Shown here: positions 1 through 37,938 of the stretch, one piece after another | Position numbering within the stretch: position 1 is the first letter of the stretch | How the letters are laid out: each line of letters opens with the position of its first letter | From: a virus | Taxonomy: Duplodnaviria; Heunggongvirae; Uroviricota; Caudoviricetes | DNA: 37,938 bases | IMG/VR virus record: IMGVR_UViG_2778261139_000008 | Direction: 5' to 3' (one strand) | Program-made: the position numbers and the translations under genes | The notes under the pieces: model-generated | The model's input: only the letters and a program-made list of their open reading frames with translations | Told to the model about the DNA's origin: nothing | Database searches by the model: none

Positions 1-229
1 TCATAGGTCGCTCACATCCTTAAGCGTTACCGGGCATTCAGGCTGGACAGTTAATGGCTGCCAGGGAAGCGTGGCATAGAAACGATCGCTTCCCGCTGCC
101 AGCTCTTCGAACATCCGACTCCCGGCGCTATCGTATTTGTACAGGGTTAGCGCCTCGCGTAGCGAAGTGTTGTCTTCGCACTGAGAAGATTGCCAGTAGA
201 GACGTCCTAACGAATAGGCGGAAAAATAG
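1..229 (-). CDS. Fragment of a flanking (host) ORF of unknown function, running off the window start; possibly truncated by the prophage insertion
   Basis: Minus-strand frame open from the phage end region down to position 1 with no stop; no recognisable family. The boundary at ~229 is a guess. Confidence 0.25.
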
Positions 230-249
230 TGCATATAGCGCGGCGATTT

Positions 250-330
250 TTTTGATACCGATTTGCATTTCATTTGATACCGCTGAAAAACGCCGATACG
301 CAACTTATTTGATACTAAATCGGCGCTTTT
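250..330. repeat. Cluster of direct TTGATAC(C/T)/GATACG repeats; candidate transposase end-binding sites of the phage right end
   Basis: GATAC at 255-259, 277-281, 295-299 and 311-315 (spacing 22/18/16 bp), about 40-110 bp beyond the mom stop, where Mu carries its R-end MuA sites. Does not match the Mu consensus exactly. Confidence 0.35.
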
Positions 331-361
331 CTTTTGAGTTTTAGAATGAGTTTTTAAGCGC

Positions 362-1099
362 TCATTCACTCTCTTTCAAACCAGTTTTAACTGTTTGTGG
401 TTTTGGGTAAGGCTGGACTTTGAATAGCTTTGTGTTGAGGCGTTTTCTGGCCCTCTTGTTCAGAAACCGGATGTAACGAAACTGTCGGAACTTATGCACA
501 CTGGCTCTGTCGATATTAGCCCTCAGATGTTCACCTCGTTGTCCGCCTCGTTTAATGGCACTCCTGCAAATCTCGTGATACCACTCGCCATCAAGTTCAT
601 AGAATGTTGATTCATGGCTGCCTACATAATCAAAATTGCTTGCCTGATACACGACACCAAGACAGCCACAACGCTCATCTGCAAACGACTGAACCCACTG
701 TACCTGCGGATAAAGCTGCCTGATTAGCTTGAGCGCGTAACTGATTGCCCTTGATTCGGAGTTTCTCGGCATACAGTCATGCATCCATAGCCGGTTAAGC
801 TCCATATATTCTCGGTTCTGCGTACCCGTTACGACGCGTGCACCACTGTTTGGGTTAAGGGCGTAACCCCATTGCATTACGCCAACAAGTTCCCGTTCTG
901 AAAATATACCCAGATGAAGGTAGGAATTATTTACGAAACGGTGGCTGTAATGTTTATTGACGATAACCAGTCTGGCCAGCCAGCAACTTATTGTCTCAAC
1001 CCGCAACTCACGGGAGCCATAACCAACGATATTGTCGTTATAGCGAATAAGTTCAGGCGTGCTGATGATACGGGATGTGACTTGCTTTCTGTTCCCCAC
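362..1099 (-). CDS. mom: Mom-like DNA modification protein
   Basis: 245-aa ORF immediately downstream of, and overlapping, a Com-like zinc-finger gene at the phage right end, as in Mu com-mom. The annotated start is GTG, so the true start is uncertain. Confidence 0.7.
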
Positions 1100-1253
1100 G
1101 ACAGGATTTCCTTGTGTATGTGGGGTGCTCTGTGGCGCTCGGAGATGTGATTTGATTGAGGGTTTTACAGCGCGGACATTTTACTTCCAGATAACTGAAA
1201 CTGGCCCGTGCCAGTAGCTTATTGCAGTGTCGGCACCGTATGTTTCGATACAT
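1053..1253 (-). CDS. com: Com-like zinc-finger translational activator of mom
   Basis: [10 protein letters not shown]...VKCPRCK C4 zinc-finger closely resembles Mu Com. ATG at 1253 with AGGAGG upstream; the ORF track extends to a TTG at 1298. The 3' end overlaps mom by 47 nt. Confidence 0.8.
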
Positions 1254-1298
1254 GGCCGCATAACCTCCTGCTTTGTTGTTGATGCCTTTCTCATGCAA

Positions 1299-1440
1299 TC
1301 GATCGACAAAAACGATCGATTCGATTTGTTTAATTGATACAACAAATAGATTTAAAAGTCATCAACAATGATTCAGGGCGGTGATTATTTACTTAAAGAA
1401 ACGAAGAGTTAGGTGGTGAAAACGATCATAAAATGATCAT
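1299..1440 (-). promoter_or_regulatory. Candidate com-mom promoter/regulatory region with GATC clusters
   Basis: AT-rich region upstream of com with GATC at 1301-1304 and 1314-1317 (embedded in a CGATCGA...CGATCGA repeat) and a second pair at 1424-1427 and 1435-1438. In Mu, mom transcription is Dam/OxyR-controlled through clustered GATC sites. Confidence 0.4.
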
Positions 1441-1525
1441 TTTATTGACTTTTTATACAGTGAAGGTAGGATCGCGCGTATATGTAGTATGTTTCAAATC
1501 AACAGGATACTACATAAAAGGGAAA

Positions 1526-1551
1526 CCCAGCATAGCTGGAACTATGCTGGG
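1526..1551 (-). terminator. Hairpin (10-bp perfect stem CCCAGCATAG/CTATGCTGGG, 6-nt loop) followed by a T-rich tract on the minus strand
   Basis: Perfect inverted repeat seen directly. T-rich run (TTTCCCTTTTAT) on the minus-strand 3' side. No obvious upstream gene on that strand, so the function is unclear. Confidence 0.3.
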
Positions 1552-1659
1552 TCAATCTGTAAAAACTTGCATCAATGCTTTACTTCGAGCTCGTGGCGTA
1601 TCCTATGATATTCCCCGGTCTCCTGTAAAGCAGAGATGCATAAAAAGGAGATCTTTATC

Positions 1660-1830
1660 ATGGATAAAGAGCCTGTTTGCCCTGCCTGTAAGACTCCCTT
1701 ACAGCTCATCTATCGCCGTTCTCGATCTCAAAATGGCAAGACATACAAACCAAAAAATGCTTCCTGTTTCAGGATGCTGATATGTCCTGCCTGTTCTCCC
1801 CGGAGGGAAAATACACAAAACGTGCATTAA
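1660..1830 (+). CDS. Small zinc-ribbon protein (CPAC...CPAC), unknown function
   Basis: ATG at 1660 preceded by AAAGGAG at good spacing; 56 aa with two CPAC pairs; plus strand, convergent with the cargo operon. Confidence 0.4.
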   Translation: MDKEPVCPACKTPLQLIYRRSRSQNGKTYKPKNASCFRMLICPACSPRRENTQNVH

Positions 1831-1839
1831 CAAATTCAC

Positions 1840-1859
1840 CCGGCAGGGAAACCTGCCGG
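1840..1859. terminator. GC-rich hairpin (CCGGCAGG-GAAA-CCTGCCGG) between convergent genes; probable bidirectional terminator
   Basis: Perfect 8-bp stem with GAAA tetraloop located between the stop of the plus-strand Zn-ribbon ORF (1830) and the stop of the minus-strand 81-aa ORF (1869). Flanking T-rich bases are modest. Confidence 0.5.
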
Positions 1860-1868
1860 TCGGTATTG

Positions 1869-2114
1869 TTACATCATAGTACCGTCAGTTCCGGGTTGAA
1901 CCGGCTCTGGTTGCTCTACGGGTTGAGGCTCATTTTCCGTGCTGTTTTCAGCCGGAGAACGACCAACCATTCGGGCCAGCACTTCATCAACATATGCGTC
2001 GATTTGTGCCTCAAAATCCTTGCGAACCTGCGCCTTCAGCACGCGGTTCACTTCTTCAGAATAAAGTGCCTGTTTGACAAGCTCTTCAGTAACCGTGCCT
2101 TTAATCTCTGGCAT
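1869..2114 (-). CDS. Hypothetical protein, 81 aa, acidic Pro/Glu-rich C-terminus
   Basis: ATG-started ORF directly downstream of the small membrane ORF in the cargo operon; no family recognised. Confidence 0.5.
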   Translation of the reverse strand: MPEIKGTVTEELVKQALYSEEVNRVLKAQVRKDFEAQIDAYVDEVLARMVGRSPAENSTENEPQPVEQPEPVQPGTDGTMM

Positions 2115-2149
2115 GAATATTCTCCTTTCCTTTTCTGGTTCACAAAAAA

Positions 2150-2329
2150 TTAAATCTGACCGGAGTCTTTCGGCTGCGGCATTACAGCACCGCTTTTTAT
2201 CTTTTCCTCGGCAGCTGCATCAATTTTATTTCGAAAATAATTGCGAATAATTTTATAACCACCGCTGACAAGCAACAGACAACAAACCACCGTGCAGAAA
2301 TACAGCAGGCAGACGTTTATATATGTCAT
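2150..2329 (-). CDS. Small membrane protein (59 aa; one N-terminal TM helix, charged C-terminal tail)
   Basis: Hand-translated: MTYINVCLLYFCTVVCCLLLVSGGYKIIRNYFRNKIDAAAEEKIKSGAVMPQPKDSGQI. ATG at 2329 with GAGG-type RBS. Below the 60-aa cutoff of the ORF track. Confidence 0.45.
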   Translation of the reverse strand: MTYINVCLLYFCTVVCCLLLVSGGYKIIRNYFRNKIDAAAEEKIKSGAVMPQPKDSGQI

Positions 2330-2386
2330 ATAAGCCTCACTCTTATTAACTGATGTTACAGCCGGATAAATTCCCGGCCGTCACGA

Positions 2387-4435
2387 TTATGCCGCAGGGG
2401 TATTAACCTCAAGGACAACGCTCTCAAAAGACACGCCATAAGTTGCCCCTTTGGTGACATCTGTCAGTGTCAGCGTATCTTTGGCAGGGGAAAGTGCATC
2501 TTTCACCATCTGGAATGCCTGGCCCGGAGTGCCATCCAGCACAGGCGTTACCTGGGCACTTCCCGCCGTAAACTTCAGGACAAGTGTATGCCACTGGTTA
2601 TTGTAGGCTCCAAATGATCCCAGTTTCGTATTCCCCCCTGTTTTATGGTGCATCAGATTTAACTGGCCGCCTGTTGTCTGGAGATAATACGCCATCAGGA
2701 ACGGTGTGCCTGTACCACTCATGGTTACACCTTCCGGGACCGTATCGGTGTGGAGGTAAATACCCAGAGCAAACTGGCCTTCTTTTACTTCACCTGACAG
2801 ACGGAATTTACAGGTCAACTGACCACCATGCTTCAGAAGTTCACCGGCTGCATCAGTTCCATGGGTAAGCGTCCAGGTTTTTCCGCTTTGTTTGGATACG
2901 GTCAACGCTTTACCTTCGTCCGTCAGCTGGATTGTACCATCTGTAATTTTCCAGCCCTGAGCCGGGGCTTCTCCTGCTGATGCTTTAAGTGAAAGCAGCG
3001 TACGGAGTGACGGGGATGTCGGATGGGGGGACTCACTGCCTCCTGGCTGACTACCTGTCGGCGCTTCCGGTTTCCCACCCGGCGCGGGCTGAGGCAGGGC
3101 TTCACCATCAGGGGCCACACCGGCAATAAATGCAGAGGTCAGACCTGCATATTTAAGAATTGCTGATGCAAAACGATCTGAGACCAGAAAACGGCGCGCC
3201 CAGGAGCTAAAATGGGTTGCCCTGGATGCTGTTGTCCAGTTGCCATCTCCCCGTGATTCCGCACCATAATACCCGGCAGAAGCGATATCCGGGTCGTGCT
3301 CCGGCAGGTTGGTCGCGGTTTTATTACCGAACTCATCGTGCATCAGTGGAACAAAGTGAATGTTCTCGGAAGCCCGGTTTTTATATCCGCTATAAATGGT
3401 TTCATATGCCGCCGGGTTCTTCTCTTTCCAGTCATAGGTTGTGTCACCACATAACCACGGCACACTGTCTGATGAACCACCAATACACTGACCGGAGAAA
3501 GCACCAAGATCCGCACGGAATTTTTTCACCATCGCAGTAAACTGGGCACCATGCTGGGCCGGGGTCGCTTTAAGGTCTCCTTCCCCCTGAATCCATACGA
3601 CAGATAACAGCACATTCTTTGGATTCGCCTCAAGTGCCGCTTTAGTTCGACTGACAAGATCCTGATACAGTGGGGTATCCACTCCCCAGCGTAGTGACGC
3701 CTCGGCTGCACCACTTGCCGGATCGAATGAGCCAACTGCGCCGGTTGTAAAAGCAGAGCCGCCACGGGCACAGGGAACCAGTAAAATCCCGGCATCAGCA
3801 GGAATCACCGGTAATACTTTTTTCGCAATATGAAGTCCCTGCCCCACACAACCATACTGCCCTTTTTTCAGGTCTGCTTTTGGATGGTTCAGCAGACTCA
3901 TATTCTGAACATCATGAAGGCAGTGATCTGCTGGAATGATTTCATTGTATTTGCAGGGAATACCTCCGGGGGTTTGTGTATTCCTGCGTGCCAGCTGCAT
4001 AATACGTGGATCAGGACGATCATAAGAATCCGGAAGGGGCAACCCTTCACCATAAGATGAAGCATTGGACTGGCCGGCTATAACAATCACGTAATACCAG
4101 GAAGGGGAGCTGGAAGCAGTTTCATTTCCTGACGGACGGGTATGTGTTTCAGCATTATCCCAGTCTGACGGTTCAGCAGTACCGGCAACATCAGCACTTA
4201 ACGGAATGACCGCACCAATACCCGCTCCGGTAATTTCCACACTCGGATCACCGGATACTGGCCTTACCCACAGGCAATCCCGTGTATTAAAACTGATGAG
4301 ACAGTCAGCAAATGTCATTCCTCCTTTTGTTTCGGCCGGAGGAAAGGGAGCCTCAAGAAATGCCGCTGTACCACCGGAAACTTTAACAGTAAAGTTTCCG
4401 GGCATTGATGATAGTTGAACCCATTTGGACGTCAT
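2387..4435 (-). CDS. SGNH/SASA-family carbohydrate O-acetylesterase-like protein with Pro/Gly-rich linker and C-terminal beta-rich (lectin-like) domain; NanS-p-like or tailspike-type deacetylase
   Basis: 682 aa, ATG start. Motifs VIVIAGQSNASSYGEG and VVWIQGEGD match the nucleophile and acid motifs of sialate O-acetylesterase-type SGNH hydrolases. Low-complexity P/G/S linker near residue 440. Not part of the canonical Mu gene set. Confidence 0.6.
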   Translation of the reverse strand: MTSKWVQLSSMPGNFTVKVSGGTAAFLEAPFPPAETKGGMTFADCLISFNTRDCLWVRPVSGDPSVEITGAGIGAVIPLSADVAGTAEPSDWDNAETHTRPSGNETASSSPSWYYVIVIAGQSNASSYGEGLPLPDSYDRPDPRIMQLARRNTQTPGGIPCKYNEIIPADHCLHDVQNMSLLNHPKADLKKGQYGCVGQGLHIAKKVLPVIPADAGILLVPCARGGSAFTTGAVGSFDPASGAAEASLRWGVDTPLYQDLVSRTKAALEANPKNVLLSVVWIQGEGDLKATPAQHGAQFTAMVKKFRADLGAFSGQCIGGSSDSVPWLCGDTTYDWKEKNPAAYETIYSGYKNRASENIHFVPLMHDEFGNKTATNLPEHDPDIASAGYYGAESRGDGNWTTASRATHFSSWARRFLVSDRFASAILKYAGLTSAFIAGVAPDGEALPQPAPGGKPEAPTGSQPGGSESPHPTSPSLRTLLSLKASAGEAPAQGWKITDGTIQLTDEGKALTVSKQSGKTWTLTHGTDAAGELLKHGGQLTCKFRLSGEVKEGQFALGIYLHTDTVPEGVTMSGTGTPFLMAYYLQTTGGQLNLMHHKTGGNTKLGSFGAYNNQWHTLVLKFTAGSAQVTPVLDGTPGQAFQMVKDALSPAKDTLTLTDVTKGATYGVSFESVVLEVNTPAA

Positions 4436-4534
4436 AATAATCAGCCTGTTCCTGAATAAACTGAATTATCATATCCACAGACCGATAAACGCCATTTTGC
4501 GTTAATTCAGTAAAGGCCCAACAAAGAGAGCGTC

Positions 4535-5095
4535 TTATTTTTCCGAAACGCTCGCAGGATAATAACGATAAAGGGTTGAAAGACCGATATCAAAAATAAG
4601 TGCCACCTGTCTTCGACTGACACCCCCGGCCAGTAAACGCCCGACCTGCTCGTATTGTTCCTGCGTGAGACGGCGGGGTCTGCCGCCGGTTCGTCCCCTT
4701 TCACGGGCAGCTGCAAGACCAGCCCGTGTCCGTTCGACAATTAATTCACGCTCCATTTCTGCCAGCGCACCCATTATGTGAAAAAAGAAACGCCCCATGG
4801 GGGTTGACGTATCAATGTTGTCAGTAAGACTACGAAAATTTATCCCCTGTTGCTGTAATTCATCTGTCAGCGCAACAAGGTGGCGCATACTGCGCCCCAG
4901 CCTGTCCAGTTTCCAGACCATCAGTGTGTCACCGGGTTTTAGTTTCTTCAGTGCCCGCTTCAGTCCCGGCCGCTGTGTCGTTTTACCACTCATTTTGTCT
5001 TCAAAAATCTGCTCACATCCTGCACATTCCAGCGCATTTCTTTGTAAACCGGTGTTCTGGTCATTTGTTGATACGCGTATATAGCCAATCAGCAT
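4535..5095 (-). CDS. gin: Gin-type serine DNA invertase
   Basis: N-terminus MLIGYIRVSTNDQNTGLQRNALECAGCEQIFEDK... is near-identical in pattern to Mu Gin/Hin/Cin resolvase-invertases (catalytic Ser in RVST). C-terminal HTH. Adjacent to a gix site. Confidence 0.95.
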   Translation of the reverse strand: MLIGYIRVSTNDQNTGLQRNALECAGCEQIFEDKMSGKTTQRPGLKRALKKLKPGDTLMVWKLDRLGRSMRHLVALTDELQQQGINFRSLTDNIDTSTPMGRFFFHIMGALAEMERELIVERTRAGLAAARERGRTGGRPRRLTQEQYEQVGRLLAGGVSRRQVALIFDIGLSTLYRYYPASVSEK

Positions 5096-5150
5096 GTATT
5101 TACCTTCCTTAAAAAGAGGTGAAAATGCCTTTTAAAACAGATATACGGTA

Positions 5151-5176
5151 TCCCTGAAAACCTCGGTTTACGGGAA
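5151..5176. other. gix recombination site (gin-proximal)
   Basis: TCCCTGAAAACC-TC-GGTTTACGGGAA: 26-bp imperfect palindrome matching the hix/gix half-site pattern TTCYTGNAAACC, 55 bp upstream of the gin start. Confidence 0.75.
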
Positions 5177-5545
5177 ACGGTAAATAAGGCTGCTGATGCC
5201 CTGCCATCGGGTGGAACCGCCGTGGCAGCAAACAGACTCGCCACCCCAAGAAATATTAATGGCGTTCCTTTTGACGGAACGCAGGATATCAACATCACGT
5301 CAGGAATGACGCAGTCAACCGCAGATGGCCGGTATGTACAGAATGTTCAGCTTGGAGCACAGAGCTATCATTCACCCGGAGGCAATGAAATATCATGGAA
5401 TTACAGCGCACCTTCCGGTTGTATGCTTTCCGGTATTAACGTGCAGGAAACCGGCTCCCGGTCTGCGGACAATATCGGTGGGGTCTATTATCGCCCGGTT
5501 CAGATTTATATTAATAATGCCTGGAGAACGGTAAGTTCAGTGTAA
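5165..5545 (+). other. Silent alternative tail-fibre C-terminal cassette (Sv'), promoterless in the current orientation
   Basis: Plus-strand frame reads ...GLRETVNKAADALPSGGTAVAANRLATPRNINGVPFDGTQDINITSGMTQS... from the gix site, paralleling S residues ~177-230 and then diverging to a different C-terminus ending at 5545. Confidence 0.7.
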
Positions 5546-5555
5546 ACCACAGAAA

Positions 5556-5574
5556 AGGGTGCTGAATGCACCCT
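5556..5574. terminator. Short hairpin between convergent Sv' cassette and U gene; possible terminator
   Basis: 7-bp stem (AGGGTGC/GCACCCT) with 5-nt loop lying between the Sv' stop (5545) and the U stop (5580). Confidence 0.35.
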
Positions 5575-5579
5575 CTGAA

Positions 5580-6101
5580 TTATTCCGGTTTTTCCGGCCA
5601 GGGAATCGCCTGGTAATGCCCCTCACTGGCAATATCATTAAAGTGCATTTCTTTAAGCTGTCGGATATACGCCATCCAGCGCGTCAGCTGTAATTTATTT
5701 TCATCGCTAATCATGTCCAGTTTTAATTCTGTTTTCCAGTCATCCACGGTTTCGTTGGCTTCCTGGAGCAGCGATGAGCGACGCTTTTCAGCAACCGTCT
5801 TCCAGTTTACCGGCACCTTTGATATCAGGCCATCAGAAAACTGCCAGTTACCGTCAATATTCACACCTTCCGGCAGTTCGTCCACTTCAACAACAGTAAA
5901 ACCTGCCGGATATAAAGCAGAGACATCTTCAGCAACAGAGCAGATAATACCCGTTACAGGCGAAATACAGAGTTTGTATTTCTTTGTGAAAAGCGGGATA
6001 GATTCATAAAAATCCCTTCCGTCCTCACTCTGGAAATACTGAACATCCTCACCATAGGGTTTGTGTTCCGGGTAATATCGTTTTACGTTAATAAGCTCCA
6101 T
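5580..6101 (-). CDS. Tail fibre assembly protein (Mu U-like / Tfa family)
   Basis: ~173-aa protein directly downstream of the tail-fibre gene. ATG at 6101 with AAGGTG RBS; the ORF track start at 6212 overlaps S and is less likely. AT-rich like other tfa genes. Confidence 0.75.
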   Translation of the reverse strand: MELINVKRYYPEHKPYGEDVQYFQSEDGRDFYESIPLFTKKYKLCISPVTGIICSVAEDVSALYPAGFTVVEVDELPEGVNIDGNWQFSDGLISKVPVNWKTVAEKRRSSLLQEANETVDDWKTELKLDMISDENKLQLTRWMAYIRQLKEMHFNDIASEGHYQAIPWPEKPE

Positions 6102-6180
6102 TATTTCACCTTGTTTTTGTTGAAAAGACAAAATCATCATATATTTATTCAGATAATCTGTTTTTTGAACTACTGCACTT

Positions 6181-7068
6181 TTATGCGCTGGAAGCTGTTT
6201 TCCACGAACCATCTATCAGAAACTGAACAGGTCGATAATATGCGGTTACCGTTGCATTACCATCACCAGCGACATCAAGCCCTGTAAGTACGCATCCGTC
6301 AGGAACTTCAAAAATATTATATTGCATTCCAATCGTTGACCTTGAACCTCTTCGAATGCTTTGAACATAACGTGAGTCAGCCACAGACTGCGTCATCCCC
6401 GATGTAATATTTATATCCTGCGTTCCGTCAAATGGGACACCATTAATATTTCTTGGAGTGGCGAGTTTATTCGCTGCAACAGCCGTTCCGTTCGATGGCA
6501 GGGCATTCGCCGCCTTATTTACCGTTTCCCGTAAACCGACGTTATCGATAAAAGCGCCTTTATCCGGAATGTCTGCGCCGTTCTGCTCCCTGCGCAGGTA
6601 ACGGTTATCACCTTCGCTTTTGCTGTAAACATCCAGATTATTACGGGCGGTTCCCGCATTCTCCAGGTCGGCAAGGTTCTGATCCTTCGCCAGAGCATTA
6701 ACGTCACCGGGACCAAGACTGTTTTTTGTGGCAAGCGCCCCAAGACCAAGATAACCACGGGCAAGACGCTGGGCTTCCGCACCGGCATCAGCAATTTCTT
6801 TCAGGTTGTTTTTCCGGGAAAAGGCATTCGCAGCGATAATGGCTTTAATGGACAGCGTAAGCTGGTTTAACTGCGCCTTATCCGGCTGAATACTGGCTTC
6901 AGCCAGAATATTCAGCAGTTCGGCCTGGAGAATATTCAGCCAGTCCTGACCAATCCAGCTGATACCTTTTTGTCCGTCACCTTCGGTAAACCAGGTGGTG
7001 GTATTACTCTGCGCCGGTGCCAGCGCAGGCATATTCGCCACGCCGGAATTATTATCAACATGAAACAT
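6181..7068 (-). CDS. Tail fibre protein (Mu S-like); constant N-terminal part plus invertible variable C-terminal tip
   Basis: 295-aa ORF after the baseplate genes; a gix site lies within codons ~177-187; the C-terminal ~110 aa is homologous but divergent from the silent Sv' cassette. Confidence 0.8.
   Translation of the reverse strand: MFHVDNNSGVANMPALAPAQSNTTTWFTEGDGQKGISWIGQDWLNILQAELLNILAEASIQPDKAQLNQLTLSIKAIIAANAFSRKNNLKEIADAGAEAQRLARGYLGLGALATKNSLGPGDVNALAKDQNLADLENAGTARNNLDVYSKSEGDNRYLRREQNGADIPDKGAFIDNVGLRETVNKAANALPSNGTAVAANKLATPRNINGVPFDGTQDINITSGMTQSVADSRYVQSIRRGSRSTIGMQYNIFEVPDGCVLTGLDVAGDGNATVTAYYRPVQFLIDGSWKTASSA
6526..6551. other. gix recombination site (inside the S gene, constant/variable junction)
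   Basis: TTCCCGTAAACC-GA-CGTTATCGATAA; its first half-site is identical to the inverted half-site of the 5151-5176 site. Confidence 0.7.
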
Positions 7069-7628
7069 TAAATAGTCTCCTCTTCATGGCTGTTTGCATA
7101 CACGTAAATAAACGTCTGCCATGCAGGCTTATAACGGTTCAGAATACATTCCAGCGCACCGCCTTCATAAATACGCAGCGGCGTGAGAATATCATCCAGC
7201 ACATTCATATTCCGGTAGCCGGTTTCACTGTTAATCGTGACAATACTGACCCACTGTGAATCCGGTGATGGCTGAATATCTATTTCATAACCAAACTCTG
7301 CCGCAAACCGGATATAAAATTCACGGTTAAGAGAGGGTTTCATCCGGTATTTATTCCCGGCATAACGCTGACGCTCCTGAATGGTTGCGCCGGTCATATC
7401 ACATTCCGGTAACCCCAGATAACGCTCCCAGTCTTCCAGCAGCAGACGGGATGAATCAGGAAAACGTTCTGCCAGCATCTGGTTACCGGTCCAGGAAACA
7501 CGCTCCGTGGAATGACTGAGGCCCAGGCACAAAGCCGCAAGAACGGATGACGGCCGCTTATCCCATGCCAGCCCGTCAGGCAGCAACTGCAACAGGGCAC
7601 GCTGATGCGGGGTCAGGGTTACAGCCAT
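7068..7628 (-). CDS. Baseplate/tail protein (Mu gp48-like)
   Basis: 186-aa ORF between the baseplate J-like gene and the tail fibre gene, start/stop coupled to neighbours; assigned by position and size. Confidence 0.7.
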   Translation of the reverse strand: MAVTLTPHQRALLQLLPDGLAWDKRPSSVLAALCLGLSHSTERVSWTGNQMLAERFPDSSRLLLEDWERYLGLPECDMTGATIQERQRYAGNKYRMKPSLNREFYIRFAAEFGYEIDIQPSPDSQWVSIVTINSETGYRNMNVLDDILTPLRIYEGGALECILNRYKPAWQTFIYVYANSHEEETI

Positions 7629-8704
7629 GTGATTTCCCCCACGGTCAGCAACTCTGTATCTCCGGCCATCACGGACTTCAGCGGGCTGCGAACTTCAAAA
7701 TCCTCCAGTCCTTTCACCCCTGCAACAGCCCGCCAGAATGATGAAGGCAATACAAGTCCACCCGGCCGCGATTCGTTATAAAGCAGGTCCGTTAATGCCT
7801 GTTTTACGGCAGCCTGATTTTCCGGCGTTTTGGGTACAATCCTGATCTCAAACGCCACCGGCTTATTGGTCAGCTTAAACACGCTGATTGTCGGCCCAAG
7901 TGGCTGACCAACGGGCTGGCCCGTCGCCGGATCATCATGACTGCGGATATAATCCGCCACCCGCTTCACATCACCTTCTCCGGGGAAAATGTCAGGGTTA
8001 TTATCCTGAACAAAAGTCACACCAACACTACCCGCCTCAGGCCATTCAGGCTTACACCATGCCCGCGTCACGCCCGGTACTTCCCGTGCCCAGCGTTCAA
8101 AATCATACTGTGTTCCCCCTGATGGCGGGTTCTGTACCCGGAATACCAGCCTGGACAGCAACTCCGGCACCGTTTCCACATCCGCACCACCGGTGAGTCC
8201 CGTGCCGGTGACCGTGGCTGTCTGGTTGATGCCCGCCTGTGGCGTGATAAAGGACAGGCGGGTTCCGGTCGGGGTATTTCCAGCGCGCCCCGCACTTTCC
8301 GCCTCCACATTAACATTCAGTGTTCCGGCTTTTCCGGTCGCAGAGCCGGTGATGCGGTACACAACACCATCGCTTCGCTGAAGGAGTACGCCTTCCGTGA
8401 TCCCTGCATCCGTGGTCAGCATCAGTTGTACCGGTCCGTCAGCGCGGGAAGCCGGTTTACGGATGACACCCCAGAATGCGCAGTGTTTCAGGAGTTCGGC
8501 TTCATCAGCTTCTGTCGGAATTATCTGCCGGGAGATCCAGGCCAGATGTTCATGCTCCTGTGCTGACAGACCCGCCAGTGCATACGCAATGGCATTCAGG
8601 GTGGTTTCATTCACGCCCGGCTGCGAACCGGGCAGGCGCTGGCTGATATCCTGTTGTGTCTGTGTGATCAGTTGCGCCAGTGGTAAGGGCTGATAAGGCA
8701 TCAT
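7619..8704 (-). CDS. Baseplate J-like protein (Mu gp47-like)
   Basis: 361 aa, position between gp46-like and gp48-like genes; sequence character typical of baseplate J family. Confidence 0.8.
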   Translation of the reverse strand: MMPYQPLPLAQLITQTQQDISQRLPGSQPGVNETTLNAIAYALAGLSAQEHEHLAWISRQIIPTEADEAELLKHCAFWGVIRKPASRADGPVQLMLTTDAGITEGVLLQRSDGVVYRITGSATGKAGTLNVNVEAESAGRAGNTPTGTRLSFITPQAGINQTATVTGTGLTGGADVETVPELLSRLVFRVQNPPSGGTQYDFERWAREVPGVTRAWCKPEWPEAGSVGVTFVQDNNPDIFPGEGDVKRVADYIRSHDDPATGQPVGQPLGPTISVFKLTNKPVAFEIRIVPKTPENQAAVKQALTDLLYNESRPGGLVLPSSFWRAVAGVKGLEDFEVRSPLKSVMAGDTELLTVGEITWL

Positions 8705-9138
8705 TCCCCCTTCATATCAGCATAAAAAATCATCGGATGTCTGCTTCCGTCCGGCAGGGTGATTTTCACGGAAAGCGAAAGGCGAGCATGCCCCACACGC
8801 ATGGCATGACATACCACGGATGTGGCAGCACCGCTTTTATGCAGCCACGCCAGCGCTTCATCAGCATAGGCCTGTGCACGGCTGACCACGGAGGACAGCG
8901 TCTTTTCACGGCTTAACAGCCAGAGACGGGAGCCAACGGGGCGCTCCCGGAAACTGTCTCCCCACCATCCCCGACGGTCACGGGTGCCGTCAGGGATTTC
9001 ATCGGAATCCAGCGCCCGCCTGTCCGTAAACAGTGAAATAATGACCGCAGTCAGCAGGCTGTTATCCGTCAGAAGATCTGCGCCGTTCAGTTGCAGGGAA
9101 CCGCAACCCTGATCCCAGACGACAGCAATATCAGCCAT
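8701..9138 (-). CDS. Baseplate protein (Mu gp46-like)
   Basis: ATG at 9138 overlaps the upstream stop (ATGGCTGA); the longer ORF-track start at 9351 lies inside the previous gene and is less likely. Confidence 0.65.
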   Translation of the reverse strand: MADIAVVWDQGCGSLQLNGADLLTDNSLLTAVIISLFTDRRALDSDEIPDGTRDRRGWWGDSFRERPVGSRLWLLSREKTLSSVVSRAQAYADEALAWLHKSGAATSVVCHAMRVGHARLSLSVKITLPDGSRHPMIFYADMKGE

Positions 9139-9745
9139 TCTCTGGTCCTCCCGTTTTGCTGCCTTCACCGTTATCGTGATGCACATGACCTGAATAGGTG
9201 ATCCCGGCAATAACCGCTTCGGACATCGTGAACGTCCCCTGTGATCTTCCGGTGCCGTCAATGGACACATTGCCTTTGACATGCAGGTTCTTATCCACTG
9301 TGACATTACCGGTAAAGTGAGCCTCCGGTGTATCCACCTGAACACCTTCATCGGCGTAAATCTCCAGCGTCTTACAGGTCACAATGATCCGGCCGTTCTT
9401 TGTCAGACGTATACGGTGCCCCTCATGGTGATACACGCCGGTATCTCCGGCGGTAAGTCCGGTCGGGCGACTGCGGCGGTCTTCCACCACAAGCACCACG
9501 GCCTGATCCCGTTGTCCGCCAGCACAGGCCAGAAAAACTTCCGCACCAGGCAGGGGGACGCTGATTTGCCCGTACTGCTGGGGGCGTTCAACGTCATCAA
9601 AGGTTTCACCATCCATACCGGTTATTTGCACATTCTGGATTTTCAGCGTGTCCGTTGTGCCGGTCAGTACACCACGCCCGAACAGCAGACGAACACCCCG
9701 CATTACGGGGGCCAGAAGGCGGCTGATGACTTCGTCATTCATCAT
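9131..9745 (-). CDS. Baseplate assembly/spike protein (gpV-like, Mu gp45-like)
   Basis: 204-aa ORF after the P-like gene; ATGATG start; position-based assignment. Confidence 0.7.
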   Translation of the reverse strand: MMNDEVISRLLAPVMRGVRLLFGRGVLTGTTDTLKIQNVQITGMDGETFDDVERPQQYGQISVPLPGAEVFLACAGGQRDQAVVLVVEDRRSRPTGLTAGDTGVYHHEGHRIRLTKNGRIIVTCKTLEIYADEGVQVDTPEAHFTGNVTVDKNLHVKGNVSIDGTGRSQGTFTMSEAVIAGITYSGHVHHDNGEGSKTGGPENG

Positions 9746-10859
9746 TGAATTTAATCCCCTGTTTTTTCATCTGTGCCCGCACGAAGGCGTCCACGTCACC
9801 CGCATTTCCGCTTCCGCTGTTTCCCGGCTCTGCCGGAACAATAAAGCCGTCACGGGGTGCCAGAATCAGACGGGTGGTTTCGCCGTGATTTGCATCCAGC
9901 GAAAACTCCACCTGACAGACAAGAAGATCACGCTCTTCCACTCCGGTGCGGGGAGCCGTGACAGCCGTCAGCAGGTTGATATCCCACAACTGGCCGTTCT
10001 CCCTAAACCAGTGCCGCACGGTGGCTGTCAGGCGCACAGAGCGGGCAACCGCCCGGCGCATTTCCCGGACAGCCCTCTGGCGTGCACCGTCTGCATCAAC
10101 AGCATGATCCGCCAGCACAATTTTCGGTCTGTAACGGTGGATGGCACTGTCTGTCACCGTACCAACGGGTGCGGCCAGCGTTCCGGCTGTCAGTGCATCC
10201 CCGGCATGACCACCACCACGCCCGTGCCCCCGTACACGGTATTCACTGTAGCGCAGACGGTGATCCACGTTGTGATCCAAATCCAGCAGATTTTCGCCCA
10301 GCGTCAGCGTGTCGCCACGCTGACTGCCGGCCTGAGTGAAAACCAGTTCACCGGCGGCATTACTGGTTACCAGGACGCCTCTGTGTCTCGCGGCCCGTGT
10401 CAGCGCATCTGCCACGGTTTCTGAGTTTTCCAGTGTGAAGGTGGAAAAGGGCCGGGCTGCCGTTGCATCATTTACCTGCCAGCGCACCGTGACCCCGAAC
10501 GGAGCACACAAATCTGAAGCAATGTGCTCCAGCGTGCGGTTCCTCCACTGGCTGCCCGGATGAATGGCTGAACAGTCCACCAGGTCACCGGTTTTATCCC
10601 GTCCGCTGAGCGTGATCTGAAAACGCGTGGCGCTGATGCGCTGCCGGACCTGATCCAGCCAGCCAGTGATCACAGGCTGACCGTCAATGCGCAATTCCAG
10701 AGACTGACCGGCACGGACGGATGACGGAAGGCGTACACCGGGCATCATTACCCCCAGTTCAAAGGAGCCCGCCAGATGTTCAAGAGAGCGACGAACACTC
10801 ACCGTCAGCCAGCCGGAAAAAATCTCACCGCCCAGATACAGTTCAACCCTGCTGCTCAC
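9735..10859 (-). CDS. Tail/baseplate hub protein (Mu P-like, late control D family)
   Basis: 374-aa ORF after the N-like gene; annotated start is GTG overlapping the upstream gene. Confidence 0.75.
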   Translation of the reverse strand: MSSRVELYLGGEIFSGWLTVSVRRSLEHLAGSFELGVMMPGVRLPSSVRAGQSLELRIDGQPVITGWLDQVRQRISATRFQITLSGRDKTGDLVDCSAIHPGSQWRNRTLEHIASDLCAPFGVTVRWQVNDATAARPFSTFTLENSETVADALTRAARHRGVLVTSNAAGELVFTQAGSQRGDTLTLGENLLDLDHNVDHRLRYSEYRVRGHGRGGGHAGDALTAGTLAAPVGTVTDSAIHRYRPKIVLADHAVDADGARQRAVREMRRAVARSVRLTATVRHWFRENGQLWDINLLTAVTAPRTGVEERDLLVCQVEFSLDANHGETTRLILAPRDGFIVPAEPGNSGSGNAGDVDAFVRAQMKKQGIKFNDE

Positions 10860-12213
10860 TAATCACCTCCACTGAATGGCCTCCGGGAATGAACAGCGGA
10901 TCAACAATACCGTTACGGCGCACAAAACGTTGCCAGCCGGTACTGTTCCCGGTGGCACGGTACAGGGTCACCAGTGCAGGCTCGGTGGTACGTACAGTCA
11001 CTACTGTTGCACCGGGTAGCTGAACTCCCCGTGTATTCAGATCCTCTGTCAGTGCCAGTCTGGCATCACGAAGCGTCAGCGCCGTGGCGGTATACCCCTG
11101 CCCGGACAGTGTCATCACCTGCCGTTCGAGCGCTTCGCTTAAGTCACGGTTAATGCGCTGAAGATCAACTGAACTTTCCAGCCAGACAGGCCAGGTACGG
11201 TGGGCTGCGTCACTGTCCGGCAGGGTTTCCTGACTGAGAACCTGATCCAGCAGTTTTCCCACGGTCTGTGCCTGGGCCACCACGGCAGCACTCTGCATTA
11301 CCGCCCGTATCAGACGAATATTCTTTTGTGCTGCCGGTGTCAGACCGATGAGAGTCTGCGGATTATCCTGCTCATCCAGCACGTAACGCAGGGAAGATAA
11401 TGTCCTGTACAGTTGCGGCATTCCCTGAGAGACGGCGGATGTCGTCCGGCCGATACTGCCACCGGGCCGGGTATTCAGGCCTCCTGAAGACAGTGACGGC
11501 AGCGATGGCAGGGTGATCAGGGCACTGAAAAGCCCCGCAAAAGATGAGGCCATGCGGGAAGGTGCTGTCAGTAATGCCGTGGCATTCCCTTTCAGCGCCG
11601 TGAACGTGGCAGTAAAGGCACTGATATCCTGTACAATCCCCATGCCGGAAACGGCATTTTCCAGGGCGGACACCTTATCGCTGATGGTTTCGGTCATTGC
11701 CTGGACATCGTGCATTCCGTCAGAAATCACCGTCCAGCCCGCTTCCAGGGTTTCAAAAACCTTCCCGAGCGCGGTGGTACTCTTCTGCTCCAGAATGGCG
11801 GCCGTGTCCTGTGTGACAGCAGGTGCGGTATCATCACTTACCGGCGTGACATTAATGGTGAACTCAACCACGCCCTGTTCAGCAGCGTTATAACGACTTT
11901 CAAAGCTGTTTATCAGCACATTTAACGTGCCGTAATCCGGGTGAAGCAGCTCCCCGGCACCGGGTGCACGAAGGGCATCACGCAGACGATTTCGCTGTGT
12001 CTGAACATCATCCCCCATCACAAGTACACTGAACGTAAATTCAGCCAGTTTAGGTCCCAGATCGTCTGCACCACCGGTTTCCCGTAACGGATATTCCCGA
12101 CGGACAATGTTTCGCCCGCCACGTTCGCGCTGCTCACGCCAGACGAGGAACGGCACACCACGGAACGCACCACGACCGTCACCAGAGGCCATAATTCCCT
12201 CCGTTCCAGACAT
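10843..12213 (-). CDS. DNA circularisation protein (Mu N-like)
   Basis: 456-aa ORF immediately after the tape measure gene, overlapping its end; typical Mu N position. Confidence 0.75.
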   Translation of the reverse strand: MSGTEGIMASGDGRGAFRGVPFLVWREQRERGGRNIVRREYPLRETGGADDLGPKLAEFTFSVLVMGDDVQTQRNRLRDALRAPGAGELLHPDYGTLNVLINSFESRYNAAEQGVVEFTINVTPVSDDTAPAVTQDTAAILEQKSTTALGKVFETLEAGWTVISDGMHDVQAMTETISDKVSALENAVSGMGIVQDISAFTATFTALKGNATALLTAPSRMASSFAGLFSALITLPSLPSLSSGGLNTRPGGSIGRTTSAVSQGMPQLYRTLSSLRYVLDEQDNPQTLIGLTPAAQKNIRLIRAVMQSAAVVAQAQTVGKLLDQVLSQETLPDSDAAHRTWPVWLESSVDLQRINRDLSEALERQVMTLSGQGYTATALTLRDARLALTEDLNTRGVQLPGATVVTVRTTEPALVTLYRATGNSTGWQRFVRRNGIVDPLFIPGGHSVEVISEQQG

Positions 12214-14254
12214 TCACATCCAGTCCGTGACCGGACGTGTCATCAATATCAATACTGCGAGCCTGCCACCCTTCCGGGGCAACCAGCTCCACACGGGCAG
12301 AGGCTTTTTGTACCGCCTGTCCACTGCTTTCATCATCACTGCCCCGTAATTTCTGCCAGGCTTCAGTCAGCCATCCCCCCAGATAGTTACCGAGATAGCT
12401 GCCCACCGTAGAACCAATGGCAATCCCCACAGGTCCGGCTGCCGCCCCCAGCGCACCACCGGCAATACTGCCTGCAAGAGAGCCGACCGCTTCTCCCTTG
12501 TCTGTGGCACTGGCGCTGCCATCCAGCAGAACCGGGGCTGCCATCGCGCCAGCCCACAGGGCACCTCCACCCAGCCGGCCGGCCAGTCCACCGGCACTGC
12601 GGAAAAAGCCGGAGAAACGCCCCAGCCCCATGCGGCTACCGACAGACGAAAGTAACCCACCGGCGCGCCCCATCATGCGCCCCCAGAACCCTGCCCCACC
12701 AGAAGAGGGAGACGGTGGCACTGGGGACGGTGGCAGGGGAGGCGTGACCGGTCTTCCGCGCCCCGGTCCGCGTTTCCTGCGGCCCCGCCCCTGACGTCCG
12801 CCTGAGGATGTATCGGTCGCGCCGGTGCCGGACAGTCCTCCTGTGGGCCAGTTTGTTACAAGTACTGGCTGAACGGCTGCCGGATTTACCCCGGTAAGAA
12901 AGTTTATAAAACGTTGCCCTCGTCCCTGAGATGTGCCTGGTGGTGTTCCGGCCGGAGGAGAGCGCCGGAAAGGTGAAGTCAGGAAGGCCGCCGCTGATAA
13001 TCCGTATCCCAGCAATGCAGCACCCGGACGTATAATCCCCGTTCCGACAGCCCGCGCCATTTTCAGGGCACGGGTGGCGAGATACATGTACAGCAGGTAT
13101 TTCGCGGCAGTCTGTGCCCCCTGACCAATGCGATCCAGCGCATCACCATAGCCCGCATCCCGCAGAGCCTGAAGCGTGTCGCGTACCTTTCTGATCGCCT
13201 GATAAAACCCTGTCACTGCATCACGGGCATACTCAAAGCCCTGGTTCATGGCTGATGCCGTGCTTTCCGCCAGGGAATGGTAACTGCCATCAGATTTGGC
13301 ACTGTCAACCCATGAAAGAAATCCCCTGAGATTACCCTTCAGTTTTTCAAATGGCCCACTGTCCATCACATCCCGGGCAAACTGGTCCCAGACGTCACCC
13401 ATCATGGCCGTCAGGCCACTCCAGGAATTCATTGCGTCCTTTTGTGCTCCCCTGGCCTGTTCCGCCAGCGTCTGAAATAACAGGCGAATACTGTCCGGCC
13501 CAAGCAGCCCTTTTTCACCAAGTTTTCTGACCACTTTCTGGTCCACACCCAGACGATCAGCCAGCACGCGGTAGGCATTAATGCCGTAGGTGGCAAGAAT
13601 ATTTGCATCCGCCGCCTGAATACTGCCTCTTGCATACATCTGTTTCAGTTGCAGGGATGCCCCCTGTGCATCGGACAGTGACCAGCCGCCCACGGCCCCC
13701 TGATCCTGAAGCATGGTGACAAAATTTCGGGCCTCCCTGTCACTCATACCAAAGCCCAGACTGGACGTATATTCCTGCATGACGCCAGCCAGCCCCCAGG
13801 TGGTTTCCTTCGCATTCTGTATTGCCCACCTGCGGACATCATCCGTTTTCGCCCGATCCCCTTTGTAAAGGGAGTTCAGGCGAATCATATAGGTTTCCAT
13901 CTCCGCTGCCGGGCGAATAAATCCCCGGTTAAAGCCATATACAGCAGCACCACCGGCCAGCATTCCGTAAAGATTGCTGATCCGCCCGATGGTGCCGGTA
14001 ATACTGCCCTGAAGACGGTCAAAATCAGAAGTGACATGGCGGATACTGCCCCGCACCCCGGCCAGCGTGCGCTGCATCCTGCTTCCGAGTACATCTGTTT
14101 CCTGCCCGGCACGGCGGGCAGCATTTCCCAGGCCACCCAGCCCCGCCTGGCCGGAGCGTGAGAATGCCCCCAGCTCCTGTGACCACTGGCGGGATTTGGC
14201 TGAGATATTGCCGAGCAAATCAACTATCAGAGATGCTCTGAGATTTCGGGCCAT
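12179..14254 (-). CDS. Tail tape measure protein
   Basis: 691-aa ORF between tail chaperone and N; Gly/Ala-rich helical N-part and a long Pro/Gly-rich low-complexity segment near the C-terminus; largest tail gene. Confidence 0.9.
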   Translation of the reverse strand: MARNLRASLIVDLLGNISAKSRQWSQELGAFSRSGQAGLGGLGNAARRAGQETDVLGSRMQRTLAGVRGSIRHVTSDFDRLQGSITGTIGRISNLYGMLAGGAAVYGFNRGFIRPAAEMETYMIRLNSLYKGDRAKTDDVRRWAIQNAKETTWGLAGVMQEYTSSLGFGMSDREARNFVTMLQDQGAVGGWSLSDAQGASLQLKQMYARGSIQAADANILATYGINAYRVLADRLGVDQKVVRKLGEKGLLGPDSIRLLFQTLAEQARGAQKDAMNSWSGLTAMMGDVWDQFARDVMDSGPFEKLKGNLRGFLSWVDSAKSDGSYHSLAESTASAMNQGFEYARDAVTGFYQAIRKVRDTLQALRDAGYGDALDRIGQGAQTAAKYLLYMYLATRALKMARAVGTGIIRPGAALLGYGLSAAAFLTSPFRRSPPAGTPPGTSQGRGQRFINFLTGVNPAAVQPVLVTNWPTGGLSGTGATDTSSGGRQGRGRRKRGPGRGRPVTPPLPPSPVPPSPSSGGAGFWGRMMGRAGGLLSSVGSRMGLGRFSGFFRSAGGLAGRLGGGALWAGAMAAPVLLDGSASATDKGEAVGSLAGSIAGGALGAAAGPVGIAIGSTVGSYLGNYLGGWLTEAWQKLRGSDDESSGQAVQKASARVELVAPEGWQARSIDIDDTSGHGLDVNVWNGGNYGLW

Positions 14255-14380
14255 ACTTACTGCTTCGTTCTGATGATTTTTTCTGTCTGTCGGCAGTGCC
14301 GGTAAAGTTGCGACAGGGGGAGGTTAAGCGCCCATTCCGGACCGCTTTTTGTCACCATCCCCAGGATAATTGCCGCTTCT

Positions 14381-14857
14381 TCAATCTGATCCCGACACTG
14401 CGCCTGATCGCCCCCGGTCAGCTGCCAGCTTTCCGGCAAGCGCGGTATCCAGCAGGCTGACCGCTGCCATCAGGCGGGAGAGATCGCGCTCGCTTAACTG
14501 TCCAATCTGACGGGGTGACAACGGACCTTCAATGTCTCCCACTGCGGCAATCTGACGGCGCAGCAGTGCAACACCGCGTAACGACGGAGACGCTATCAGC
14601 ATCGGGCCATTGTTTGTCTCCACCACGCGCTCGGCTTCTGCTTCTGCGTCAATACTGTCTTTCGCTGTCAGTTCCCGGAACGTGACACGATATTCACGGG
14701 TCTCACCAAACGGCAGACCATCAAGCAGATCCACATATCCCTTTGCCAGTTGCTCTGTCAGCCCGGCAGTGCGTGGATCAGCCCCCTCAAGTGCTTCCCG
14801 GATTGCCTCCATCACGGCTGCCTCGGAAACTGCCGTTTTTTTCTTACGTGTGGTCAT
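14381..14857 (-). CDS. Tail assembly chaperone (Mu gp41-like)
   Basis: ORF between tail tube and tape measure. ATG at 14857 with AGGA RBS; the ORF-track start at 14875 is a GTG overlapping the tube gene. Confidence 0.6.
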   Translation of the reverse strand: MTTRKKKTAVSEAAVMEAIREALEGADPRTAGLTEQLAKGYVDLLDGLPFGETREYRVTFRELTAKDSIDAEAEAERVVETNNGPMLIASPSLRGVALLRRQIAAVGDIEGPLSPRQIGQLSERDLSRLMAAVSLLDTALAGKLAADRGRSGAVSGSD

Positions 14858-14871
14858 TTTATTTTTCCTGA

Positions 14872-15237
14872 TCACTGAACACGGGTACTGGTGGCGCTGG
14901 CGAACTTCACGGAGATCTCCCCGCCACCGTCAAGCGAGGCCGGTTCACTGCTCCAGGCCTTCGTCATCATGTGGACTTCGCCGGTATCCGCCACAAACTC
15001 GATAGTGACCGCAGTCCAGTTGTTGATTTCATCAGCGGCTGGTGAGCCTTCTCCGCCTGCCGGAAATTTGCAGTCCAGCGTCGCTTCACGTGGTTTCTGG
15101 CGGTAACCATAGACTTTCGCGCCTTTCACCACTTCACGTTCAAAACCTGACGGAGAAAATGTAGCCCCCTCAAGCGTCTCGTATTCCTGACCGTTCACAC
15201 GGATAGTGGCCGTGCCCTGATACTGTTTTCCGCTCAT
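14872..15237 (-). CDS. Tail tube protein (Mu M-like)
   Basis: 121-aa ORF directly after the sheath gene; size and position typical of contractile-tail tube. Confidence 0.85.
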   Translation of the reverse strand: MSGKQYQGTATIRVNGQEYETLEGATFSPSGFEREVVKGAKVYGYRQKPREATLDCKFPAGGEGSPAADEINNWTAVTIEFVADTGEVHMMTKAWSSEPASLDGGGEISVKFASATSTRVQ

Positions 15238-15245
15238 GCCTTACC

Positions 15246-16748
15246 TCACAAAATGAAACGGATCTGTGCTGCCAGGAAGCGGAACTGGTTAACCAGATCC
15301 GGCGTGCATAACACGTCAAGACGGTTTCGATCTGACGCATTACGCTCCACAAGCAGATTCTTTTTAAAGGTGTCCAGATTTTCGACCAGCCCGAGTTCCA
15401 CCCACTCTTCACCCAGCGAAATTAACTGAAGCTTCATGATCTCCGGCGTCACGATATTCTGACCGGCACGAACGGGCGTCCCGTCATCAGCCAGTTTATG
15501 GCGCGGAAAACGTTGTGTGATAAAAGTACGCAGGGAATAACGCAGCCAGGAGAGGGTGTAGATGGTTTCCACATCCAGATAGCTGGGATCACTTTCGCCG
15601 TACACGTTCTGGCGATACATGGTCACCTGACGTTCGATCTGAACCACATCACCGGCAGCCACACTGACCGTGGCAATCCCTCCCCACAGCAGACTGTTAC
15701 GCTCTTCACGCGTCAGACGATCGGCCGGAGCCGGGGCCATGCGTGACGGAAGCGCCAGCGTCTGAAGCGGACGCGCAGGATCTGCTCCCAGAGAGGGTGC
15801 ACAGGTGGCACAGACCGCCGCTGCCCAGAGGTAATCCGGTTCAGGGGCTTTGGGAATGGATGTGCAGGTCGCCAGAAAATCATTGCGTTTTGCCCCGAAT
15901 GCCTGCACCTCACCAAACGTGCCGGTATGTGCCAGCCACAGCACGCCGTCAGACATTTTGGCCGGTCCCCAGCGTTTCAGAAGCTCATCACTGATGATTT
16001 TCAGGTTTGCATCATCCTTATAGGGCATGACGACATAGTTGTACTGGCGATCGCCCATCCCCGCCACGCTTCGGGTGATATCCGGGTTAGCCGCTTTTTG
16101 TTTCGGATAGGCTATAGCGACCTGTATTCCTTCCGGGGTTGCTTCCCCGTCGTGATAGTTCAGGCGCACATCATGAACGGAGCATTCACCGGTAAAGCGG
16201 GCGGTGATCCCCAGAGACCCTTTCAGACCTGCGCCATTATCACCACTTCCTGCACCAGAGGAGGCCGTGAAGGGCGCGTCAGGATCGGCATTGATCAGCG
16301 CGGCCAGCTCGTCGGTCAGTTCTTTGCCTTTCTTACCTTTTGGTGCCGGGAGTGTATAACGCCGCCCCCCCACGCAGGCATAAACAATCCCGTCACGGGT
16401 GACCGTTCCGGTCAGATTCATGGCCGCAGCCGTTGCCTGTCCGGTGCCGTTCCCCTGAGCAATGGCATACAGTTCAGCATCAGGATTGATGGCGATAAAT
16501 TCCGCCACCATCAGGGCAATCATGGAACCGCGCCCCCAGAGTTCTGTTGCCTGAGACGCACGGGTGATCCTGACCGGAACATCCAGAACACCGGCACCGT
16601 CCACGGCATTCTCTTTCATTCTCGCCTGACCAAACAGCAGCACACACTGACGCTGTGCCGGAGTGCCGGTGACAGCCATGGAGTTATTAAACTCAACCTC
16701 AATCAGCGGTATACGGCGGTCATTACCGATCCCGTCAAAATTAATCAT
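15246..16748 (-). CDS. Tail sheath protein (Mu L-like)
   Basis: 500-aa ORF with ATG start, followed by the tube gene; sequence character of myovirus sheath. Confidence 0.9.
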   Translation of the reverse strand: MINFDGIGNDRRIPLIEVEFNNSMAVTGTPAQRQCVLLFGQARMKENAVDGAGVLDVPVRITRASQATELWGRGSMIALMVAEFIAINPDAELYAIAQGNGTGQATAAAMNLTGTVTRDGIVYACVGGRRYTLPAPKGKKGKELTDELAALINADPDAPFTASSGAGSGDNGAGLKGSLGITARFTGECSVHDVRLNYHDGEATPEGIQVAIAYPKQKAANPDITRSVAGMGDRQYNYVVMPYKDDANLKIISDELLKRWGPAKMSDGVLWLAHTGTFGEVQAFGAKRNDFLATCTSIPKAPEPDYLWAAAVCATCAPSLGADPARPLQTLALPSRMAPAPADRLTREERNSLLWGGIATVSVAAGDVVQIERQVTMYRQNVYGESDPSYLDVETIYTLSWLRYSLRTFITQRFPRHKLADDGTPVRAGQNIVTPEIMKLQLISLGEEWVELGLVENLDTFKKNLLVERNASDRNRLDVLCTPDLVNQFRFLAAQIRFIL

Positions 16749-16990
16749 TGCGGTTTCTCCTTATCGGATGCCGGTTGGGCGACCGGTTTTTCTGTCGCAG
16801 TCGTTGCATCCGCAGATACAGCCGGAGCCTCTTCAGCGGCTTTTTCAGCCTGAATGACATCGCCGTCATCAAGACGCCGACACCAGAACGGCGTAAAGGG
16901 CTTTTCCTCCCCCTCCTGTGCCAGCGGGCGCATTGTGTCGGGATCACGAATCAGGCGTCCCGGCGCGGGTTTGATAAAGATGGTTTTCAT
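16745..16990 (-). CDS. Small head-tail joining protein (Mu gp38-like)
   Basis: 81-aa ORF, start/stop coupled to neighbours upstream of the sheath gene. Confidence 0.55.
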   Translation of the reverse strand: MKTIFIKPAPGRLIRDPDTMRPLAQEGEEKPFTPFWCRRLDDGDVIQAEKAAEEAPAVSADATTATEKPVAQPASDKEKPQ

Positions 16991-17551
16991 TTACAGTTCC
17001 TCCGGCGGTTCGACCGCCGTTGTCGTGTTCCCCGGCAAATCAATATGTGCCTCAAACGGCGGCGTACCGGGCGGCTCCACAAAGGTTTCGTAATGACGCA
17101 GGAAGTCGTCCAGCGAGCTGGTATCGGTCAGCGGTGCGATCATTTCCTCGCAGGAGAAATAAAGCGCATACATCACCGCACCACTGTCCGCCTGGGTTTC
17201 GGTGTAACCGTTGACCGCCTTTTCAAAGTAAAGCGGTGAGGTTTTTTCTGTTCTGAAGCCGTTAAGCACGGCAATCAGCCGGGCCACAATCTGATACAGT
17301 CCGGGACGGCTGGCCTCACGCCCGTTGAGCATGTCGCCGATGACGTAGAACACCCAGTGACTGACCAGGCGACCACGGGTACGGCCTTCACCGGCACCCA
17401 GCCAGGCAACGTAGATCGCCGGGGCGTTAATCAGCATGGTGCGCAGTACGCTGTCGCTCCAGTCGCCGGGATGCGTGTCAACAGACACCAGTTCATTCCC
17501 GAAATACTCACGGATACGGGCGATGTATGCCTGTTCGGTTTCCGTAATCAT
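16991..17551 (-). CDS. Head-tail connector/completion protein (Mu gp37-like)
   Basis: 186-aa ORF; ATGA overlap with the upstream gene; position-based assignment. Confidence 0.65.
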   Translation of the reverse strand: MITETEQAYIARIREYFGNELVSVDTHPGDWSDSVLRTMLINAPAIYVAWLGAGEGRTRGRLVSHWVFYVIGDMLNGREASRPGLYQIVARLIAVLNGFRTEKTSPLYFEKAVNGYTETQADSGAVMYALYFSCEEMIAPLTDTSSLDDFLRHYETFVEPPGTPPFEAHIDLPGNTTTAVEPPEEL

Positions 17552-17967
17552 ATGAAGCCCTTCTGGTTGCGCCCGAATACCGCTGCATCAGACTGAACCT
17601 GTGGTAAATCCCCGGATTCAGGGGCCGCACCGTTCGTATCCACACCGACCGGCACATTGCCGTTCATGACATCTTTCAGCCAGGCCAGCGCTTCACGGTA
17701 ACGGTCACGCGCCTGATCGGAGGCTCGCTGATCGCACAGGTAATAAAAGGCAATCGCGCAACAGTGCTGAACAAGAACGGCCGGAATAACCTCCAGCGGC
17801 AACGTGTAACGGGCGGACAGATAGCTGTCGATAAGGGCTGACGCATCTGTCAGCGCCCGGTTCAGCTTGCGCGTGTCCGGCTCATCCGAACGGGGCACAG
17901 CCAGTAACGGCCTGAGCAAATCCTCGCGGTAACGCGCCCGCATATCGGTTTCAGTGGCGTAATTCAT
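17548..17967 (-). CDS. Head completion protein (Mu gp36-like)
   Basis: 139-aa ORF in the conserved position after the major head gene block. Confidence 0.65.
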   Translation of the reverse strand: MNYATETDMRARYREDLLRPLLAVPRSDEPDTRKLNRALTDASALIDSYLSARYTLPLEVIPAVLVQHCCAIAFYYLCDQRASDQARDRYREALAWLKDVMNGNVPVGVDTNGAAPESGDLPQVQSDAAVFGRNQKGFI

Positions 17968-18317
17968 GCGCGGGCCTTTTTCGCCTGTTTCGCTTTGTTA
18001 CCGGTCTTTTTCCGGGGAGTATCCTGTCCGGCTTCGGCTAAATCTGTACCGGCCACTGCATGAACCACACCCGCCACGCTCCCCGCATCATCAGCAGGCG
18101 TCTGTAGTATTCGCACAGTGAGGCATGGCTCCGCCTCCAGTCGGGCAAGCTGCTCCGGGGAGACCTCAACCTGCTGACGTCCACGCGTGAACAGGAACCC
18201 CGCACGACGAAACGCCGAACGACTGCAACGCACTTCTGCCAGCACTGTGACAGAATTGTCACCACTGACCTGAAGACCTGAATCATCTGTTGCTGCCACA
18301 GTGTGATGTTCATTCAT
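17964..18317 (-). CDS. Hypothetical head-associated protein with Lys-rich C-terminus (Mu gp35 position)
   Basis: 117-aa ORF between major head and gp36-like genes; basic C-terminal tail (KKTGNKAKQAKKARA). Confidence 0.5.
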   Translation of the reverse strand: MNEHHTVAATDDSGLQVSGDNSVTVLAEVRCSRSAFRRAGFLFTRGRQQVEVSPEQLARLEAEPCLTVRILQTPADDAGSVAGVVHAVAGTDLAEAGQDTPRKKTGNKAKQAKKARA

Positions 18318-18334
18318 ATTTGCCCTCCGCAGGG

Positions 18335-18353
18335 GCCGGGCCGTAAGCCCGGC
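18335..18353 (-). other. GC-rich hairpin (GCCGGGC-CGTAA-GCCCGGC) immediately downstream of the major head gene
   Basis: Perfect 7-bp stem seen directly; no T-tract, so more likely an mRNA stabilising/attenuating stem-loop than an efficient terminator. Confidence 0.3.
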
Positions 18354-18360
18354 TCACCGT

Positions 18361-19308
18361 TTACAGATAATCCGCGACAACCAGCTCCAGCTTGCCCTTC
18401 ATCTCGTTAGAGACGGTTGCGTTTCCGTCTGCGAACAGTTCACGCTCCAGCAGCTGCACCGCCTGTTTTTCCAGCGAGGTGGGGACAACAATATGGGTGG
18501 GTTTGATGCCGAGTTTGCGGCCACCGTCAGCGGTAAATTCGCGCATGGCTGACCAGCCGTGCCACAGTGCATCCAGCGTCAGCGGTGACTGCATCATGTA
18601 GGCCATCTGCCAGAAGCCGTAGCCCACATTGCGACGGGCGGATGCACCAAACACAAATTCGTTATCGGTGAATGCGCGACCTTCATCGACTTTGGTCTGG
18701 GCAACCAGTTCAGCCTTACGGCGATCCTGATAAATCAGCGGTTTGATTGCGCGTGAACAGTCGAGCAGATACCAGGCAGGACCGCTGTAATCCGCTTGTG
18801 CACCGACAGAGCCGGTTTTTGCCACAAACATATTGCTGACCATCTGCGCATCCCCGGAGCCATCCACTTTGGGGTAAACAGGATGTTCGGTATCAAAGAA
18901 GTTCTGGCCGTCATAGCAGGCCGCATTAATCCCGTCACGAAGAGCAGCAAAGACCAGTTCATCCGGTTGTGCCGCAGCAGCGCGCCCCATCTCCTGGAAC
19001 AACGGGGAATAAATACCGAGGTTATCGTCTTCGAAGTCATCGCGGTTAATGGCGACGGTGCCTTCAAAGGTTTTGTTCACGATGGCATAGCCATAGGCCT
19101 TCATCTTCTCGATGACGCGGGAGCCGATCCACTCACGGAACTGCGGGAACTGCCCCAGCCAGCCGTAGGTGTTGGATTTCGACGTGGACGGTACGGTCAT
19201 CGCAATTTTTTTGTACTGCGACGGGGCCATGGACATCCCGGCCTGAAAATCAGAACGGTAGCCCGTCATCAGGGCGGTGATCATCGCCGGTGTAATCGGG
19301 GTAGGCAT
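18361..19308 (-). CDS. Major head subunit (Mu T-like)
   Basis: 315-aa ORF following the protease/scaffold gene; ATG start; composition typical of Mu-family capsid protein. Confidence 0.9.
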   Translation of the reverse strand: MPTPITPAMITALMTGYRSDFQAGMSMAPSQYKKIAMTVPSTSKSNTYGWLGQFPQFREWIGSRVIEKMKAYGYAIVNKTFEGTVAINRDDFEDDNLGIYSPLFQEMGRAAAAQPDELVFAALRDGINAACYDGQNFFDTEHPVYPKVDGSGDAQMVSNMFVAKTGSVGAQADYSGPAWYLLDCSRAIKPLIYQDRRKAELVAQTKVDEGRAFTDNEFVFGASARRNVGYGFWQMAYMMQSPLTLDALWHGWSAMREFTADGGRKLGIKPTHIVVPTSLEKQAVQLLERELFADGNATVSNEMKGKLELVVADYL

Positions 19309-20432
19309 TATTGCATTTCCTCTTTCATTTTCAGGAACTCGGCTTCGGTTTTACCCAGCAGTTTGGCGGCCGCGATATCTTCAGCCGACAGCACAGCGGT
19401 GGCAGTCTTTTTATCCGGCACGGTCACGGTGTCGGTCTGAAGGCCGGTCAGGGCCGCAACCGGCTGGCGGGCGTCAAGCTGTGCAGAAAGTGCCGCAACG
19501 CCAATCTGCCCGCCCAGTTGTTCCAGATAGCCGCGTTCGCTTTTGAAGATGCGCCCTTCGGATTCAGCCTTGTCCAGCACCTGCTCCAGCGTGGTGCTGC
19601 CGTGCTGCGCCGACAGCGCAACGTATTCGGTACGCAGGGCGTTATACGTTTCAACGGGCACGTATTTCGTCAGATCAATACTGCCGCCAGCCGGTGTGCC
19701 TTTTGCGGTTTCCAGCTCTGCCGACAGACTGGCGACCTGTGTTTTCAGGTTGTCGTGTGCATCCGCACGGGTTTTGATCCCGGTGAGGGCAGACAGCGCC
19801 GCCGTGCCCAGCTCCGGCGTAAATTCGTCACCGTCAGCCACGGTCAGACCGAGCGCCGTCAGCAACTGGCGTAATTGCTCATTCATGGAGGTATCCTTTA
19901 AAGGAGGGTTTAAGGCGTTATAAAGGTCATCCGCCGACAGTGCGGCGACAGGATTCATGCCGGTCAGACCGGGGTCACCGGTAATAGCCAGCATCCGAAG
20001 TTCGACAGGTTCGCCGGTGCTCTCGTCATAGCCAATCACCGGTGAAAACCAGGGGAATTCGTTATTACGCAGATGTTCAAGGGCCGGAGGGTTCCACTTC
20101 GGGCGCACCTCGAAACCTCGCTCTTCACTGAAGCGAAAATTCTCCGGTGAGGCCATCACAAAACCGGCAGCCGGTGCCGGATGTCCCTCAATCAGGGTCT
20201 GGTGGTTGTAGTCAATTTTCACCGGCTGATTGAGCGCCACAACACGGGAGACCATGCGCTCAACGGCTGCATGGTTGATCAGCCAGCCCTCGGCCGGTTT
20301 TTCCGGGCGACCGTCACGGGCCTTTACCCGACCGGCTGGCATGATCTGACACCAGTCACCGTCCCCGTCTGCGGACAGGCTGATGGCATTCAGAATGGCA
20401 TAAGCAAGTTTGGGCGTGTTTTTCGTCTTCAT
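19308..20432 (-). CDS. Head maturation protease with C-terminal scaffold domain (Mu I/Z-like)
   Basis: 374 aa; N-terminal protease-like region and C-terminal Ala/Leu/Glu-rich coiled-coil-like half typical of Mu I (nested scaffold Z). Confidence 0.85.
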   Translation of the reverse strand: MKTKNTPKLAYAILNAISLSADGDGDWCQIMPAGRVKARDGRPEKPAEGWLINHAAVERMVSRVVALNQPVKIDYNHQTLIEGHPAPAAGFVMASPENFRFSEERGFEVRPKWNPPALEHLRNNEFPWFSPVIGYDESTGEPVELRMLAITGDPGLTGMNPVAALSADDLYNALNPPLKDTSMNEQLRQLLTALGLTVADGDEFTPELGTAALSALTGIKTRADAHDNLKTQVASLSAELETAKGTPAGGSIDLTKYVPVETYNALRTEYVALSAQHGSTTLEQVLDKAESEGRIFKSERGYLEQLGGQIGVAALSAQLDARQPVAALTGLQTDTVTVPDKKTATAVLSAEDIAAAKLLGKTEAEFLKMKEEMQ

Positions 20433-20608
20433 TCCGGCAGCATAGGCCGGGAATTTTCAGGGCGGGTTTTGCGGGATTTCAGGAAGTGCTTCCAGGGGAA
20501 AAATACAAAGGCGCTTCACGCAGATTTTAAAGCCCGTTAAATACAGGTTAGAAAATCACGACACGCGCCTGAAGGGGGTAAGGTAATGCATTTGCATACC
20601 TTAAACAA
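20433..20608. other. Central non-coding region between G and I; candidate strong gyrase site (SGS)
   Basis: 176-bp gap in an otherwise tightly packed late operon, at the same relative position (between G and I, genome centre) where Mu carries its strong gyrase-binding site. Confidence 0.35.
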
Positions 20609-21082
20609 TTAAGGCGTTTCTGTGGCCTTTTTAAAGCGTTTTCTGATTTCGTCCATGATCTCCTGCTCTGCCACCTGATCAAAGCCCATATACGGACGTG
20701 CACCAATGGCCGCCGGTCCCGGCGGCATACCTGGCAGGCCACCCCACTGATGAATGGCCGCATAAGGCTCATTTGATCCAATCAGCGCCCAGGTGTCGCC
20801 ATAATCCGTGGTCAGGCGTCGGGCCAGATCGCCGTTCAGCGTCAGGATTTTGCCGGGCATGTATCCCTTACGGGTACGCCACTTGCGGTAAGGATCTGAC
20901 CAGTCATGCCAGCGTTCGCCGTCCGGCTCTTTTTCCTGTTCAAACGCCATTTCTGACGATGACAGAAGGCTGGACGCCACACTGCGGGCCAGGTCTTTTC
21001 CGCCACCCACAAACTGAAGCCGGGCAAAGACCCGCTGGAGACGCGTAACGTCAACAACGACGGCGGCATCAATGGATGACAT
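20609..21082 (-). CDS. Virion morphogenesis protein (Mu G-like)
   Basis: 157-aa ORF after the F-like gene; ATG start. Confidence 0.75.
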   Translation of the reverse strand: MSSIDAAVVVDVTRLQRVFARLQFVGGGKDLARSVASSLLSSSEMAFEQEKEPDGERWHDWSDPYRKWRTRKGYMPGKILTLNGDLARRLTTDYGDTWALIGSNEPYAAIHQWGGLPGMPPGPAAIGARPYMGFDQVAEQEIMDEIRKRFKKATETP

Positions 21083-21203
21083 ATTGCCTCCGTATAAAAT
21101 ATGAATATAAAATAAGCAGGCGGTCAGTGTACGCTTAACTGGTAAAGTCGGTGCCTGCCTCCGGGTGGATCATGTATGCGGGTTCGACCCCCGCCACTGA
21201 CCG

Positions 21204-22535
21204 TTAATCAATATCTCCTTCCAGTACCTCAAGCATTCCGCCCCGGATATCCGATTTCAGCTTATCCATATTGATAACCCGGTAAGCATTAACAATCACA
21301 TCCAGTTTATCCGGCTGACGCTTCAGGCTGTACGGTGCATTAACGGCAATCTGCACACTGCCATCCTGATTTTCCACGATATACATCAGATTGTTGTGCC
21401 GTTTGTCCCACAGTACCGCTTTTGGCCTTGCCAGCATTGCCGGTAAGCGCCCGAAATCCTCCGGTGTCAGGGCGATACCGTCATTCTGATGTTTCATGCT
21501 GTCCGCATGGAGCACATTTTTACCGCTCATCGCCAGCAGGCGGGCCGGTGGCGTTCCCGTCCGGCTTTCCACCGCCTGCGCAATGCTTTCGGTCATAAAG
21601 CCCAGCGTGCGGATATCGTTACCGCCTCGCCGGGTTTTCATGATGTTTTTTGCCCAGATGCGGAACGCCAGCTGCCGCTCCGGGCTGTTGTTCATCTCCT
21701 GAACCACCATTTCCCGTAACGCCGGGCTTTTCACCTCGATCAACTTGCGGAGCAGCGCCTGGTCTGTGCCGAACGCCGCCGAACCGGGGTTATATGACCA
21801 GCCCACATCCGGTGTCATGGTTCTGGTGCCATCTGAATATGTGGTCACCGGCATTTCTCTGACTTCTCCGGTCTGCTTATCCACGCCAGCCTCAACATTG
21901 CGGGTGGAAAGATGATCCTGACCGGATGAAACGGATAACCCCATTGCATCCAGACGGGTCTGAGACAATGGCCGGACACGGCAGCGGCAGTTCCAGCCAT
22001 TGGGTGGGTAGTGTGTATTCCAGAACGGATCGTCATAGCGGAATACCAGACCGTTAAGGGCGGAATGCGCCGGGCGGGTGCGGCTGTCCATCACCGCCAC
22101 ATACTGCCAGAACGGATGCGTGTCCGTGTTGTTCATCATCTGCGTGTAACGCCCGGCATTGTAAGCCACGCGGGTGTTCACGTTGTAAATCAGCGCCAGA
22201 CGGCGGGGACAGCCCAGCTGCACTTCTTCTGCGTTACCGGCGCTGTCCACCACAATCTGCTTTCCCCACCATCCCAGCTTTTGCAGGCGGGGGGTCAGTG
22301 TGCGGATAAATGCTTTCTGTGAAATCCCCTCATCAATGGCCCGTTGCACTTCCGCCTGTAGTGTGGTCAGTACGTCCAGGCGTGCCACTTTTGCCGCCGT
22401 GAACGAACGGGCATGAACATCCGCGTCTGTTTCGAACCAGTTCCAGCTGATATGCGCCCCTTTGGCGCGGAAGTATGCCACCGCCTCTTTTGAGGGAAGC
22501 GTGGCGGCATAACCTAAATCAATCCCCTGTGCCAT
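21204..22535 (-). CDS. Head morphogenesis protein (Mu F-like)
   Basis: 443-aa ORF directly after the portal gene; ATG start overlapping the portal stop region. Confidence 0.85.
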   Translation of the reverse strand: MAQGIDLGYAATLPSKEAVAYFRAKGAHISWNWFETDADVHARSFTAAKVARLDVLTTLQAEVQRAIDEGISQKAFIRTLTPRLQKLGWWGKQIVVDSAGNAEEVQLGCPRRLALIYNVNTRVAYNAGRYTQMMNNTDTHPFWQYVAVMDSRTRPAHSALNGLVFRYDDPFWNTHYPPNGWNCRCRVRPLSQTRLDAMGLSVSSGQDHLSTRNVEAGVDKQTGEVREMPVTTYSDGTRTMTPDVGWSYNPGSAAFGTDQALLRKLIEVKSPALREMVVQEMNNSPERQLAFRIWAKNIMKTRRGGNDIRTLGFMTESIAQAVESRTGTPPARLLAMSGKNVLHADSMKHQNDGIALTPEDFGRLPAMLARPKAVLWDKRHNNLMYIVENQDGSVQIAVNAPYSLKRQPDKLDVIVNAYRVINMDKLKSDIRGGMLEVLEGDID

Positions 22536-24117
22536 CCAGCATCCCCTTCATTTCCGCAGCAAACATGGCATCACTGAGCAGCGTCATCAGGCGGGAATCA
22601 TCCATTTCACGGTAAAGGGCAGGCAGGTCTGCCAGTGCCTCCGCCAGCCCCCGCGTTCTGATGGCATCAATGACCGGCTCCAGTACCGGGTCGATGGCCT
22701 CCTGTAACCGGCGGGCAGGCACCGCATCCCCCATGTCGTCCAGTTCATCTCGGGGGCTGCTTTTCGCTTCCGGCAGTCTGGCAGCCAGCGCTGTCTGCTC
22801 TGTCTTCTCCTGTTTTTCCGGTGGCATCTCTTTGTCTGTCTGAGCAGGTTCATTGCCACTCTGACGGACACGGAAGATGGCTTCACCGGGGGCAGGCTGT
22901 GGAATACCGGTCTGCTCCCGTACCCAGGGATCAGGAATATCCATCCCCGTACTGAGCTGCATCACCGCACTGGTGATTTTGGTGATATCCCCCGGCTCTT
23001 TTGTCTGGAAACAGATACGCGGCAGGCGACGGATATCAATGGCGTGGGCGGTGTTCAGGGCATACAGCGGATACACCAGATCGCGGTTCAGCGTGGCGGC
23101 CAGCTGACGTAAATCAGAATCCCTGATTTCCCGGCGCACCTCGTTATGCACTTCACCCAGCGAACGTGCGCCCTTGTCTCCGGCTTCCGTGGTCAGCGTG
23201 CCGCCGAGGATAGCTTTGGAGATGGAACGCTCCCCCCACGAAATCATGGTTTCAAACGGATCGGCCTGACCGTTCGCTGCCGCCTGAAACTCCAGCGACA
23301 TCCCGGCCGGGATGATCCCGCCTGTACGTCGACCGATATCCATCACCGCCCGCATCAGGGCGCTTTTCTGCTCCGGTGTTGCCCCGGAGGGGTATTTACC
23401 GACCTTCATCGGCAGGCCGTACACCTCCAGAAATTCAGCCAGATCGCGCACGGAATAGTTTTTGAAAATGAACGGCCAGATAAGCGTTCTGACAAGCCCC
23501 GTCGCACCACCGTAGCCGGTGCGTGAACGTGACTGATGCACTATCCAGCCAAAGGGCTGAAACGCCACCCCGGCATGGCTGCCGTCACGCAGCCGCAGTT
23601 CGCTCAAATCATCCGGGTTAAGGCAGAAATGCCCGCTGTCACGCCAGCGGATGGCGCGGATGATGTGCATTTTACCGAGCATCCCGTGCTCAATCTCCAT
23701 GCAGGAATAGCCTTTCAGGATGGCATCGGTGGCATCAAACAGCATGGCATCAAACCAGTCGGCGGAATGCAGATATTCGTCGAGCATTTCCGCGTCCTTT
23801 TTCTCATTCGCGCTGGCGTTCGGGGGCGGCTCAATACTCCAGGGCACGCCCTGAATGGCAAGACGTCGCTTGCCCAGCTCTGCAAAAAGGTGGGTATCCT
23901 TTTCTTCAATGTCAGCGGCCAGATCGGACTGGGCAATCAGATCGCCACGTTCAGCCCCGCGAAGGCACTGTGCCGCCCGGTTCGGGGTGATACCCGAGGC
24001 CGGATGTTCAATATAACGGCTGGCAATCTGCGGAATATCCAGCGCGGCGCTCTGCATCTCCGGGTCAAAGGAGAAAGGTTTTCCGTCAAGATCAATTATA
24101 CGTCCCACTACCAGCAC
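22519..24117 (-). CDS. Portal protein (Mu H/gp29-like)
   Basis: 532-aa ORF after the large terminase; annotated start is GTG at 24117, next in-frame ATG at 24057. Confidence 0.88.
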   Translation of the reverse strand: MLVVGRIIDLDGKPFSFDPEMQSAALDIPQIASRYIEHPASGITPNRAAQCLRGAERGDLIAQSDLAADIEEKDTHLFAELGKRRLAIQGVPWSIEPPPNASANEKKDAEMLDEYLHSADWFDAMLFDATDAILKGYSCMEIEHGMLGKMHIIRAIRWRDSGHFCLNPDDLSELRLRDGSHAGVAFQPFGWIVHQSRSRTGYGGATGLVRTLIWPFIFKNYSVRDLAEFLEVYGLPMKVGKYPSGATPEQKSALMRAVMDIGRRTGGIIPAGMSLEFQAAANGQADPFETMISWGERSISKAILGGTLTTEAGDKGARSLGEVHNEVRREIRDSDLRQLAATLNRDLVYPLYALNTAHAIDIRRLPRICFQTKEPGDITKITSAVMQLSTGMDIPDPWVREQTGIPQPAPGEAIFRVRQSGNEPAQTDKEMPPEKQEKTEQTALAARLPEAKSSPRDELDDMGDAVPARRLQEAIDPVLEPVIDAIRTRGLAEALADLPALYREMDDSRLMTLLSDAMFAAEMKGMLDGTGD

Positions 24118-25772
24118 CCCCGATCAAATTCATGATATGCCTCATCGTCATCACGATAACCGCCCTCCATGGCCCGCGACCGCTCCGGCAGCGCCTGACA
24201 GGCTGATTCATCCAGGATGAAGCCCTCCATGTATGACGCCCGGTTTGCCATACAGAGCGCCACGGCAAAATCGCCATGGCGGCGGGCGTTCACAGCCGTT
24301 GCGTTCTGGTCCTTCGTACGCCCCTTGTCAATTTGCGGGATACCGTTCACCACCTTCACATGGCGCAAATCATCAAGCGTGGTCTGATGGCGGGCGACGA
24401 GGATATTCTGATCCTCAAACTCGGCCTTCAGTTTTGGCATCCACTCGCCGTACCACTTCGGCGATAACATCACGCAGTCGATGATGTCCGGGCCAAAGGC
24501 CAGCAGCGCGGCTTCGGCCAGATAGCCGCCGTTACCGGTGGCGTCGAACGCCGCACCGACCAGCGCCGGAACGCGGGTCAGGATGTACATCATCACCTGC
24601 TCCTGCTGGGCATACGGCAGGTTGCGCAGCTCCACGCGAAACACCTCGCGTTTTGCCAGGGATTCAGTGATTTCCAGCAGCACAAAGCAGGAGAGGTCAC
24701 CGGTGCGGGCAAAGTCTTCCCCGAAGCTGAAGCGGGAACGGGGATTTAACGCCTCTAAAAGCGGTTTTAAATGTTCTTCACACCAGGTTAAAACCTCCGA
24801 TTCACGCAGCCATGCGGCACGGCTGATGAAGTCGTCCGGGGCTTCAAACGTCAGAATCGGGATGTCGCGGAGCATCGCCATTTCAATAAGCGCGTGAGGA
24901 ATATAGGCACCGCCGGATTTTTTCGGGATACAGCCGTATTCCTCGTCGGCATCCTCACGGGTCGGGGCGTTTTTGTAGAGATCATCACGCCACTTCTGCT
25001 CGCTTTCCGGTGACCATTCGCGGCCGGTGACATAACAGATACGACGGTACAGCCCGTCCGCAATGGCATCATCCAGGGTAATGCGGTGGACGCTGTAATC
25101 CTTGCGCCCCTCGCGGGCTTCCTGAATGTACTGATTAAACAGATTATCGACGCCGTTATGCGTGGAGATAATACGCACGCGCGCGCCCCACATGGTGAGC
25201 GCCATTGCCGCCTTGAGAAGCTCATCCAGTGACTCGTGGAACGCGGCTTCATCAATCACCACATCCCCCTGAAGGCCGCGCAGGTTTGACGGACGGGAAG
25301 ACAGTGCCTGAATTTTGAATCCACTGTTCGGAAAGCGGATCATGTAGGTCAGAATTTCTTCTTTTTTATCCCGATCCCAGAAGGTCTGCTCATACACATC
25401 AGCATCTGCCAGCTGGTTAAAGGCACGGGAGAACAGTGCGCAGGCAGAAATATATTCCAGCGCCATCTCCTGCTTTGACCCCACATAAAACACATTGCGG
25501 CCACCACGCCGCTTAGGCTTTGCGGCGGTAATGACGTTACGCCCGGCTTCCGCCCAGGTAAGCCCGGTGCGGCGGGATTTTTCCGCGATGCAGACCTCGC
25601 TTTCATCCTCAAACCAGCGGGCCTGATAATCCAGAAATACCGGCATATCACCGGGCAAATCAAGGCTGTCCGGCACATCCACGCCCAGCAGGGCTTTTTC
25701 ACCGGCCAGATCAATTTTGCGGGTGGAGACGGTATTCGTCAGTAAGGGGGAGAGTTCTTCGGCGTTATTCAT
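24108..25772 (-). CDS. Terminase large subunit (Mu gp28-like)
   Basis: 554-aa ORF, ATG start overlapping the small terminase stop; followed by portal. Confidence 0.92.
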   Translation of the reverse strand: MNNAEELSPLLTNTVSTRKIDLAGEKALLGVDVPDSLDLPGDMPVFLDYQARWFEDESEVCIAEKSRRTGLTWAEAGRNVITAAKPKRRGGRNVFYVGSKQEMALEYISACALFSRAFNQLADADVYEQTFWDRDKKEEILTYMIRFPNSGFKIQALSSRPSNLRGLQGDVVIDEAAFHESLDELLKAAMALTMWGARVRIISTHNGVDNLFNQYIQEAREGRKDYSVHRITLDDAIADGLYRRICYVTGREWSPESEQKWRDDLYKNAPTREDADEEYGCIPKKSGGAYIPHALIEMAMLRDIPILTFEAPDDFISRAAWLRESEVLTWCEEHLKPLLEALNPRSRFSFGEDFARTGDLSCFVLLEITESLAKREVFRVELRNLPYAQQEQVMMYILTRVPALVGAAFDATGNGGYLAEAALLAFGPDIIDCVMLSPKWYGEWMPKLKAEFEDQNILVARHQTTLDDLRHVKVVNGIPQIDKGRTKDQNATAVNARRHGDFAVALCMANRASYMEGFILDESACQALPERSRAMEGGYRDDDEAYHEFDRGCW

Positions 25773-26353
25773 CAGGCTTTACCCAACAGAATCCCCTTAA
25801 TACGGGACTCAAGCTGTTCACTCATCCCGTCCACGCCGCGCAGCTCGTCGGTGACGGCGTTTGCCATCTCTTCAGCAAATGCAGCCCGGATTTCTTTTTC
25901 ACGCTTAATGCTGCGCTCGGCGGCACTTTCCGCACGCTGTGCTGACAGGAGGATGTCCTTAATAAGACGCATATCCACGTCGCTGTCACTGTTCAGGGAT
26001 TCGGTCGCGGCACGCAGACGGCGGTACATCAGGGCGCGGGACATCTCCAGAATCAGCGCTGTGGTTTCACCGGTTGGCTTGTCTCCCAGTTCGGCCATCA
26101 TGGCTTTTGTCTGCTCGCGTAAATCACGCAGGTTACGGGCAATCAGCTCATTACGGGAGGCTTCCCGGCTGATGGCCGCCGGTGAAAGCTGCTGCTCTTC
26201 CGGCAGGCCCGCCTCACGGATCAGACGGTTGATTTCCTCGCGTATCTGGACCTGCGTCAGACGTTTTTCACGCAGCATTTCCAGCAGTGGCTTACGGATG
26301 CTGTCGGGGAGCAAATCCACCTTGCGCACGCGTCCACGCGTCGGCTTGTCCAT
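25772..26353 (-). CDS. Terminase small subunit-like DNA-binding protein (Mu gp27-like)
   Basis: 193-aa ORF immediately upstream of the large terminase, N-terminal basic HTH-like region. Confidence 0.65.
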   Translation of the reverse strand: MDKPTRGRVRKVDLLPDSIRKPLLEMLREKRLTQVQIREEINRLIREAGLPEEQQLSPAAISREASRNELIARNLRDLREQTKAMMAELGDKPTGETTALILEMSRALMYRRLRAATESLNSDSDVDMRLIKDILLSAQRAESAAERSIKREKEIRAAFAEEMANAVTDELRGVDGMSEQLESRIKGILLGKA

Positions 26354-26355
26354 CG

Positions 26356-26646
26356 TTACCCCCTTGCGCGTGGTTTCTTCACACCCGGAACGCTGGCGCG
26401 ACCTTCCGCCACATCCTGACCCCGGCCGGTCAGTTCGGCGATGAAATAACCGTTAACGAGCGTGCGCTTACGCACCAGTCCCTGCTCGGCAAGCCAGGCA
26501 ATGTGGGTGTGAACGGTGTCGCGGGACACGCGGTGGCCGTAATCATCCAGACAGTCCTGGAGCACGGATTCACCCAGTTCACCGTTGTAATCTGCCAGCG
26601 ACCGCAGAATGACCAGACGCTGATCTTCAGTAATGAAATCACTCAT
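26356..26646 (-). CDS. Hypothetical winged-helix-like protein (Mu gp26 position)
   Basis: 96-aa ORF with ATG start upstream of the small terminase. Confidence 0.5.
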   Translation of the reverse strand: MSDFITEDQRLVILRSLADYNGELGESVLQDCLDDYGHRVSRDTVHTHIAWLAEQGLVRKRTLVNGYFIAELTGRGQDVAEGRASVPGVKKPRARG

Positions 26647-26951
26647 TGCGTTTTTTTCCTTACAGCCTGCTCCAGCAGCAGTTCGTTCTGATAGGAGACA
26701 GAGCGGAGCGTGGCGTTCGTGGTTTTCAGTTCACCCCGCAGGGTCACGATTTCCACATTCAGACGGTTGACCTCGGCTTCTGTCGGCAGTGACGACAGGC
26801 GGGTTTCCACCTTCTCAACGCGGTCGGAGAGTTTTTCAAAGGCCTCGCGGGGGACAAACGTTTTGCGCATCAGCGCCATGAATATCCCGCCAGCGGTTGC
26901 CGTCGCCGAAAGGATCGGCACAACATAATCTTTAACGATGCTGACCCACAT
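26643..26951 (-). CDS. Small membrane protein with coiled-coil tail (Mu gp25-like; possible releasin for the SAR endolysin)
   Basis: 102 aa, N-terminal TM helix (VVPILSATATAGGIFMALM) followed by a heptad-like region; in the lysis cassette. Confidence 0.5.
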   Translation of the reverse strand: MWVSIVKDYVVPILSATATAGGIFMALMRKTFVPREAFEKLSDRVEKVETRLSSLPTEAEVNRLNVEIVTLRGELKTTNATLRSVSYQNELLLEQAVRKKTQ

Positions 26952-27159
26952 GACGGGCCTCCATGATGTTCTGGCAGTTCACACAACGGATGGCATCCGG
27001 CACAGCAACAAGACGTGCGGCGGGGATCTCTCCGCCACAGTCCGCGCAGACACGTCTGCCCGGAGCATCCATTGCCCGGCGCTTACGTGTCAGCCGGTTA
27101 CAAAGGGCGCGTTCTGATCCCCGCTCCATCACAGCCTGAGCACGATCTGAATCATCCAT
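26932..27159 (-). CDS. TraR/DksA-family C4 zinc-finger protein
   Basis: CADCGGEI...CVNCQ motif; ATG at 27159 with strong AAGGAAAAAGG RBS; ORF-track start at 27225 is probably too long. Confidence 0.7.
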   Translation of the reverse strand: MDDSDRAQAVMERGSERALCNRLTRKRRAMDAPGRRVCADCGGEIPAARLVAVPDAIRCVNCQNIMEARHVGQHR

Positions 27160-27169
27160 ACCTTTTTCC

Positions 27170-27541
27170 TTACTTCGTCTTTCCTGCCGGAACAGCAGGC
27201 GTTCCGGCCATATCAGTAAATTCATGTTGTCGCCGCGCCTCCAGACGACGAATACTGGCCTTGTCCACGTTGCAGTTCTTGATCACCGCCAGCAGTTGCA
27301 GGTTGTAAGTGACCGATGCCCCAAACGTGAACGGCTCCGGCGCAGGAGGGACCAGGCAGTCAGCCAGCCATTCAGCGGGGATCGGCACCGGCTTCACAGG
27401 CACGTATTTCACAGACGGCCCGGCGCACCCGATCAGCCACATCATCAGGAACAGGGGCAGAGGCCGCAGGCACTGCCGCCAGCGACCGGCGGACAACGCT
27501 CTGCTGCCCCTCGCTGTGCTGAATGTTCTGTTGTTTTTCAT
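27170..27541 (-). CDS. Outer-membrane spanin lipoprotein (o-spanin, Rz1-like), overlapping the i-spanin gene in another frame
   Basis: Lipobox-like LIGC followed by a Pro-rich mature region; overlapped with the 3' part of the i-spanin gene. Start is uncertain because the signal peptide from ATG 27541 is unusually long. Confidence 0.5.
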   Translation of the reverse strand: MKNNRTFSTARGSRALSAGRWRQCLRPLPLFLMMWLIGCAGPSVKYVPVKPVPIPAEWLADCLVPPAPEPFTFGASVTYNLQLLAVIKNCNVDKASIRRLEARRQHEFTDMAGTPAVPAGKTK

Positions 27542-27872
27542 TCGTGGCCGCCTCACTGATTTGTGAAATGAGTTGCAGGGTGTGCTGCTGATTTGCCAGC
27601 ACCTGACGCGCCTCATCCCGCTCACGCACAAGCACCTGATTATTGTCTTCAAGGCGCTGCGTCTTCTGGTGCATTCCCCATATAGCGGCAACCAGTACAG
27701 CGATAATCCCCAGCGCCGCCATGCACGCCCCGGCAATCAGGGCCGGTAAGGCATTATTCACCGCAGCCACAGGACACCCCGTAACAGCAGTACCGCACAC
27801 AGCAGCGCTATCATGAGCGGTCGCCAGAAGCGGTTCAGACTTTCGGCAAGTCGTAGCGACATAACCATTCAT
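27372..27872 (-). CDS. Inner-membrane spanin (i-spanin, Rz-like)
   Basis: N-terminal TM segment (ALIAGACMAALGIIAVLVAAIWG) followed by a charged coiled-coil-like region, directly after the endolysin. ATG at 27872; the ORF track uses a TTG at 27893. Confidence 0.6.
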   Translation of the reverse strand: MNGYVATTCRKSEPLLATAHDSAAVCGTAVTGCPVAAVNNALPALIAGACMAALGIIAVLVAAIWGMHQKTQRLEDNNQVLVRERDEARQVLANQQHTLQLISQISEAATNEKQQNIQHSEGQQSVVRRSLAAVPAASAPVPDDVADRVRRAVCEIRACEAGADPR

Positions 27873-28335
27873 CCGCCGAACGGCGGGCCTCAAGGCCGGG
27901 GAGTTTCACCCCCTTTGAATAAATCCAGCGGATATACTGCTTACAGGACGCGGGCATCTGCCCGGCATTGATCAGGCGCAGAAGCGTGGAGTTGCGAAAG
28001 TTCGTTTCACCGGCCCAGAAGATCCACGAAGCCAGCGCCACCGTCTGACCACGGGTAAGCGGCACCTGAACACGCCGATCAATGGCCGCAAAGGCCCATT
28101 TCATGTCCTTTTCCAGTAGTTCCAGGCATTCTTCATCTGTCAGGGTCATACCCGGTTTCACATCCGGGCCGGTATGGCCGTAACAGATGGTGGGTGTACC
28201 GGTGGGATCGATATACGTGGAGTTTTCTTTCCCTTCCCAGTAACCGGTGTAATGCGTGGCAATCGTGAACGTCCCGGCACCGGCCAGAACAAGGGCAATC
28301 AGCTTTTTACGCAGTGGTGCGGGGAGTTTTGGCAT
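27835..28335 (-). CDS. Endolysin, phage lysozyme family with N-terminal signal-arrest-release-like hydrophobic segment
   Basis: 166 aa; N-terminal weakly hydrophobic Gly/Ala-rich segment (LIALVLAGAGTFTIA) followed by a lysozyme-like core with TICYGHTG. Confidence 0.88.
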   Translation of the reverse strand: MPKLPAPLRKKLIALVLAGAGTFTIATHYTGYWEGKENSTYIDPTGTPTICYGHTGPDVKPGMTLTDEECLELLEKDMKWAFAAIDRRVQVPLTRGQTVALASWIFWAGETNFRNSTLLRLINAGQMPASCKQYIRWIYSKGVKLPGLEARRSADEWLCRYDLPKV

Positions 28336-28406
28336 TGTTACGCTGTCTCATGATGTTCTCTGAGTCAGCGTAACGGTGAAGGAGAGGCGGCAGGCTTTGC
28401 GGAATA

Positions 28407-28832
28407 TCAGAAAAGTGGCGGTTGCGTTCTTGCCAGATGCAGACGGCGCTGTTCGCGTATGACGGTATAAATCTGGGTTTCTGACATCCGGTAATGGCGG
28501 CGAAGGGATTCAATTTTCTCGCCCCGGTCCCAGCGCGAAAATATCTCATTGTTTCGCAGCTCGGCAAAGAGAGATTCCCCGACCGGCAGGTAATAACCCC
28601 GTCCGCCCATATAGGCTGCCTGAGCCGCAGCCACCTTGCGTGCCAGTTTACCGGCCAGTACCGGCTCAATCCCCTGACGCTGAAGTTCTGCGCCGGTGAC
28701 TTCAACCAGTTCTGACAGGGTCCGCGGCCAGTTCTTTTTGAGAACATCATCAGGGATGTCATCAAGGCGGTCGATAAGGGCGTGCAGTTGCTCACTGTCA
28801 CCACCAAACATGCTCATCTGAGTTTCTGCCAT
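28407..28832 (-). CDS. Mor/C-family transcriptional activator (middle or late gene activator)
   Basis: 141 aa; C-terminal half aligns by eye with the Mu Mor HTH region (…GGRGYYLP… / …SETQIYTVIREQRRL); located just upstream of the lysis genes. Confidence 0.75.
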   Translation of the reverse strand: MAETQMSMFGGDSEQLHALIDRLDDIPDDVLKKNWPRTLSELVEVTGAELQRQGIEPVLAGKLARKVAAAQAAYMGGRGYYLPVGESLFAELRNNEIFSRWDRGEKIESLRRHYRMSETQIYTVIREQRRLHLARTQPPLF

Positions 28833-28901
28833 ATCAGCCTCCGGTTCTCGCGTTCCCGGTAAGTTTAAAATAAAAATCCCGCGTTGTGGCGGGATTTGGA
28901 G

Positions 28902-29411
28902 TTAACGGGGAAGTGATTTTTCATACTGCCTGCAAACGGCGTCATACCCCATCAGCGTGCGTTCGGGCATTCCCATCGCGGCCAGCATTTTGCGGCGGTG
29001 CCATCGCTTGAGACGCTCCAGCACATCTGAGGCCAGGGCGGGGTGTTGCTCCAGCCACTGCCAGTTTGCCACACCTTCGCCGCCGTTTTGCGCGGCCGTC
29101 TGCGATTTCACCCAGCGGTTAAGGGCGGTTTCCGCACCATCGGTGATAAAGCCCTGCCGGTGCATCACCTTCCAGATGGCGCGAATTTTGGCGGTCACCG
29201 TACCCGGTTTTAAGGCCCGGTTAACCGGGTTCTGACGCACTTTAAAACCGCGTTTTTTGAAAACATCCAGCACGCGGGATAACTCATCCGGTGACATATC
29301 CCGGCAGCTGGTTTTGCCGGTGGCTGCCAGCAGCGCGGATGTATAAGTCTCATCATCCAGGGCAAGCTCGCGCTTTGCCACATGAATGGCGGATATCAGT
29401 TTTCCTCTCAT
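28902..29411 (-). CDS. GemA-like regulatory protein (Mu gp16 family)
   Basis: 169 aa; N-terminus LISAIHVAKRELALDDETYTSALLAATGKTSCRDMSPDELSRVLDVFKKRGFK resembles the Mu-like prophage gp16/GemA family. Confidence 0.65.
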   Translation of the reverse strand: MRGKLISAIHVAKRELALDDETYTSALLAATGKTSCRDMSPDELSRVLDVFKKRGFKVRQNPVNRALKPGTVTAKIRAIWKVMHRQGFITDGAETALNRWVKSQTAAQNGGEGVANWQWLEQHPALASDVLERLKRWHRRKMLAAMGMPERTLMGYDAVCRQYEKSLPR

Positions 29412-29704
29412 ACCGTATTTACCTTTTTACGGACATGGAAAGCCTTTTCTGCCTCATCCCACCGGGCATGGTGTGTTGGTGGAATAATCATTATGTGCCA
29501 GCCATCTCTGGTTGTTATCCGGCAGAAAAATTCACCGCTATATAACACAATGGCCTGCTGAATGAGCGCATCAGCCGCCCGTTCAACCAGATGTCTTTTA
29601 TCAAAAAAGCAGATGATTTTTCGACATAACCACCGGGTAATAACAAATGCGCCGAAAAAGGATGTGATATATAAGCACCAGAACAACAGAGAACTATTGT
29701 CCAT
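29408..29704 (-). CDS. Hypothetical membrane protein (98 aa)
   Basis: ATG-started ORF in an AT-rich block; N-terminal hydrophobic helix. Confidence 0.45.
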   Translation of the reverse strand: MDNSSLLFWCLYITSFFGAFVITRWLCRKIICFFDKRHLVERAADALIQQAIVLYSGEFFCRITTRDGWHIMIIPPTHHARWDEAEKAFHVRKKVNTV

Positions 29705-29891
29705 TATCTTTCTCCTTATTCAGTCTTCTGCGACATTCGGCACAGTCATCAGGGCTTTCAAATGTATCCGGCTCGCGATTATGAGCCAGATATAACCACC
29801 GCCTACATATACTGATATTATCGCCAGTTTTAAAAAAATGATGCTTCTTAGCCATCAGAGGGCGCGCCCATCCAGCGGGTAGACTATTCAT
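29694..29891 (-). CDS. Hypothetical small Cys/His-containing protein (65 aa)
   Basis: ATG-started ORF in the AT-rich block, overlapping its neighbours by a few codons. Confidence 0.4.
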   Translation of the reverse strand: MNSLPAGWARPLMAKKHHFFKTGDNISICRRWLYLAHNREPDTFESPDDCAECRRRLNKEKDNGQ

Positions 29892-30258
29892 TTGCTTTAT
29901 CCTCCATACTGGACAAAATCATCTGTATTAATGTCGGGCGTGGAGATATACGCATTTCATTAAGCGTCTGAAGGGCAGCAACAGCTGCCTGTTTATCGGT
30001 GCCTTTGGCAATTTCCGCAAGAGAATGCACAATCCATAACGGACTTAACGCCACGACTGAATCCAGAATCATGTCATCCATAATAATTTCTGACACATCC
30101 CGCTTATCACATTCCTTATCCATAAAAGAAACGATTTTTTCCACATCTTCCGGTTTCATGCCTCCGGCGATAAGAAATTTGCGATACTCATAAGACGATC
30201 TTAATTCAATACTCATATTCATCTCCTGTAACTCTGACAAGGACGTGATTTTTCTCAT
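29884..30258 (-). CDS. Hypothetical protein (124 aa)
   Basis: ATG-started ORF in the AT-rich block; no family recognised. Confidence 0.45.
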   Translation of the reverse strand: MRKITSLSELQEMNMSIELRSSYEYRKFLIAGGMKPEDVEKIVSFMDKECDKRDVSEIIMDDMILDSVVALSPLWIVHSLAEIAKGTDKQAAVAALQTLNEMRISPRPTLIQMILSSMEDKANE

Positions 30259-30440
30259 TTATGTTTTCCAGTAATACGGATATATATGTCGATAAGAAGA
30301 TTCATAATAAACAGGAAGAGCGACATCCTGATAAAGAACCAAATATCTGGCATCATGGACAGGTTTCCTGTAATCGCAAATATAAAACCACCCCCCAACA
30401 CCGGAACGAAAATTGCGAAAAATACAAGTCTCTTTATCAT
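30255..30440 (-). CDS. Small hydrophobic membrane protein (61 aa, two predicted TM helices)
   Basis: ATG-started ORF, ATGA overlap with the upstream gene; very hydrophobic. Confidence 0.4.
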   Translation of the reverse strand: MIKRLVFFAIFVPVLGGGFIFAITGNLSMMPDIWFFIRMSLFLFIMNLLIDIYIRITGKHK

Positions 30441-30988
30441 GGCGTTAACTCCCGTAATACAGCGTCCTCGGCAGTCCGGCGATGGTGATAAATAAAATTC
30501 ACCGTACTCTCGGATAATTCAAATTTCTCGCCTATTTCCCGGAAGGTAAGACGTCGTGGTGATTCAGCATCCCGTAATTCACGAATAAGATGAACATCAT
30601 CGTCAGGTATACGGGTGAAGGGCAGCAATTCTCCGTATTTTTTCATGCTTACGCCAATATATCGCGCCCGATTGTGGACAGAATCCCGGTCTCGCCCCAG
30701 ATATTCTCCTATTTGCTTACCGGTCATCGTTCTGGCATTTTTTCGGATAAATTTATCTTCATCATGTTTAAATCTTGGACGTTTGCATTTGAGCAACTCC
30801 GGGTAAGTACCGCGTAATAAAACAATCCGGTTATGTACACCCCAGAAACTTCTTTTTACCCTGACAGCAATATCCTTAACCGGGGTGGATGGATAAAGCG
30901 CAATCAGCAGCGCATCTTCTTCAGGTGTCCACGCACGGACATGAGCTGGTGCCTGACCTTTTCGCCCCATGGGTTGTAAAATCATCAT
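30437..30988 (-). CDS. DNA-binding protein with repeated HTH-like motifs; possible additional regulator
   Basis: 183 aa; three segments with HTH character, the last resembling the Mor/C-type HTH (RRLTFREIGEKFELSESTVNFIYHHRR). Confidence 0.5.
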   Translation of the reverse strand: MMILQPMGRKGQAPAHVRAWTPEEDALLIALYPSTPVKDIAVRVKRSFWGVHNRIVLLRGTYPELLKCKRPRFKHDEDKFIRKNARTMTGKQIGEYLGRDRDSVHNRARYIGVSMKKYGELLPFTRIPDDDVHLIRELRDAESPRRLTFREIGEKFELSESTVNFIYHHRRTAEDAVLRELTP

Positions 30989-30991
30989 ACA

Positions 30992-31507
30992 TCACCCCCT
31001 GACTCGCTTTTCAGCAGCATAAAACTCATCAGACAGAATTTCGGTCATTTTCTGATTTGCGGGTTTTACGCCGCACTCAAGGTAAATCACATCGTCAACG
31101 CAGAACCACTTCACAGGGCCAAACATGATTGCCGAGAAATCAATACCCAGCCAGAACAACAGTGCATCGGTTCTGGCATACGTGACGGGCGAATATTCAC
31201 GCCACAGACTGTTAAGTTCGTCAGAGGCAACGCGCAGGGCTTTGGGAATACGTGATGTGCGCGGTGTGCAGCTCCAGCCATTCGACGCAGTCGGTTTTCG
31301 CCATAAGTCGCGATGAAAAGGATATTTGTCATCCATAAAGCGCAGCCCTTTAAAACAAAAGCCACTGATACCGGATACAAATACCGACCGGCACGCAACA
31401 TTCAGCACGGCCTCAAGGCGTTTTGCCTCATCCTTAACTTTCTGGCAGTCCTGCTGATATTTTTGCCACGCGGCCAGCGCGGAAGGGTTTGATGTTTTAA
31501 AGAACAT
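30992..31507 (-). CDS. Hypothetical early protein (171 aa)
   Basis: ATG-started ORF, translationally coupled to neighbours; no family recognised. Confidence 0.5.
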   Translation of the reverse strand: MFFKTSNPSALAAWQKYQQDCQKVKDEAKRLEAVLNVACRSVFVSGISGFCFKGLRFMDDKYPFHRDLWRKPTASNGWSCTPRTSRIPKALRVASDELNSLWREYSPVTYARTDALLFWLGIDFSAIMFGPVKWFCVDDVIYLECGVKPANQKMTEILSDEFYAAEKRVRG

Positions 31508-32040
31508 TACGCCACCTCCGCAGATATCCCGGCAGGCGCGGCCGTCCGGTCAACAATCAGGTAACGCAGAACGCGCGAGGTGATATTCCAGCCGCTTAAA
31601 CCGCAGATAATGACACCCAGGCGTATGTCGATATACGCCATCACAAACTGGGGCACGCCTTCTTTCATGGCCTGCTCATCAACTTCAGCCACCACATAAA
31701 CGGTTTCACAGGTCAGAACGCCCTGAGCAAATTCCCACGCCATTGACGGAATATCATGCCCCTCAATCCACGGCAGGGATTTTCTGAAGCTGCACCACTG
31801 AACATCATCAGCCGCACCTTCCTGGCTGCATTTGCGACGAACCGGCTGCACCGGGCGGGGACGCGGAATATCATAAAAACCGTTACATTCCGTCAGCACC
31901 CCGGCATCGACCGCATCACGCAGAAAATAAACCATCGAGGATGGCGGCATATTCATTTTTTCAGCCAGAATGCCGCAGGTCAGACGCCCGTAAATACTCA
32001 GCCAGTTTTTAACCCCTTCAAGCACTTTTGCATCAATCAT
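31507..32040 (-). CDS. Hypothetical early protein (177 aa), possible N-terminal winged-helix
   Basis: ATG-started ORF; stop overlaps the start of the next gene. Confidence 0.5.
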   Translation of the reverse strand: MIDAKVLEGVKNWLSIYGRLTCGILAEKMNMPPSSMVYFLRDAVDAGVLTECNGFYDIPRPRPVQPVRRKCSQEGAADDVQWCSFRKSLPWIEGHDIPSMAWEFAQGVLTCETVYVVAEVDEQAMKEGVPQFVMAYIDIRLGVIICGLSGWNITSRVLRYLIVDRTAAPAGISAEVA

Positions 32041-32043
32041 GAA

Positions 32044-32586
32044 TTATTCCTCCGTCAGCGCCACATATTCAGAATGTTTAATCTCCTGGCATTCTTCAGG
32101 AATACCCCCTTTTATTTCCCTGCCATAAGCGCCTACTTTAAACACCACGCACAGGGCATCACGGGAGAGCGACGGGGTCCACCAGGAGTCCATGTTAAAC
32201 ATGGAGGGGATTCTCATTACCCCCAGCTTTTCACAGAGCCAGACAAGGAAATCAGGACGCTTTCTTAACTCGCGTTCAGCGGCTTCAATCATTGCGGCAA
32301 TCGCCGGTCCTTCAGGGCATGACTCATCAGGTCTGGCAATAAAGCACGGTCCGTCCCCGATAAAAGCCACATCATCGCGCTTACGCCAGCCCGCAGGCAG
32401 AGCACCAGAAAAATAAAACTCACTGATTACGTCCATGGCAAACGGCTTTAAGCGCAATCCGGCAGCGCCTGTATTTTTCAGTAATGCCCGAAGAATACTG
32501 TTGCGTAGCGGTAAAACAGTCTGTTGATATTTGGTGAAATATTTATTTGTCTGCACACGGTCTAATTTGAAATAAAAATATGCCAT
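32044..32586 (-). CDS. Hypothetical early protein (180 aa)
   Basis: ATG-started ORF downstream of gam; no family recognised. Confidence 0.5.
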   Translation of the reverse strand: MAYFYFKLDRVQTNKYFTKYQQTVLPLRNSILRALLKNTGAAGLRLKPFAMDVISEFYFSGALPAGWRKRDDVAFIGDGPCFIARPDESCPEGPAIAAMIEAAERELRKRPDFLVWLCEKLGVMRIPSMFNMDSWWTPSLSRDALCVVFKVGAYGREIKGGIPEECQEIKHSEYVALTEE

Positions 32587-32683
32587 ATATCCTGTTCCTT
32601 ATTTTCAGTTTACAGGCGCAGGCAGTCCCCTGACGCGAGCGCCATACTTAAAACGATGTGATATTTAAAGATTTAATGCGGTG

Positions 32684-33214
32684 TTATTTATTCAGTCCGG
32701 CGTCCTGTTCAAAAGGCTCGACATAAAAACTTTCAGCGCCTTTATTCACCTTAATACCGGCAATGCCTTTCACTGCATCCGGCTCCGCCAGGACCGCTTC
32801 CTTGTTCACTTCCTCTTTCGTGCGGATGAATCGCTCAAGCCCCATACGGCGCAGCATTTCAATCACACCTTCCACATCACGGCTGACGCTGCATGATGGA
32901 TTTCCCAGCCGCCATGATACTGTTCCGGTGGTCAGATTGGCTGTTTTGGTTTTGCCGCCGTTCGTCAGCTCATCGCGGTTGGTTTTGCACCAGTCCTGAA
33001 TCCCCTTAAAAAGCACTTTGATTTCTTTTTTAAGGTTTTCAATCTGCGGCGTATAACGGGCGGTGATTTCTGCCACTTCATCATTCATCGCCGTTTCCAG
33101 CCGCAGCGCCTCTCGCTGAATATCGCCCAGGGTACGGATATCGCGGCTGACTTCTTCGCGGGTCTGCGGTGCAGCCTCGGCTGCGGCCTTTAATTTTGTA
33201 ACACGTTTAGCCAT
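32684..33214 (-). CDS. gam: Host-nuclease inhibitor protein Gam (Mu Gam, Ku-like DNA end-binding)
   Basis: 176 aa; strong by-eye match to Mu Gam along the whole length (…IRTLGDIQREALRLETAMNDEVAEIT… / …CKTNRDELTNGGKTKTANLTTGTVSWR… / …RFIRTKEEVNKEA…). Confidence 0.92.
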   Translation of the reverse strand: MAKRVTKLKAAAEAAPQTREEVSRDIRTLGDIQREALRLETAMNDEVAEITARYTPQIENLKKEIKVLFKGIQDWCKTNRDELTNGGKTKTANLTTGTVSWRLGNPSCSVSRDVEGVIEMLRRMGLERFIRTKEEVNKEAVLAEPDAVKGIAGIKVNKGAESFYVEPFEQDAGLNK

Positions 33215-33225
33215 TTTGTTTTTCC

Positions 33226-33519
33226 TTATTGCAGTGTGCCTGATGCTTTATGCACGCGGTGGCGTTTAATGATGGCATCCGCCCCAAAAGCCTGTACAGA
33301 TGCCTGAAATTCCGCTGAGAGAAACTGAATAATTTCAGGACTGTGATACTGGAGAATACTTGCATAAACGTCACAGAGTGACGTCGGCCTGTTATTCGTA
33401 TCACGTTCTGTTTTTACATCCACACCAATCTTTTCATGCACTTCAACACAGTCATTGCCTGCCGGTTTTTCGTCATGCGAAACATGCTTAAATTCAAAAA
33501 TAACGCGTACTTTGCTCAT
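33226..33519 (-). CDS. Hypothetical small early protein, paralogue of the adjacent upstream gene
   Basis: ATG at 33519 with AGGGG RBS gives MSKVRVIFEFKHV…, parallel to MSKVVRIIFEYKEHV… of the 33524-33796 gene. Confidence 0.5.
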   Translation of the reverse strand: MSKVRVIFEFKHVSHDEKPAGNDCVEVHEKIGVDVKTERDTNNRPTSLCDVYASILQYHSPEIIQFLSAEFQASVQAFGADAIIKRHRVHKASGTLQ

Positions 33520-33523
33520 GGAA

Positions 33524-33796
33524 TTACCCCTGCTGATTAAATTCATTACCTTTAATAACCCCGGAACGCATGCTCATATCTTTCATGAGCGCACTGGCTT
33601 TCATTGCCACAAGTTCAGCAAAGTCTCTGCTTTCCGCGAGCATAACCACCCCAAAAATCATGGCGGGTCCATCACCTTTCTGCTTTATCCCGGTTGAACG
33701 TATGTCCAGACTTACCCCCATGCGCACTGTTCCATCAGCGTTTTTATGGATAACGTGCTCCTTGTATTCGAAAATAATGCGTACGACTTTACTCAT
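33524..33796 (-). CDS. Hypothetical small early protein (90 aa), paralogue of the downstream gene
   Basis: ATG-started ORF; shared N-terminal motif with the 33226-33519 gene. Confidence 0.5.
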   Translation of the reverse strand: MSKVVRIIFEYKEHVIHKNADGTVRMGVSLDIRSTGIKQKGDGPAMIFGVVMLAESRDFAELVAMKASALMKDMSMRSGVIKGNEFNQQG

Positions 33797-34074
33797 CCTC
33801 TGGTCCTCGTTCTGTTTGGATAACTGACCCGGCGTCTGACCTCACGGCAGAACCGAATCATGGCATTAAAGGCTTCTTCCTCCGTCACCGCTTCCGGTAT
33901 CCCCGGAACCAGTAACTGCTCCTGTTCATCACGTCCATGACGCGCCATAACCTCAATCACATGCCGTACCGTGGCAGGCTTTCCGGCAACTATCGGCAAT
34001 GCACCTTCCGGCAGGACGTAACCAAACTCAATAAGACCACTCGACCACGCCCATGCAATGAGATTTTTTTTCAC
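33793..34074 (-). CDS. Hypothetical small early protein (93 aa)
   Basis: ORF in the early operon between B and gam; annotated start is GTG. Confidence 0.4.
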   Translation of the reverse strand: MKKNLIAWAWSSGLIEFGYVLPEGALPIVAGKPATVRHVIEVMARHGRDEQEQLLVPGIPEAVTEEEAFNAMIRFCREVRRRVSYPNRTRTRG

Positions 34075-34075
34075 C

Positions 34076-34342
34076 TCACACCTCCCAGTAAACCGTGCAG
34101 CCGCTGATGCGGGTGGCCTTCACACGGCGGCGCAGGCCGTTGGTCTGTATGGTGATTTCAATTTCACCGGTTCCCTGCACGTTGCCTACCGGCGGCGTGG
34201 TTTTCAGTGCAAAACGTTGCGGATAGCGCTTACTGCGTTCCAGTACCGCACCGGCAAGTTCGGTCAGACGGCGCGCGCTGTTCAGGGAGTCGAATAAATT
34301 CATTTTGTTACCGCAGGATTGCATATTCATATAACACCTCAT
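34076..34342 (-). CDS. Hypothetical small early protein (88 aa)
   Basis: ATG-started ORF in the early operon. Confidence 0.45.
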   Translation of the reverse strand: MRCYMNMQSCGNKMNLFDSLNSARRLTELAGAVLERSKRYPQRFALKTTPPVGNVQGTGEIEITIQTNGLRRRVKATRISGCTVYWEV

Positions 34343-34570
34343 TTAGCTGACTTGTTTCGCACCAACAGAACGGCATATTCCGCTGTAAACGTCTGTCGCA
34401 CCTTCGCGATCAAGTCCGGCAGATATCACCATTCGTGTGCGGTCATTAAATTCAAAAAGAAAATCGCCACATTCTTTATTTTCGGCCAGTGAAATCACCT
34501 TCACGTTATCGAAATTAACCAGGTAAAAGCGTCCGTAAATATCAGGAATATTAAATACCGCCATAATCAC
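34343..34570 (-). CDS. Hypothetical small early protein (75 aa)
   Basis: ORF immediately downstream of B; start GTG at 34570 or ATG at 34564. Confidence 0.45.
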   Translation of the reverse strand: MIMAVFNIPDIYGRFYLVNFDNVKVISLAENKECGDFLFEFNDRTRMVISAGLDREGATDVYSGICRSVGAKQVS

Positions 34571-35499
34571 ACCTGTGAGAGTAATTCAGGGTTGGTATAA
34601 ACCTCTTTAAAGGCCGCATTAATATGTTTTTCTGTCAGCGCCGCGCCTTCACCGCTGGCGGTGAGCCACGCCTGGTTAAGCGTATGTGTCAGAACGCGTA
34701 ACGCTCCCGGCTTTTCAGCGATAGCCTGCATGACGGCCAGCTCGGCCTCACCACTGATCCCCCACGCCCTGGCAATGGCCAGCACATCCGCCTTTTTGGC
34801 CTTGCGAAGTTGTTTTGTACGGGCAAGACGGCTGAACAGGCGCGATAAATCATCAAAGGCGCGGCGTCCACCTTTAAACAATCCGCGCGGGTTACCAATA
34901 AGCACCATCCCGATCCCCGTGGCGTCCTGAATTGCCCGGAGTTGCTCCAGACCGTCAATACCAAGATGATCCGCCTCATCCACAATCACCAGTCCACGCG
35001 TTCCCATCAGGCGACGGCGGATGGCGCGGGATAATGCCCCTTTGTTCGCGCGGGTGTAATCAATCCCCAGCGCATCGGCCAGCTCCAGCAGACACTCCGT
35101 GACGCTGGAGTGCGCGGGTGACAGGGTGATCATCCAGGTGTTTGGTTGCTCCTGGCAGTAATTACGGGCAGTGGCCGTTTTACCCACACCCGGTACGCCC
35201 ACAATAACGTTAATACAGCCCATCAGACGAACCGCCTGAAACAGTGCGCGCAGCTCCTGGACTGTCTGCGTTTCCACAAACTGCGGCGGTTCCGGCAGTG
35301 CGCTTTGTTTATTCCAGTTCTCATACCAGGAACGCAGGGAAGCAGCCACAGCAGCGTTATCGCCTTTATATTTTCCCTTACGGAAAGCCGATAATGTGCC
35401 GTCGGAAATTCCCGCCTCTCTGGCGATGGCATACTGCGTCAGTACGCCGCCATCAATAAGTTCATCAATGGTCTTGATTACATCGTTAATATCAGTCAT
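34567..35499 (-). CDS. B: Transposition target-DNA activator B (MuB-like AAA+ ATPase)
   Basis: 310 aa; N-terminal HTH, Walker A GVPGVGKT, VIVDEADHL Walker B and C-terminal region all parallel Mu B; directly downstream of the transposase. Confidence 0.93.
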   Translation of the reverse strand: MTDINDVIKTIDELIDGGVLTQYAIAREAGISDGTLSAFRKGKYKGDNAAVAASLRSWYENWNKQSALPEPPQFVETQTVQELRALFQAVRLMGCINVIVGVPGVGKTATARNYCQEQPNTWMITLSPAHSSVTECLLELADALGIDYTRANKGALSRAIRRRLMGTRGLVIVDEADHLGIDGLEQLRAIQDATGIGMVLIGNPRGLFKGGRRAFDDLSRLFSRLARTKQLRKAKKADVLAIARAWGISGEAELAVMQAIAEKPGALRVLTHTLNQAWLTASGEGAALTEKHINAAFKEVYTNPELLSQV

Positions 35500-35570
35500 A
35501 TTATTAACCTCTCATTTGATACCTTGTTTAATCAAATAACCTGAGTCGCCGCTCGGGTTATTTTTTTATT

Positions 35571-37661
35571 TCAGGCCAGCGGGTCATTTTCTTTTAATTT
35601 CGCTTCCAGCAACTGCAATCCCCGCTGGAAATTACGCTCGTATTCTTCATCAGGTTCATCGTCAGCGACCGGTTGCTGAACGGTCACCGTATTACCCACA
35701 GGGCGGTATATGTTTTCCAGCCAGGGCTCCTGCGGCTTGTGCTCCAGCACGTTGACAACCTCATCCTCGGCATCACGGATTTTTTCCTCTGCGCGTTTAC
35801 GCATGCCTTTAAGGCGTTGCTGCTGTTTGTAGTATTCCGCGCTAACCGGGAAGGCTTCGCGTTTATTACCGTCCCATACCGCCTCGCAAATCACGCTGCC
35901 ATCCAGGCGACGTACGGTAATTCGTTCGGCATCATGAATGTCATAGCTGATAAGCACCTTACGACCATGCTCGTCACGCAGCTCGGGCGCGTAGTAAATA
36001 TTATTCAGCCAGCGTATTTCACAGCGTCTTACAGGGCGTTCCACCATCGGCCGGAACATATCCCGCAGCTCAACATCGGACAGCCATTCAATTTCCGTGT
36101 CCTCTTCCGCCAGGCGTTTTTTTCTGAACTCCGCCGGGCTGTAATGCTTGCCGTTCGGCTTCACCGGTAATTCATCGTGCGGCCGGTTGTTGTACCACTC
36201 AACACCGTCACGAATGGCATCAATCAGTTCAGACCAGGACGGTAAATCACGCATCGCTGACTGCTGCCGGGCGTTCAGCCGTTTGCCCTGTTGCAGGGCA
36301 GTAAATGCCGAGCGTAAATCGCGGTTGGTTTTGCGTAACGTCTCGCGATCTGCACCTTTCCCGAAATAGGTGCGGTATTTACGGGCTATGCGCATCGGTA
36401 ATGTGCGGTTAAGCCGTTCGATAATGCCTCGTCCCTGCGGATTACCGGCAATCCCGGTCGGGTGATTAATCCCCAGTCGCGGCAGTATCCCCACAACCTC
36501 CTTATCCAGGATGTCGGCGGTTTCCCCGGAGCCGTTATCCGAGTAATACAGAAACGGTTTGCCGTGATGGCGAATGCCGTGCTGTATGGCACCGGCTACG
36601 GCGAAAACATTTTCAGCCAGGTCAAGGCTCCAGCCCACCACAAAGCGCGTGCCACCGTCGATAACAAAGGTCACTTCCGGTGCAAATGGCCGACCGTGAA
36701 CCGGGTGTGCGCATTTCAGCTTCATGCCGTGACCGTCACCAATCCAGACATAATTCACCGGCATTCTGGACCAGTCGCGGCGCGTGAATCCCTCAAGCTG
36801 GCGGTATTCACTGCCGGTCACCCGGCCTTTTTGTTTCACCACTTCCGGCAGTTTCTTCATTGCGCGGCGAATGGTGTCATAAGACGGCATGATATCGAGC
36901 ATATAAGGCTCATCAGCGTGCCGGTGCTGCCATTCAGCGACAAAATCCTCGTAAGCCTCGGTCATTGGTCGGCCGTTTGACTGGCGATACTGCGCCAGAA
37001 ATTCGGGCAGCCAGTTAATATCTTCGGCTTTTATTTCCTGGCGCTTACCCGGTGCCAGTAAAAGCAGGCGTTCAGCGGCGTTCTGCGCCTTGTTAAAGGC
37101 CGCAATCCAGCGTTTCAGCGTTATTTCACTCAACGCACGGCTGTTTCCCTTTTTGGCGTTCGCCGTCTCAACCATTGCCACAATGCGCTCGTCCAGTTGC
37201 GAACGTGCCAGGTTGTCAACGATAAACCGGATAGCTTTCGCACAGCTGAAACCGGGTTGTTGCGCGACTTTCATCACTTCGCTGACGATCGCAATTCGTG
37301 CATCAGCCACCTGGCGCTGGTTTTCAGTCAGGGCATTAAGGCGTTCAACCATCAGTTGTGGTGATCCGCGATATGCCTCCACCGCATCAACCACGGCAGG
37401 CGAGCGTCTGGCCTTTGTCACCACCGGAGCCGGTGATTCATCAGCTTTTTGCGTCATCAGTTGAAGGGCATAACGTTCACGCAATACTTGTTGCGCGCCA
37501 GAAGGCAAACAATCGATATTAAATTCGATTGCTTTTGTCCCCTTACGTTTGCGTAACATGGCTGCATTTCCCGCAGCTGCTTTTGTGAGTCGATGGCGAA
37601 TGTTATGTTCCATCATTGGTAAATCAGGAAGACCAACACATTCTTTTGCTGTTACCCACAT
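35571..37661 (-). CDS. A: DDE transposase A (MuA-like)
   Basis: 696 aa; N-terminus MWVTAKEC.GLP… parallels Mu A (…WVSPKECANLPGLP…); size and position between ner and B. Confidence 0.95.
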   Translation of the reverse strand: MWVTAKECVGLPDLPMMEHNIRHRLTKAAAGNAAMLRKRKGTKAIEFNIDCLPSGAQQVLRERYALQLMTQKADESPAPVVTKARRSPAVVDAVEAYRGSPQLMVERLNALTENQRQVADARIAIVSEVMKVAQQPGFSCAKAIRFIVDNLARSQLDERIVAMVETANAKKGNSRALSEITLKRWIAAFNKAQNAAERLLLLAPGKRQEIKAEDINWLPEFLAQYRQSNGRPMTEAYEDFVAEWQHRHADEPYMLDIMPSYDTIRRAMKKLPEVVKQKGRVTGSEYRQLEGFTRRDWSRMPVNYVWIGDGHGMKLKCAHPVHGRPFAPEVTFVIDGGTRFVVGWSLDLAENVFAVAGAIQHGIRHHGKPFLYYSDNGSGETADILDKEVVGILPRLGINHPTGIAGNPQGRGIIERLNRTLPMRIARKYRTYFGKGADRETLRKTNRDLRSAFTALQQGKRLNARQQSAMRDLPSWSELIDAIRDGVEWYNNRPHDELPVKPNGKHYSPAEFRKKRLAEEDTEIEWLSDVELRDMFRPMVERPVRRCEIRWLNNIYYAPELRDEHGRKVLISYDIHDAERITVRRLDGSVICEAVWDGNKREAFPVSAEYYKQQQRLKGMRKRAEEKIRDAEDEVVNVLEHKPQEPWLENIYRPVGNTVTVQQPVADDEPDEEYERNFQRGLQLLEAKLKENDPLA

Positions 37662-37671
37662 ACATCCCCCA

Positions 37672-37938
37672 TCAAGCCACTTCTCTGGCGTCCACCTGGT
37701 ATCTGCTGGGCCAGATTACAGCAGGTTCAACCCCTATTTTTTCGGCGATGGCGGCTTCGTATTTACGGCACTGGCGGTAAAACACATTGCGCATTGATCC
37801 GCTTTTTAATCCTAACTCCCTTTCCAGTTCAGGGAGGTCTGTGCCTTTGTTTTCAAGGGCTGCATATACCGCTTTAGCAGACCAGTCACACCCCTCTCGA
37901 ACAAACAAATTATTCGATGCTTGTCTGGATACCCTCAT
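37672..37938 (-). CDS. ner: Ner-like DNA-binding early regulator
   Basis: C-terminal …EPAVIWPSRYQ… matches the Ner/Nlp signature. ATG is formed by the last three bases of the window, so the true start could lie beyond the edge. Confidence 0.8.
   Translation of the reverse strand: MRVSRQASNNLFVREGCDWSAKAVYAALENKGTDLPELERELGLKSGSMRNVFYRQCRKYEAAIAEKIGVEPAVIWPSRYQVDAREVA

Follow-up and report, generated by a model that had tools for sequence, protein, structure and literature searches.

Two small genes of an esterase cassette and a separate zinc-ribbon ORF slot between gin and com of a Mu-like prophage

Do three small genes found beside a sialate O-acetylesterase in a Mu-like prophage belong together, and what might they do? 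The window considered here is the whole 37,938-nt stretch of the IMG/VR record IMGVR_UViG_2778261139_000008, in which a NanS-p-type esterase gene is followed by ORFs of 59 and 81 aa on the same strand, and these are faced by a convergent ORF of 56 aa, with a GC hairpin closed by a GAAA loop in between. A sequence-only reading of this region had taken all three for unknown ORFs travelling with the esterase, and had raised superinfection-exclusion or toxin-like modules as possible roles. The three ORFs and the hairpin are all where that reading placed them (Table 1), and the observation joins two separate things, namely an esterase cassette that contains the 59- and 81-aa genes, and a variable slot that contains the 56-aa gene. 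The explanation we prefer, to which we give a probability of roughly 0.55, combines the cassette, a late lysis-accessory role for its small genes and a separate zinc-ribbon slot. The finding is genuine but largely ordinary, consisting of two known uncharacterised families plus one orphan, and current understanding is not overturned by any of these results.

Table 1. Features discussed in the text, with positions in the window and the basis for each
Feature	Position	Strand	Basis
Mom promoter control region, clustered GATC sites	1299..1348		position relative to com as in Mu
Hypervariable cargo slot, mom promoter region to DUF826 stop codon	~1349..1860		three forms
Candidate regulated promoter of slot gene	1428..1472	plus	palindrome and sigma-70-like promoter
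Intrinsic-terminator-like hairpin	1514..1553	minus	terminator scan and folding
Orphan zinc-ribbon gene, 56 aa	1660..1830	plus	convergent on DUF826; coding signature
44-bp imperfect palindrome	1828..1871		spans both convergent stop codons
DUF826 family gene, 81 aa	1869..2114	minus	PF05696, phrog_311
Allelic-replacement segment relative to O157 Sp18-type prophage	2128..4100		nucleotide identity drop
DUF1378 family gene, 59 aa	2150..2329	minus	PF07125, phrog_494
NanS-p-type sialate O-acetylesterase	2387..4435	minus	PF03629 and PF20350 matches

The esterase cassette and its spread

Two of the ORFs can be placed in named families, within a three-gene cassette of Stx and Mu-like prophages, which is a gain in annotation. 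The 59-aa ORF matches the DUF1378 Pfam family with an E-value of 9e-24 (83.8 bits, residues 1–48 of 59) and its PHROG with 4e-29, and the 81-aa ORF matches the DUF826 family with 3e-15 (56.5 bits, residues 1–52) and its PHROG with 5e-30, the gathering cut-off of both Pfam families being 25 bits. Both are real genes, as judged by these matches, by their intactness in 85 (DUF1378) and 81 (DUF826) related loci, and by a median dN/dS of 0.20 over 25 distinct alleles for DUF1378 and of 0.32 for DUF826, indicating purifying selection. In the sense of unclassified, the description as unknown ORFs fails for these two; the 56-aa zinc-ribbon ORF has no Pfam, PHROG, PADLOC or PDB match. DUF1378 was correctly read as a single-TM protein with a ribosome-binding site: it has one hydrophobic stretch at residues 4–22 (19-residue Kyte-Doolittle maximum 2.46) and GTGAGG 5 nt upstream of the ATG, and like the rest of its family (~50–64 aa) it combines an N-terminal hydrophobic helix with the motif LYFC..V..L.L.SGGY..R...R..ID, the columns of which are invariant in alignments, before a C-terminal part that is basic and then Pro/charged. 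DUF826, with AAGGAG 6 nt upstream of its ATG and a pI of 4.4, consists of a conserved and helical stretch of 52 residues followed by a variable tail with a conserved ...MM end; the tail had been described as acidic and Pro/Glu-rich, and residues 53–81 do contain 6 Pro and 6 Asp/Glu. An AlphaFold2 model of DUF826 from a shallow alignment, of moderate confidence (mean pLDDT 70.6), has helices at residues 10–17 and 20–50 and disorder over 56–81, and the protein is read as acidic and soluble, built from a single long helix and a tail without order.

More distant comparisons of the two families returned little. Sequence searches of the PDB with the DUF1378 and DUF826 profiles and the zinc-ribbon protein gave nothing below an E-value of 0.2, and a collection of one genome per species scanned with DUF1378 and DUF826 patterns gave no relative; a 9-sequence alignment of DUF826 was too variable for pattern derivation. 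Some relatives of DUF1378 are longer (80–91 aa), and we considered whether these are DUF1378–DUF826 fusions, a candidate rejected as the hhalign P-values (0.13–0.18) are not significant. For Stx phages, the location of both families between nanS-p and S has already been noted (PMC10462455). Nothing relevant was found in the literature under locus tags or Pfam/InterPro numbers, and the sole other paper found for DUF1378 contains the name as a typo for DUF1738.

The window cassette runs from the esterase through DUF1378 to DUF826 (4435 to 1869), all on the minus strand, and this order is found in every one of the 80 related IMG/VR viral contigs with enough flank, as well as in 933W and PhiR12_2. 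Most of these loci (61/80) are lambdoid, with the order Q/stx–esterase–DUF1378–DUF826–holin S, and the other 19 are Mu-like, with gin–cassette–com–mom, on a backbone unrelated to the first. The claim that the trio travels with the esterase therefore stands for the pair, but not for the zinc-ribbon ORF: no lambdoid cassette contains it, and at 9 of 21 Mu-like loci its place is taken by other ORFs. Among phage records the counts are 347 for the esterase, 309 for DUF1378 and 306 for DUF826, with matching organism breakdowns and a common narrow host range (E. coli/Shigella).

The same three families occur in lambdoid Stx prophages (933W L0105–L0106; the phi24B gp84 region) in the same order, on one strand and with similar spacing. 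The three window proteins are about equally diverged from their 933W counterparts: the esterase is 51% identical to L0105 over 632 aa, DUF1378 shares 53% identity with a 59-aa ORF that lacks an annotation in that phage, and DUF826 is 47% identical to the C-terminal part of L0106, a gene call that is shown to be wrong. Unlike in the lambdoid prophages, where the cassette is part of the Q-dependent late operon, with Q/stx on one side and the pinholin gene S on the other, the window cassette lies between gin and com with no following holin, and no DNA-level similarity to the lambdoid cassettes is left: positions 1380–2400 compared to 50,697 phage records gave no nucleotide match to any of them, and the sole matches were two records with an inserted Mu-like phage. 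In phage Mu the spacer between gin (end 35673) and com (start 35768) measures 94 bp and holds only the mom promoter, in keeping with the earlier statement that none of these genes belongs to the canonical Mu set, whereas in the window about 3.3 kb of cassette lies between gin (4535–5095) and com/mom (362–1298). The cassette is thus cargo foreign to Mu, sitting in the gin–com interval of a Mu-like prophage.

The esterase itself, for which PGAP places the start at 4405, has a SASA catalytic domain and then a lectin-like DUF6645 domain at its C-terminal end. Its N-terminal ~105 aa are specific to the Mu-like backbone and unrelated to the N-termini in 933W or PhiR12_2; there is no PF08410 match, and so no DUF1737 capsid-binding domain as found in the lambdoid copies. 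In the window esterase the N-terminal domain has been swapped for one specific to the Mu-like backbone. The same N-terminal region is found exactly in the Sp18-type Mu-like prophage of E. coli O157:H7 (e.g. FRIK2069), which also has DUF826 and the zinc-ribbon form of the slot in common with the window, and gin, com and mom at 97–100% nucleotide identity. This identity extends over 1300–2100 and 4100–5100, and drops to 34–74% over 2100–4100, with mosaic breakpoints near 2128 and 4100, so that the remainder of the esterase (its catalytic and lectin part) and DUF1378 are diverged alleles; a further comparison found 168 E. coli records that match the window over 1300–2128 only. Recombination is still swapping cassette alleles, and the window and the Sp18-type prophage differ only in this block of esterase core and DUF1378. 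Papers mentioning Sp18 contained nothing on the cassette or slot region.

Possible roles of DUF1378 and DUF826

Though the small genes are always found with the esterase in E. coli, they also occur without it, beside lysis genes, which narrows the experiments needed to determine function. A P21-type lysis cassette in Stenotrophomonas phage vB_SmeS_BUCT709 and related IMG/VR contigs ends with DUF1378, which follows an S21-like holin (PF04971), a lysozyme (PF00959) and an Rz-like gene, the stop codon of which overlaps the DUF1378 start codon, with no esterase and no DUF826; this context comes from one phage group (L087–L096). The BUCT709 protein shares 40% identity with its 933W counterpart over 45 aa and 46–60% with Mu-like alleles, and has the motif LLYF..VV..LYLV.GGYK.IR.Y, as its relatives do. 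Other Mu-like prophages have DUF826 followed by DUF1378, or DUF1378 alone, between a tail-fibre assembly gene and a Dam methylase, and some phages have DUF826 alone upstream of the small terminase subunit. Overall, DUF1378 is found without DUF826 at loci L088–L096, L116, L123 and L124, DUF826 is found without DUF1378 at L129–L135, and the order of the two is inverted at L109 and L126–L128, which belong to another Mu-like group. As each occurs without the esterase, the two families are independent of it.

As DUF1378 closes the P21-type lysis cassette and lies just upstream of S in lambdoid phages, we read it, tentatively and at less than even odds, as a late inner-membrane accessory that would modulate membrane events during lysis of the pinholin/SAR-endolysin type, with DUF826 as a small cytoplasmic late protein that is sometimes found alongside. 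DUF1378 has at least one transmembrane helix and a charged tail that is predicted to be cytoplasmic, as holins and antiholins do. The T4 antiholin pair RI/RIII and the Mu gp25 'releasin' are small membrane-tethered or cytoplasmic helical proteins that tune a holin or SAR-endolysin, and DUF1378 and DUF826 resemble them in size and predicted location, a likeness that would be a functional analogy only. In the window, adjacency to lysis genes is absent and is seen only in the lambdoid and BUCT709-like relatives: the lysozyme homologue is at 27910–28335, ~25 kb from the esterase cassette, and no P21-type holin was found anywhere in the window. A holin-specific role would lack its partner here, the genes being conserved nonetheless.

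The strict colinearity with the esterase at 80/80 loci, across two unrelated phage backbones, could instead mean that the pair are dedicated helpers, a membrane anchor and a cytoplasmic adaptor that would position, release or regulate the NanS-p enzyme, which has no signal peptide. The pair moved alongside the esterase into a Mu-like prophage, far from lysis genes, all three genes have one narrow host range (E. coli/Shigella), and the unit exchanged between Mu-like prophages is the esterase core plus DUF1378. However, such colinearity can also arise when a single short piece of DNA is transferred and its copies later undergo homologous exchange, and each DUF is found with no SASA esterase nearby, either in lysis cassettes, after tail-fibre assembly or upstream of terminase. 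The phi24B esterase, moreover, is described as a capsid decoration protein assembled in the cytoplasm, with no mention of helpers (bioRxiv 10.64898/2026.04.10.717836). We consider dedicated helpers unlikely.

Location and topology lend themselves to another proposal, that DUF1378, with or without DUF826, is a lysogenic-conversion or superinfection-exclusion module, in which a small inner-membrane protein blocks entry of phage DNA. The predicted topology (a short periplasmic N-terminus, one membrane helix and a charged cytoplasmic tail) would suit this, as would the location, at accessory-gene sites that close the late operons of four phage groups and, in the Mu-like context, downstream of gin, a gene expressed in Mu lysogens. 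Against it, the lambdoid copies sit in the Q-dependent late operon and not in a region expressed in lysogeny, in one of the contexts the gene belongs to a lysis cassette and its start codon overlaps the preceding stop codon, and neither the three ORFs nor the alternative ORFs of the slot matched a PADLOC-DB model at E ≤ 1. It is an improbable reading, and a toxin-like module is still less probable. Here DUF1378 would be a small membrane toxin and DUF826 its neutralising partner, in a toxin-antitoxin or abortive infection system, as might be expected for a small hydrophobic peptide that adjoins a small acidic protein across a gap of 35 nt, each with its own strong ribosome-binding site. The obligate adjacency of toxin-antitoxin pairs is not seen, however: the genes are separate in several phage groups and inverted in another, and a subset of 4 loci pairs a truncated 63-aa DUF826 with an intact DUF1378. 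As the two do not form an obligate two-gene module, and the PADLOC models are again without a match, the earlier suggestion of a toxin is weakened to the point where we think it very unlikely.

The zinc-ribbon ORF and the slot beside the mom promoter

The convergent 56-aa ORF has CPAC at residues 7–10 and 42–45 (CPAC-x31-CPAC), a pI of 9.8, and AAGGAG 9 nt upstream of its start. Support for a real gene comes from its intactness at 12 of 12 loci with the same slot form, and from its variable sites, only 11 in number, which split into 7 synonymous and 4 non-synonymous in its own frame (binomial P = 0.0076) compared to 2–3 and 8–9 in the other five; one allele (L049/P0003) has Tyr in place of the first Cys. 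The protein falls in only 4 clusters among 5.8 billion, all from E. coli, and the ORF is found in 201 of 5426 complete E. coli genomes. An AlphaFold2 model from a shallow alignment, again of moderate confidence (mean pLDDT 72.8), has two beta-hairpins (strands 15–20 and 36–41), for which a Foldseek search of the PDB returned only generic zinc-ribbon modules, none below E = 1 (best E = 1.3). The ORF is an E. coli-restricted orphan unrelated to the esterase cassette, and its product, being basic and a putative zinc ribbon, is probably a nucleic-acid binder. A similar protein is Com of Mu (PF10122), a zinc-ribbon translational activator that is likewise small and basic, with two CxxC knuckles, and encoded beside the mom control region. 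The knuckle spacing differs, however (31 residues in the zinc-ribbon ORF versus 16 in Com), as does the strand, and the idea of a Com paralogue was rejected, there being no PF10122 match and a BLASTP alignment to the Com of the window that covers a 13-residue knuckle only.

PGAP annotates this region differently, as a 'hypothetical protein, frameshifted', by which a 154-aa gene would have decayed and the zinc-ribbon ORF would be what is left of its C-terminal end. O157:H7 strains do have an unbroken 154-aa ORF (WP_115801860.1), from which the window differs by two single-base deletions, near 1399 and 1665, and strain 2012C-4502 has a sequence identical to that of the window, to which a pseudogene annotation is attached. 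However, the extra G that fuses the frames, which the window does not have, is found in only 4 of the 12 sequences of this slot form, two of which are broken upstream. In the upstream part, the 154-aa frame shows 9 synonymous and 35 non-synonymous substitutions, a split no more favourable than in the other frames (12:32 and 13:31), compared to 7:4 versus 3:8 in the zinc-ribbon part. The upstream part also holds a conserved terminator-like hairpin and a replaced segment, the length varies (566–580 bp) in steps that are not multiples of three, and a separate ribosome-binding site (AAGGAG) precedes the zinc-ribbon ORF. A continuous frame with a coding signature along its whole length was thus not found for WP_115801860.1, and NCBIfam gave nothing meaningful for this protein or for any of the ORFs. 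We therefore doubt that the gene is a remnant; the 154-aa gene is probably an artefact, a one-base fusion seen in the O157 lineage, and the 'frameshifted' pseudogene probably a real 56-aa gene, which is a second gain in annotation.

Comparison of 21 Mu-like loci shows the interval between com and DUF826 to be hypervariable, with only the mom promoter control region common to all forms; Pmom is under Dam/OxyR control. The first form (566–580 bp, 12 loci) holds the zinc-ribbon ORF. The second (816–888 bp, 6 loci) matches the window over 1299–1641, beyond which it has an ORF of 68/76 aa and another, convergent, of 66 aa, and the third (675 bp, 3 loci) has only 1299–1348 in common and carries a 97-aa ORF. 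These alternative ORFs match no Pfam or PADLOC family and give only weak PHROG matches. At least three contents thus alternate in the slot, the zinc-ribbon ORF being one of them, and transcription of the slot is predicted to lead away from the mom promoter. A candidate regulated promoter, conserved in the first and second forms, consists of an 18-bp perfect palindrome ATAAAATGATCATTTTAT at 1428–1445 with a central GATC, which abuts sigma-70-like elements (TTGACT at 1445–1450, a 16-nt spacer and TAGGAT at 1467–1472).

A bolder proposal, unlikely when taken as a whole, is that the slot is a socket for exchangeable accessory genes and has a conserved control leader of its own, the orphan zinc ribbon being one of several cargoes, and that DUF1378 separately represents a new class of small membrane proteins that regulate lysis of the pinholin/SAR-endolysin type. 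The leader may comprise the GATC-centred palindrome abutting the promoter, structured hairpins and possibly an antisense RNA of ~80 nt, running from a possible minus-strand promoter (1629..1600) to the terminator at 1524–1553. The cargoes would then have roles such as anti-defence or defence factor, mom regulator, or type I toxin-like gene under antisense control. Quite apart from this proposal, the search for phage accessory genes gains a new, if modest, lead in the variable slot by the mom promoter.

Hairpins and candidate terminators

The stop codons of the convergent genes lie within the 44-bp palindrome, the core of which is a perfect 8-bp GC stem (CCGGCAGG at 1840–1847 and CCTGCCGG at 1852–1859) with a GAAA loop. 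This hairpin folds at –17.8 kcal/mol (z = –3.6 to –3.7 versus dinucleotide shuffles, on either strand), and the terminator scan made no call because the T tract is short, just 4 T being counted in the scan window of each strand. The palindrome is a candidate bidirectional terminator between the two convergent genes. A second hairpin, read on the minus strand at 1553..1524, has the form of an intrinsic terminator, a GC-rich stem-loop of 13 pairs directly before a T tract, with the tail TTTCCCTTTTAT / TCCCTTTTAT; it folds at –21.5 kcal/mol (z = –5.5), and none of 200 shuffles folds as well. An Rfam scan of 1–5300 at E ≤ 1 gave two chance-level matches only.

Taken together, these elements suggest how the region might be transcribed. 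The three cassette genes would be read from the gin side as a single minus-strand unit, transcription would be halted at the palindrome, and the terminator at 1524–1553 would act as a backup. With two such stops, minus-strand transcription would be kept out of the tightly controlled mom promoter, which palindrome and terminator thus probably insulate.

Related loci retain these structures in altered form. Where the window has the palindrome core, a hairpin of another sequence is found in the remaining slot forms, with the stems CCGACAG...CTGTCGG in CP55 and AAACCGG...CCGGTTT in the 675-bp form, followed by TTTGTATTGTT, a better T tract. The terminator at 1553..1524 occurs in three sequence versions, all of which keep the stem and the T tract; in the L054 version two pairs are altered on both sides (A-T to G-C and C-G to T-A), and in the 888-bp slot form the hairpin is duplicated.

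Two small gene families on a Mu-like backbone

In the window a Mu-like prophage appears in reverse orientation, with its right end at the left. Phage Mu has the mom promoter alone between the end of gin (35673) and the start of com (35768), so the roughly 3.3 kb that separates com from gin here is cargo. Three small ORFs and a GC hairpin, all of them inside this cargo, lie where a sequence-only reading had placed them and are, as it claimed, outside the canonical Mu set. Its observations are thus confirmed, but its interpretation was right only in part. The two minus-strand ORFs, which it called unknown, fall into known though uncharacterised Pfam and PHROG families, and they travel with the neighbouring esterase as proposed (80 loci); the zinc-ribbon ORF is an orphan without a family match and occupies a separate variable slot.

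Table. Features of the right end of the prophage, in window coordinates
Feature	Position	Strand	Remark
mom	362-1099	-	PF25680
com	1053-1253/1298	-	PF10122
mom promoter region	~1299-1348		GATC-rich
Leader palindrome	1428-1445		18 bp, perfect
Palindrome plus promoter-like site	1428-1472	+	TTGACT-16-TAGGAT
Leader inverted repeat	1481-1490/1507-1516		10 bp
Terminator-like hairpin	1524-1553	-	followed by T tract
Candidate antisense RNA	1592-1514	-	~80 nt
Promoter-like site	1629..1600	-	TTTACA-18-TAGGAT
Inverted repeat at start codon	1652-1670		8 bp, perfect
Zinc-ribbon ORF	1660-1830	+	56 aa
Imperfect palindrome	1828-1871		44 bp
GC hairpin	1840-1859		8-bp stem, GAAA loop
DUF826	1869-2114	-	81 aa
DUF1378	2150-2329	-	59 aa
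SASA/DUF6645 esterase	2387-4435	-	682 aa
Esterase N-terminal part	4100-4435	-	~105 aa
gin	4535-5095	-	invertase

The 59-aa protein matches DUF1378 (PF07125, 83.8 bits against a cut-off of 25; also phrog_494). Its single predicted membrane segment was found at residues 4-22, followed by a basic region, and GTGAGG lies 5 nt 5' of the ATG. The family layout is a 3-4-residue N-terminus, one membrane helix with an SGGY motif at the membrane edge, a basic amphipathic stretch and a Pro/charged tail; by the positive-inside rule the C-terminus would be cytoplasmic. The 81-aa protein, with AAGGAG 6 nt 5' of its ATG, matches DUF826 (PF05696, 56.5 bits against a cut-off of 25; also phrog_311). The acidic Pro/Glu tail noted earlier is present, and the model has a short helix (10-17), a long helix (20-50) and a disordered acidic tail, which differs in length among alleles and keeps a conserved hydrophobic end (...MM(L)). 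Both are real genes under selection, with intact ORFs in 85 (DUF1378) and 81 (DUF826) loci and median pairwise dN/dS values of 0.20 and 0.32. Both families are very small: among 1.84 billion proteins DUF1378 forms 267 clusters at 90% identity, with 37 representatives at 50%, and its named members are nearly all from E. coli/Shigella. One-genome-per-species scans found no relative of either family, sequence searches of the PDB found none, and neither matches PADLOC.

Linkage to the esterase and allele exchange

Scanning IMG/VR with a pattern from the DUF1378 alignment, and mapping neighbours by tblastn, gave 80 loci, 19 of them Mu-like (gin-cassette-...-com-mom) and 61 lambdoid (Q/stx upstream, S and R downstream). 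Wherever upstream DNA was sufficient, the order was esterase, DUF1378, DUF826 on one strand. In a phage-record collection the three occur in 347, 309 and 306 records respectively, with nearly the same breakdown by organism, though diverged alleles were probably missed, the queries being short. The arrangement is also that of the non-Stx lambdoid phage PhiR12_2, where we found no support for the label "head completion protein" on the DUF826 gene.

In phage 933W, the genes after esterase L0105 are, in order, a 59-aa ORF that lacks annotation, a 90-aa ORF within the 148-aa L0106, and holin S. The GenBank gene L0106 is a mis-call, the real genes apparently being the DUF1378 and DUF826 ORFs (AF125520, 5262-5441 and 5482-5754), and phrog_8301 probably reflects the same error. 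A 2023 survey of the Stx2a phage Q-S region notes ORFs of the DUF826 and DUF1378 families lying between nanS-p and S (PMC10462455). The cassette has thus already been seen in Stx phages and is found here on a Mu-like backbone. Its three proteins have diverged about equally from those of 933W (51%, 53% and 47% identity for esterase, DUF1378 and DUF826), and no nucleotide similarity to lambdoid phages is left.

Identity to the Sp18-type Mu-like prophage of O157:H7 is 97-100% in the window intervals 1300-2100 and 4100-5100 and drops to 34-74% over 2100-4100, with sharp recombination breakpoints near 2128 and 4100. Since divergence is confined to this interval, and most of 219 matching E. coli records cover 1300-2128 only, the swapped block comprises the catalytic and lectin part of the esterase together with DUF1378. 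In the CP55_Sichuan prophage the right breakpoint lies within DUF1378 (~2230-2300). In one Mu-like and one lambdoid locus (L011 and L024) the first 43 residues of DUF1378 are almost the same, a sign that the two phage types exchange alleles. The N-terminal part of the esterase is identical to the Sp18-type O157 copy, the remainder being a diverged allele. It takes the place of the DUF1737 N-domain of lambdoid esterases, to which it is unrelated and which has recently been reported to bind the phi24B capsid (bioRxiv 10.64898/2026.04.10.717836), and it has no Pfam family and only weak phrog_9498/4772 matches; it may be a virion-attachment domain peculiar to the Mu-like backbone.

E. coli 2012C-4502 has the identical sequence, in a prophage that interrupts melA. 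The Sp18-type prophage of O157 FRIK2069 lies in dcuC beside the nan operon, and that of CP55_Sichuan interrupts an ABC-transporter gene, as expected of transposition-type insertion. The tail-fibre segment beside gin has opposite orientations in 2012C-4502 and FRIK2069, which fits an invertible G segment.

Possible roles of DUF1378 and DUF826

Spacers of 57 and 35 nt, and a strong ribosome-binding site before each small gene, suggest that the cassette is read as a single minus-strand unit; a scan between gin, the esterase and the small genes found no convincing terminator. On the simplest reading, the 44-bp palindrome and the terminator-like hairpin would halt this transcription short of the mom promoter.

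Neither small gene depends on the esterase, and we consider it improbable that they serve as its helpers. In Stenotrophomonas phage vB_SmeS_BUCT709 and nine related IMG/VR contigs, a DUF1378 homologue is the last gene of a lysis cassette, after a P21-type holin (PF04971), a lysozyme (PF00959) 71-77% identical to 933W R, and a 176-aa Rz-like protein that has a membrane helix at its N-terminus and a coiled coil. The start codon of DUF1378 and the stop codon before it overlap, and the next gene encodes a tailspike. In two such phages (L087 and L088) the 65-aa holin ORF lies ~200 nt upstream of the lysozyme gene, where the GenBank record has an opposite-strand 78-aa hypothetical protein instead. 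Because DUF1378 thus occurs within or adjoining P21-type pinholin/SAR-endolysin cassettes in two independent contexts, we tentatively propose, with a probability of roughly 0.35, that it is a late-expressed inner-membrane lysis accessory and DUF826 a small cytoplasmic late protein, sometimes its companion. Against this, the lysozyme of the window is ~25 kb away and the prophage has no P21-type holin.

Another Mu-like group has the order gp48, tail fibre, tail-fibre assembly, then either DUF826 and DUF1378 or only DUF1378, and last a D12 Dam methylase; in further contigs DUF826 without DUF1378 immediately precedes the small terminase subunit. Such separate occurrence, and in either order, weakens the idea of a toxin-antitoxin pair, which we regard as very unlikely. 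An exclusion or lysogenic-conversion module is unlikely to about the same degree as esterase helpers. In one contig (L109, 3164-3673(-)) a hexapeptide-repeat acetyltransferase-like ORF, recognised by eye, separates DUF1378 from the Dam methylase, so this position accepts cargo too.

A variable slot beside the mom promoter

From the DUF826 stop codon to com, Mu-like loci hold one of three forms: the zinc-ribbon form (12 loci); an 816-888 bp form (6 loci) that shares 1299-1641 with the window and then encodes 68/76-aa and convergent 66-aa proteins; and a 675 bp form (3 loci) with a 97-aa protein, which has no more than 1299-1348 in common with the window. Each form ends in a hairpin just ahead of the DUF826 stop codon, in the window the GC hairpin. 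This one, with its perfect stem as described earlier, has a free energy of -17.8 kcal/mol (z ~ -3.6 on either strand) and is the core of the imperfect palindrome, which contains both convergent stop codons. The alternative contents (CP55_Sichuan 5441-5810; L008, L010, L017, L056; L013, L015, L016) comprise the 68/76-aa ORF (MDKLTTDQK...), which the 66-aa ORF overlaps, and the 97-aa ORF (MDNHVTTRN...); they belong to no Pfam or PADLOC family.

The first two forms share a leader. Its palindrome (ATAAAATGATCATTTTAT), with a central GATC (Dam site), directly abuts the plus-strand promoter-like site and looks like an operator. Beyond the inverted repeat, the strong terminator-like hairpin (z = -5.5), whose module is tandemly duplicated in the 888-bp form, is kept in three sequence versions, one with two pairs changed on both sides. 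The minus-strand promoter-like site lies upstream of it and, speculatively, could yield an antisense RNA against the zinc-ribbon leader that ends at this terminator; the candidate has no Rfam match.

In the PGAP annotation, 1368-1830 is a frameshifted version of a 154-aa protein of O157, from whose gene the window differs by two 1-nt deletions. Only 4 of the 12 zinc-ribbon-form sequences have the extra G by which the frames are joined, and two of these 4 are broken upstream. Across these 12 the interval is 566-580 bp, a ~50-bp segment is replaced in some, and the 56-aa ORF, with AAGGAG 9 nt 5' of its start, is always intact. Of 11 variable sites, 7 are synonymous when read in its frame and 2-3 when read in any of the five others (binomial P = 0.0076); upstream, the 154-aa frame does not outperform the other frames, with 9 synonymous changes for 35 non-synonymous ones. 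These patterns point to the 56-aa ORF as the gene and the 154-aa ORF as an artefact, with only moderate confidence because variable sites are few. A repeat (TCTTTATC/GATAAAGA) surrounds the zinc-ribbon ATG, which would place the start codon in a 3-nt loop, and is broken by the O157-lineage extra G; it is weak, ~0.4 such repeats being expected by chance in the region.

The zinc-ribbon protein has no family, PDB or Foldseek match and is unrelated to Com. Among 5.8 billion proteins it forms four clusters, all from E. coli, and 201 of 5426 complete E. coli genomes carry the ORF with at least 95% identity. The CPAC motifs reported earlier are at residues 7-10 and 42-45; the model, with two beta-hairpins, is compatible with a zinc ribbon, and the high pI suggests a putative nucleic-acid binder.

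Follow-up and report, generated by a model that had tools for sequence, protein, structure and literature searches.

The question raised by this locus is what a long reading frame does at a place in a Mu-like prophage where phage Mu itself has hardly any DNA. Only 94 bp separate gin, which ends at 35673 in the Mu reference, from the start of com at 35768; com-mom follows gin directly there, as an earlier reading made from the sequence alone (below, the sequence-only reading) had stated. In the window, by which we mean the whole analysed stretch of 37,938 nucleotides, the gene content differs from that of the reference Mu by about 3.2 kb of extra DNA, made up of the esterase gene discussed here, a DUF1378 gene, a DUF826 gene and a 570-bp spacer. 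The window is a complete Mu-like prophage with transposase A/B, Mu portal, gpT and sheath, and it belongs to the Sp18 type, with Mu-type head and baseplate genes, gin beside an invertible fibre segment, and com-mom at the right end. The reading frame occupies 2387..4435 on the minus strand and encodes 682 aa plus stop when counted from the first ATG; in the PGAP annotation of an identical genome it begins at Met11 (672 aa), and other alleles are given a start further upstream, at MNIM. Its extent and flanks are as the sequence-only reading gave them, with gin upstream (4535..5095, minus strand; Resolvase and HTH_7) and com-mom downstream (362..1298, minus strand; com 1053-1298, mom 362-1099; Pfam Zn_ribbon_Com and Mom). 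The gene lies between gin and com, and not between stx/Q and holin S as in the late region of lambdoid prophages. An opposite-strand reading frame adjoining it is frameshifted in the window. On the whole, we consider, with a probability of roughly 0.75, that the gene is a NanS-p of the Mu lineage, having an N-terminal adaptor specific to the phage backbone and forming part of a module at the prophage right end.

The enzymatic part of the protein is the easiest to place. The whole protein matches phrog_143 (E 2e-273), Pfam SASA (E 1.6e-13) and DUF6645 (E 8e-26), and in the structure database PDB 3PT5 (E 3e-110) and 6YP6 (E 1e-41), all of which is far beyond chance; over residues 65-679 it is about 50% identical to the NanS-p of phage 933W. 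The only PHROG match of the esterase to a 'tail protein', phrog_25867, is weak (E 1e-6) and lies inside the SASA region. The SASA/SGNH type II catalytic domain (aa 113-432; 3140..4099, minus strand), delimited by alignment to NanS and by Foldseek, is about 60% identical to E. coli NanS (PDB 3PT5), its model superposes on that structure with a Foldseek TM of 0.87, and it is 67-68% identical to 933W NanS-p. In the IAGQSN motif (residues 119-124), Gln122-Ser123 (codons 4067-4072), together with His408 (3212-3214), align with Gln18, Ser19 and His301 of NanS, and the three residues are unchanged in all alleles and in 39 homologues. NanS is described as relying on Ser19 and His301 as a dyad, Gln18 lying in the oxyanion hole, and as lacking a catalytic Asp (PMC9063846). 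By alignment, the window esterase has the same set that defines NanS-p catalysis, namely the Ser of GQSN, the His and the oxyanion Gln. The SASA/SGNH esterase call of the sequence-only reading and its nucleophile motif are therefore borne out, but its acid motif is not: WIQGEGD (residues 281-287) is indeed conserved, with W281, Q283, G284, E285 and D287 invariant across the 39 homologues, yet the dyad described for NanS works without an Asp, and the idea that a missing catalytic triad would speak against the esterase does not suit a Ser/His dyad family. Judged by its sequence, the 682-aa protein is a member of the NanS-p family, the phage-borne type of sialic-acid O-acetylesterase, and matches to NanS and NanS-p in both sequence and structure agree with the first of the two functions that had been suggested for it. 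Its most likely function is that of a sialate O-acetylesterase without a signal peptide, which would be set free at lysis. NanS-p enzymes act on Neu5,9Ac2 and on mucins (summarised in PMC8319020), and the 60-68% identity to characterised enzymes suggests that the window protein would likewise hydrolyse the 9-O-acetyl groups of Neu5,9Ac2 and of mucin sialic acids.

The catalytic domain is held between two flexible linkers. Linker 1 (aa 79-112; 4100..4201, minus strand) is Ser/Thr/Pro-rich and predicted to be disordered, with pLDDT below 50 over residues 80-106 and variable sequence in the allele alignment. It contains the string ASSSPS in the window, which is not conserved across the Mu-type alleles; SSP motifs have been proposed as autoproteolysis sites in phi24B NanS-p, and because of this lack of conservation we make no such claim for the window protein. 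Linker 2 (aa 433-476; 3008..3139, minus strand) is the Pro/Gly/Ser linker already noticed in the sequence-only reading; it is disordered (pLDDT below 50 over residues 437-475) and, as shown by alignment gaps, longer than its counterpart in 933W NanS-p. The beta-rich C-terminal domain (477-680) named there is present as well. We delimit it as a lectin-like jelly-roll domain, DUF6645, of a divergent 'class A' (aa 477-682; 2390..3007, minus strand), which matches the phi24B NanS-p domain 6YP6 with an E value of 1e-41 and a Foldseek TM of 0.86, and whose fold also resembles lectin-type sialic-acid-binding domains. Its sequence identity to 933W and to the class B alleles defined below is only about 41%. 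Of the four aromatic residues proposed to form the glycan site, F555, Y560 and Y584 are retained; the fourth falls in an alignment gap.

The part that sets this protein apart is its N-terminus, about 110 aa of which differ from the DUF1737 domain of NanS-p and had been missed in the sequence-only reading. Here lies a confidently predicted all-beta domain of about 80 aa with six beta strands (aa 1-78; 4202..4435, minus strand), in place of DUF1737, and its conserved sequence core extends to a PSDW motif at about aa 92. DUF1737 (PF08410) itself is ruled out, since residues 1-115 give no Pfam match even at E<10 and the window N-terminus does not align to residues 1-57 of 933W NanS-p. The folds also differ, DUF1737 having a reported helix and three strands; DUF1737 has recently been reported to anchor phi24B NanS-p to the capsid, and fresh phi24B virions to carry the full-length esterase (bioRxiv 10.64898/2026.04.10.717836). 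The two architectures are exclusive: PF08410 is missing from the proteins that cover the N-domain and present in the others. Residues 1-64 are covered in only 2 of 353 phage records, both with a Mu-like insert, and the N-domain was found only in Mu-like prophages, including one of Salmonella that keeps it at the same place with 29% identity. Among the alleles its changes are nine synonymous and six conservative, which indicates that the domain is coding and under purifying selection. When the backbone protein gp47 is 100, 91-94, 77 and 30% identical, the N-domain is 97-100, 60-66, 53 and 29% identical, respectively, while the SASA domain, unlike the N-domain, stays at 63-68% even against lambdoid 933W. 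The divergence of the N-domain thus appears to follow the Mu backbone, and the domain behaves as a backbone-specific adaptor. A phmmer --max search finds no paralogue of it elsewhere in the prophage, for example in a head or tail protein. A HMMER scan with the N-domain gives only five matches, in a library clustered at 50% identity that hides full-length members and so under-reports the family; one of them, P0005 (nine repeats), is judged compositional. In other comparisons the N-domain matches cupin-like small barrels (CENP-C/Mif2) and shows no specific similarity to tail adaptors. The replacement of DUF1737 by this N-domain appears to be a part not described before.

The esterase does not stand alone. 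It is followed by a small DUF1378 protein with a hydrophobic N-terminus (2150..2329, minus strand; Pfam E 9e-24) and, as the third gene of the module, by a small DUF826 protein (1869..2114, minus strand; Pfam E 3e-15), an order also seen after nanS-p in 933W; DUF1378 and DUF826 genes after nanS-p have also been noted for Stx2a phages (PMC10462455). Neither these two genes nor the spacer show DNA similarity to any lambdoid phage. The 99-bp region between gin and the esterase (4436..4534, minus strand) contains neither a terminator-like site nor a convincing promoter, the promoter scan being at background level, and because no terminator intervenes the esterase is probably co-transcribed with gin or the late tail operon. 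A terminator-like hairpin with a 13-bp stem and a T-run after DUF826 (1524..1553, minus strand), found by consensus scan only, is the likely end of the module transcript. A GATC cluster lies immediately upstream of com. An Rfam scan of positions 1-5300 gives no match.

We then consider how widely the module occurs. Among 5,426 complete E. coli genomes, the N-domain/gin junction is present in 205 and the backbone in 229. The position is conserved in 13 N-domain loci (the window, L002, L005-L008 and L021-L027) and also in Sakai Sp18 (ECs_4992-4998), where the module corresponds to ECs_4993-4995, annotated "hypothetical"; the Salmonella Mu-like prophage has the module as well. Insertion sites of the prophages vary between genomes, and in two prophages without gin the esterase directly follows the tail-fibre assembly gene. 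At least 43 complete genomes have an identical esterase copy, the cluster at 90% identity has 535 member sequences, and the reading frame is intact in Sakai ECs_4993 as well as in each of the six translated E. coli/Stx-phage alleles. The module is therefore standard in the Sp18-type Mu-like prophage lineage, not a one-off insertion. This bears on the description of the gene as inserted cargo, which is right in that the DNA is extra relative to Mu, but not as a single recent event, the three genes being fixed across the lineage. In the literature on NanS-p/NanS, Sp18 and ECs4993 we found no description of an esterase in a Mu-like context.

Within this fixed module, one part varies sharply. A cassette at 2129..4090 (minus strand), comprising the esterase body and DUF1378 and delimited by a binned identity profile and BLAST segment ends, has 21-70% DNA identity to a sister prophage between flanks of 97-100%. 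The breakpoints are sharp, at about 2128 and about 4090-4135; the left one is at the 3' end of linker 1, where identity to L002 falls from 99-100% to below 85%. The sister alleles in the same slot (class B) match 933W NanS-p at about 80% identity in each of the two domains, and the class A body of the window is 67% identical to class B in the catalytic and about 41% in the C-terminal domain. The DUF1378 allele switches with the body (59% versus 100% identity by body class), while DUF826 is 98-100% conserved in the close relatives L002, L005, L006 and L008 regardless of it. From these profiles, the esterase body and DUF1378 are evidently exchanged by recombination. A recent import from a sequenced Stx phage is rejected, given protein identities of at most about 62% for the body and the missing DNA similarity of DUF1378, DUF826 and spacer to lambdoid phages. 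Near this region, the segment 5156-6543 occurs in both orientations among strains.

As to function, the esterase would strip sialic acids such as Neu5,9Ac2 of their O-acetyl groups, both as free sugars and on mucin glycans, and having no signal-peptide-like N-terminus it would depend on phage lysis to act outside the cell. For the N-domain, docking of the enzyme to the Mu-type virion is the most likely role, at somewhat less than an even chance, with the flexible linkers presenting enzyme and lectin domain outward. Attachment to the virion through the N-domain is plausible from the way the domain replacement tracks the phage backbone; virion association had been suggested before, and it gains from the capsid decoration of phi24B, not from proximity to the host-range switch. 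A wider form of the docking proposal is tentative: the N-domain may be the counterpart of DUF1737 on the Mu particle, and NanS-p esterases a plug-in virion decoration, with an anchor matched to each phage architecture and with enzyme, lectin domain and DUF1378 shuffled among co-resident prophages. It is about equally conceivable that the protein is a plain lysogenic-conversion enzyme, which is released at lysis and feeds sister lysogens with deacetylated sialic acid, the N-domain serving for oligomerisation, solubility or extra glycan binding and being conserved through the adjoining backbone DNA. Such a growth advantage is the published model for NanS-p, small cupin-like barrels such as those in the CENP-C/Mif2 matches are often dimerisation modules, DNA homology alone could set the left breakpoint, and particle association of the window protein is something we infer. 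However, the N-domain is under purifying selection, is retained at its place in Salmonella at 29% identity, is strictly exclusive with the reported capsid anchor DUF1737, and is absent from lambdoid records of the 353-record set although the body recombines with lambdoid phages.

The other function suggested by the sequence-only reading, a tail-associated deacetylase on O-antigen or capsule that aids adsorption or alters host range, comparable to the SGNH esterases that some phages have as tailspikes, finds no support here and is quite improbable. It would suit a gene that comes after tail-fibre, assembly and gin genes, or directly after the assembly gene in the two gin-less prophages, and whose layout, a conserved N-terminal adaptor joined to enzymatic and binding parts that can be exchanged, recalls the modular build of tailspikes; the C-terminal domain of class A is also very divergent. 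But the catalytic domain shares about 60% identity with the characterised sialate 9-O-acetylesterase NanS and 67-68% with 933W, sister alleles in the same slot reach about 80% to 933W NanS-p in both domains, the C-terminal fold is that of phi24B and of lectin-type sialic-acid-binding domains, the DUF1378 and DUF826 partners lie distant from tail genes in lambdoid phages, and the phi24B enzyme is located on the capsid. Finally, a decaying remnant without current function, as the Sakai annotation 'hypothetical' and the frameshifted neighbour might suggest, is scarcely credible against a reading frame intact in 6/6 translated alleles and in ECs_4993, a 535-member cluster at 90% identity, invariant catalytic residues, a dominance of synonymous changes and identical copies in at least 43 complete genomes.

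It is believed that enterohaemorrhagic E. coli, whose strains have several NanS-p copies, can use the O-acetylated sialic acids of mucin thanks to these esterases. Our analysis points to a further, uncounted copy that many such strains, the reference strain Sakai among them, have in their Mu-like prophage, so that knock-out and copy-number studies confined to lambdoid prophages would overlook one esterase. In addition, the clean swap of the capsid-anchor domain offers a testable handle on whether these esterases are general virion decorations and how they are re-targeted between unrelated phage architectures. An experiment on virions is feasible because Sp18-type phages are reported to package DNA efficiently, Sp18 itself being reported intact (PMC2669165).

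Compared with known systems, the enzyme family is that of the Shiga-toxin phages, and what differs is the Mu-like prophage setting and the front-end domain. Like NanS-p of Stx phages (933W L0105 / ST933Wp42; phi24B vb_24B_21 = gp84), the window protein has a SASA domain (67-68%) with the same Gln-Ser/His, a DUF6645 C-terminus (about 41%), two flexible linkers and no signal peptide, and is followed by DUF1378 and DUF826. Unlike them, it has an unrelated all-beta domain instead of the DUF1737 anchor, is carried by a transposable Mu-like myovirus prophage instead of a lambdoid phage, and is encoded between tail-fibre/gin and com-mom, where theirs lie between stx and the lysis genes. Chromosomal NanS (YjhS, 3PT5), about 326 aa long and part of the nan regulon, has a single domain and lacks the N-terminal beta domain, the lectin domain and any phage setting. 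Sakai Sp18 ECs_4993 and the class B alleles share slot and module with the window and an N-domain identical over residues 1-116, but have a 933W-like body (about 80% to 933W) and the other DUF1378 allele. The right end of phage Mu has gin, com and mom in the same order adjoining the invertible tail-fibre segment, with 94 bp between gin and com where the window holds the esterase module of about 3.2 kb.

The esterase gene lies exactly where the sequence-only reading placed it, at 2387..4435 of the window on the minus strand, with 682 aa from the first ATG (PGAP starts it at Met11 in one genome with the identical gene; for other alleles it chooses an upstream MNIM). Upstream of it is gin (4535-5095, Resolvase and HTH_7), and downstream are com (1053-1298) and mom (362-1099). 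As that reading claimed, the content of this slot differs from Mu: in the Mu reference 94 bp separate the end of gin (35673) from the start of com (35768), while the equivalent in the window spans ~3.2 kb. The remainder of the window makes up a complete Mu-like prophage that encodes transposase A and B, Mu portal, MuF, gpI, gpT major head protein, sheath and tape measure protein, and in E. coli 2012C-4502 an identical locus sits within melA.

On the whole, the enzyme itself is ordinary and its annotation is not new, since many copies are already called 'sialate O-acetylesterase' or 'DUF6645 domain-containing protein' at NCBI. Pfam detects SASA (E 1.6e-13) and DUF6645 (E 8e-26), phrog_143 of PHROGs matches nearly the full length (E 2e-273), and residues 104-429 match the solved structure 3PT5 of E. 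coli NanS/YjhS (E 3e-110). The full-length AlphaFold model has three folded domains with two disordered linkers between them, and superposes on 3PT5 (TM 0.87) and 6YP6 (TM 0.86). The Pro/Gly/Ser linker (~433-476) and beta-rich C-terminus seen earlier are both present, and the next-best structural matches of the C-terminal domain are lectin-type sialic-acid- or ganglioside-binding domains. NanS is reported to rely on Ser19 and His301 for catalysis, Gln18 contributing to the oxyanion hole, and to have no catalytic Asp (PMC9063846). These residues align to Q122, S123 and H408 of the esterase, three positions that vary neither among the alleles examined nor in 39 homologues. Therefore IAGQSN (residues 119-124) was rightly taken as the nucleophile motif, S123 aligning to Ser19, while WIQGEGD (residues 281-287) has no support as an acid motif, and a missing catalytic triad would not argue against family membership. 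Homologues are encoded in 353 phage records (tblastn), nearly all Stx or other lambdoid phages, and the NanS-p of the Stx phage 933W has ~50% identity across residues 65-679. Neu5,9Ac2 and the sialic acids of mucins are substrates of NanS and NanS-p (PMC8319020). The domain matches, both structures and the conserved catalytic residues support a NanS-p-like protein, and we infer that it is likewise a sialate O-acetylesterase.

The esterase, DUF1378 (2150-2329) and DUF826 (1869-2114) ORFs follow one another as a three-gene module, fixed in a prophage lineage. Of 5,426 complete E. coli genomes, 205 contain the junction between gin and the N-terminal coding region, and 229 the baseplate backbone. 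Besides Sakai, we examined 12 more loci with the N-terminal domain, including two Mu-like phages inside Stx phages, O157:H7 as well as non-O157 E. coli, and four divergent alleles. Wherever the locus is complete, it keeps the same order of Mu gp43-48-type baseplate genes, tail fibre, tail-fibre assembly protein, gin in most cases, esterase, DUF1378, DUF826 and com, then mom or a C5 methylase and host DNA, at insertion sites that vary from genome to genome. Two prophages, L008 (E. coli RM9245) and L022, are without gin, and their esterase directly follows the DUF4376 tail-fibre assembly gene. In Sakai Sp18 the module is ECs_4993-4995, labelled 'hypothetical protein', and our literature search found no paper mentioning ECs4993 or any esterase of Mu-like prophages. 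In many E. coli strains that produce Shiga toxin, Sakai included, the gene is also an esterase copy that has probably gone uncounted. Most database entries with only the N-terminal domain (P0001-P0016, and 10001-10461 of the Salmonella Mu-like prophage L021) are contig-end fragments; short-read assemblies break within the gene, presumably owing to repeats of its body across co-resident prophages, and draft genomes are therefore likely to under-count it. In addition, the tail-fibre segment (5156-6543) aligns inverted to three related prophages with 92-99% identity. Both orientations of the G-like segment therefore occur among strains, implying an active gin in the lineage.

On the 3' side of DUF826 lies a strong terminator-like hairpin (1553-1524), and directly upstream of com a palindromic GATC cluster (1296-1325), a stretch that on the + strand likewise scored as a terminator-like hairpin. 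The Mu mom promoter is regulated through Dam sites, and we take the cluster to resemble this Dam/OxyR-controlled region. The spacer between DUF826 and com (1299-1868) holds an opposite-strand ORF (PGAP pseudogene ~1369-1831, + strand), frameshifted in the window and unbroken in Sakai (ECs_4996, 154 aa, no Pfam match); two CxxC pairs lie in its 3' part (1636-1830, 64 aa), and for some relatives the call is instead a 66-aa ORF on the esterase strand. Several sister prophages have, after com, a 350-aa C5 DNA methylase (PF00145; L002 1665-2717, L023/L024 ~11473-12526, L026/L027 11271-12323) in place of mom, an alternative DNA-modification gene at the position normally under Com control.

The catalytic and C-terminal domains, here called the body, fall into two classes: class B in Sakai, L002, L006 and L008, and class A in the window, L005 and L007. 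Class B has ~80% identity to 933W NanS-p in both domains; against everything else, class A has 67-68% (catalytic domain) and ~41% (C-terminal domain) identity, and it misses one of four aromatic residues proposed to bind glycan. N-terminal variants are not coupled to body class. Across loci where gp47 identity is 100, 91-94, 77 and 30%, that of the N-terminal domain is 97-100, 60-66, 53 and 29% respectively, showing that this domain tracks the backbone, while SASA identity stays at 63-68%, lambdoid 933W included. The DUF1378 allele changes together with the body, whereas DUF826 does not. Aligned to L002, the DNA of the window is 97-100% identical to ~2128, 21-70% across DUF1378 and the body, and 99-100% again from ~4135, which delimits an exchanged unit of ~2129-4090 between the N-terminal coding region and DUF826. 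Recent import from a sequenced Stx phage is ruled out for the part downstream of the esterase, because its DNA matches only the same Mu-like lineage, down to ~65-70% identity. In LC727881 and LC727895 (L002) a Mu-like phage bearing the module sits within Stx2c and Stx1a prophages, so one composite element carries lambdoid and Mu-type esterase genes, an obvious opportunity for the inferred body exchange.

The distinctive part is the N-terminal domain. Residues 1 to ~112 have no Pfam match even at E<10 and no alignment to DUF1737 of 933W. Among six alleles, 15 codons of the domain vary, with 9 synonymous changes and 6 conservative replacements, indicating that the frame is under purifying selection. 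AlphaFold with an eight-sequence alignment predicts residues 1-78 as a six-strand all-beta domain (block-mean pLDDT 77-90 across residues 1-70) followed by a disordered linker. A metal-binding cupin is ruled out, because the domain contains no histidine. In the homologue list, proteins spanning the N-terminus lack PF08410 (DUF1737), and those spanning only ~84% of the query carry it. The N-terminal domain was seen neither alone nor fused to another enzyme. A Salmonella enterica version with 29% identity likewise has AGQSN behind it and gin ahead of it, within a Mu-like prophage, and a fragment exists in Serratia. In L021, the stretch from gin to the esterase holds two small ORFs (9426-9910), of 58 aa with a hydrophobic C-terminus and of 87 aa, which the E. 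coli lineage lacks. Another N-terminal architecture is found in the homologue P0124 (752 aa), with a phage tail Collar domain (PF07484), DUF1737, SASA and DUF6645.

The esterase probably shares a transcript with gin or with the late tail operon, judging from the 99-bp gap to gin, which has no terminator-like site, and from the gin-less prophages, where it abuts tail genes. As its N-terminus is not signal-peptide-like, it would meet its substrate only after phage lysis. We tentatively suggest, with a probability of roughly 35-40%, that the N-terminal domain docks the esterase to the Mu-type particle. Alternatively, the enzyme may simply be set free at lysis, its N-terminal domain having some other role. 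A tail enzyme acting on O-antigen or capsule, as also proposed from the sequence, is not supported and seems very improbable.

In lambdoid 933W the order is nanS-p, DUF1378, DUF826 and holin S, and both small ORFs are likewise noted in Stx2a phages (PMC10462455). The docking proposal comes from comparison with phi24B, whose NanS-p (gp84) is reported as a virion protein, its DUF1737 forming a hexamer bound to central capsid hexons; fresh particles carry the protein at full length, and it is cut in the linkers later (2026 preprint, bioRxiv 10.64898/2026.04.10.717836). In the NanS-p-type module resident in Mu-like prophages, exactly DUF1737 is replaced by a domain tracking the Mu backbone. Read against the capsid anchor, this swap yields a concrete testable hypothesis, the docking of the esterase to the Mu-type particle through its N-terminal domain.

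Follow-up and report, generated by a model that had tools for sequence, protein, structure and literature searches.

An invertible tail-fibre switch with a single assembly gene: may one chaperone serve two tips?

Invertible tail-fibre switches are textbook examples of programmed host-range variation, and in the picture drawn from Mu and P1 each fibre tip travels with its own assembly chaperone. The locus described here raises the question of how such a switch works when only one chaperone gene is present. It lies in a stretch of 37,938 nucleotides of caudoviral DNA (IMG/VR record IMGVR_UViG_2778261139_000008; called the window below), in which the 3' end of the tail-fibre gene S can be exchanged by inversion and the only tfa gene lies inside the inverting DNA, antisense to S in one of the two orientations. 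The initial annotation of the locus named three explanations: the alternative tip needs no chaperone, the chaperone gene is transcribed independently, or the switch is partly degenerate. The reading that we prefer, with a probability of roughly 55%, is that one chaperone serves both tips and that tfa has its own transcription.

The switch is framed by two gix-like crossover sites of 26 bp, at 5151-5176 (TCCCTGAAAACCTCGGTTTACGGGAA; central TC at 5163-5164) and at 6526-6551 (TTCCCGTAAACCGACGTTATCGATAA; central GA at 6538-6539), the right one being inverted with respect to the left. They agree with Mu gixL at 20 and with Mu gix at 22 of the 26 positions, respectively, and lie around about 1.4 kb at exactly the coordinates first proposed. 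When the whole window was searched with an 18-mer core pattern, allowing up to 3 mismatches, exactly two sites were found while 0.02 were expected. Multiple-inversion (Min or shufflon-like) systems have more than two sites, and by this core scan of the window the locus is not one of them. The two 26-mers are the outer ends of a 185-nt inverted repeat (5156-5340 and 6362-6546), the arms of which are 81% complementary; the left arm codes for the conserved residues with which both tips begin (GLRETVNKA...NITSGMTQS). Since the arms are identical only over 5163-5190, natural crossover takes place within a 28-nt interval starting at the predicted core. The invertible segment (5163-6539, 1,377 bp) consists, in order, of the alternative tip Sv', a 34-nt gap with a hairpin, tfa, a 79-nt spacer and Sv, the 3' end of S; it is full, with no space left for a U'.

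In the window orientation, S (6181-7068, minus strand) encodes 295 amino acids and is divided into a constant part Sc (6540-7068) and a variable tip Sv of the B1 type (6181-6538). It is assigned to PHROG 1833, tail fibre. Residues 1-198 match residues 1-191 of Mu S (E 1.5e-44), and residues 230-295 match residues 436-504 (PDB 5yvq_A, E 8e-5); the N-terminal baseplate-attachment part and the C-terminal tip homologous to Mu S, which together characterize a fibre of the Mu S type, are both present. Directly upstream, as in Mu, is the gene of a Mu gp48/YmfQ-like baseplate wedge protein (7068-7628, minus strand; Pfam Phage_Mu_Gp48, 2e-22). The invertase gene (4535-5095, minus strand), whose first 220 nt are similar to Mu gin, encodes a predicted serine DNA invertase of 186 amino acids (Pfam Resolvase 1.4e-51, HTH_7 1.7e-14). 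It is 75% identical to Mu Gin, with a match to PDB 3uj3 (Mu Gin) over residues 1-182 at E 2.3e-91. An adjacent serine recombinase with a C-terminal HTH, as found here, is typical of the Din family (Gin/Cin/Pin/Hin), whose switches typically also carry a Fis-dependent recombinational enhancer in the 5' part of the invertase gene.

The alternative tip Sv' (A type; 5165-5545, plus strand) is promoterless and silent in the window orientation. It provides 126 codons past the crossover and ends in YYRPVQIYINNAWRTVSSV. In-silico inversion of 5163-6539 yields an in-frame S-Sv' protein of 303 amino acids, which is also annotated in natural genomes with the inverted segment; locus L003 and 182 complete genomes have Sv' fused to Sc. 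Between the A and B1 tips, identity over the variable part is 39%, and the C-terminal motif YYRPVQ..I..W...SS is common to both; Mu S and S' are about equally alike (37%). Both tips are homologues of the end of Mu S and are functional in receptor binding. Sv' is found as 13 intact alleles with dN/dS values of 0.03-0.19 in the variable part, where dS is saturated. Purifying selection on the silent tip is therefore strong, and the switch is not a degenerate one.

The sole tfa gene (5580-6101, minus strand) encodes a protein of 173 amino acids that is a homologue of Mu U. The product matches Pfam Caudo_TAP (PF02413; 66.6 bits, cut-off 22.1, E 3e-18), Mu U in PDB 5yvq_B (E 2.3e-15, residues 17-147) and PHROG 136 (E 1e-57), and these matches identify it as a predicted tail-fibre assembly protein of the Caudo_TAP/Mu U type. 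The start at 6101 is backed by RefSeq WP_000420351.1 and by an M[EQ]L[IK]N[VI] start that is conserved among the alleles. The initial annotation had seen one tfa and no U', with the reservation that a second frame might have been missed. Among the 510 stop-to-stop frames that the window contains, a family tfa profile hits only 5583-6212, even at E<=10; the original count stands, and the layout with a closely coupled tfa for each tip (Sv-U and Sv'-U') is found neither in the segment nor in the rest of the window. A 98-aa ORF antisense to tfa (5713-6009) was rejected as a hidden gene, as it contains 6-8 stops in other tfa alleles. We also rejected the idea that Tfa is the chaperone of the 682-aa neighbour protein, which is a NanS-p esterase and not a fibre.

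The sequences on the two sides of tfa differ in character. The stops of Sv' and tfa converge and are 34 nt apart, and between them lies a GC-rich hairpin (5554-5576), terminator-like on both strands in a terminator scan, with a folding energy of -15.4 kcal/mol (z -2.3) on one strand and of -17.8 kcal/mol (z -3.1) on the other. The spacer from the S stop to the tfa start (6102-6180, minus strand; 79 nt) has an AT content of 75% and is a candidate site for an independent tfa promoter.

We next consider how the two orientations are distributed in nature. The window orientation (A) is matched at 100% in five complete genomes, and the product of the in-silico inversion agrees at 100.0%, over 3,301 nt, with 10 complete genomes of E. 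coli. In the ~208 complete genomes with a coverage of at least 80%, orientation B, with tfa antisense to S, dominates (182 counts, compared with 26 for A), an excess that may stem from biased inversion or from clonal sampling. Strains 8479 and Z869 carry two copies each, in opposite orientations, and nine IMG/VR contigs end inside the inverted repeat. Both orientations are joined at the crossover site, and the crossover is confined to the 28-nt interval given above. With two inverted 26-bp sites within the fibre gene, matching central dinucleotides and an in-frame exchange of the 3' end, the locus is a Gin-type invertible tail-fibre switch that is active in nature. The occurrence of both orientations among complete genomes excludes the locked switch that the initial annotation had considered as an outcome, and its expectation that tfa would be antisense to S-Sv' after inversion agrees with the in-silico inversion and with the natural inverted loci.

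By sequence comparison, the element is an Sp18-type Mu-like prophage of pathogenic E. coli: the locus has 100% identity to that of E. coli 2012C-4502 and 97-99% to prophages of O157:H7, and the Mu-like prophage Sp18 of strain O157:H7 Sakai belongs to the same element family. The invertible region of Sp18 has already been published (Asadulghani et al.); the passages retrieved from that paper do not take up the presence of only one tfa, the orientation of this gene, the types of tip or locked derivatives. A 2026 mention of Sp18 is about prophage loss and not expression. No paper on a single-tfa invertible segment was found in the literature searched.

All the Sp18-family loci examined (L002-L008 and about 30 IMG/VR loci, 70-100% identity) have one tfa. 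The tip adjacent to it is of three types, B1, B2 and B3, and one tfa allele is paired with B1 in the window and with B2 in two other loci (L004, L027). The N-terminal half of Tfa is conserved across the alleles, and Tfa is not tied to the adjacent tip. One lineage is locked in orientation B by a deletion. Its members have lost Sv, one gix site and the invertase, which leaves S with its tip, tfa on the opposite strand and nanS-p, and a single junction, 95.6-100% identical, is common to all of them. The antisense tfa is intact in this lineage (173 amino acids, 5 alleles) with dN/dS values of 0.10-0.23, which may partly reflect selection in switchable relatives because recombination among the prophages is frequent (100% identical junctions flank tfa alleles that are 4% apart). 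The deletion variants reside in otherwise intact prophages at bcsA, flgL, flgK and a xanthine dehydrogenase gene upstream of xdhB. One genome has two copies (L028 and L029, the latter with the hairpin kept), and these two copies, together with the four chromosomal sites, point to continued transposition or infection. The locked variant was also found in commensal and mouse strains; E. coli S1-CAM-01-A, M3 and CI5 are natural carriers of it.

Outside the Sp18 family, a search with S in species-representative genomes returned 11 loci only, and the main gain was a Citrobacter braakii locus (L009) with an A-like tip directly before its only tfa. This locus and two P2-like ones (L123 and L155) are relatives with three sites. 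The distance from the tip stop to the tfa start is 50-120 nt in the single-tfa switches. These comprise the C. braakii type, two P2-like families that have three tips apiece, and the Sp18 family, where the spacer measures 79 nt with the B1 tip, ~120 nt with B2 and 51 nt with B3. In the two-tfa switches (Mu, Fels-2, SJ46 and about 18 IMG/VR loci), on the other hand, 43 out of 47 gaps fall between -28 and +20 nt. Loci L132 and L160, candidates for a single-tfa switch with a -1 gap, are left out of the single-tfa class, as a second chaperone-like ORF of about 92 amino acids stands behind their silent tip and makes them two-chaperone systems. The single-tfa architecture recurs in unrelated phage families.

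The locus shares its gene order with the Mu G segment and its surroundings (gp47, gp48, S, segment, invertase, com-mom). The gix sites agree in 20-22 of their 26 positions and occupy the same point within S (GL(Q/R)ETVN), Sc is homologous throughout, and the tip and Tfa are homologues of the tip of Mu S and of U, respectively. The differences concern size and content. The segment of Mu is 3 kb long compared to 1.4 kb in the window, where the ~240-aa Sv shaft of Mu S is missing from the fibre; the inverted repeat measures 185 nt in the window and 34 bp in Mu, and the gap before tfa 79 nt and 2 nt, respectively. Only the window has a nanS-p cargo gene between the invertase and com-mom. Mu has two tfa genes, in the layout S-U / U'-S' that the initial annotation had ascribed to it, and the window has one; the N-domains of Mu U and U' are 73% identical. 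P1 C, e14 P, Fels-2 and SJ46 (Cin/Pin family), of which Fels-2 and SJ46 were inspected directly in this analysis, also use a serine invertase to flip the 3' end of a fibre gene, but they possess two tfa genes that converge, and every tip has one of these closely joined to it (gaps -17 to +6 nt). The p15B Min region resembles the window in its Din-family invertase and alternative fibre-gene 3' ends, with six crossover sites compared to two. In carotovoricin Er, a Pectobacterium tailocin with the Ein invertase, a small invertible region swaps short C-terminal fibre tips only, as in the window, although it is a tailocin of the P2/R-pyocin type and not such a prophage. The presence of its invertase varies between strains (PMC13195805), which is comparable to the locked lineage. 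The single-tfa layout belongs to a known kind of system, but it poses a testable question.

The promoter scans for tfa are not evidence either way. A sigma-70 consensus scan of 4400-7200 gave 6 sites, compared to 4.3 expected in shuffled sequence, none of them in the spacer, and a scan of the locked locus gave 2 sites compared to 2.9 expected. The locked locus has one promoter-like site, TGGACA-17-CATATT, about 130 nt upstream of tfa and inside the invertase remnant. Scoring of seven spacers found -10-like hexamers only, accompanied by weak -35 elements. Mu C-type dyads (TTAT-N4-6-ATAA) occur 5 times in the window, with 0.83 expected, and one is in the spacer (6145-6156). They were rejected as regulatory sites, as all are in AT-rich DNA at 950-6160 and none is at the expected place of the mom promoter; their spacing also differs from that of Mu C sites.

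How, then, might the switch operate with one chaperone? The Gin-family invertase recombines the two gix-like sites within S and flips the segment, as the predicted host-range switch of the prophage. In orientation A, S is read as Sc-Sv (B1 tip, 295 amino acids), with tfa downstream on the same strand. In orientation B, S is read as Sc-Sv' (A tip, 303 amino acids), and tfa converges from the opposite strand with the two-way terminator-like hairpin in between. In the reading preferred here, a single Tfa, the homologue of Mu U, may help fold whichever tip is expressed, and it could be made in both orientations if tfa is its own transcription unit, with a start in or near the AT-rich spacer, which moves with tfa on flipping; in orientation A, tfa would be co-transcribed with S as well. 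Independent transcription of tfa is the best supported of the alternatives named in the initial annotation, by comparative evidence: the lineage with a locked antisense tfa and the long spacer, present in single-tfa switches only, speak for it, while the promoter itself did not turn up in the scans. A point against this reading is that transcription of tfa in convergence with that of the late S gene would carry a considerable cost.

It is rather unlikely, in our estimation, that the A-type Sv' folds without a chaperone and that Tfa serves only the adjacent B-type tip and stays silent in orientation B. Such a tip would fit the antisense position of tfa whenever Sv' is expressed and the failure of the scans to reveal a convincing independent promoter. 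The tips are also short, with about 66-75 variable residues, and have no long shaft as in Mu S, and the carotovoricin Er switch is reportedly a 790-bp segment without tfa. However, the locked lineage has no B tip and nevertheless keeps tfa intact, at low dN/dS, at all four insertion sites; in C. braakii, tfa follows the A-like tip; the tfa alleles and the B tip types do not co-vary; and a long spacer before tfa in single-tfa switches would be needless for co-transcription alone.

The locked lineage also bears on the other explanations. It is improbable that, in orientation B, other prophages of the same host provide the chaperone in trans from their own tfa genes. Tfa cross-complementation is known for lambda Tfa and T4 gp38, Tfa homologues are common in E. 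coli phages (221 phage records; the nearest is that of Rac-SA53, with 53% identity), and EHEC hosts contain many lambdoid prophages (PMC2669165). This explanation nevertheless demands that another prophage co-induces in every host. The locked variant also lives in commensal and mouse strains, and supply in trans does not account for an intact antisense tfa of the prophage's own under purifying selection. A partly degenerate switch, in which U' was lost and orientation B gives fibre-defective particles, would explain why the layout resembles a Mu G segment minus U'. We reject this suggestion of the initial annotation as very improbable: both orientations are natural, the one that expresses Sv' is the commoner, the Sv' alleles are intact at low dN/dS, locked-B prophages are otherwise intact at their four sites, and the same architecture is present in unrelated phage families. 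It is scarcely conceivable that lytic replication flips so many copies that both orientations coexist in a cell and tfa mRNA comes from the A copies. The invertase gene is intact and copies of opposite orientation occur within single genomes, but the locked lineage persists without invertase or orientation A, and inversion of the Mu G segment is slow relative to the lytic cycle.

A more general statement, that single-chaperone invertible fibre cassettes are a distinct and widespread design, can be offered as a tentative proposal that we consider somewhat doubtful. Such cassettes would combine an autonomous tfa start in a 50-120-nt spacer, a shared two-way terminator and a promiscuous chaperone that serves 2-3 tips no matter how its gene is oriented with respect to that of the fibre. 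They would be present in at least 4 unrelated lineages (Sp18 family, C. braakii type, two P2-like families) and would differ from the Mu/P1 design, where each tip has one translationally coupled chaperone.

The significance of the locus is that a switch which is natural, active and widespread departs from the rule of one chaperone per tip, with the chaperone gene reversed in its commonest state. Should several tips share one Tfa that is transcribed independently, the specificity of the chaperone would be looser than in the Mu model, the engineering of retargeted phages and tailocins would be simpler, with one chaperone for many tips, and the spacer length before tfa would become an annotation rule for cassettes of this type. 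If the conserved tip needs no chaperone instead, it would be a minimal self-folding receptor-binding tip of the Mu type.

The window is a prophage of Mu-like type found in Shiga-toxigenic E. coli. Positions 4400-7700 match five complete genomes, among them E. coli 2012C-4502, at 100% identity and the Sp18-type prophages of O157:H7 at 97-99%. The minus-strand gene order is that of phage Mu: baseplate J (7619-8704), gp48/YmfQ (7068-7628), the 295-aa tail fibre S (6181-7068), the 173-aa Caudo_TAP tail-fibre assembly gene tfa (5580-6101) and a serine invertase (4535-5095), with a promoterless fibre tip, Sv' (5165-5545), on the strand opposite to S and tfa. Since S aligns with Mu S over 1-191 (S residues 1-198) and again over 436-504, the tip (PDB 5yvq_A; S residues 230-295), it represents Mu S without a shaft of about 240 aa. 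Mu U (5yvq_B) is homologous to Tfa (E 2e-15), and Gin is 75% identical to the invertase.

The inverted repeat is 185 nt long and 81% complementary. Its outer ends are two 26-mers, 5151-5176 and 6526-6551, which match Mu gix at 20/26 and 22/26 positions, respectively, with inverted centres TC and GA; they are the only gix-like sites in the 37.9 kb, compared with 0.02 expected. When 5163-6539 is flipped in silico, the constant part of S continues in frame into the silent tip, for a fibre of 303 aa. Between the sites, the Sv' tip, 34 nt that contain a hairpin, tfa, a spacer of 79 nt and the expressed tip Sv leave no sequence unassigned; no second tfa-like frame was found in the whole window, and the frame antisense to tfa shows no conservation among other tfa alleles. 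The initial annotation thus described the switch correctly, coordinates included, as an inversion with a single tfa and no U', the second tfa of Mu-type switches. The element is a member of the Gin/Din family, whose invertible fibre switches share with it every defining feature tested except one coupled tfa per tip.

In orientation A, found in the window, tfa is on the same strand as S, while in the inverted orientation B it is antisense. Ten complete E. coli genomes carry the in-silico inversion product (100.0% over 3,301 nt), one of them with an annotated 303-aa fibre and an opposite-strand tfa with the same protein accession. Because identity between the arms is confined to 5163-5190, natural crossovers fall in a 28-nt interval starting at the predicted central dinucleotide. 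At coverage of at least 80%, orientation B was counted in 182 complete genomes versus 26 for A, an excess that may come partly from repeated sampling of O157 clones. Both orientations are also present in IMG/VR, and strains 8479 (NZ_CP074994 and NZ_CP074995) and O157:H7 Z869 (NZ_CP062782) each have two locus copies per genome in opposite orientations. The feature is therefore not a switch locked in one orientation, which had been considered earlier, as both states occur among complete genomes; it is real and active. In strain 8479, a 167-kb record labelled as plasmid carries the second copy. Nine IMG/VR contigs (L045-L050, L055-L057) stop at or within the 185-nt repeat (fibre residues 169-221), which suggests short-read assembly breaks on cultures with both orientations. 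According to their annotation, the records LC727881 and LC727895 are Stx2c- and Stx1a-converting phage genomes with an insertion of the same Mu-like phage, whose segment is in orientation B.

The silent tip of the window is the A-type tip, which ends YYRPVQIYINNAWRTVSSV and is the conserved tip of the family. All 13 of its distinct alleles are intact, with a variable-part dN/dS of 0.03-0.19 (dS saturated). The exchanged tip is the neighbour of tfa: B1 in the window, the Mu-S-like B2 in loci L004-L006, and B3 in L008 and L034. Over the variable part, A and B1 share 39% identity, close to the 37% between Mu S and S'. Decay affects neither tip, and tfa is thus antisense to precisely the tip with the strongest conservation and the most frequent expression, which rules out the partly degenerate switch, one of the alternatives in the initial annotation.

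Exactly one tfa is present in all of the approximately 35 Sp18-family loci examined (70-100% identity), a conserved architecture. One tfa allele occurs beside both B1 and B2, and the N-terminal half of Tfa is conserved across alleles; the N-domains of Mu U and U' are 73% identical. In the summary that PMC9608196 gives of North et al. 2019, the N-terminal half of Tfa is the fibre-binding domain. Judged from allele distribution, Tfa does not track the neighbouring tip. The Citrobacter braakii locus L009 (Sc 73% identical) has the roles reversed: an A-like tip precedes the sole tfa, and no tfa goes with the expressed tip. This locus (6819-9223, ATCC 51113; also L066) has three gix-like sites (~6819-6852, 8780-8856, 9190-9223), a 229-aa tfa antisense to the expressed fibre, and a short extra cassette between sites 2 and 3. 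Invertible P2-like tail modules in IMG/VR (L123-L126, L168, L178; L155, L166) have three alternative tips and a single tfa, which in the L123 type encodes 157 aa and lies in either orientation depending on the contig.

The main rival to a single Tfa made in both orientations, a plausible one, is that the tip not adjoining tfa folds without Tfa; less weight is given to Tfa supplied in trans, or to both orientations being mixed within one cell. Bearing on the single chaperone is a locked lineage, in which the S tip is directly followed by tfa on the opposite strand. It comprises seven IMG/VR contigs (L028-L031, L033, L040, L043) and at least seven complete genomes (among the members L099, L181-L183; E. 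coli S1-CAM-01-A, M3, JE86-ST05, CI5). A deletion with one junction common to all members (95.6-100% identical) has removed the B tip, a gix site and the invertase except its last ~40 nt. Apart from this, the prophages are intact, and they occupy four different insertion sites, in bcsA, flgL, flgK and a xanthine dehydrogenase gene upstream of xdhB; L028 and L029 are two locked copies in one genome. Their tfa is intact in five alleles (dN/dS 0.10-0.23). Therefore, the antisense layout is viable and tfa persists when the adjacent tip is lost, although the selection signal may be partly imported from switchable relatives, because recombination among these phages is frequent. The lineage has two kinds of fused tip (303 and 293 aa), and thus tips and tfa alleles are exchanged by recombination within the frozen arrangement.

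For expression of tfa in orientation B, which the initial annotation had offered as independent transcription, we consider the flanks of the gene. The hairpin that separates the Sv' stop from the tfa stop folds on either strand and is kept in the locked variant; it is what a convergent pair, both transcribed, would need. In two-tfa loci (Mu, Fels-2, SJ46 and ~18 IMG/VR loci), the gap between the tip stop codon and the start of tfa is -28 to +20 nt in 43 of 47 cases. The gap in true single-tfa switches is AT-rich and 50-120 nt: 51, 79 and ~110-120 nt in the Sp18 family, 69 nt in the C. braakii type, and 95 nt (L123 type) and 72 nt (L155) in two P2-like families with three tips each. Promoter scans of the locus, the locked locus and the tfa spacers gave no tfa promoter above chance. 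From the comparative genomics, we infer that tfa is expressed in orientation B.

The spacers also have features of their own. About 120 nt upstream of tfa, the B2-type spacer (L004, L005, L027, L029) has a perfect palindrome with an 8-bp stem, CTGAAATA-TGCG-TTATTTCAG, and an in-frame 17-codon hydrophobic tfa extension (MAIVLFLFLSLIYMVMF) absent from the RefSeq annotation; the L123 spacer has the inverted repeat TGTGTGA-TTAC-TCACACA. The dyad TTAT-N4-6-ATAA occurs five times in the window versus 0.83 expected, always within the rightmost 6 kb (954-966, 1038-1050, 1655-1667, 5506-5517, and 6145-6156 inside the tfa spacer), and might be an activator site or a mere feature of AT-rich DNA.

NanS-p-type cargo genes are typical of Stx phages. 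Here, the carrier is Mu-like, and the gene lies between its invertase and com-mom: 2387-4435 (minus strand), downstream of the invertase gene, encodes a 682-aa 9-O-acetyl-sialic-acid esterase of NanS-p type (PDB 3pt5, E 3e-110; NanS-p 6yp6, E 1e-41; Pfam SASA, DUF6645), with the small genes DUF1378 (2150-2329) and DUF826 (1869-2114) beside it. At the right end (362-1298, minus strand), the arrangement is that of Mu, with a zinc-finger ORF resembling com within 1053-1298 and a mom-like gene at 362-1099; in homologous loci they are annotated as "Com family" and "protein mom".

In the searched literature we found no description of a switch with this single-tfa anatomy, of antisense as the predominant state, of the locked lineage, of the spacer difference between single- and two-tfa switches, or of the recurring single-tfa, multi-tip cassettes in P2-like phages. 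The switch raises a cleanly testable question, that of chaperone sharing and expression.

Follow-up and report, generated by a model that had tools for sequence, protein, structure and literature searches.

A variable slot of small AT-rich genes upstream of gemA in an Sp18-type Mu-like prophage of Escherichia coli O157:H7

The window analyzed here, the whole 37,938-nt stretch of IMG/VR virus record IMGVR_UViG_2778261139_000008, is an Sp18-type Mu-like prophage of E. coli O157:H7. A 1501-bp query matched public E. coli O157:H7 chromosomes at 100%, and Sp18 has been described as an intact prophage that is induced spontaneously and packaged (PMC2669165). According to RefSeq annotation and Pfam, the genes follow a Mu-type order: transposase, AAA ATPase, Gam, homologs of Mu_11 and Mu_12, an HTH gene, four small genes (orfA to orfD, products A to D), GemA, Mor and lysozyme. 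The four small genes occupy positions 29408–30440 on the minus strand, which is the early strand, between the transposition/gam genes and gemA-mor, which puts them in the positional class of Mu-type semi-essential early-region accessory genes. In the matching public genomes, PGAP annotates all four as hypothetical proteins.

The block is framed by two conserved genes. The left border of the slot is a gene encoding a 183-aa HTH DNA-binding protein (30437–30988, minus strand), which matched phrog_323, "transcriptional regulator" (E 6.3e-59), shares 30.7% identity over 101 aa with Mu_9 and was kept across all slot variants compared by blastn; Pfam yielded only HTH matches below threshold. An earlier sequence-only reading had identified this neighbor as a Mor/C-like regulator, a label that we rejected because the protein has no Pfam Mor (PF08765) match. 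The Mor family protein is encoded instead at 28407–28832, downstream of gemA (Pfam Mor E 2.8e-32). The right border is gemA itself (gp16 family; 28902–29411, minus strand; Pfam GemA E 3.2e-30), whose product is 43.9% identical to Mu GemA. Five nucleotides past the gemA stop, a consensus scan located a terminator-like hairpin with a 9-bp stem and a T-rich tail (28874–28897, minus strand), which, as a pattern match, is likely the end or an attenuation point of the transcript carrying A–D and gemA.

Start and stop codons interlock along most of the block. The ATG of orfA overlaps the stop of the HTH gene by 4 nt (ATGA), orfB and orfC overlap by 8 nt, orfC and orfD by 11 nt, and the stop of orfD overlaps the gemA start by 4 nt, again as ATGA. 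Between orfA and orfB, with the orfB start at 30216, there is a 38-nt gap whose spacer carries a Shine-Dalgarno sequence; the four small overlapping ORFs of the sequence-only reading are real and on the minus strand, except that this pair does not overlap. Substitutions at the three codon positions numbered 7/3/11 in orfA (against L002), 5/2/12 in orfB, 2/1/9 in orfC and 8/3/16 in orfD, and this third-position excess supports the coding status of all four genes. An Rfam scan of 28300–31100 returned no match. Within the scanned region, we observed four promoter-like sites against 3.9 expected, using a sigma-70 consensus only and in AT-rich DNA that can hide weak promoters, and four terminator-like sites against 3.0 expected. 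Inside the block, neither kind of site exceeded chance, and the consensus scan placed no promoter-like site upstream of orfA on the minus strand and found no promoter and terminator of the block's own bracketing it in the manner of a moron.

The block has a GC content of 41.5%, compared with 53.7% for the whole window. Windows of 1033 bp averaged 53.8% (sd 4.8%), the lowest of them (41.2%, at 29581) falling within the block, and among 400-bp bins the minimum (38.5%) is at 30001–30400. Individual values for GC and GC3 were 36.0 and 43.5 for orfA, 40.8 and 39.6 for orfB, 44.4 and 39.4 for orfC, and 43.4 and 45.5 for orfD, as against 57.3 and 64.7 for gemA and 56.1 and 63.5 for the lysozyme gene. 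The drop is thus present at silent positions too and is not merely an effect of hydrophobic amino acids. These values confirm the previously noted stretch of about 1 kb of lower GC, although the range given for it, 35–42%, is slightly low for orfC and orfD. Each alternative filling of the slot in related prophages is AT-rich as well (43.9–47.1% GC), indicating that low GC goes with the slot itself and does not single out the A–D cargo.

Two of the four products were expected to be membrane proteins, and hydropathy analysis agreed for A and D. In the ORF list, orfA (30255–30440, minus strand) encodes a 61-aa protein of pI 10.4 with hydrophobic stretches at about residues 1–28 and 32–58, which supports its assignment as a small hairpin membrane protein with two predicted hydrophobic helices. 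It matched phrog_19804 weakly (E 6.5e-5), and its relatives in IMG/VR are close ones only. The 98-aa product of orfD (29408–29704, minus strand; phrog_17269, E 1.6e-33) has a hydrophobic N-terminal stretch at about residues 4–24, followed by a soluble domain of ~70 aa, supporting a membrane protein with a predicted N-terminal transmembrane anchor. D exists as two alleles that are about 50% identical and have the anchor in common, and its DNA similarity to L005 ends after the gene's first 121 nt, making it a case of domain-level allele replacement. Homologs of D formed seven clusters, from E. coli where named.

The second gene, orfB (29884–30216, minus strand), encodes an acidic, predicted all-alpha protein of 110 aa (pI 4.8) that matched phrog_1988 with E 5e-44, the alignment beginning at residue 15 of a 124-aa form. 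That form, the longest in the ORF list (29884–30258), was rejected, as its extension is not conserved and homology to other variants starts 13 nt upstream of 30216. The ATG at 30216 has AGGAG 6 nt upstream and is the start given by both PGAP and the PHROG profile. B homologs fell into 13 clusters, and those with a source name are all from E. coli. Its AF2 model, six helices built from a 12-sequence alignment, had a pLDDT of 52 and was left out of the fold search as unreliable.

The third gene, orfC (29694–29891, minus strand), encodes a basic 65-aa protein (pI 9.0; phrog_2358, E 2.6e-33) belonging to a large family that is widespread in phages and has no Pfam entry. We found 982 representative clusters (clustered at 50% identity) at E ≤ 1e-3, and tblastn retrieved 287 phage records, 268 of them from Pseudomonas. 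Residues W8, H18, C29, C50 and C53 are invariant, the last four also across 65 diverse members, which suggests a putative zinc site formed by H18, C29, C50 and C53; the C50-x2-C53 pair has classical knuckle spacing. The AF2 model reached a pLDDT of 76, and the structure search gave no significant zinc-ribbon match. A Kunitz/BPTI assignment was rejected: the family profile aligned weakly to BPTI (E 0.0016, 21 bits), with C29 and C50 opposite BPTI Cys30 and Cys51, and two of the 65 members touched PF00014 at E 0.015, but the six-cysteine, three-disulfide Kunitz pattern is absent. Relatives of C occur in unrelated phages, namely Pbunavirus, lambdoid early-left regions and phage-plasmid-like elements, which is direct evidence for horizontal exchange of the C module. 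Its neighbors in these unrelated accessory regions include Ead/Ea22, DUF551, RNase_T and dATP/dGTP pyrophosphohydrolase genes, and the domain fusions seen in long family members involve only DUF551, plus one sub-threshold match. In a distant Salmonella Mu-like prophage, C stands alone directly upstream of GemA. GemA is missing from the surroundings of most C-family loci. A profile search of genome contigs with a narrow C alignment yielded three loci only.

The stretch from the HTH gene to gemA is mosaic: across related E. coli Mu-like prophages it occurs in at least six arrangements, with sharp junctions. Counts were made over 5426 complete E. coli genomes, 231 of which carry this gemA; within these 231, A was present in 109 (which is also its count over all 5426), B–C in 214 and D allele 1 in 163 (likewise its count over all the complete genomes). 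The matches to A, B and D all came from E. coli or its close relatives, and A co-occurs with either allele of D. Aligning the window by blastn with L002 and L004–L009 gave junctions that delimit a 201-bp variant-specific segment, the A cassette (30230–30430, minus strand; junctions 30229/30230 and 30430/30431), which is swapped elsewhere for a 667-bp X103-Y116 segment or joined by U75-X103-Y116 (blastn; L002 ORFs). Further along the slot, L008 and L009 lack B, C and D altogether and hold a Mu_14 homolog, L006 retains D alone of these three genes, and L007 keeps only a truncated B, both flanks being intact in every case. Genes on the opposite strand, moron-like in character, also occur in the slot, L007 having a DUF2513 gene and both L008 and L009 an ORF of 79 aa. 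These comparisons of aligned variants showed at least three independently assorting cassettes, namely A, B (usually with C) and D, within a slot whose borders are fixed and which other small genes occupy in related prophages. Relatives that lack some or all of A–D and keep intact flanks argue for dispensability of these genes, provided that such prophages are viable as phages.

The presence of B–C in 214 of the 231 genomes indicates that the block, judged by its distribution, is not a recent private acquisition. This qualifies the proposal that these are horizontally acquired accessory genes: the mosaic slot, the occurrence of C in unrelated phages and the lack of Mu homologs speak for it, provided that the acquisition is taken as neither recent nor private. 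Conservation of the block, with known functions, in all Mu-like phages, which the sequence-only reading had named as a finding that would count against the proposal, was not seen, given that Mu has none of A–D and relatives carry other sets. One observation counts against the reading favored below: present in about 92% of the lineage, B–C looks more like a lineage-core pair than like cargo exchanged at will, and the two genes might have a role that is specific to the lineage yet important to the phage.

Searches for known functions returned little. Pfam and NCBIfam scans of A–D gave nothing at curated cut-offs, including no Pfam toxin or antitoxin match, PADLOC returned zero families at E ≤ 1 for each of the four, and PDB sequence searches with B, C and D gave nothing useful. 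These Pfam, NCBIfam and PDB searches likewise brought up no homology to a characterized anti-defense inhibitor. Literature searches on the RefSeq accessions of the window's four proteins, and on two more from a sister variant, found no mention of them, and those on Mu-like early or anti-defense regions found nothing specific. The former statement that no family could be recognized has to be revised: all four proteins match PHROG families, each of no assigned function, and C belongs to a large one.

The anatomy of the block is well supported; the function of A–D is a guess, made by analogy with ORFans in the early regions of other phages. On balance, and with moderate confidence, we favor the reading that a variable accessory slot in the distal early operon has the block as its cargo, made up of small binders that raise lytic yield. 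A–D would be transcribed together with gemA from the early promoter, during lytic development only, and would be dispensable for the core transposition-replication cycle. Their sizes (61–110 aa) and lack of matches to Pfam or NCBIfam at curated cut-offs suggest small non-enzymatic binding of host or competitor targets as their most likely mode of action. A and D may target the inner membrane, acting on the cell-envelope or division machinery or on the entry of competing phage DNA, while B, acidic and helical, and C, with its putative zinc site, could target host or defense proteins of the cytoplasm, or nucleic acid. Together they would improve lytic yield in particular hosts, through host takeover or counter-defense.

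Other readings were weighed against the same evidence. Small membrane proteins are a common type of prophage exclusion factor, and together with the AT-rich composition and the opposite-strand moron-like genes of sister variants (DUF2513 in L007, the 79-aa ORF in L008 and L009) this would suit a block of lysogen-expressed morons with its own promoter, in which A and/or D exclude superinfecting phages or alter the host. We consider this unlikely, since A–D are co-oriented with the early operon and tied to it by ATGA or 8–11-nt overlaps, promoter- and terminator-like sites stay at chance level with none of the former ahead of A, and PADLOC is without a match. We also doubt that B–C, possibly with D, form a lineage-specific core needed early, for example with GemA or the HTH protein, leaving A alone as cargo. 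The frequency of B–C beside this gemA, the translational coupling of the genes to gemA and the position of C in the Salmonella prophage all point that way, but the depleted slots of L006–L009 with their intact flanks, the absence of B, C and D from Mu and the rarity of GemA near C-family loci point the other.

The small size and basic charge of A (61 aa, pI 10.4) recall small hydrophobic toxins, and a toxin-antitoxin or abortive-infection module, with A as toxin and a neighbor as antidote, can be envisaged. It is very improbable given that A is missing from about half of the lineage while B–C–D stay, that A is found with either D allele and the genes assort independently, and that neither PADLOC or Pfam toxin/antitoxin matches nor a separate promoter were found. 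Hardly credible is the notion that four short AT-rich ORFs without a functional family are spurious and that the DNA has a regulatory or structural role without coding for protein: third-position substitutions are enriched in all four frames, PHROG matches are strong for B, C and D (E 1e-33 to 5e-44), the 982 C clusters share invariant residues, Rfam gave no match and PGAP annotates every one of the genes.

The preferred reading, a slot for accessory binders, can be extended to the idea that the C family aims at one conserved host or defense component, the slot being an early counter-defense or takeover hotspot and the two-allele soluble domain of D the trace of an arms race with a variable partner; this is speculative and, in our estimate, improbable. 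In other respects the finding is routine, as variable early-region cargo is a familiar temperate-phage trait and hundreds of public E. coli genomes already contain the sequence of the block. What the analysis provides is a precise map of an Sp18-type recombination slot in Shiga-toxin-producing E. coli: its borders are fixed, it takes at least six fillings, and gene frequencies were measured. Should one of the A–D proteins turn out to inhibit a host defense or an essential host process, further genes of this sort could conveniently be sought in the slot.

The closest comparison is Mu itself. There, too, a slot follows Mu_11/Mu_12, whose homologs precede the block in the window, and directly precedes gemA on the early strand; like A–D, its genes encode small proteins without assigned function at a GC content below the phage average (46.9% for the Mu slot). 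The contents differ, as the Mu slot (E14/E15 region) holds Mu_13, Mu_14 and Mu_54, which are unrelated to A–D, and all-against-all blastp of A–D with Mu_5 to Mu_20 gave no match at E ≤ 0.01. Mu also has an annotated intergenic "semi-early promoter" before gemA, whereas orfD overlaps gemA in the window, and the window's lineage has an additional HTH gene before the slot. In Pseudomonas Mu-like phages, anti-CRISPR and anti-defense loci likewise combine a fixed slot, interchangeable small genes and an adjoining HTH gene. This likeness is conceptual. The anti-CRISPR loci are late-region features, recognized by the aca gene that follows them and by inhibitors of proven activity, whereas the slot described here belongs to the early operon and its HTH gene is upstream and unrelated.

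Two further systems share the C family. The PB1-like Pbunavirus phage 14-1 of Pseudomonas encodes a member, gp85 (45% identity over 80% of the query), in a run of small early hypothetical genes, although pbunaviruses are virulent, unlike the temperate Sp18-type prophage. When 38 early ORFans of phages 14-1, LMA2 and LBL3 were screened, a few of them, including the membrane peptides YIP, bound host proteins (PMC8085984); the screen illustrates the kind of function proposed for A–D. The consulted text of that paper makes no mention of gp85, for which no function is reported. The lambdoid early-left "ea" regions (Ead/Ea22, DUF551) belong to another phage type and operon and lack A, B and D, but they are likewise hypervariable strings of small early genes without assigned function, and relatives of C with 60–70% identity occur in them in dozens of IMG/VR prophage contigs.

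Our analysis shows that the block at 29408–30440 of the window comprises four real genes, orfA–orfD (A–D), that are translationally coupled; they fill a slot, fixed in position and recombinationally active, in the distal part of the early operon. Consistent with the AT-richness described in the sequence-only reading, the block has a GC content of 41.5%, compared to 53.7% for the window. Among all windows of 1033 bp (mean GC 53.8%, sd 4.8%), the minimum, 41.2%, lies at 29581, within the block, and the lowest-GC 400-bp bin of the entire sequence is 30001–30400 (38.5%). GC3 is 39–46% across A–D versus 64–65% in gemA and the lysozyme gene, indicating that hydrophobic residues alone do not account for the GC dip.

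The four small ORFs announced for the block were all found, on the minus strand like the flanking HTH gene and gemA: A (30255–30440, 61 aa), B (29884–30216, 110 aa), C (29694–29891, 65 aa) and D (29408–29704, 98 aa). The stop codon of the HTH gene and the start of A share an ATGA, the B/C overlap measures 8 nt and the C/D overlap 11 nt, AAGGAG precedes the D start codon, and the D stop and gemA start again share an ATGA. The longest ORF form of B, 124 aa from 30258, was rejected on four grounds in favor of the 110-aa start at 30216: AGGAG sits 6 nt upstream of this start, PGAP annotates it, the PHROG profile alignment begins at residue 15 of the long form, and homology to sister prophages starts only 13 nt upstream. 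Substitutions between the window and the sister prophages at the three codon positions numbered 7/3/11 in A, 5/2/12 in B, 2/1/9 in C and 8/3/16 in D, a third-position bias in every frame, so purifying selection acts on each of the four at the protein level.

The window prophage is of the Sp18 type. Sp18 itself, a Mu-like prophage found in O157 Sakai, has been described as intact, induced spontaneously and packaged efficiently (PMC2669165). Segment 29200–30700 (1501 bp) matches the Show KS 470-1 chromosome (E. coli O157:H7) at 100% identity, was matched in 232 of the 5426 complete E. coli genomes, and lies in a locus annotated by RefSeq as a Mu-type prophage. On the minus strand, the gene order is Ner-like HTH, Mu transposase, AAA ATPase, five small hypothetical genes, Gam, three hypothetical genes, DNA-binding protein, four hypothetical genes, gp16/GemA, Mor, lysozyme, spanins, terminase, portal, head and tail, followed by the invertible tail-fibre segment and com-mom. 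Positions 1–107 map to a truncated betT in NZ_CP038309.1, so the prophage sits within betT in that strain; the repressor end is missing from the window. RefSeq (PGAP) places a ‘tRNA-OTHER’ at 21123–21202 (plus strand), flanked by head-morphogenesis and virion-morphogenesis genes; an ARAGORN scan of the whole window returned no tRNA or tmRNA. According to the mapped RefSeq annotation, a second accessory region (about 1240–4400), between the invertase gene and com-mom, encodes a 679-aa DUF6645 protein, DUF1378 and DUF826 proteins and a 154-aa opposite-strand hypothetical gene, and contains another low-GC patch (bin 1201–1600, 39.5%).

Comparison with related Mu-like prophages for presence or absence supported the accessory character proposed earlier, as the stretch from the HTH gene to gemA, here called the slot, is mosaic and the block is not conserved across all of them. 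Six arrangements were seen among E. coli Sp18-type prophages, in which X103, Y116, U75, X110 and W95 are other small slot genes: A-B-C-D in this window; X103-Y116-B-C-D in loci L004 and L005; X103-D in L006; X103-Y116-truncated B with an opposite-strand DUF2513 gene (136 aa; 880–1290, plus strand) in L007; X110-W95, W95 being a Mu_14 homologue, with an opposite-strand 79-aa gene (phrog_32893; 886–1125, plus strand) in L008 and L009; and the fullest form, A-U75-X103-Y116-B-C-D, in L002, a Mu-like element within an Stx2c phage record. The alternative fillings are all AT-rich (43.9–47.1% GC). Similarity to A-less variants ends sharply at 30229/30230 and restarts at 30430/30431, defining a 201-bp A cassette in place of a 667-bp X-Y segment. 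D exists as two alleles of about 50% protein identity that share the membrane anchor and resemble each other in DNA only across the gene's initial 121 nt; A is found with either. Megablast against complete E. coli genomes recovered this gemA in 231 of them; the corresponding figures are 214 for B-C, 163 for this D allele and 109 for the A cassette. These counts indicate that the block comprises three or more modules that assort independently, B-C being close to lineage-core and A true variable cargo. B-C (29710–30216) is only 90–95% identical to the window in 171 of 215 E. coli records, whereas the adjacent gemA (28902–29400) is at least 99% identical in 142 of 232, so there are two B-C haplotypes recombining independently of gemA. 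In L006 (strain STEC1587), a plus-strand hypothetical gene (1–276) lies beside gemA in place of mor, suggesting a rearranged or truncated prophage.

The upstream neighbor, previously labeled Mor/C-like, is instead an HTH DNA-binding protein (30437–30988, minus strand; 183 aa) that matches phrog_323, has only sub-threshold Pfam HTH matches and shares about 31% identity over 101 aa with Mu E8 (Mu_9). Its gene is the conserved left border of the slot; Mu lacks it at the equivalent position. The Mor family protein is encoded at 28407–28832, downstream of gemA, and the interval from mor to the lysozyme gene lacks a C-like second activator gene. Within the block, promoter-like (4 versus 3.9 expected) and terminator-like (4 versus 3.0 expected) consensus matches are at chance level, the same scan revealed no minus-strand site upstream of A, and an Rfam scan of 28300–31100 gave no match. 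The simplest reading is that A–D and gemA would be the last cistrons of a long early transcript. A terminator-like hairpin (28897–28874, minus strand; consensus pattern match), with a 9-bp stem AAATCCCGC...GCGGGATTT followed by a T-rich tail, lies between gemA and mor and begins 5 nt past the gemA stop, so mor may not be a simple read-through of the early transcript as in Mu.

Hydropathy analysis bore out the two membrane proteins expected in the block, with two hydrophobic helices in A and a single N-terminal anchor (residues 4–24) in D. A (pI 10.4) weakly matches phrog_19804 and has only close IMG/VR relatives (84–100% identity), while D matches phrog_17269 and falls in 7 clusters, from E. 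coli where the source is named. B is acidic (pI 4.8), matches phrog_1988 and yielded only 13 clusters among the 5.8 billion proteins searched, all at least 75% identical and, where named, all from E. coli; its AlphaFold model is all-helical and unreliable (pLDDT 52).

C is basic (pI 9.0) and belongs to a family of 982 representative clusters (exhaustive profile search, E ≤ 1e-3), mainly of 60–75 aa. W8, H18, C29, C50 and C53 are invariant in 65 diverse members, and the C-x2-C knuckle, together with another Cys and a His, suggests a putative structural zinc site. In a word-indexed search, relatives turned up in Salmonella, Citrobacter, Buttiauxella, Scandinavium and Trabulsiella. A C relative directly precedes GemA in a Mu-like prophage of Salmonella, and others lie in early regions of phage-plasmid-like elements near Cro, Q, RNase_T, HicAB and methylase genes. 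Relatives also occur in 268 records of Pseudomonas phages (Pbunavirus in those examined), including 14-1 gp85 within a run of small early genes, and in about 40 enterobacterial IMG/VR contigs beside Ead/Ea22, DUF551, dATP/dGTP pyrophosphohydrolase, RNase_T and DUF4406 genes, which are lambdoid early accessory regions.

We consider an early-operon accessory slot with small-binder cargo the probable overall picture, its weight mostly on anatomy. A–D would be expressed from the early promoter in lytic development, would be dispensable for the core cycle and would act as small binders rather than enzymes, A and D, being membrane-embedded, at the inner membrane, and B and C in the cytoplasm. Allele replacement limited to the soluble domain of D suggests a variable partner. 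The mode of action is modeled, by analogy, on other phage early ORFans such as YIP, a Pbunavirus membrane peptide that binds a host diguanylate cyclase (PMC8085984). On the same analogy, a host-takeover or counter-defence function may be entertained, tentatively.

Lysogen-expressed morons are an improbable alternative. The opposite-strand genes of L007–L009 look more like independently expressed morons than A–D do. A lineage-specific core role of B-C(-D) seems comparably doubtful; L006 carries D without B-C. By the features examined, the block falls in no defence, toxin–antitoxin, Mor/C or Kunitz family, and a toxin–antitoxin module is very unlikely; still less credible, given the codon-position bias, are spurious ORFs. 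Beyond the accessory-slot picture, it is a long shot that the C family is a widespread phage effector, with its putative zinc site and one conserved target, and the slot an early-operon counter-defence hotspot, which would be of moderate interest if true. The block sequence and ORFs are already public, annotated as hypothetical, and AT-rich mosaic early cargo is a familiar phenomenon.

By position, the block is part of the Mu semi-essential early region, though none of its genes has a homologue in Mu. Mu_11 and Mu_12 are homologues of the genes at 31507–32040 (67% identity) and 30992–31507 (54%), and the two GemA proteins share 44% identity, but Mu has no counterpart to any of A–D. Its equivalent slot, AT-rich (46.9% GC) like those of the E. 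coli prophages, holds the unrelated Mu_13, Mu_14 and Mu_54, with an annotated semi-early promoter. In its behavior the block resembles the variable accessory regions found among the early genes of lambdoid phages, and the C family is common to both.
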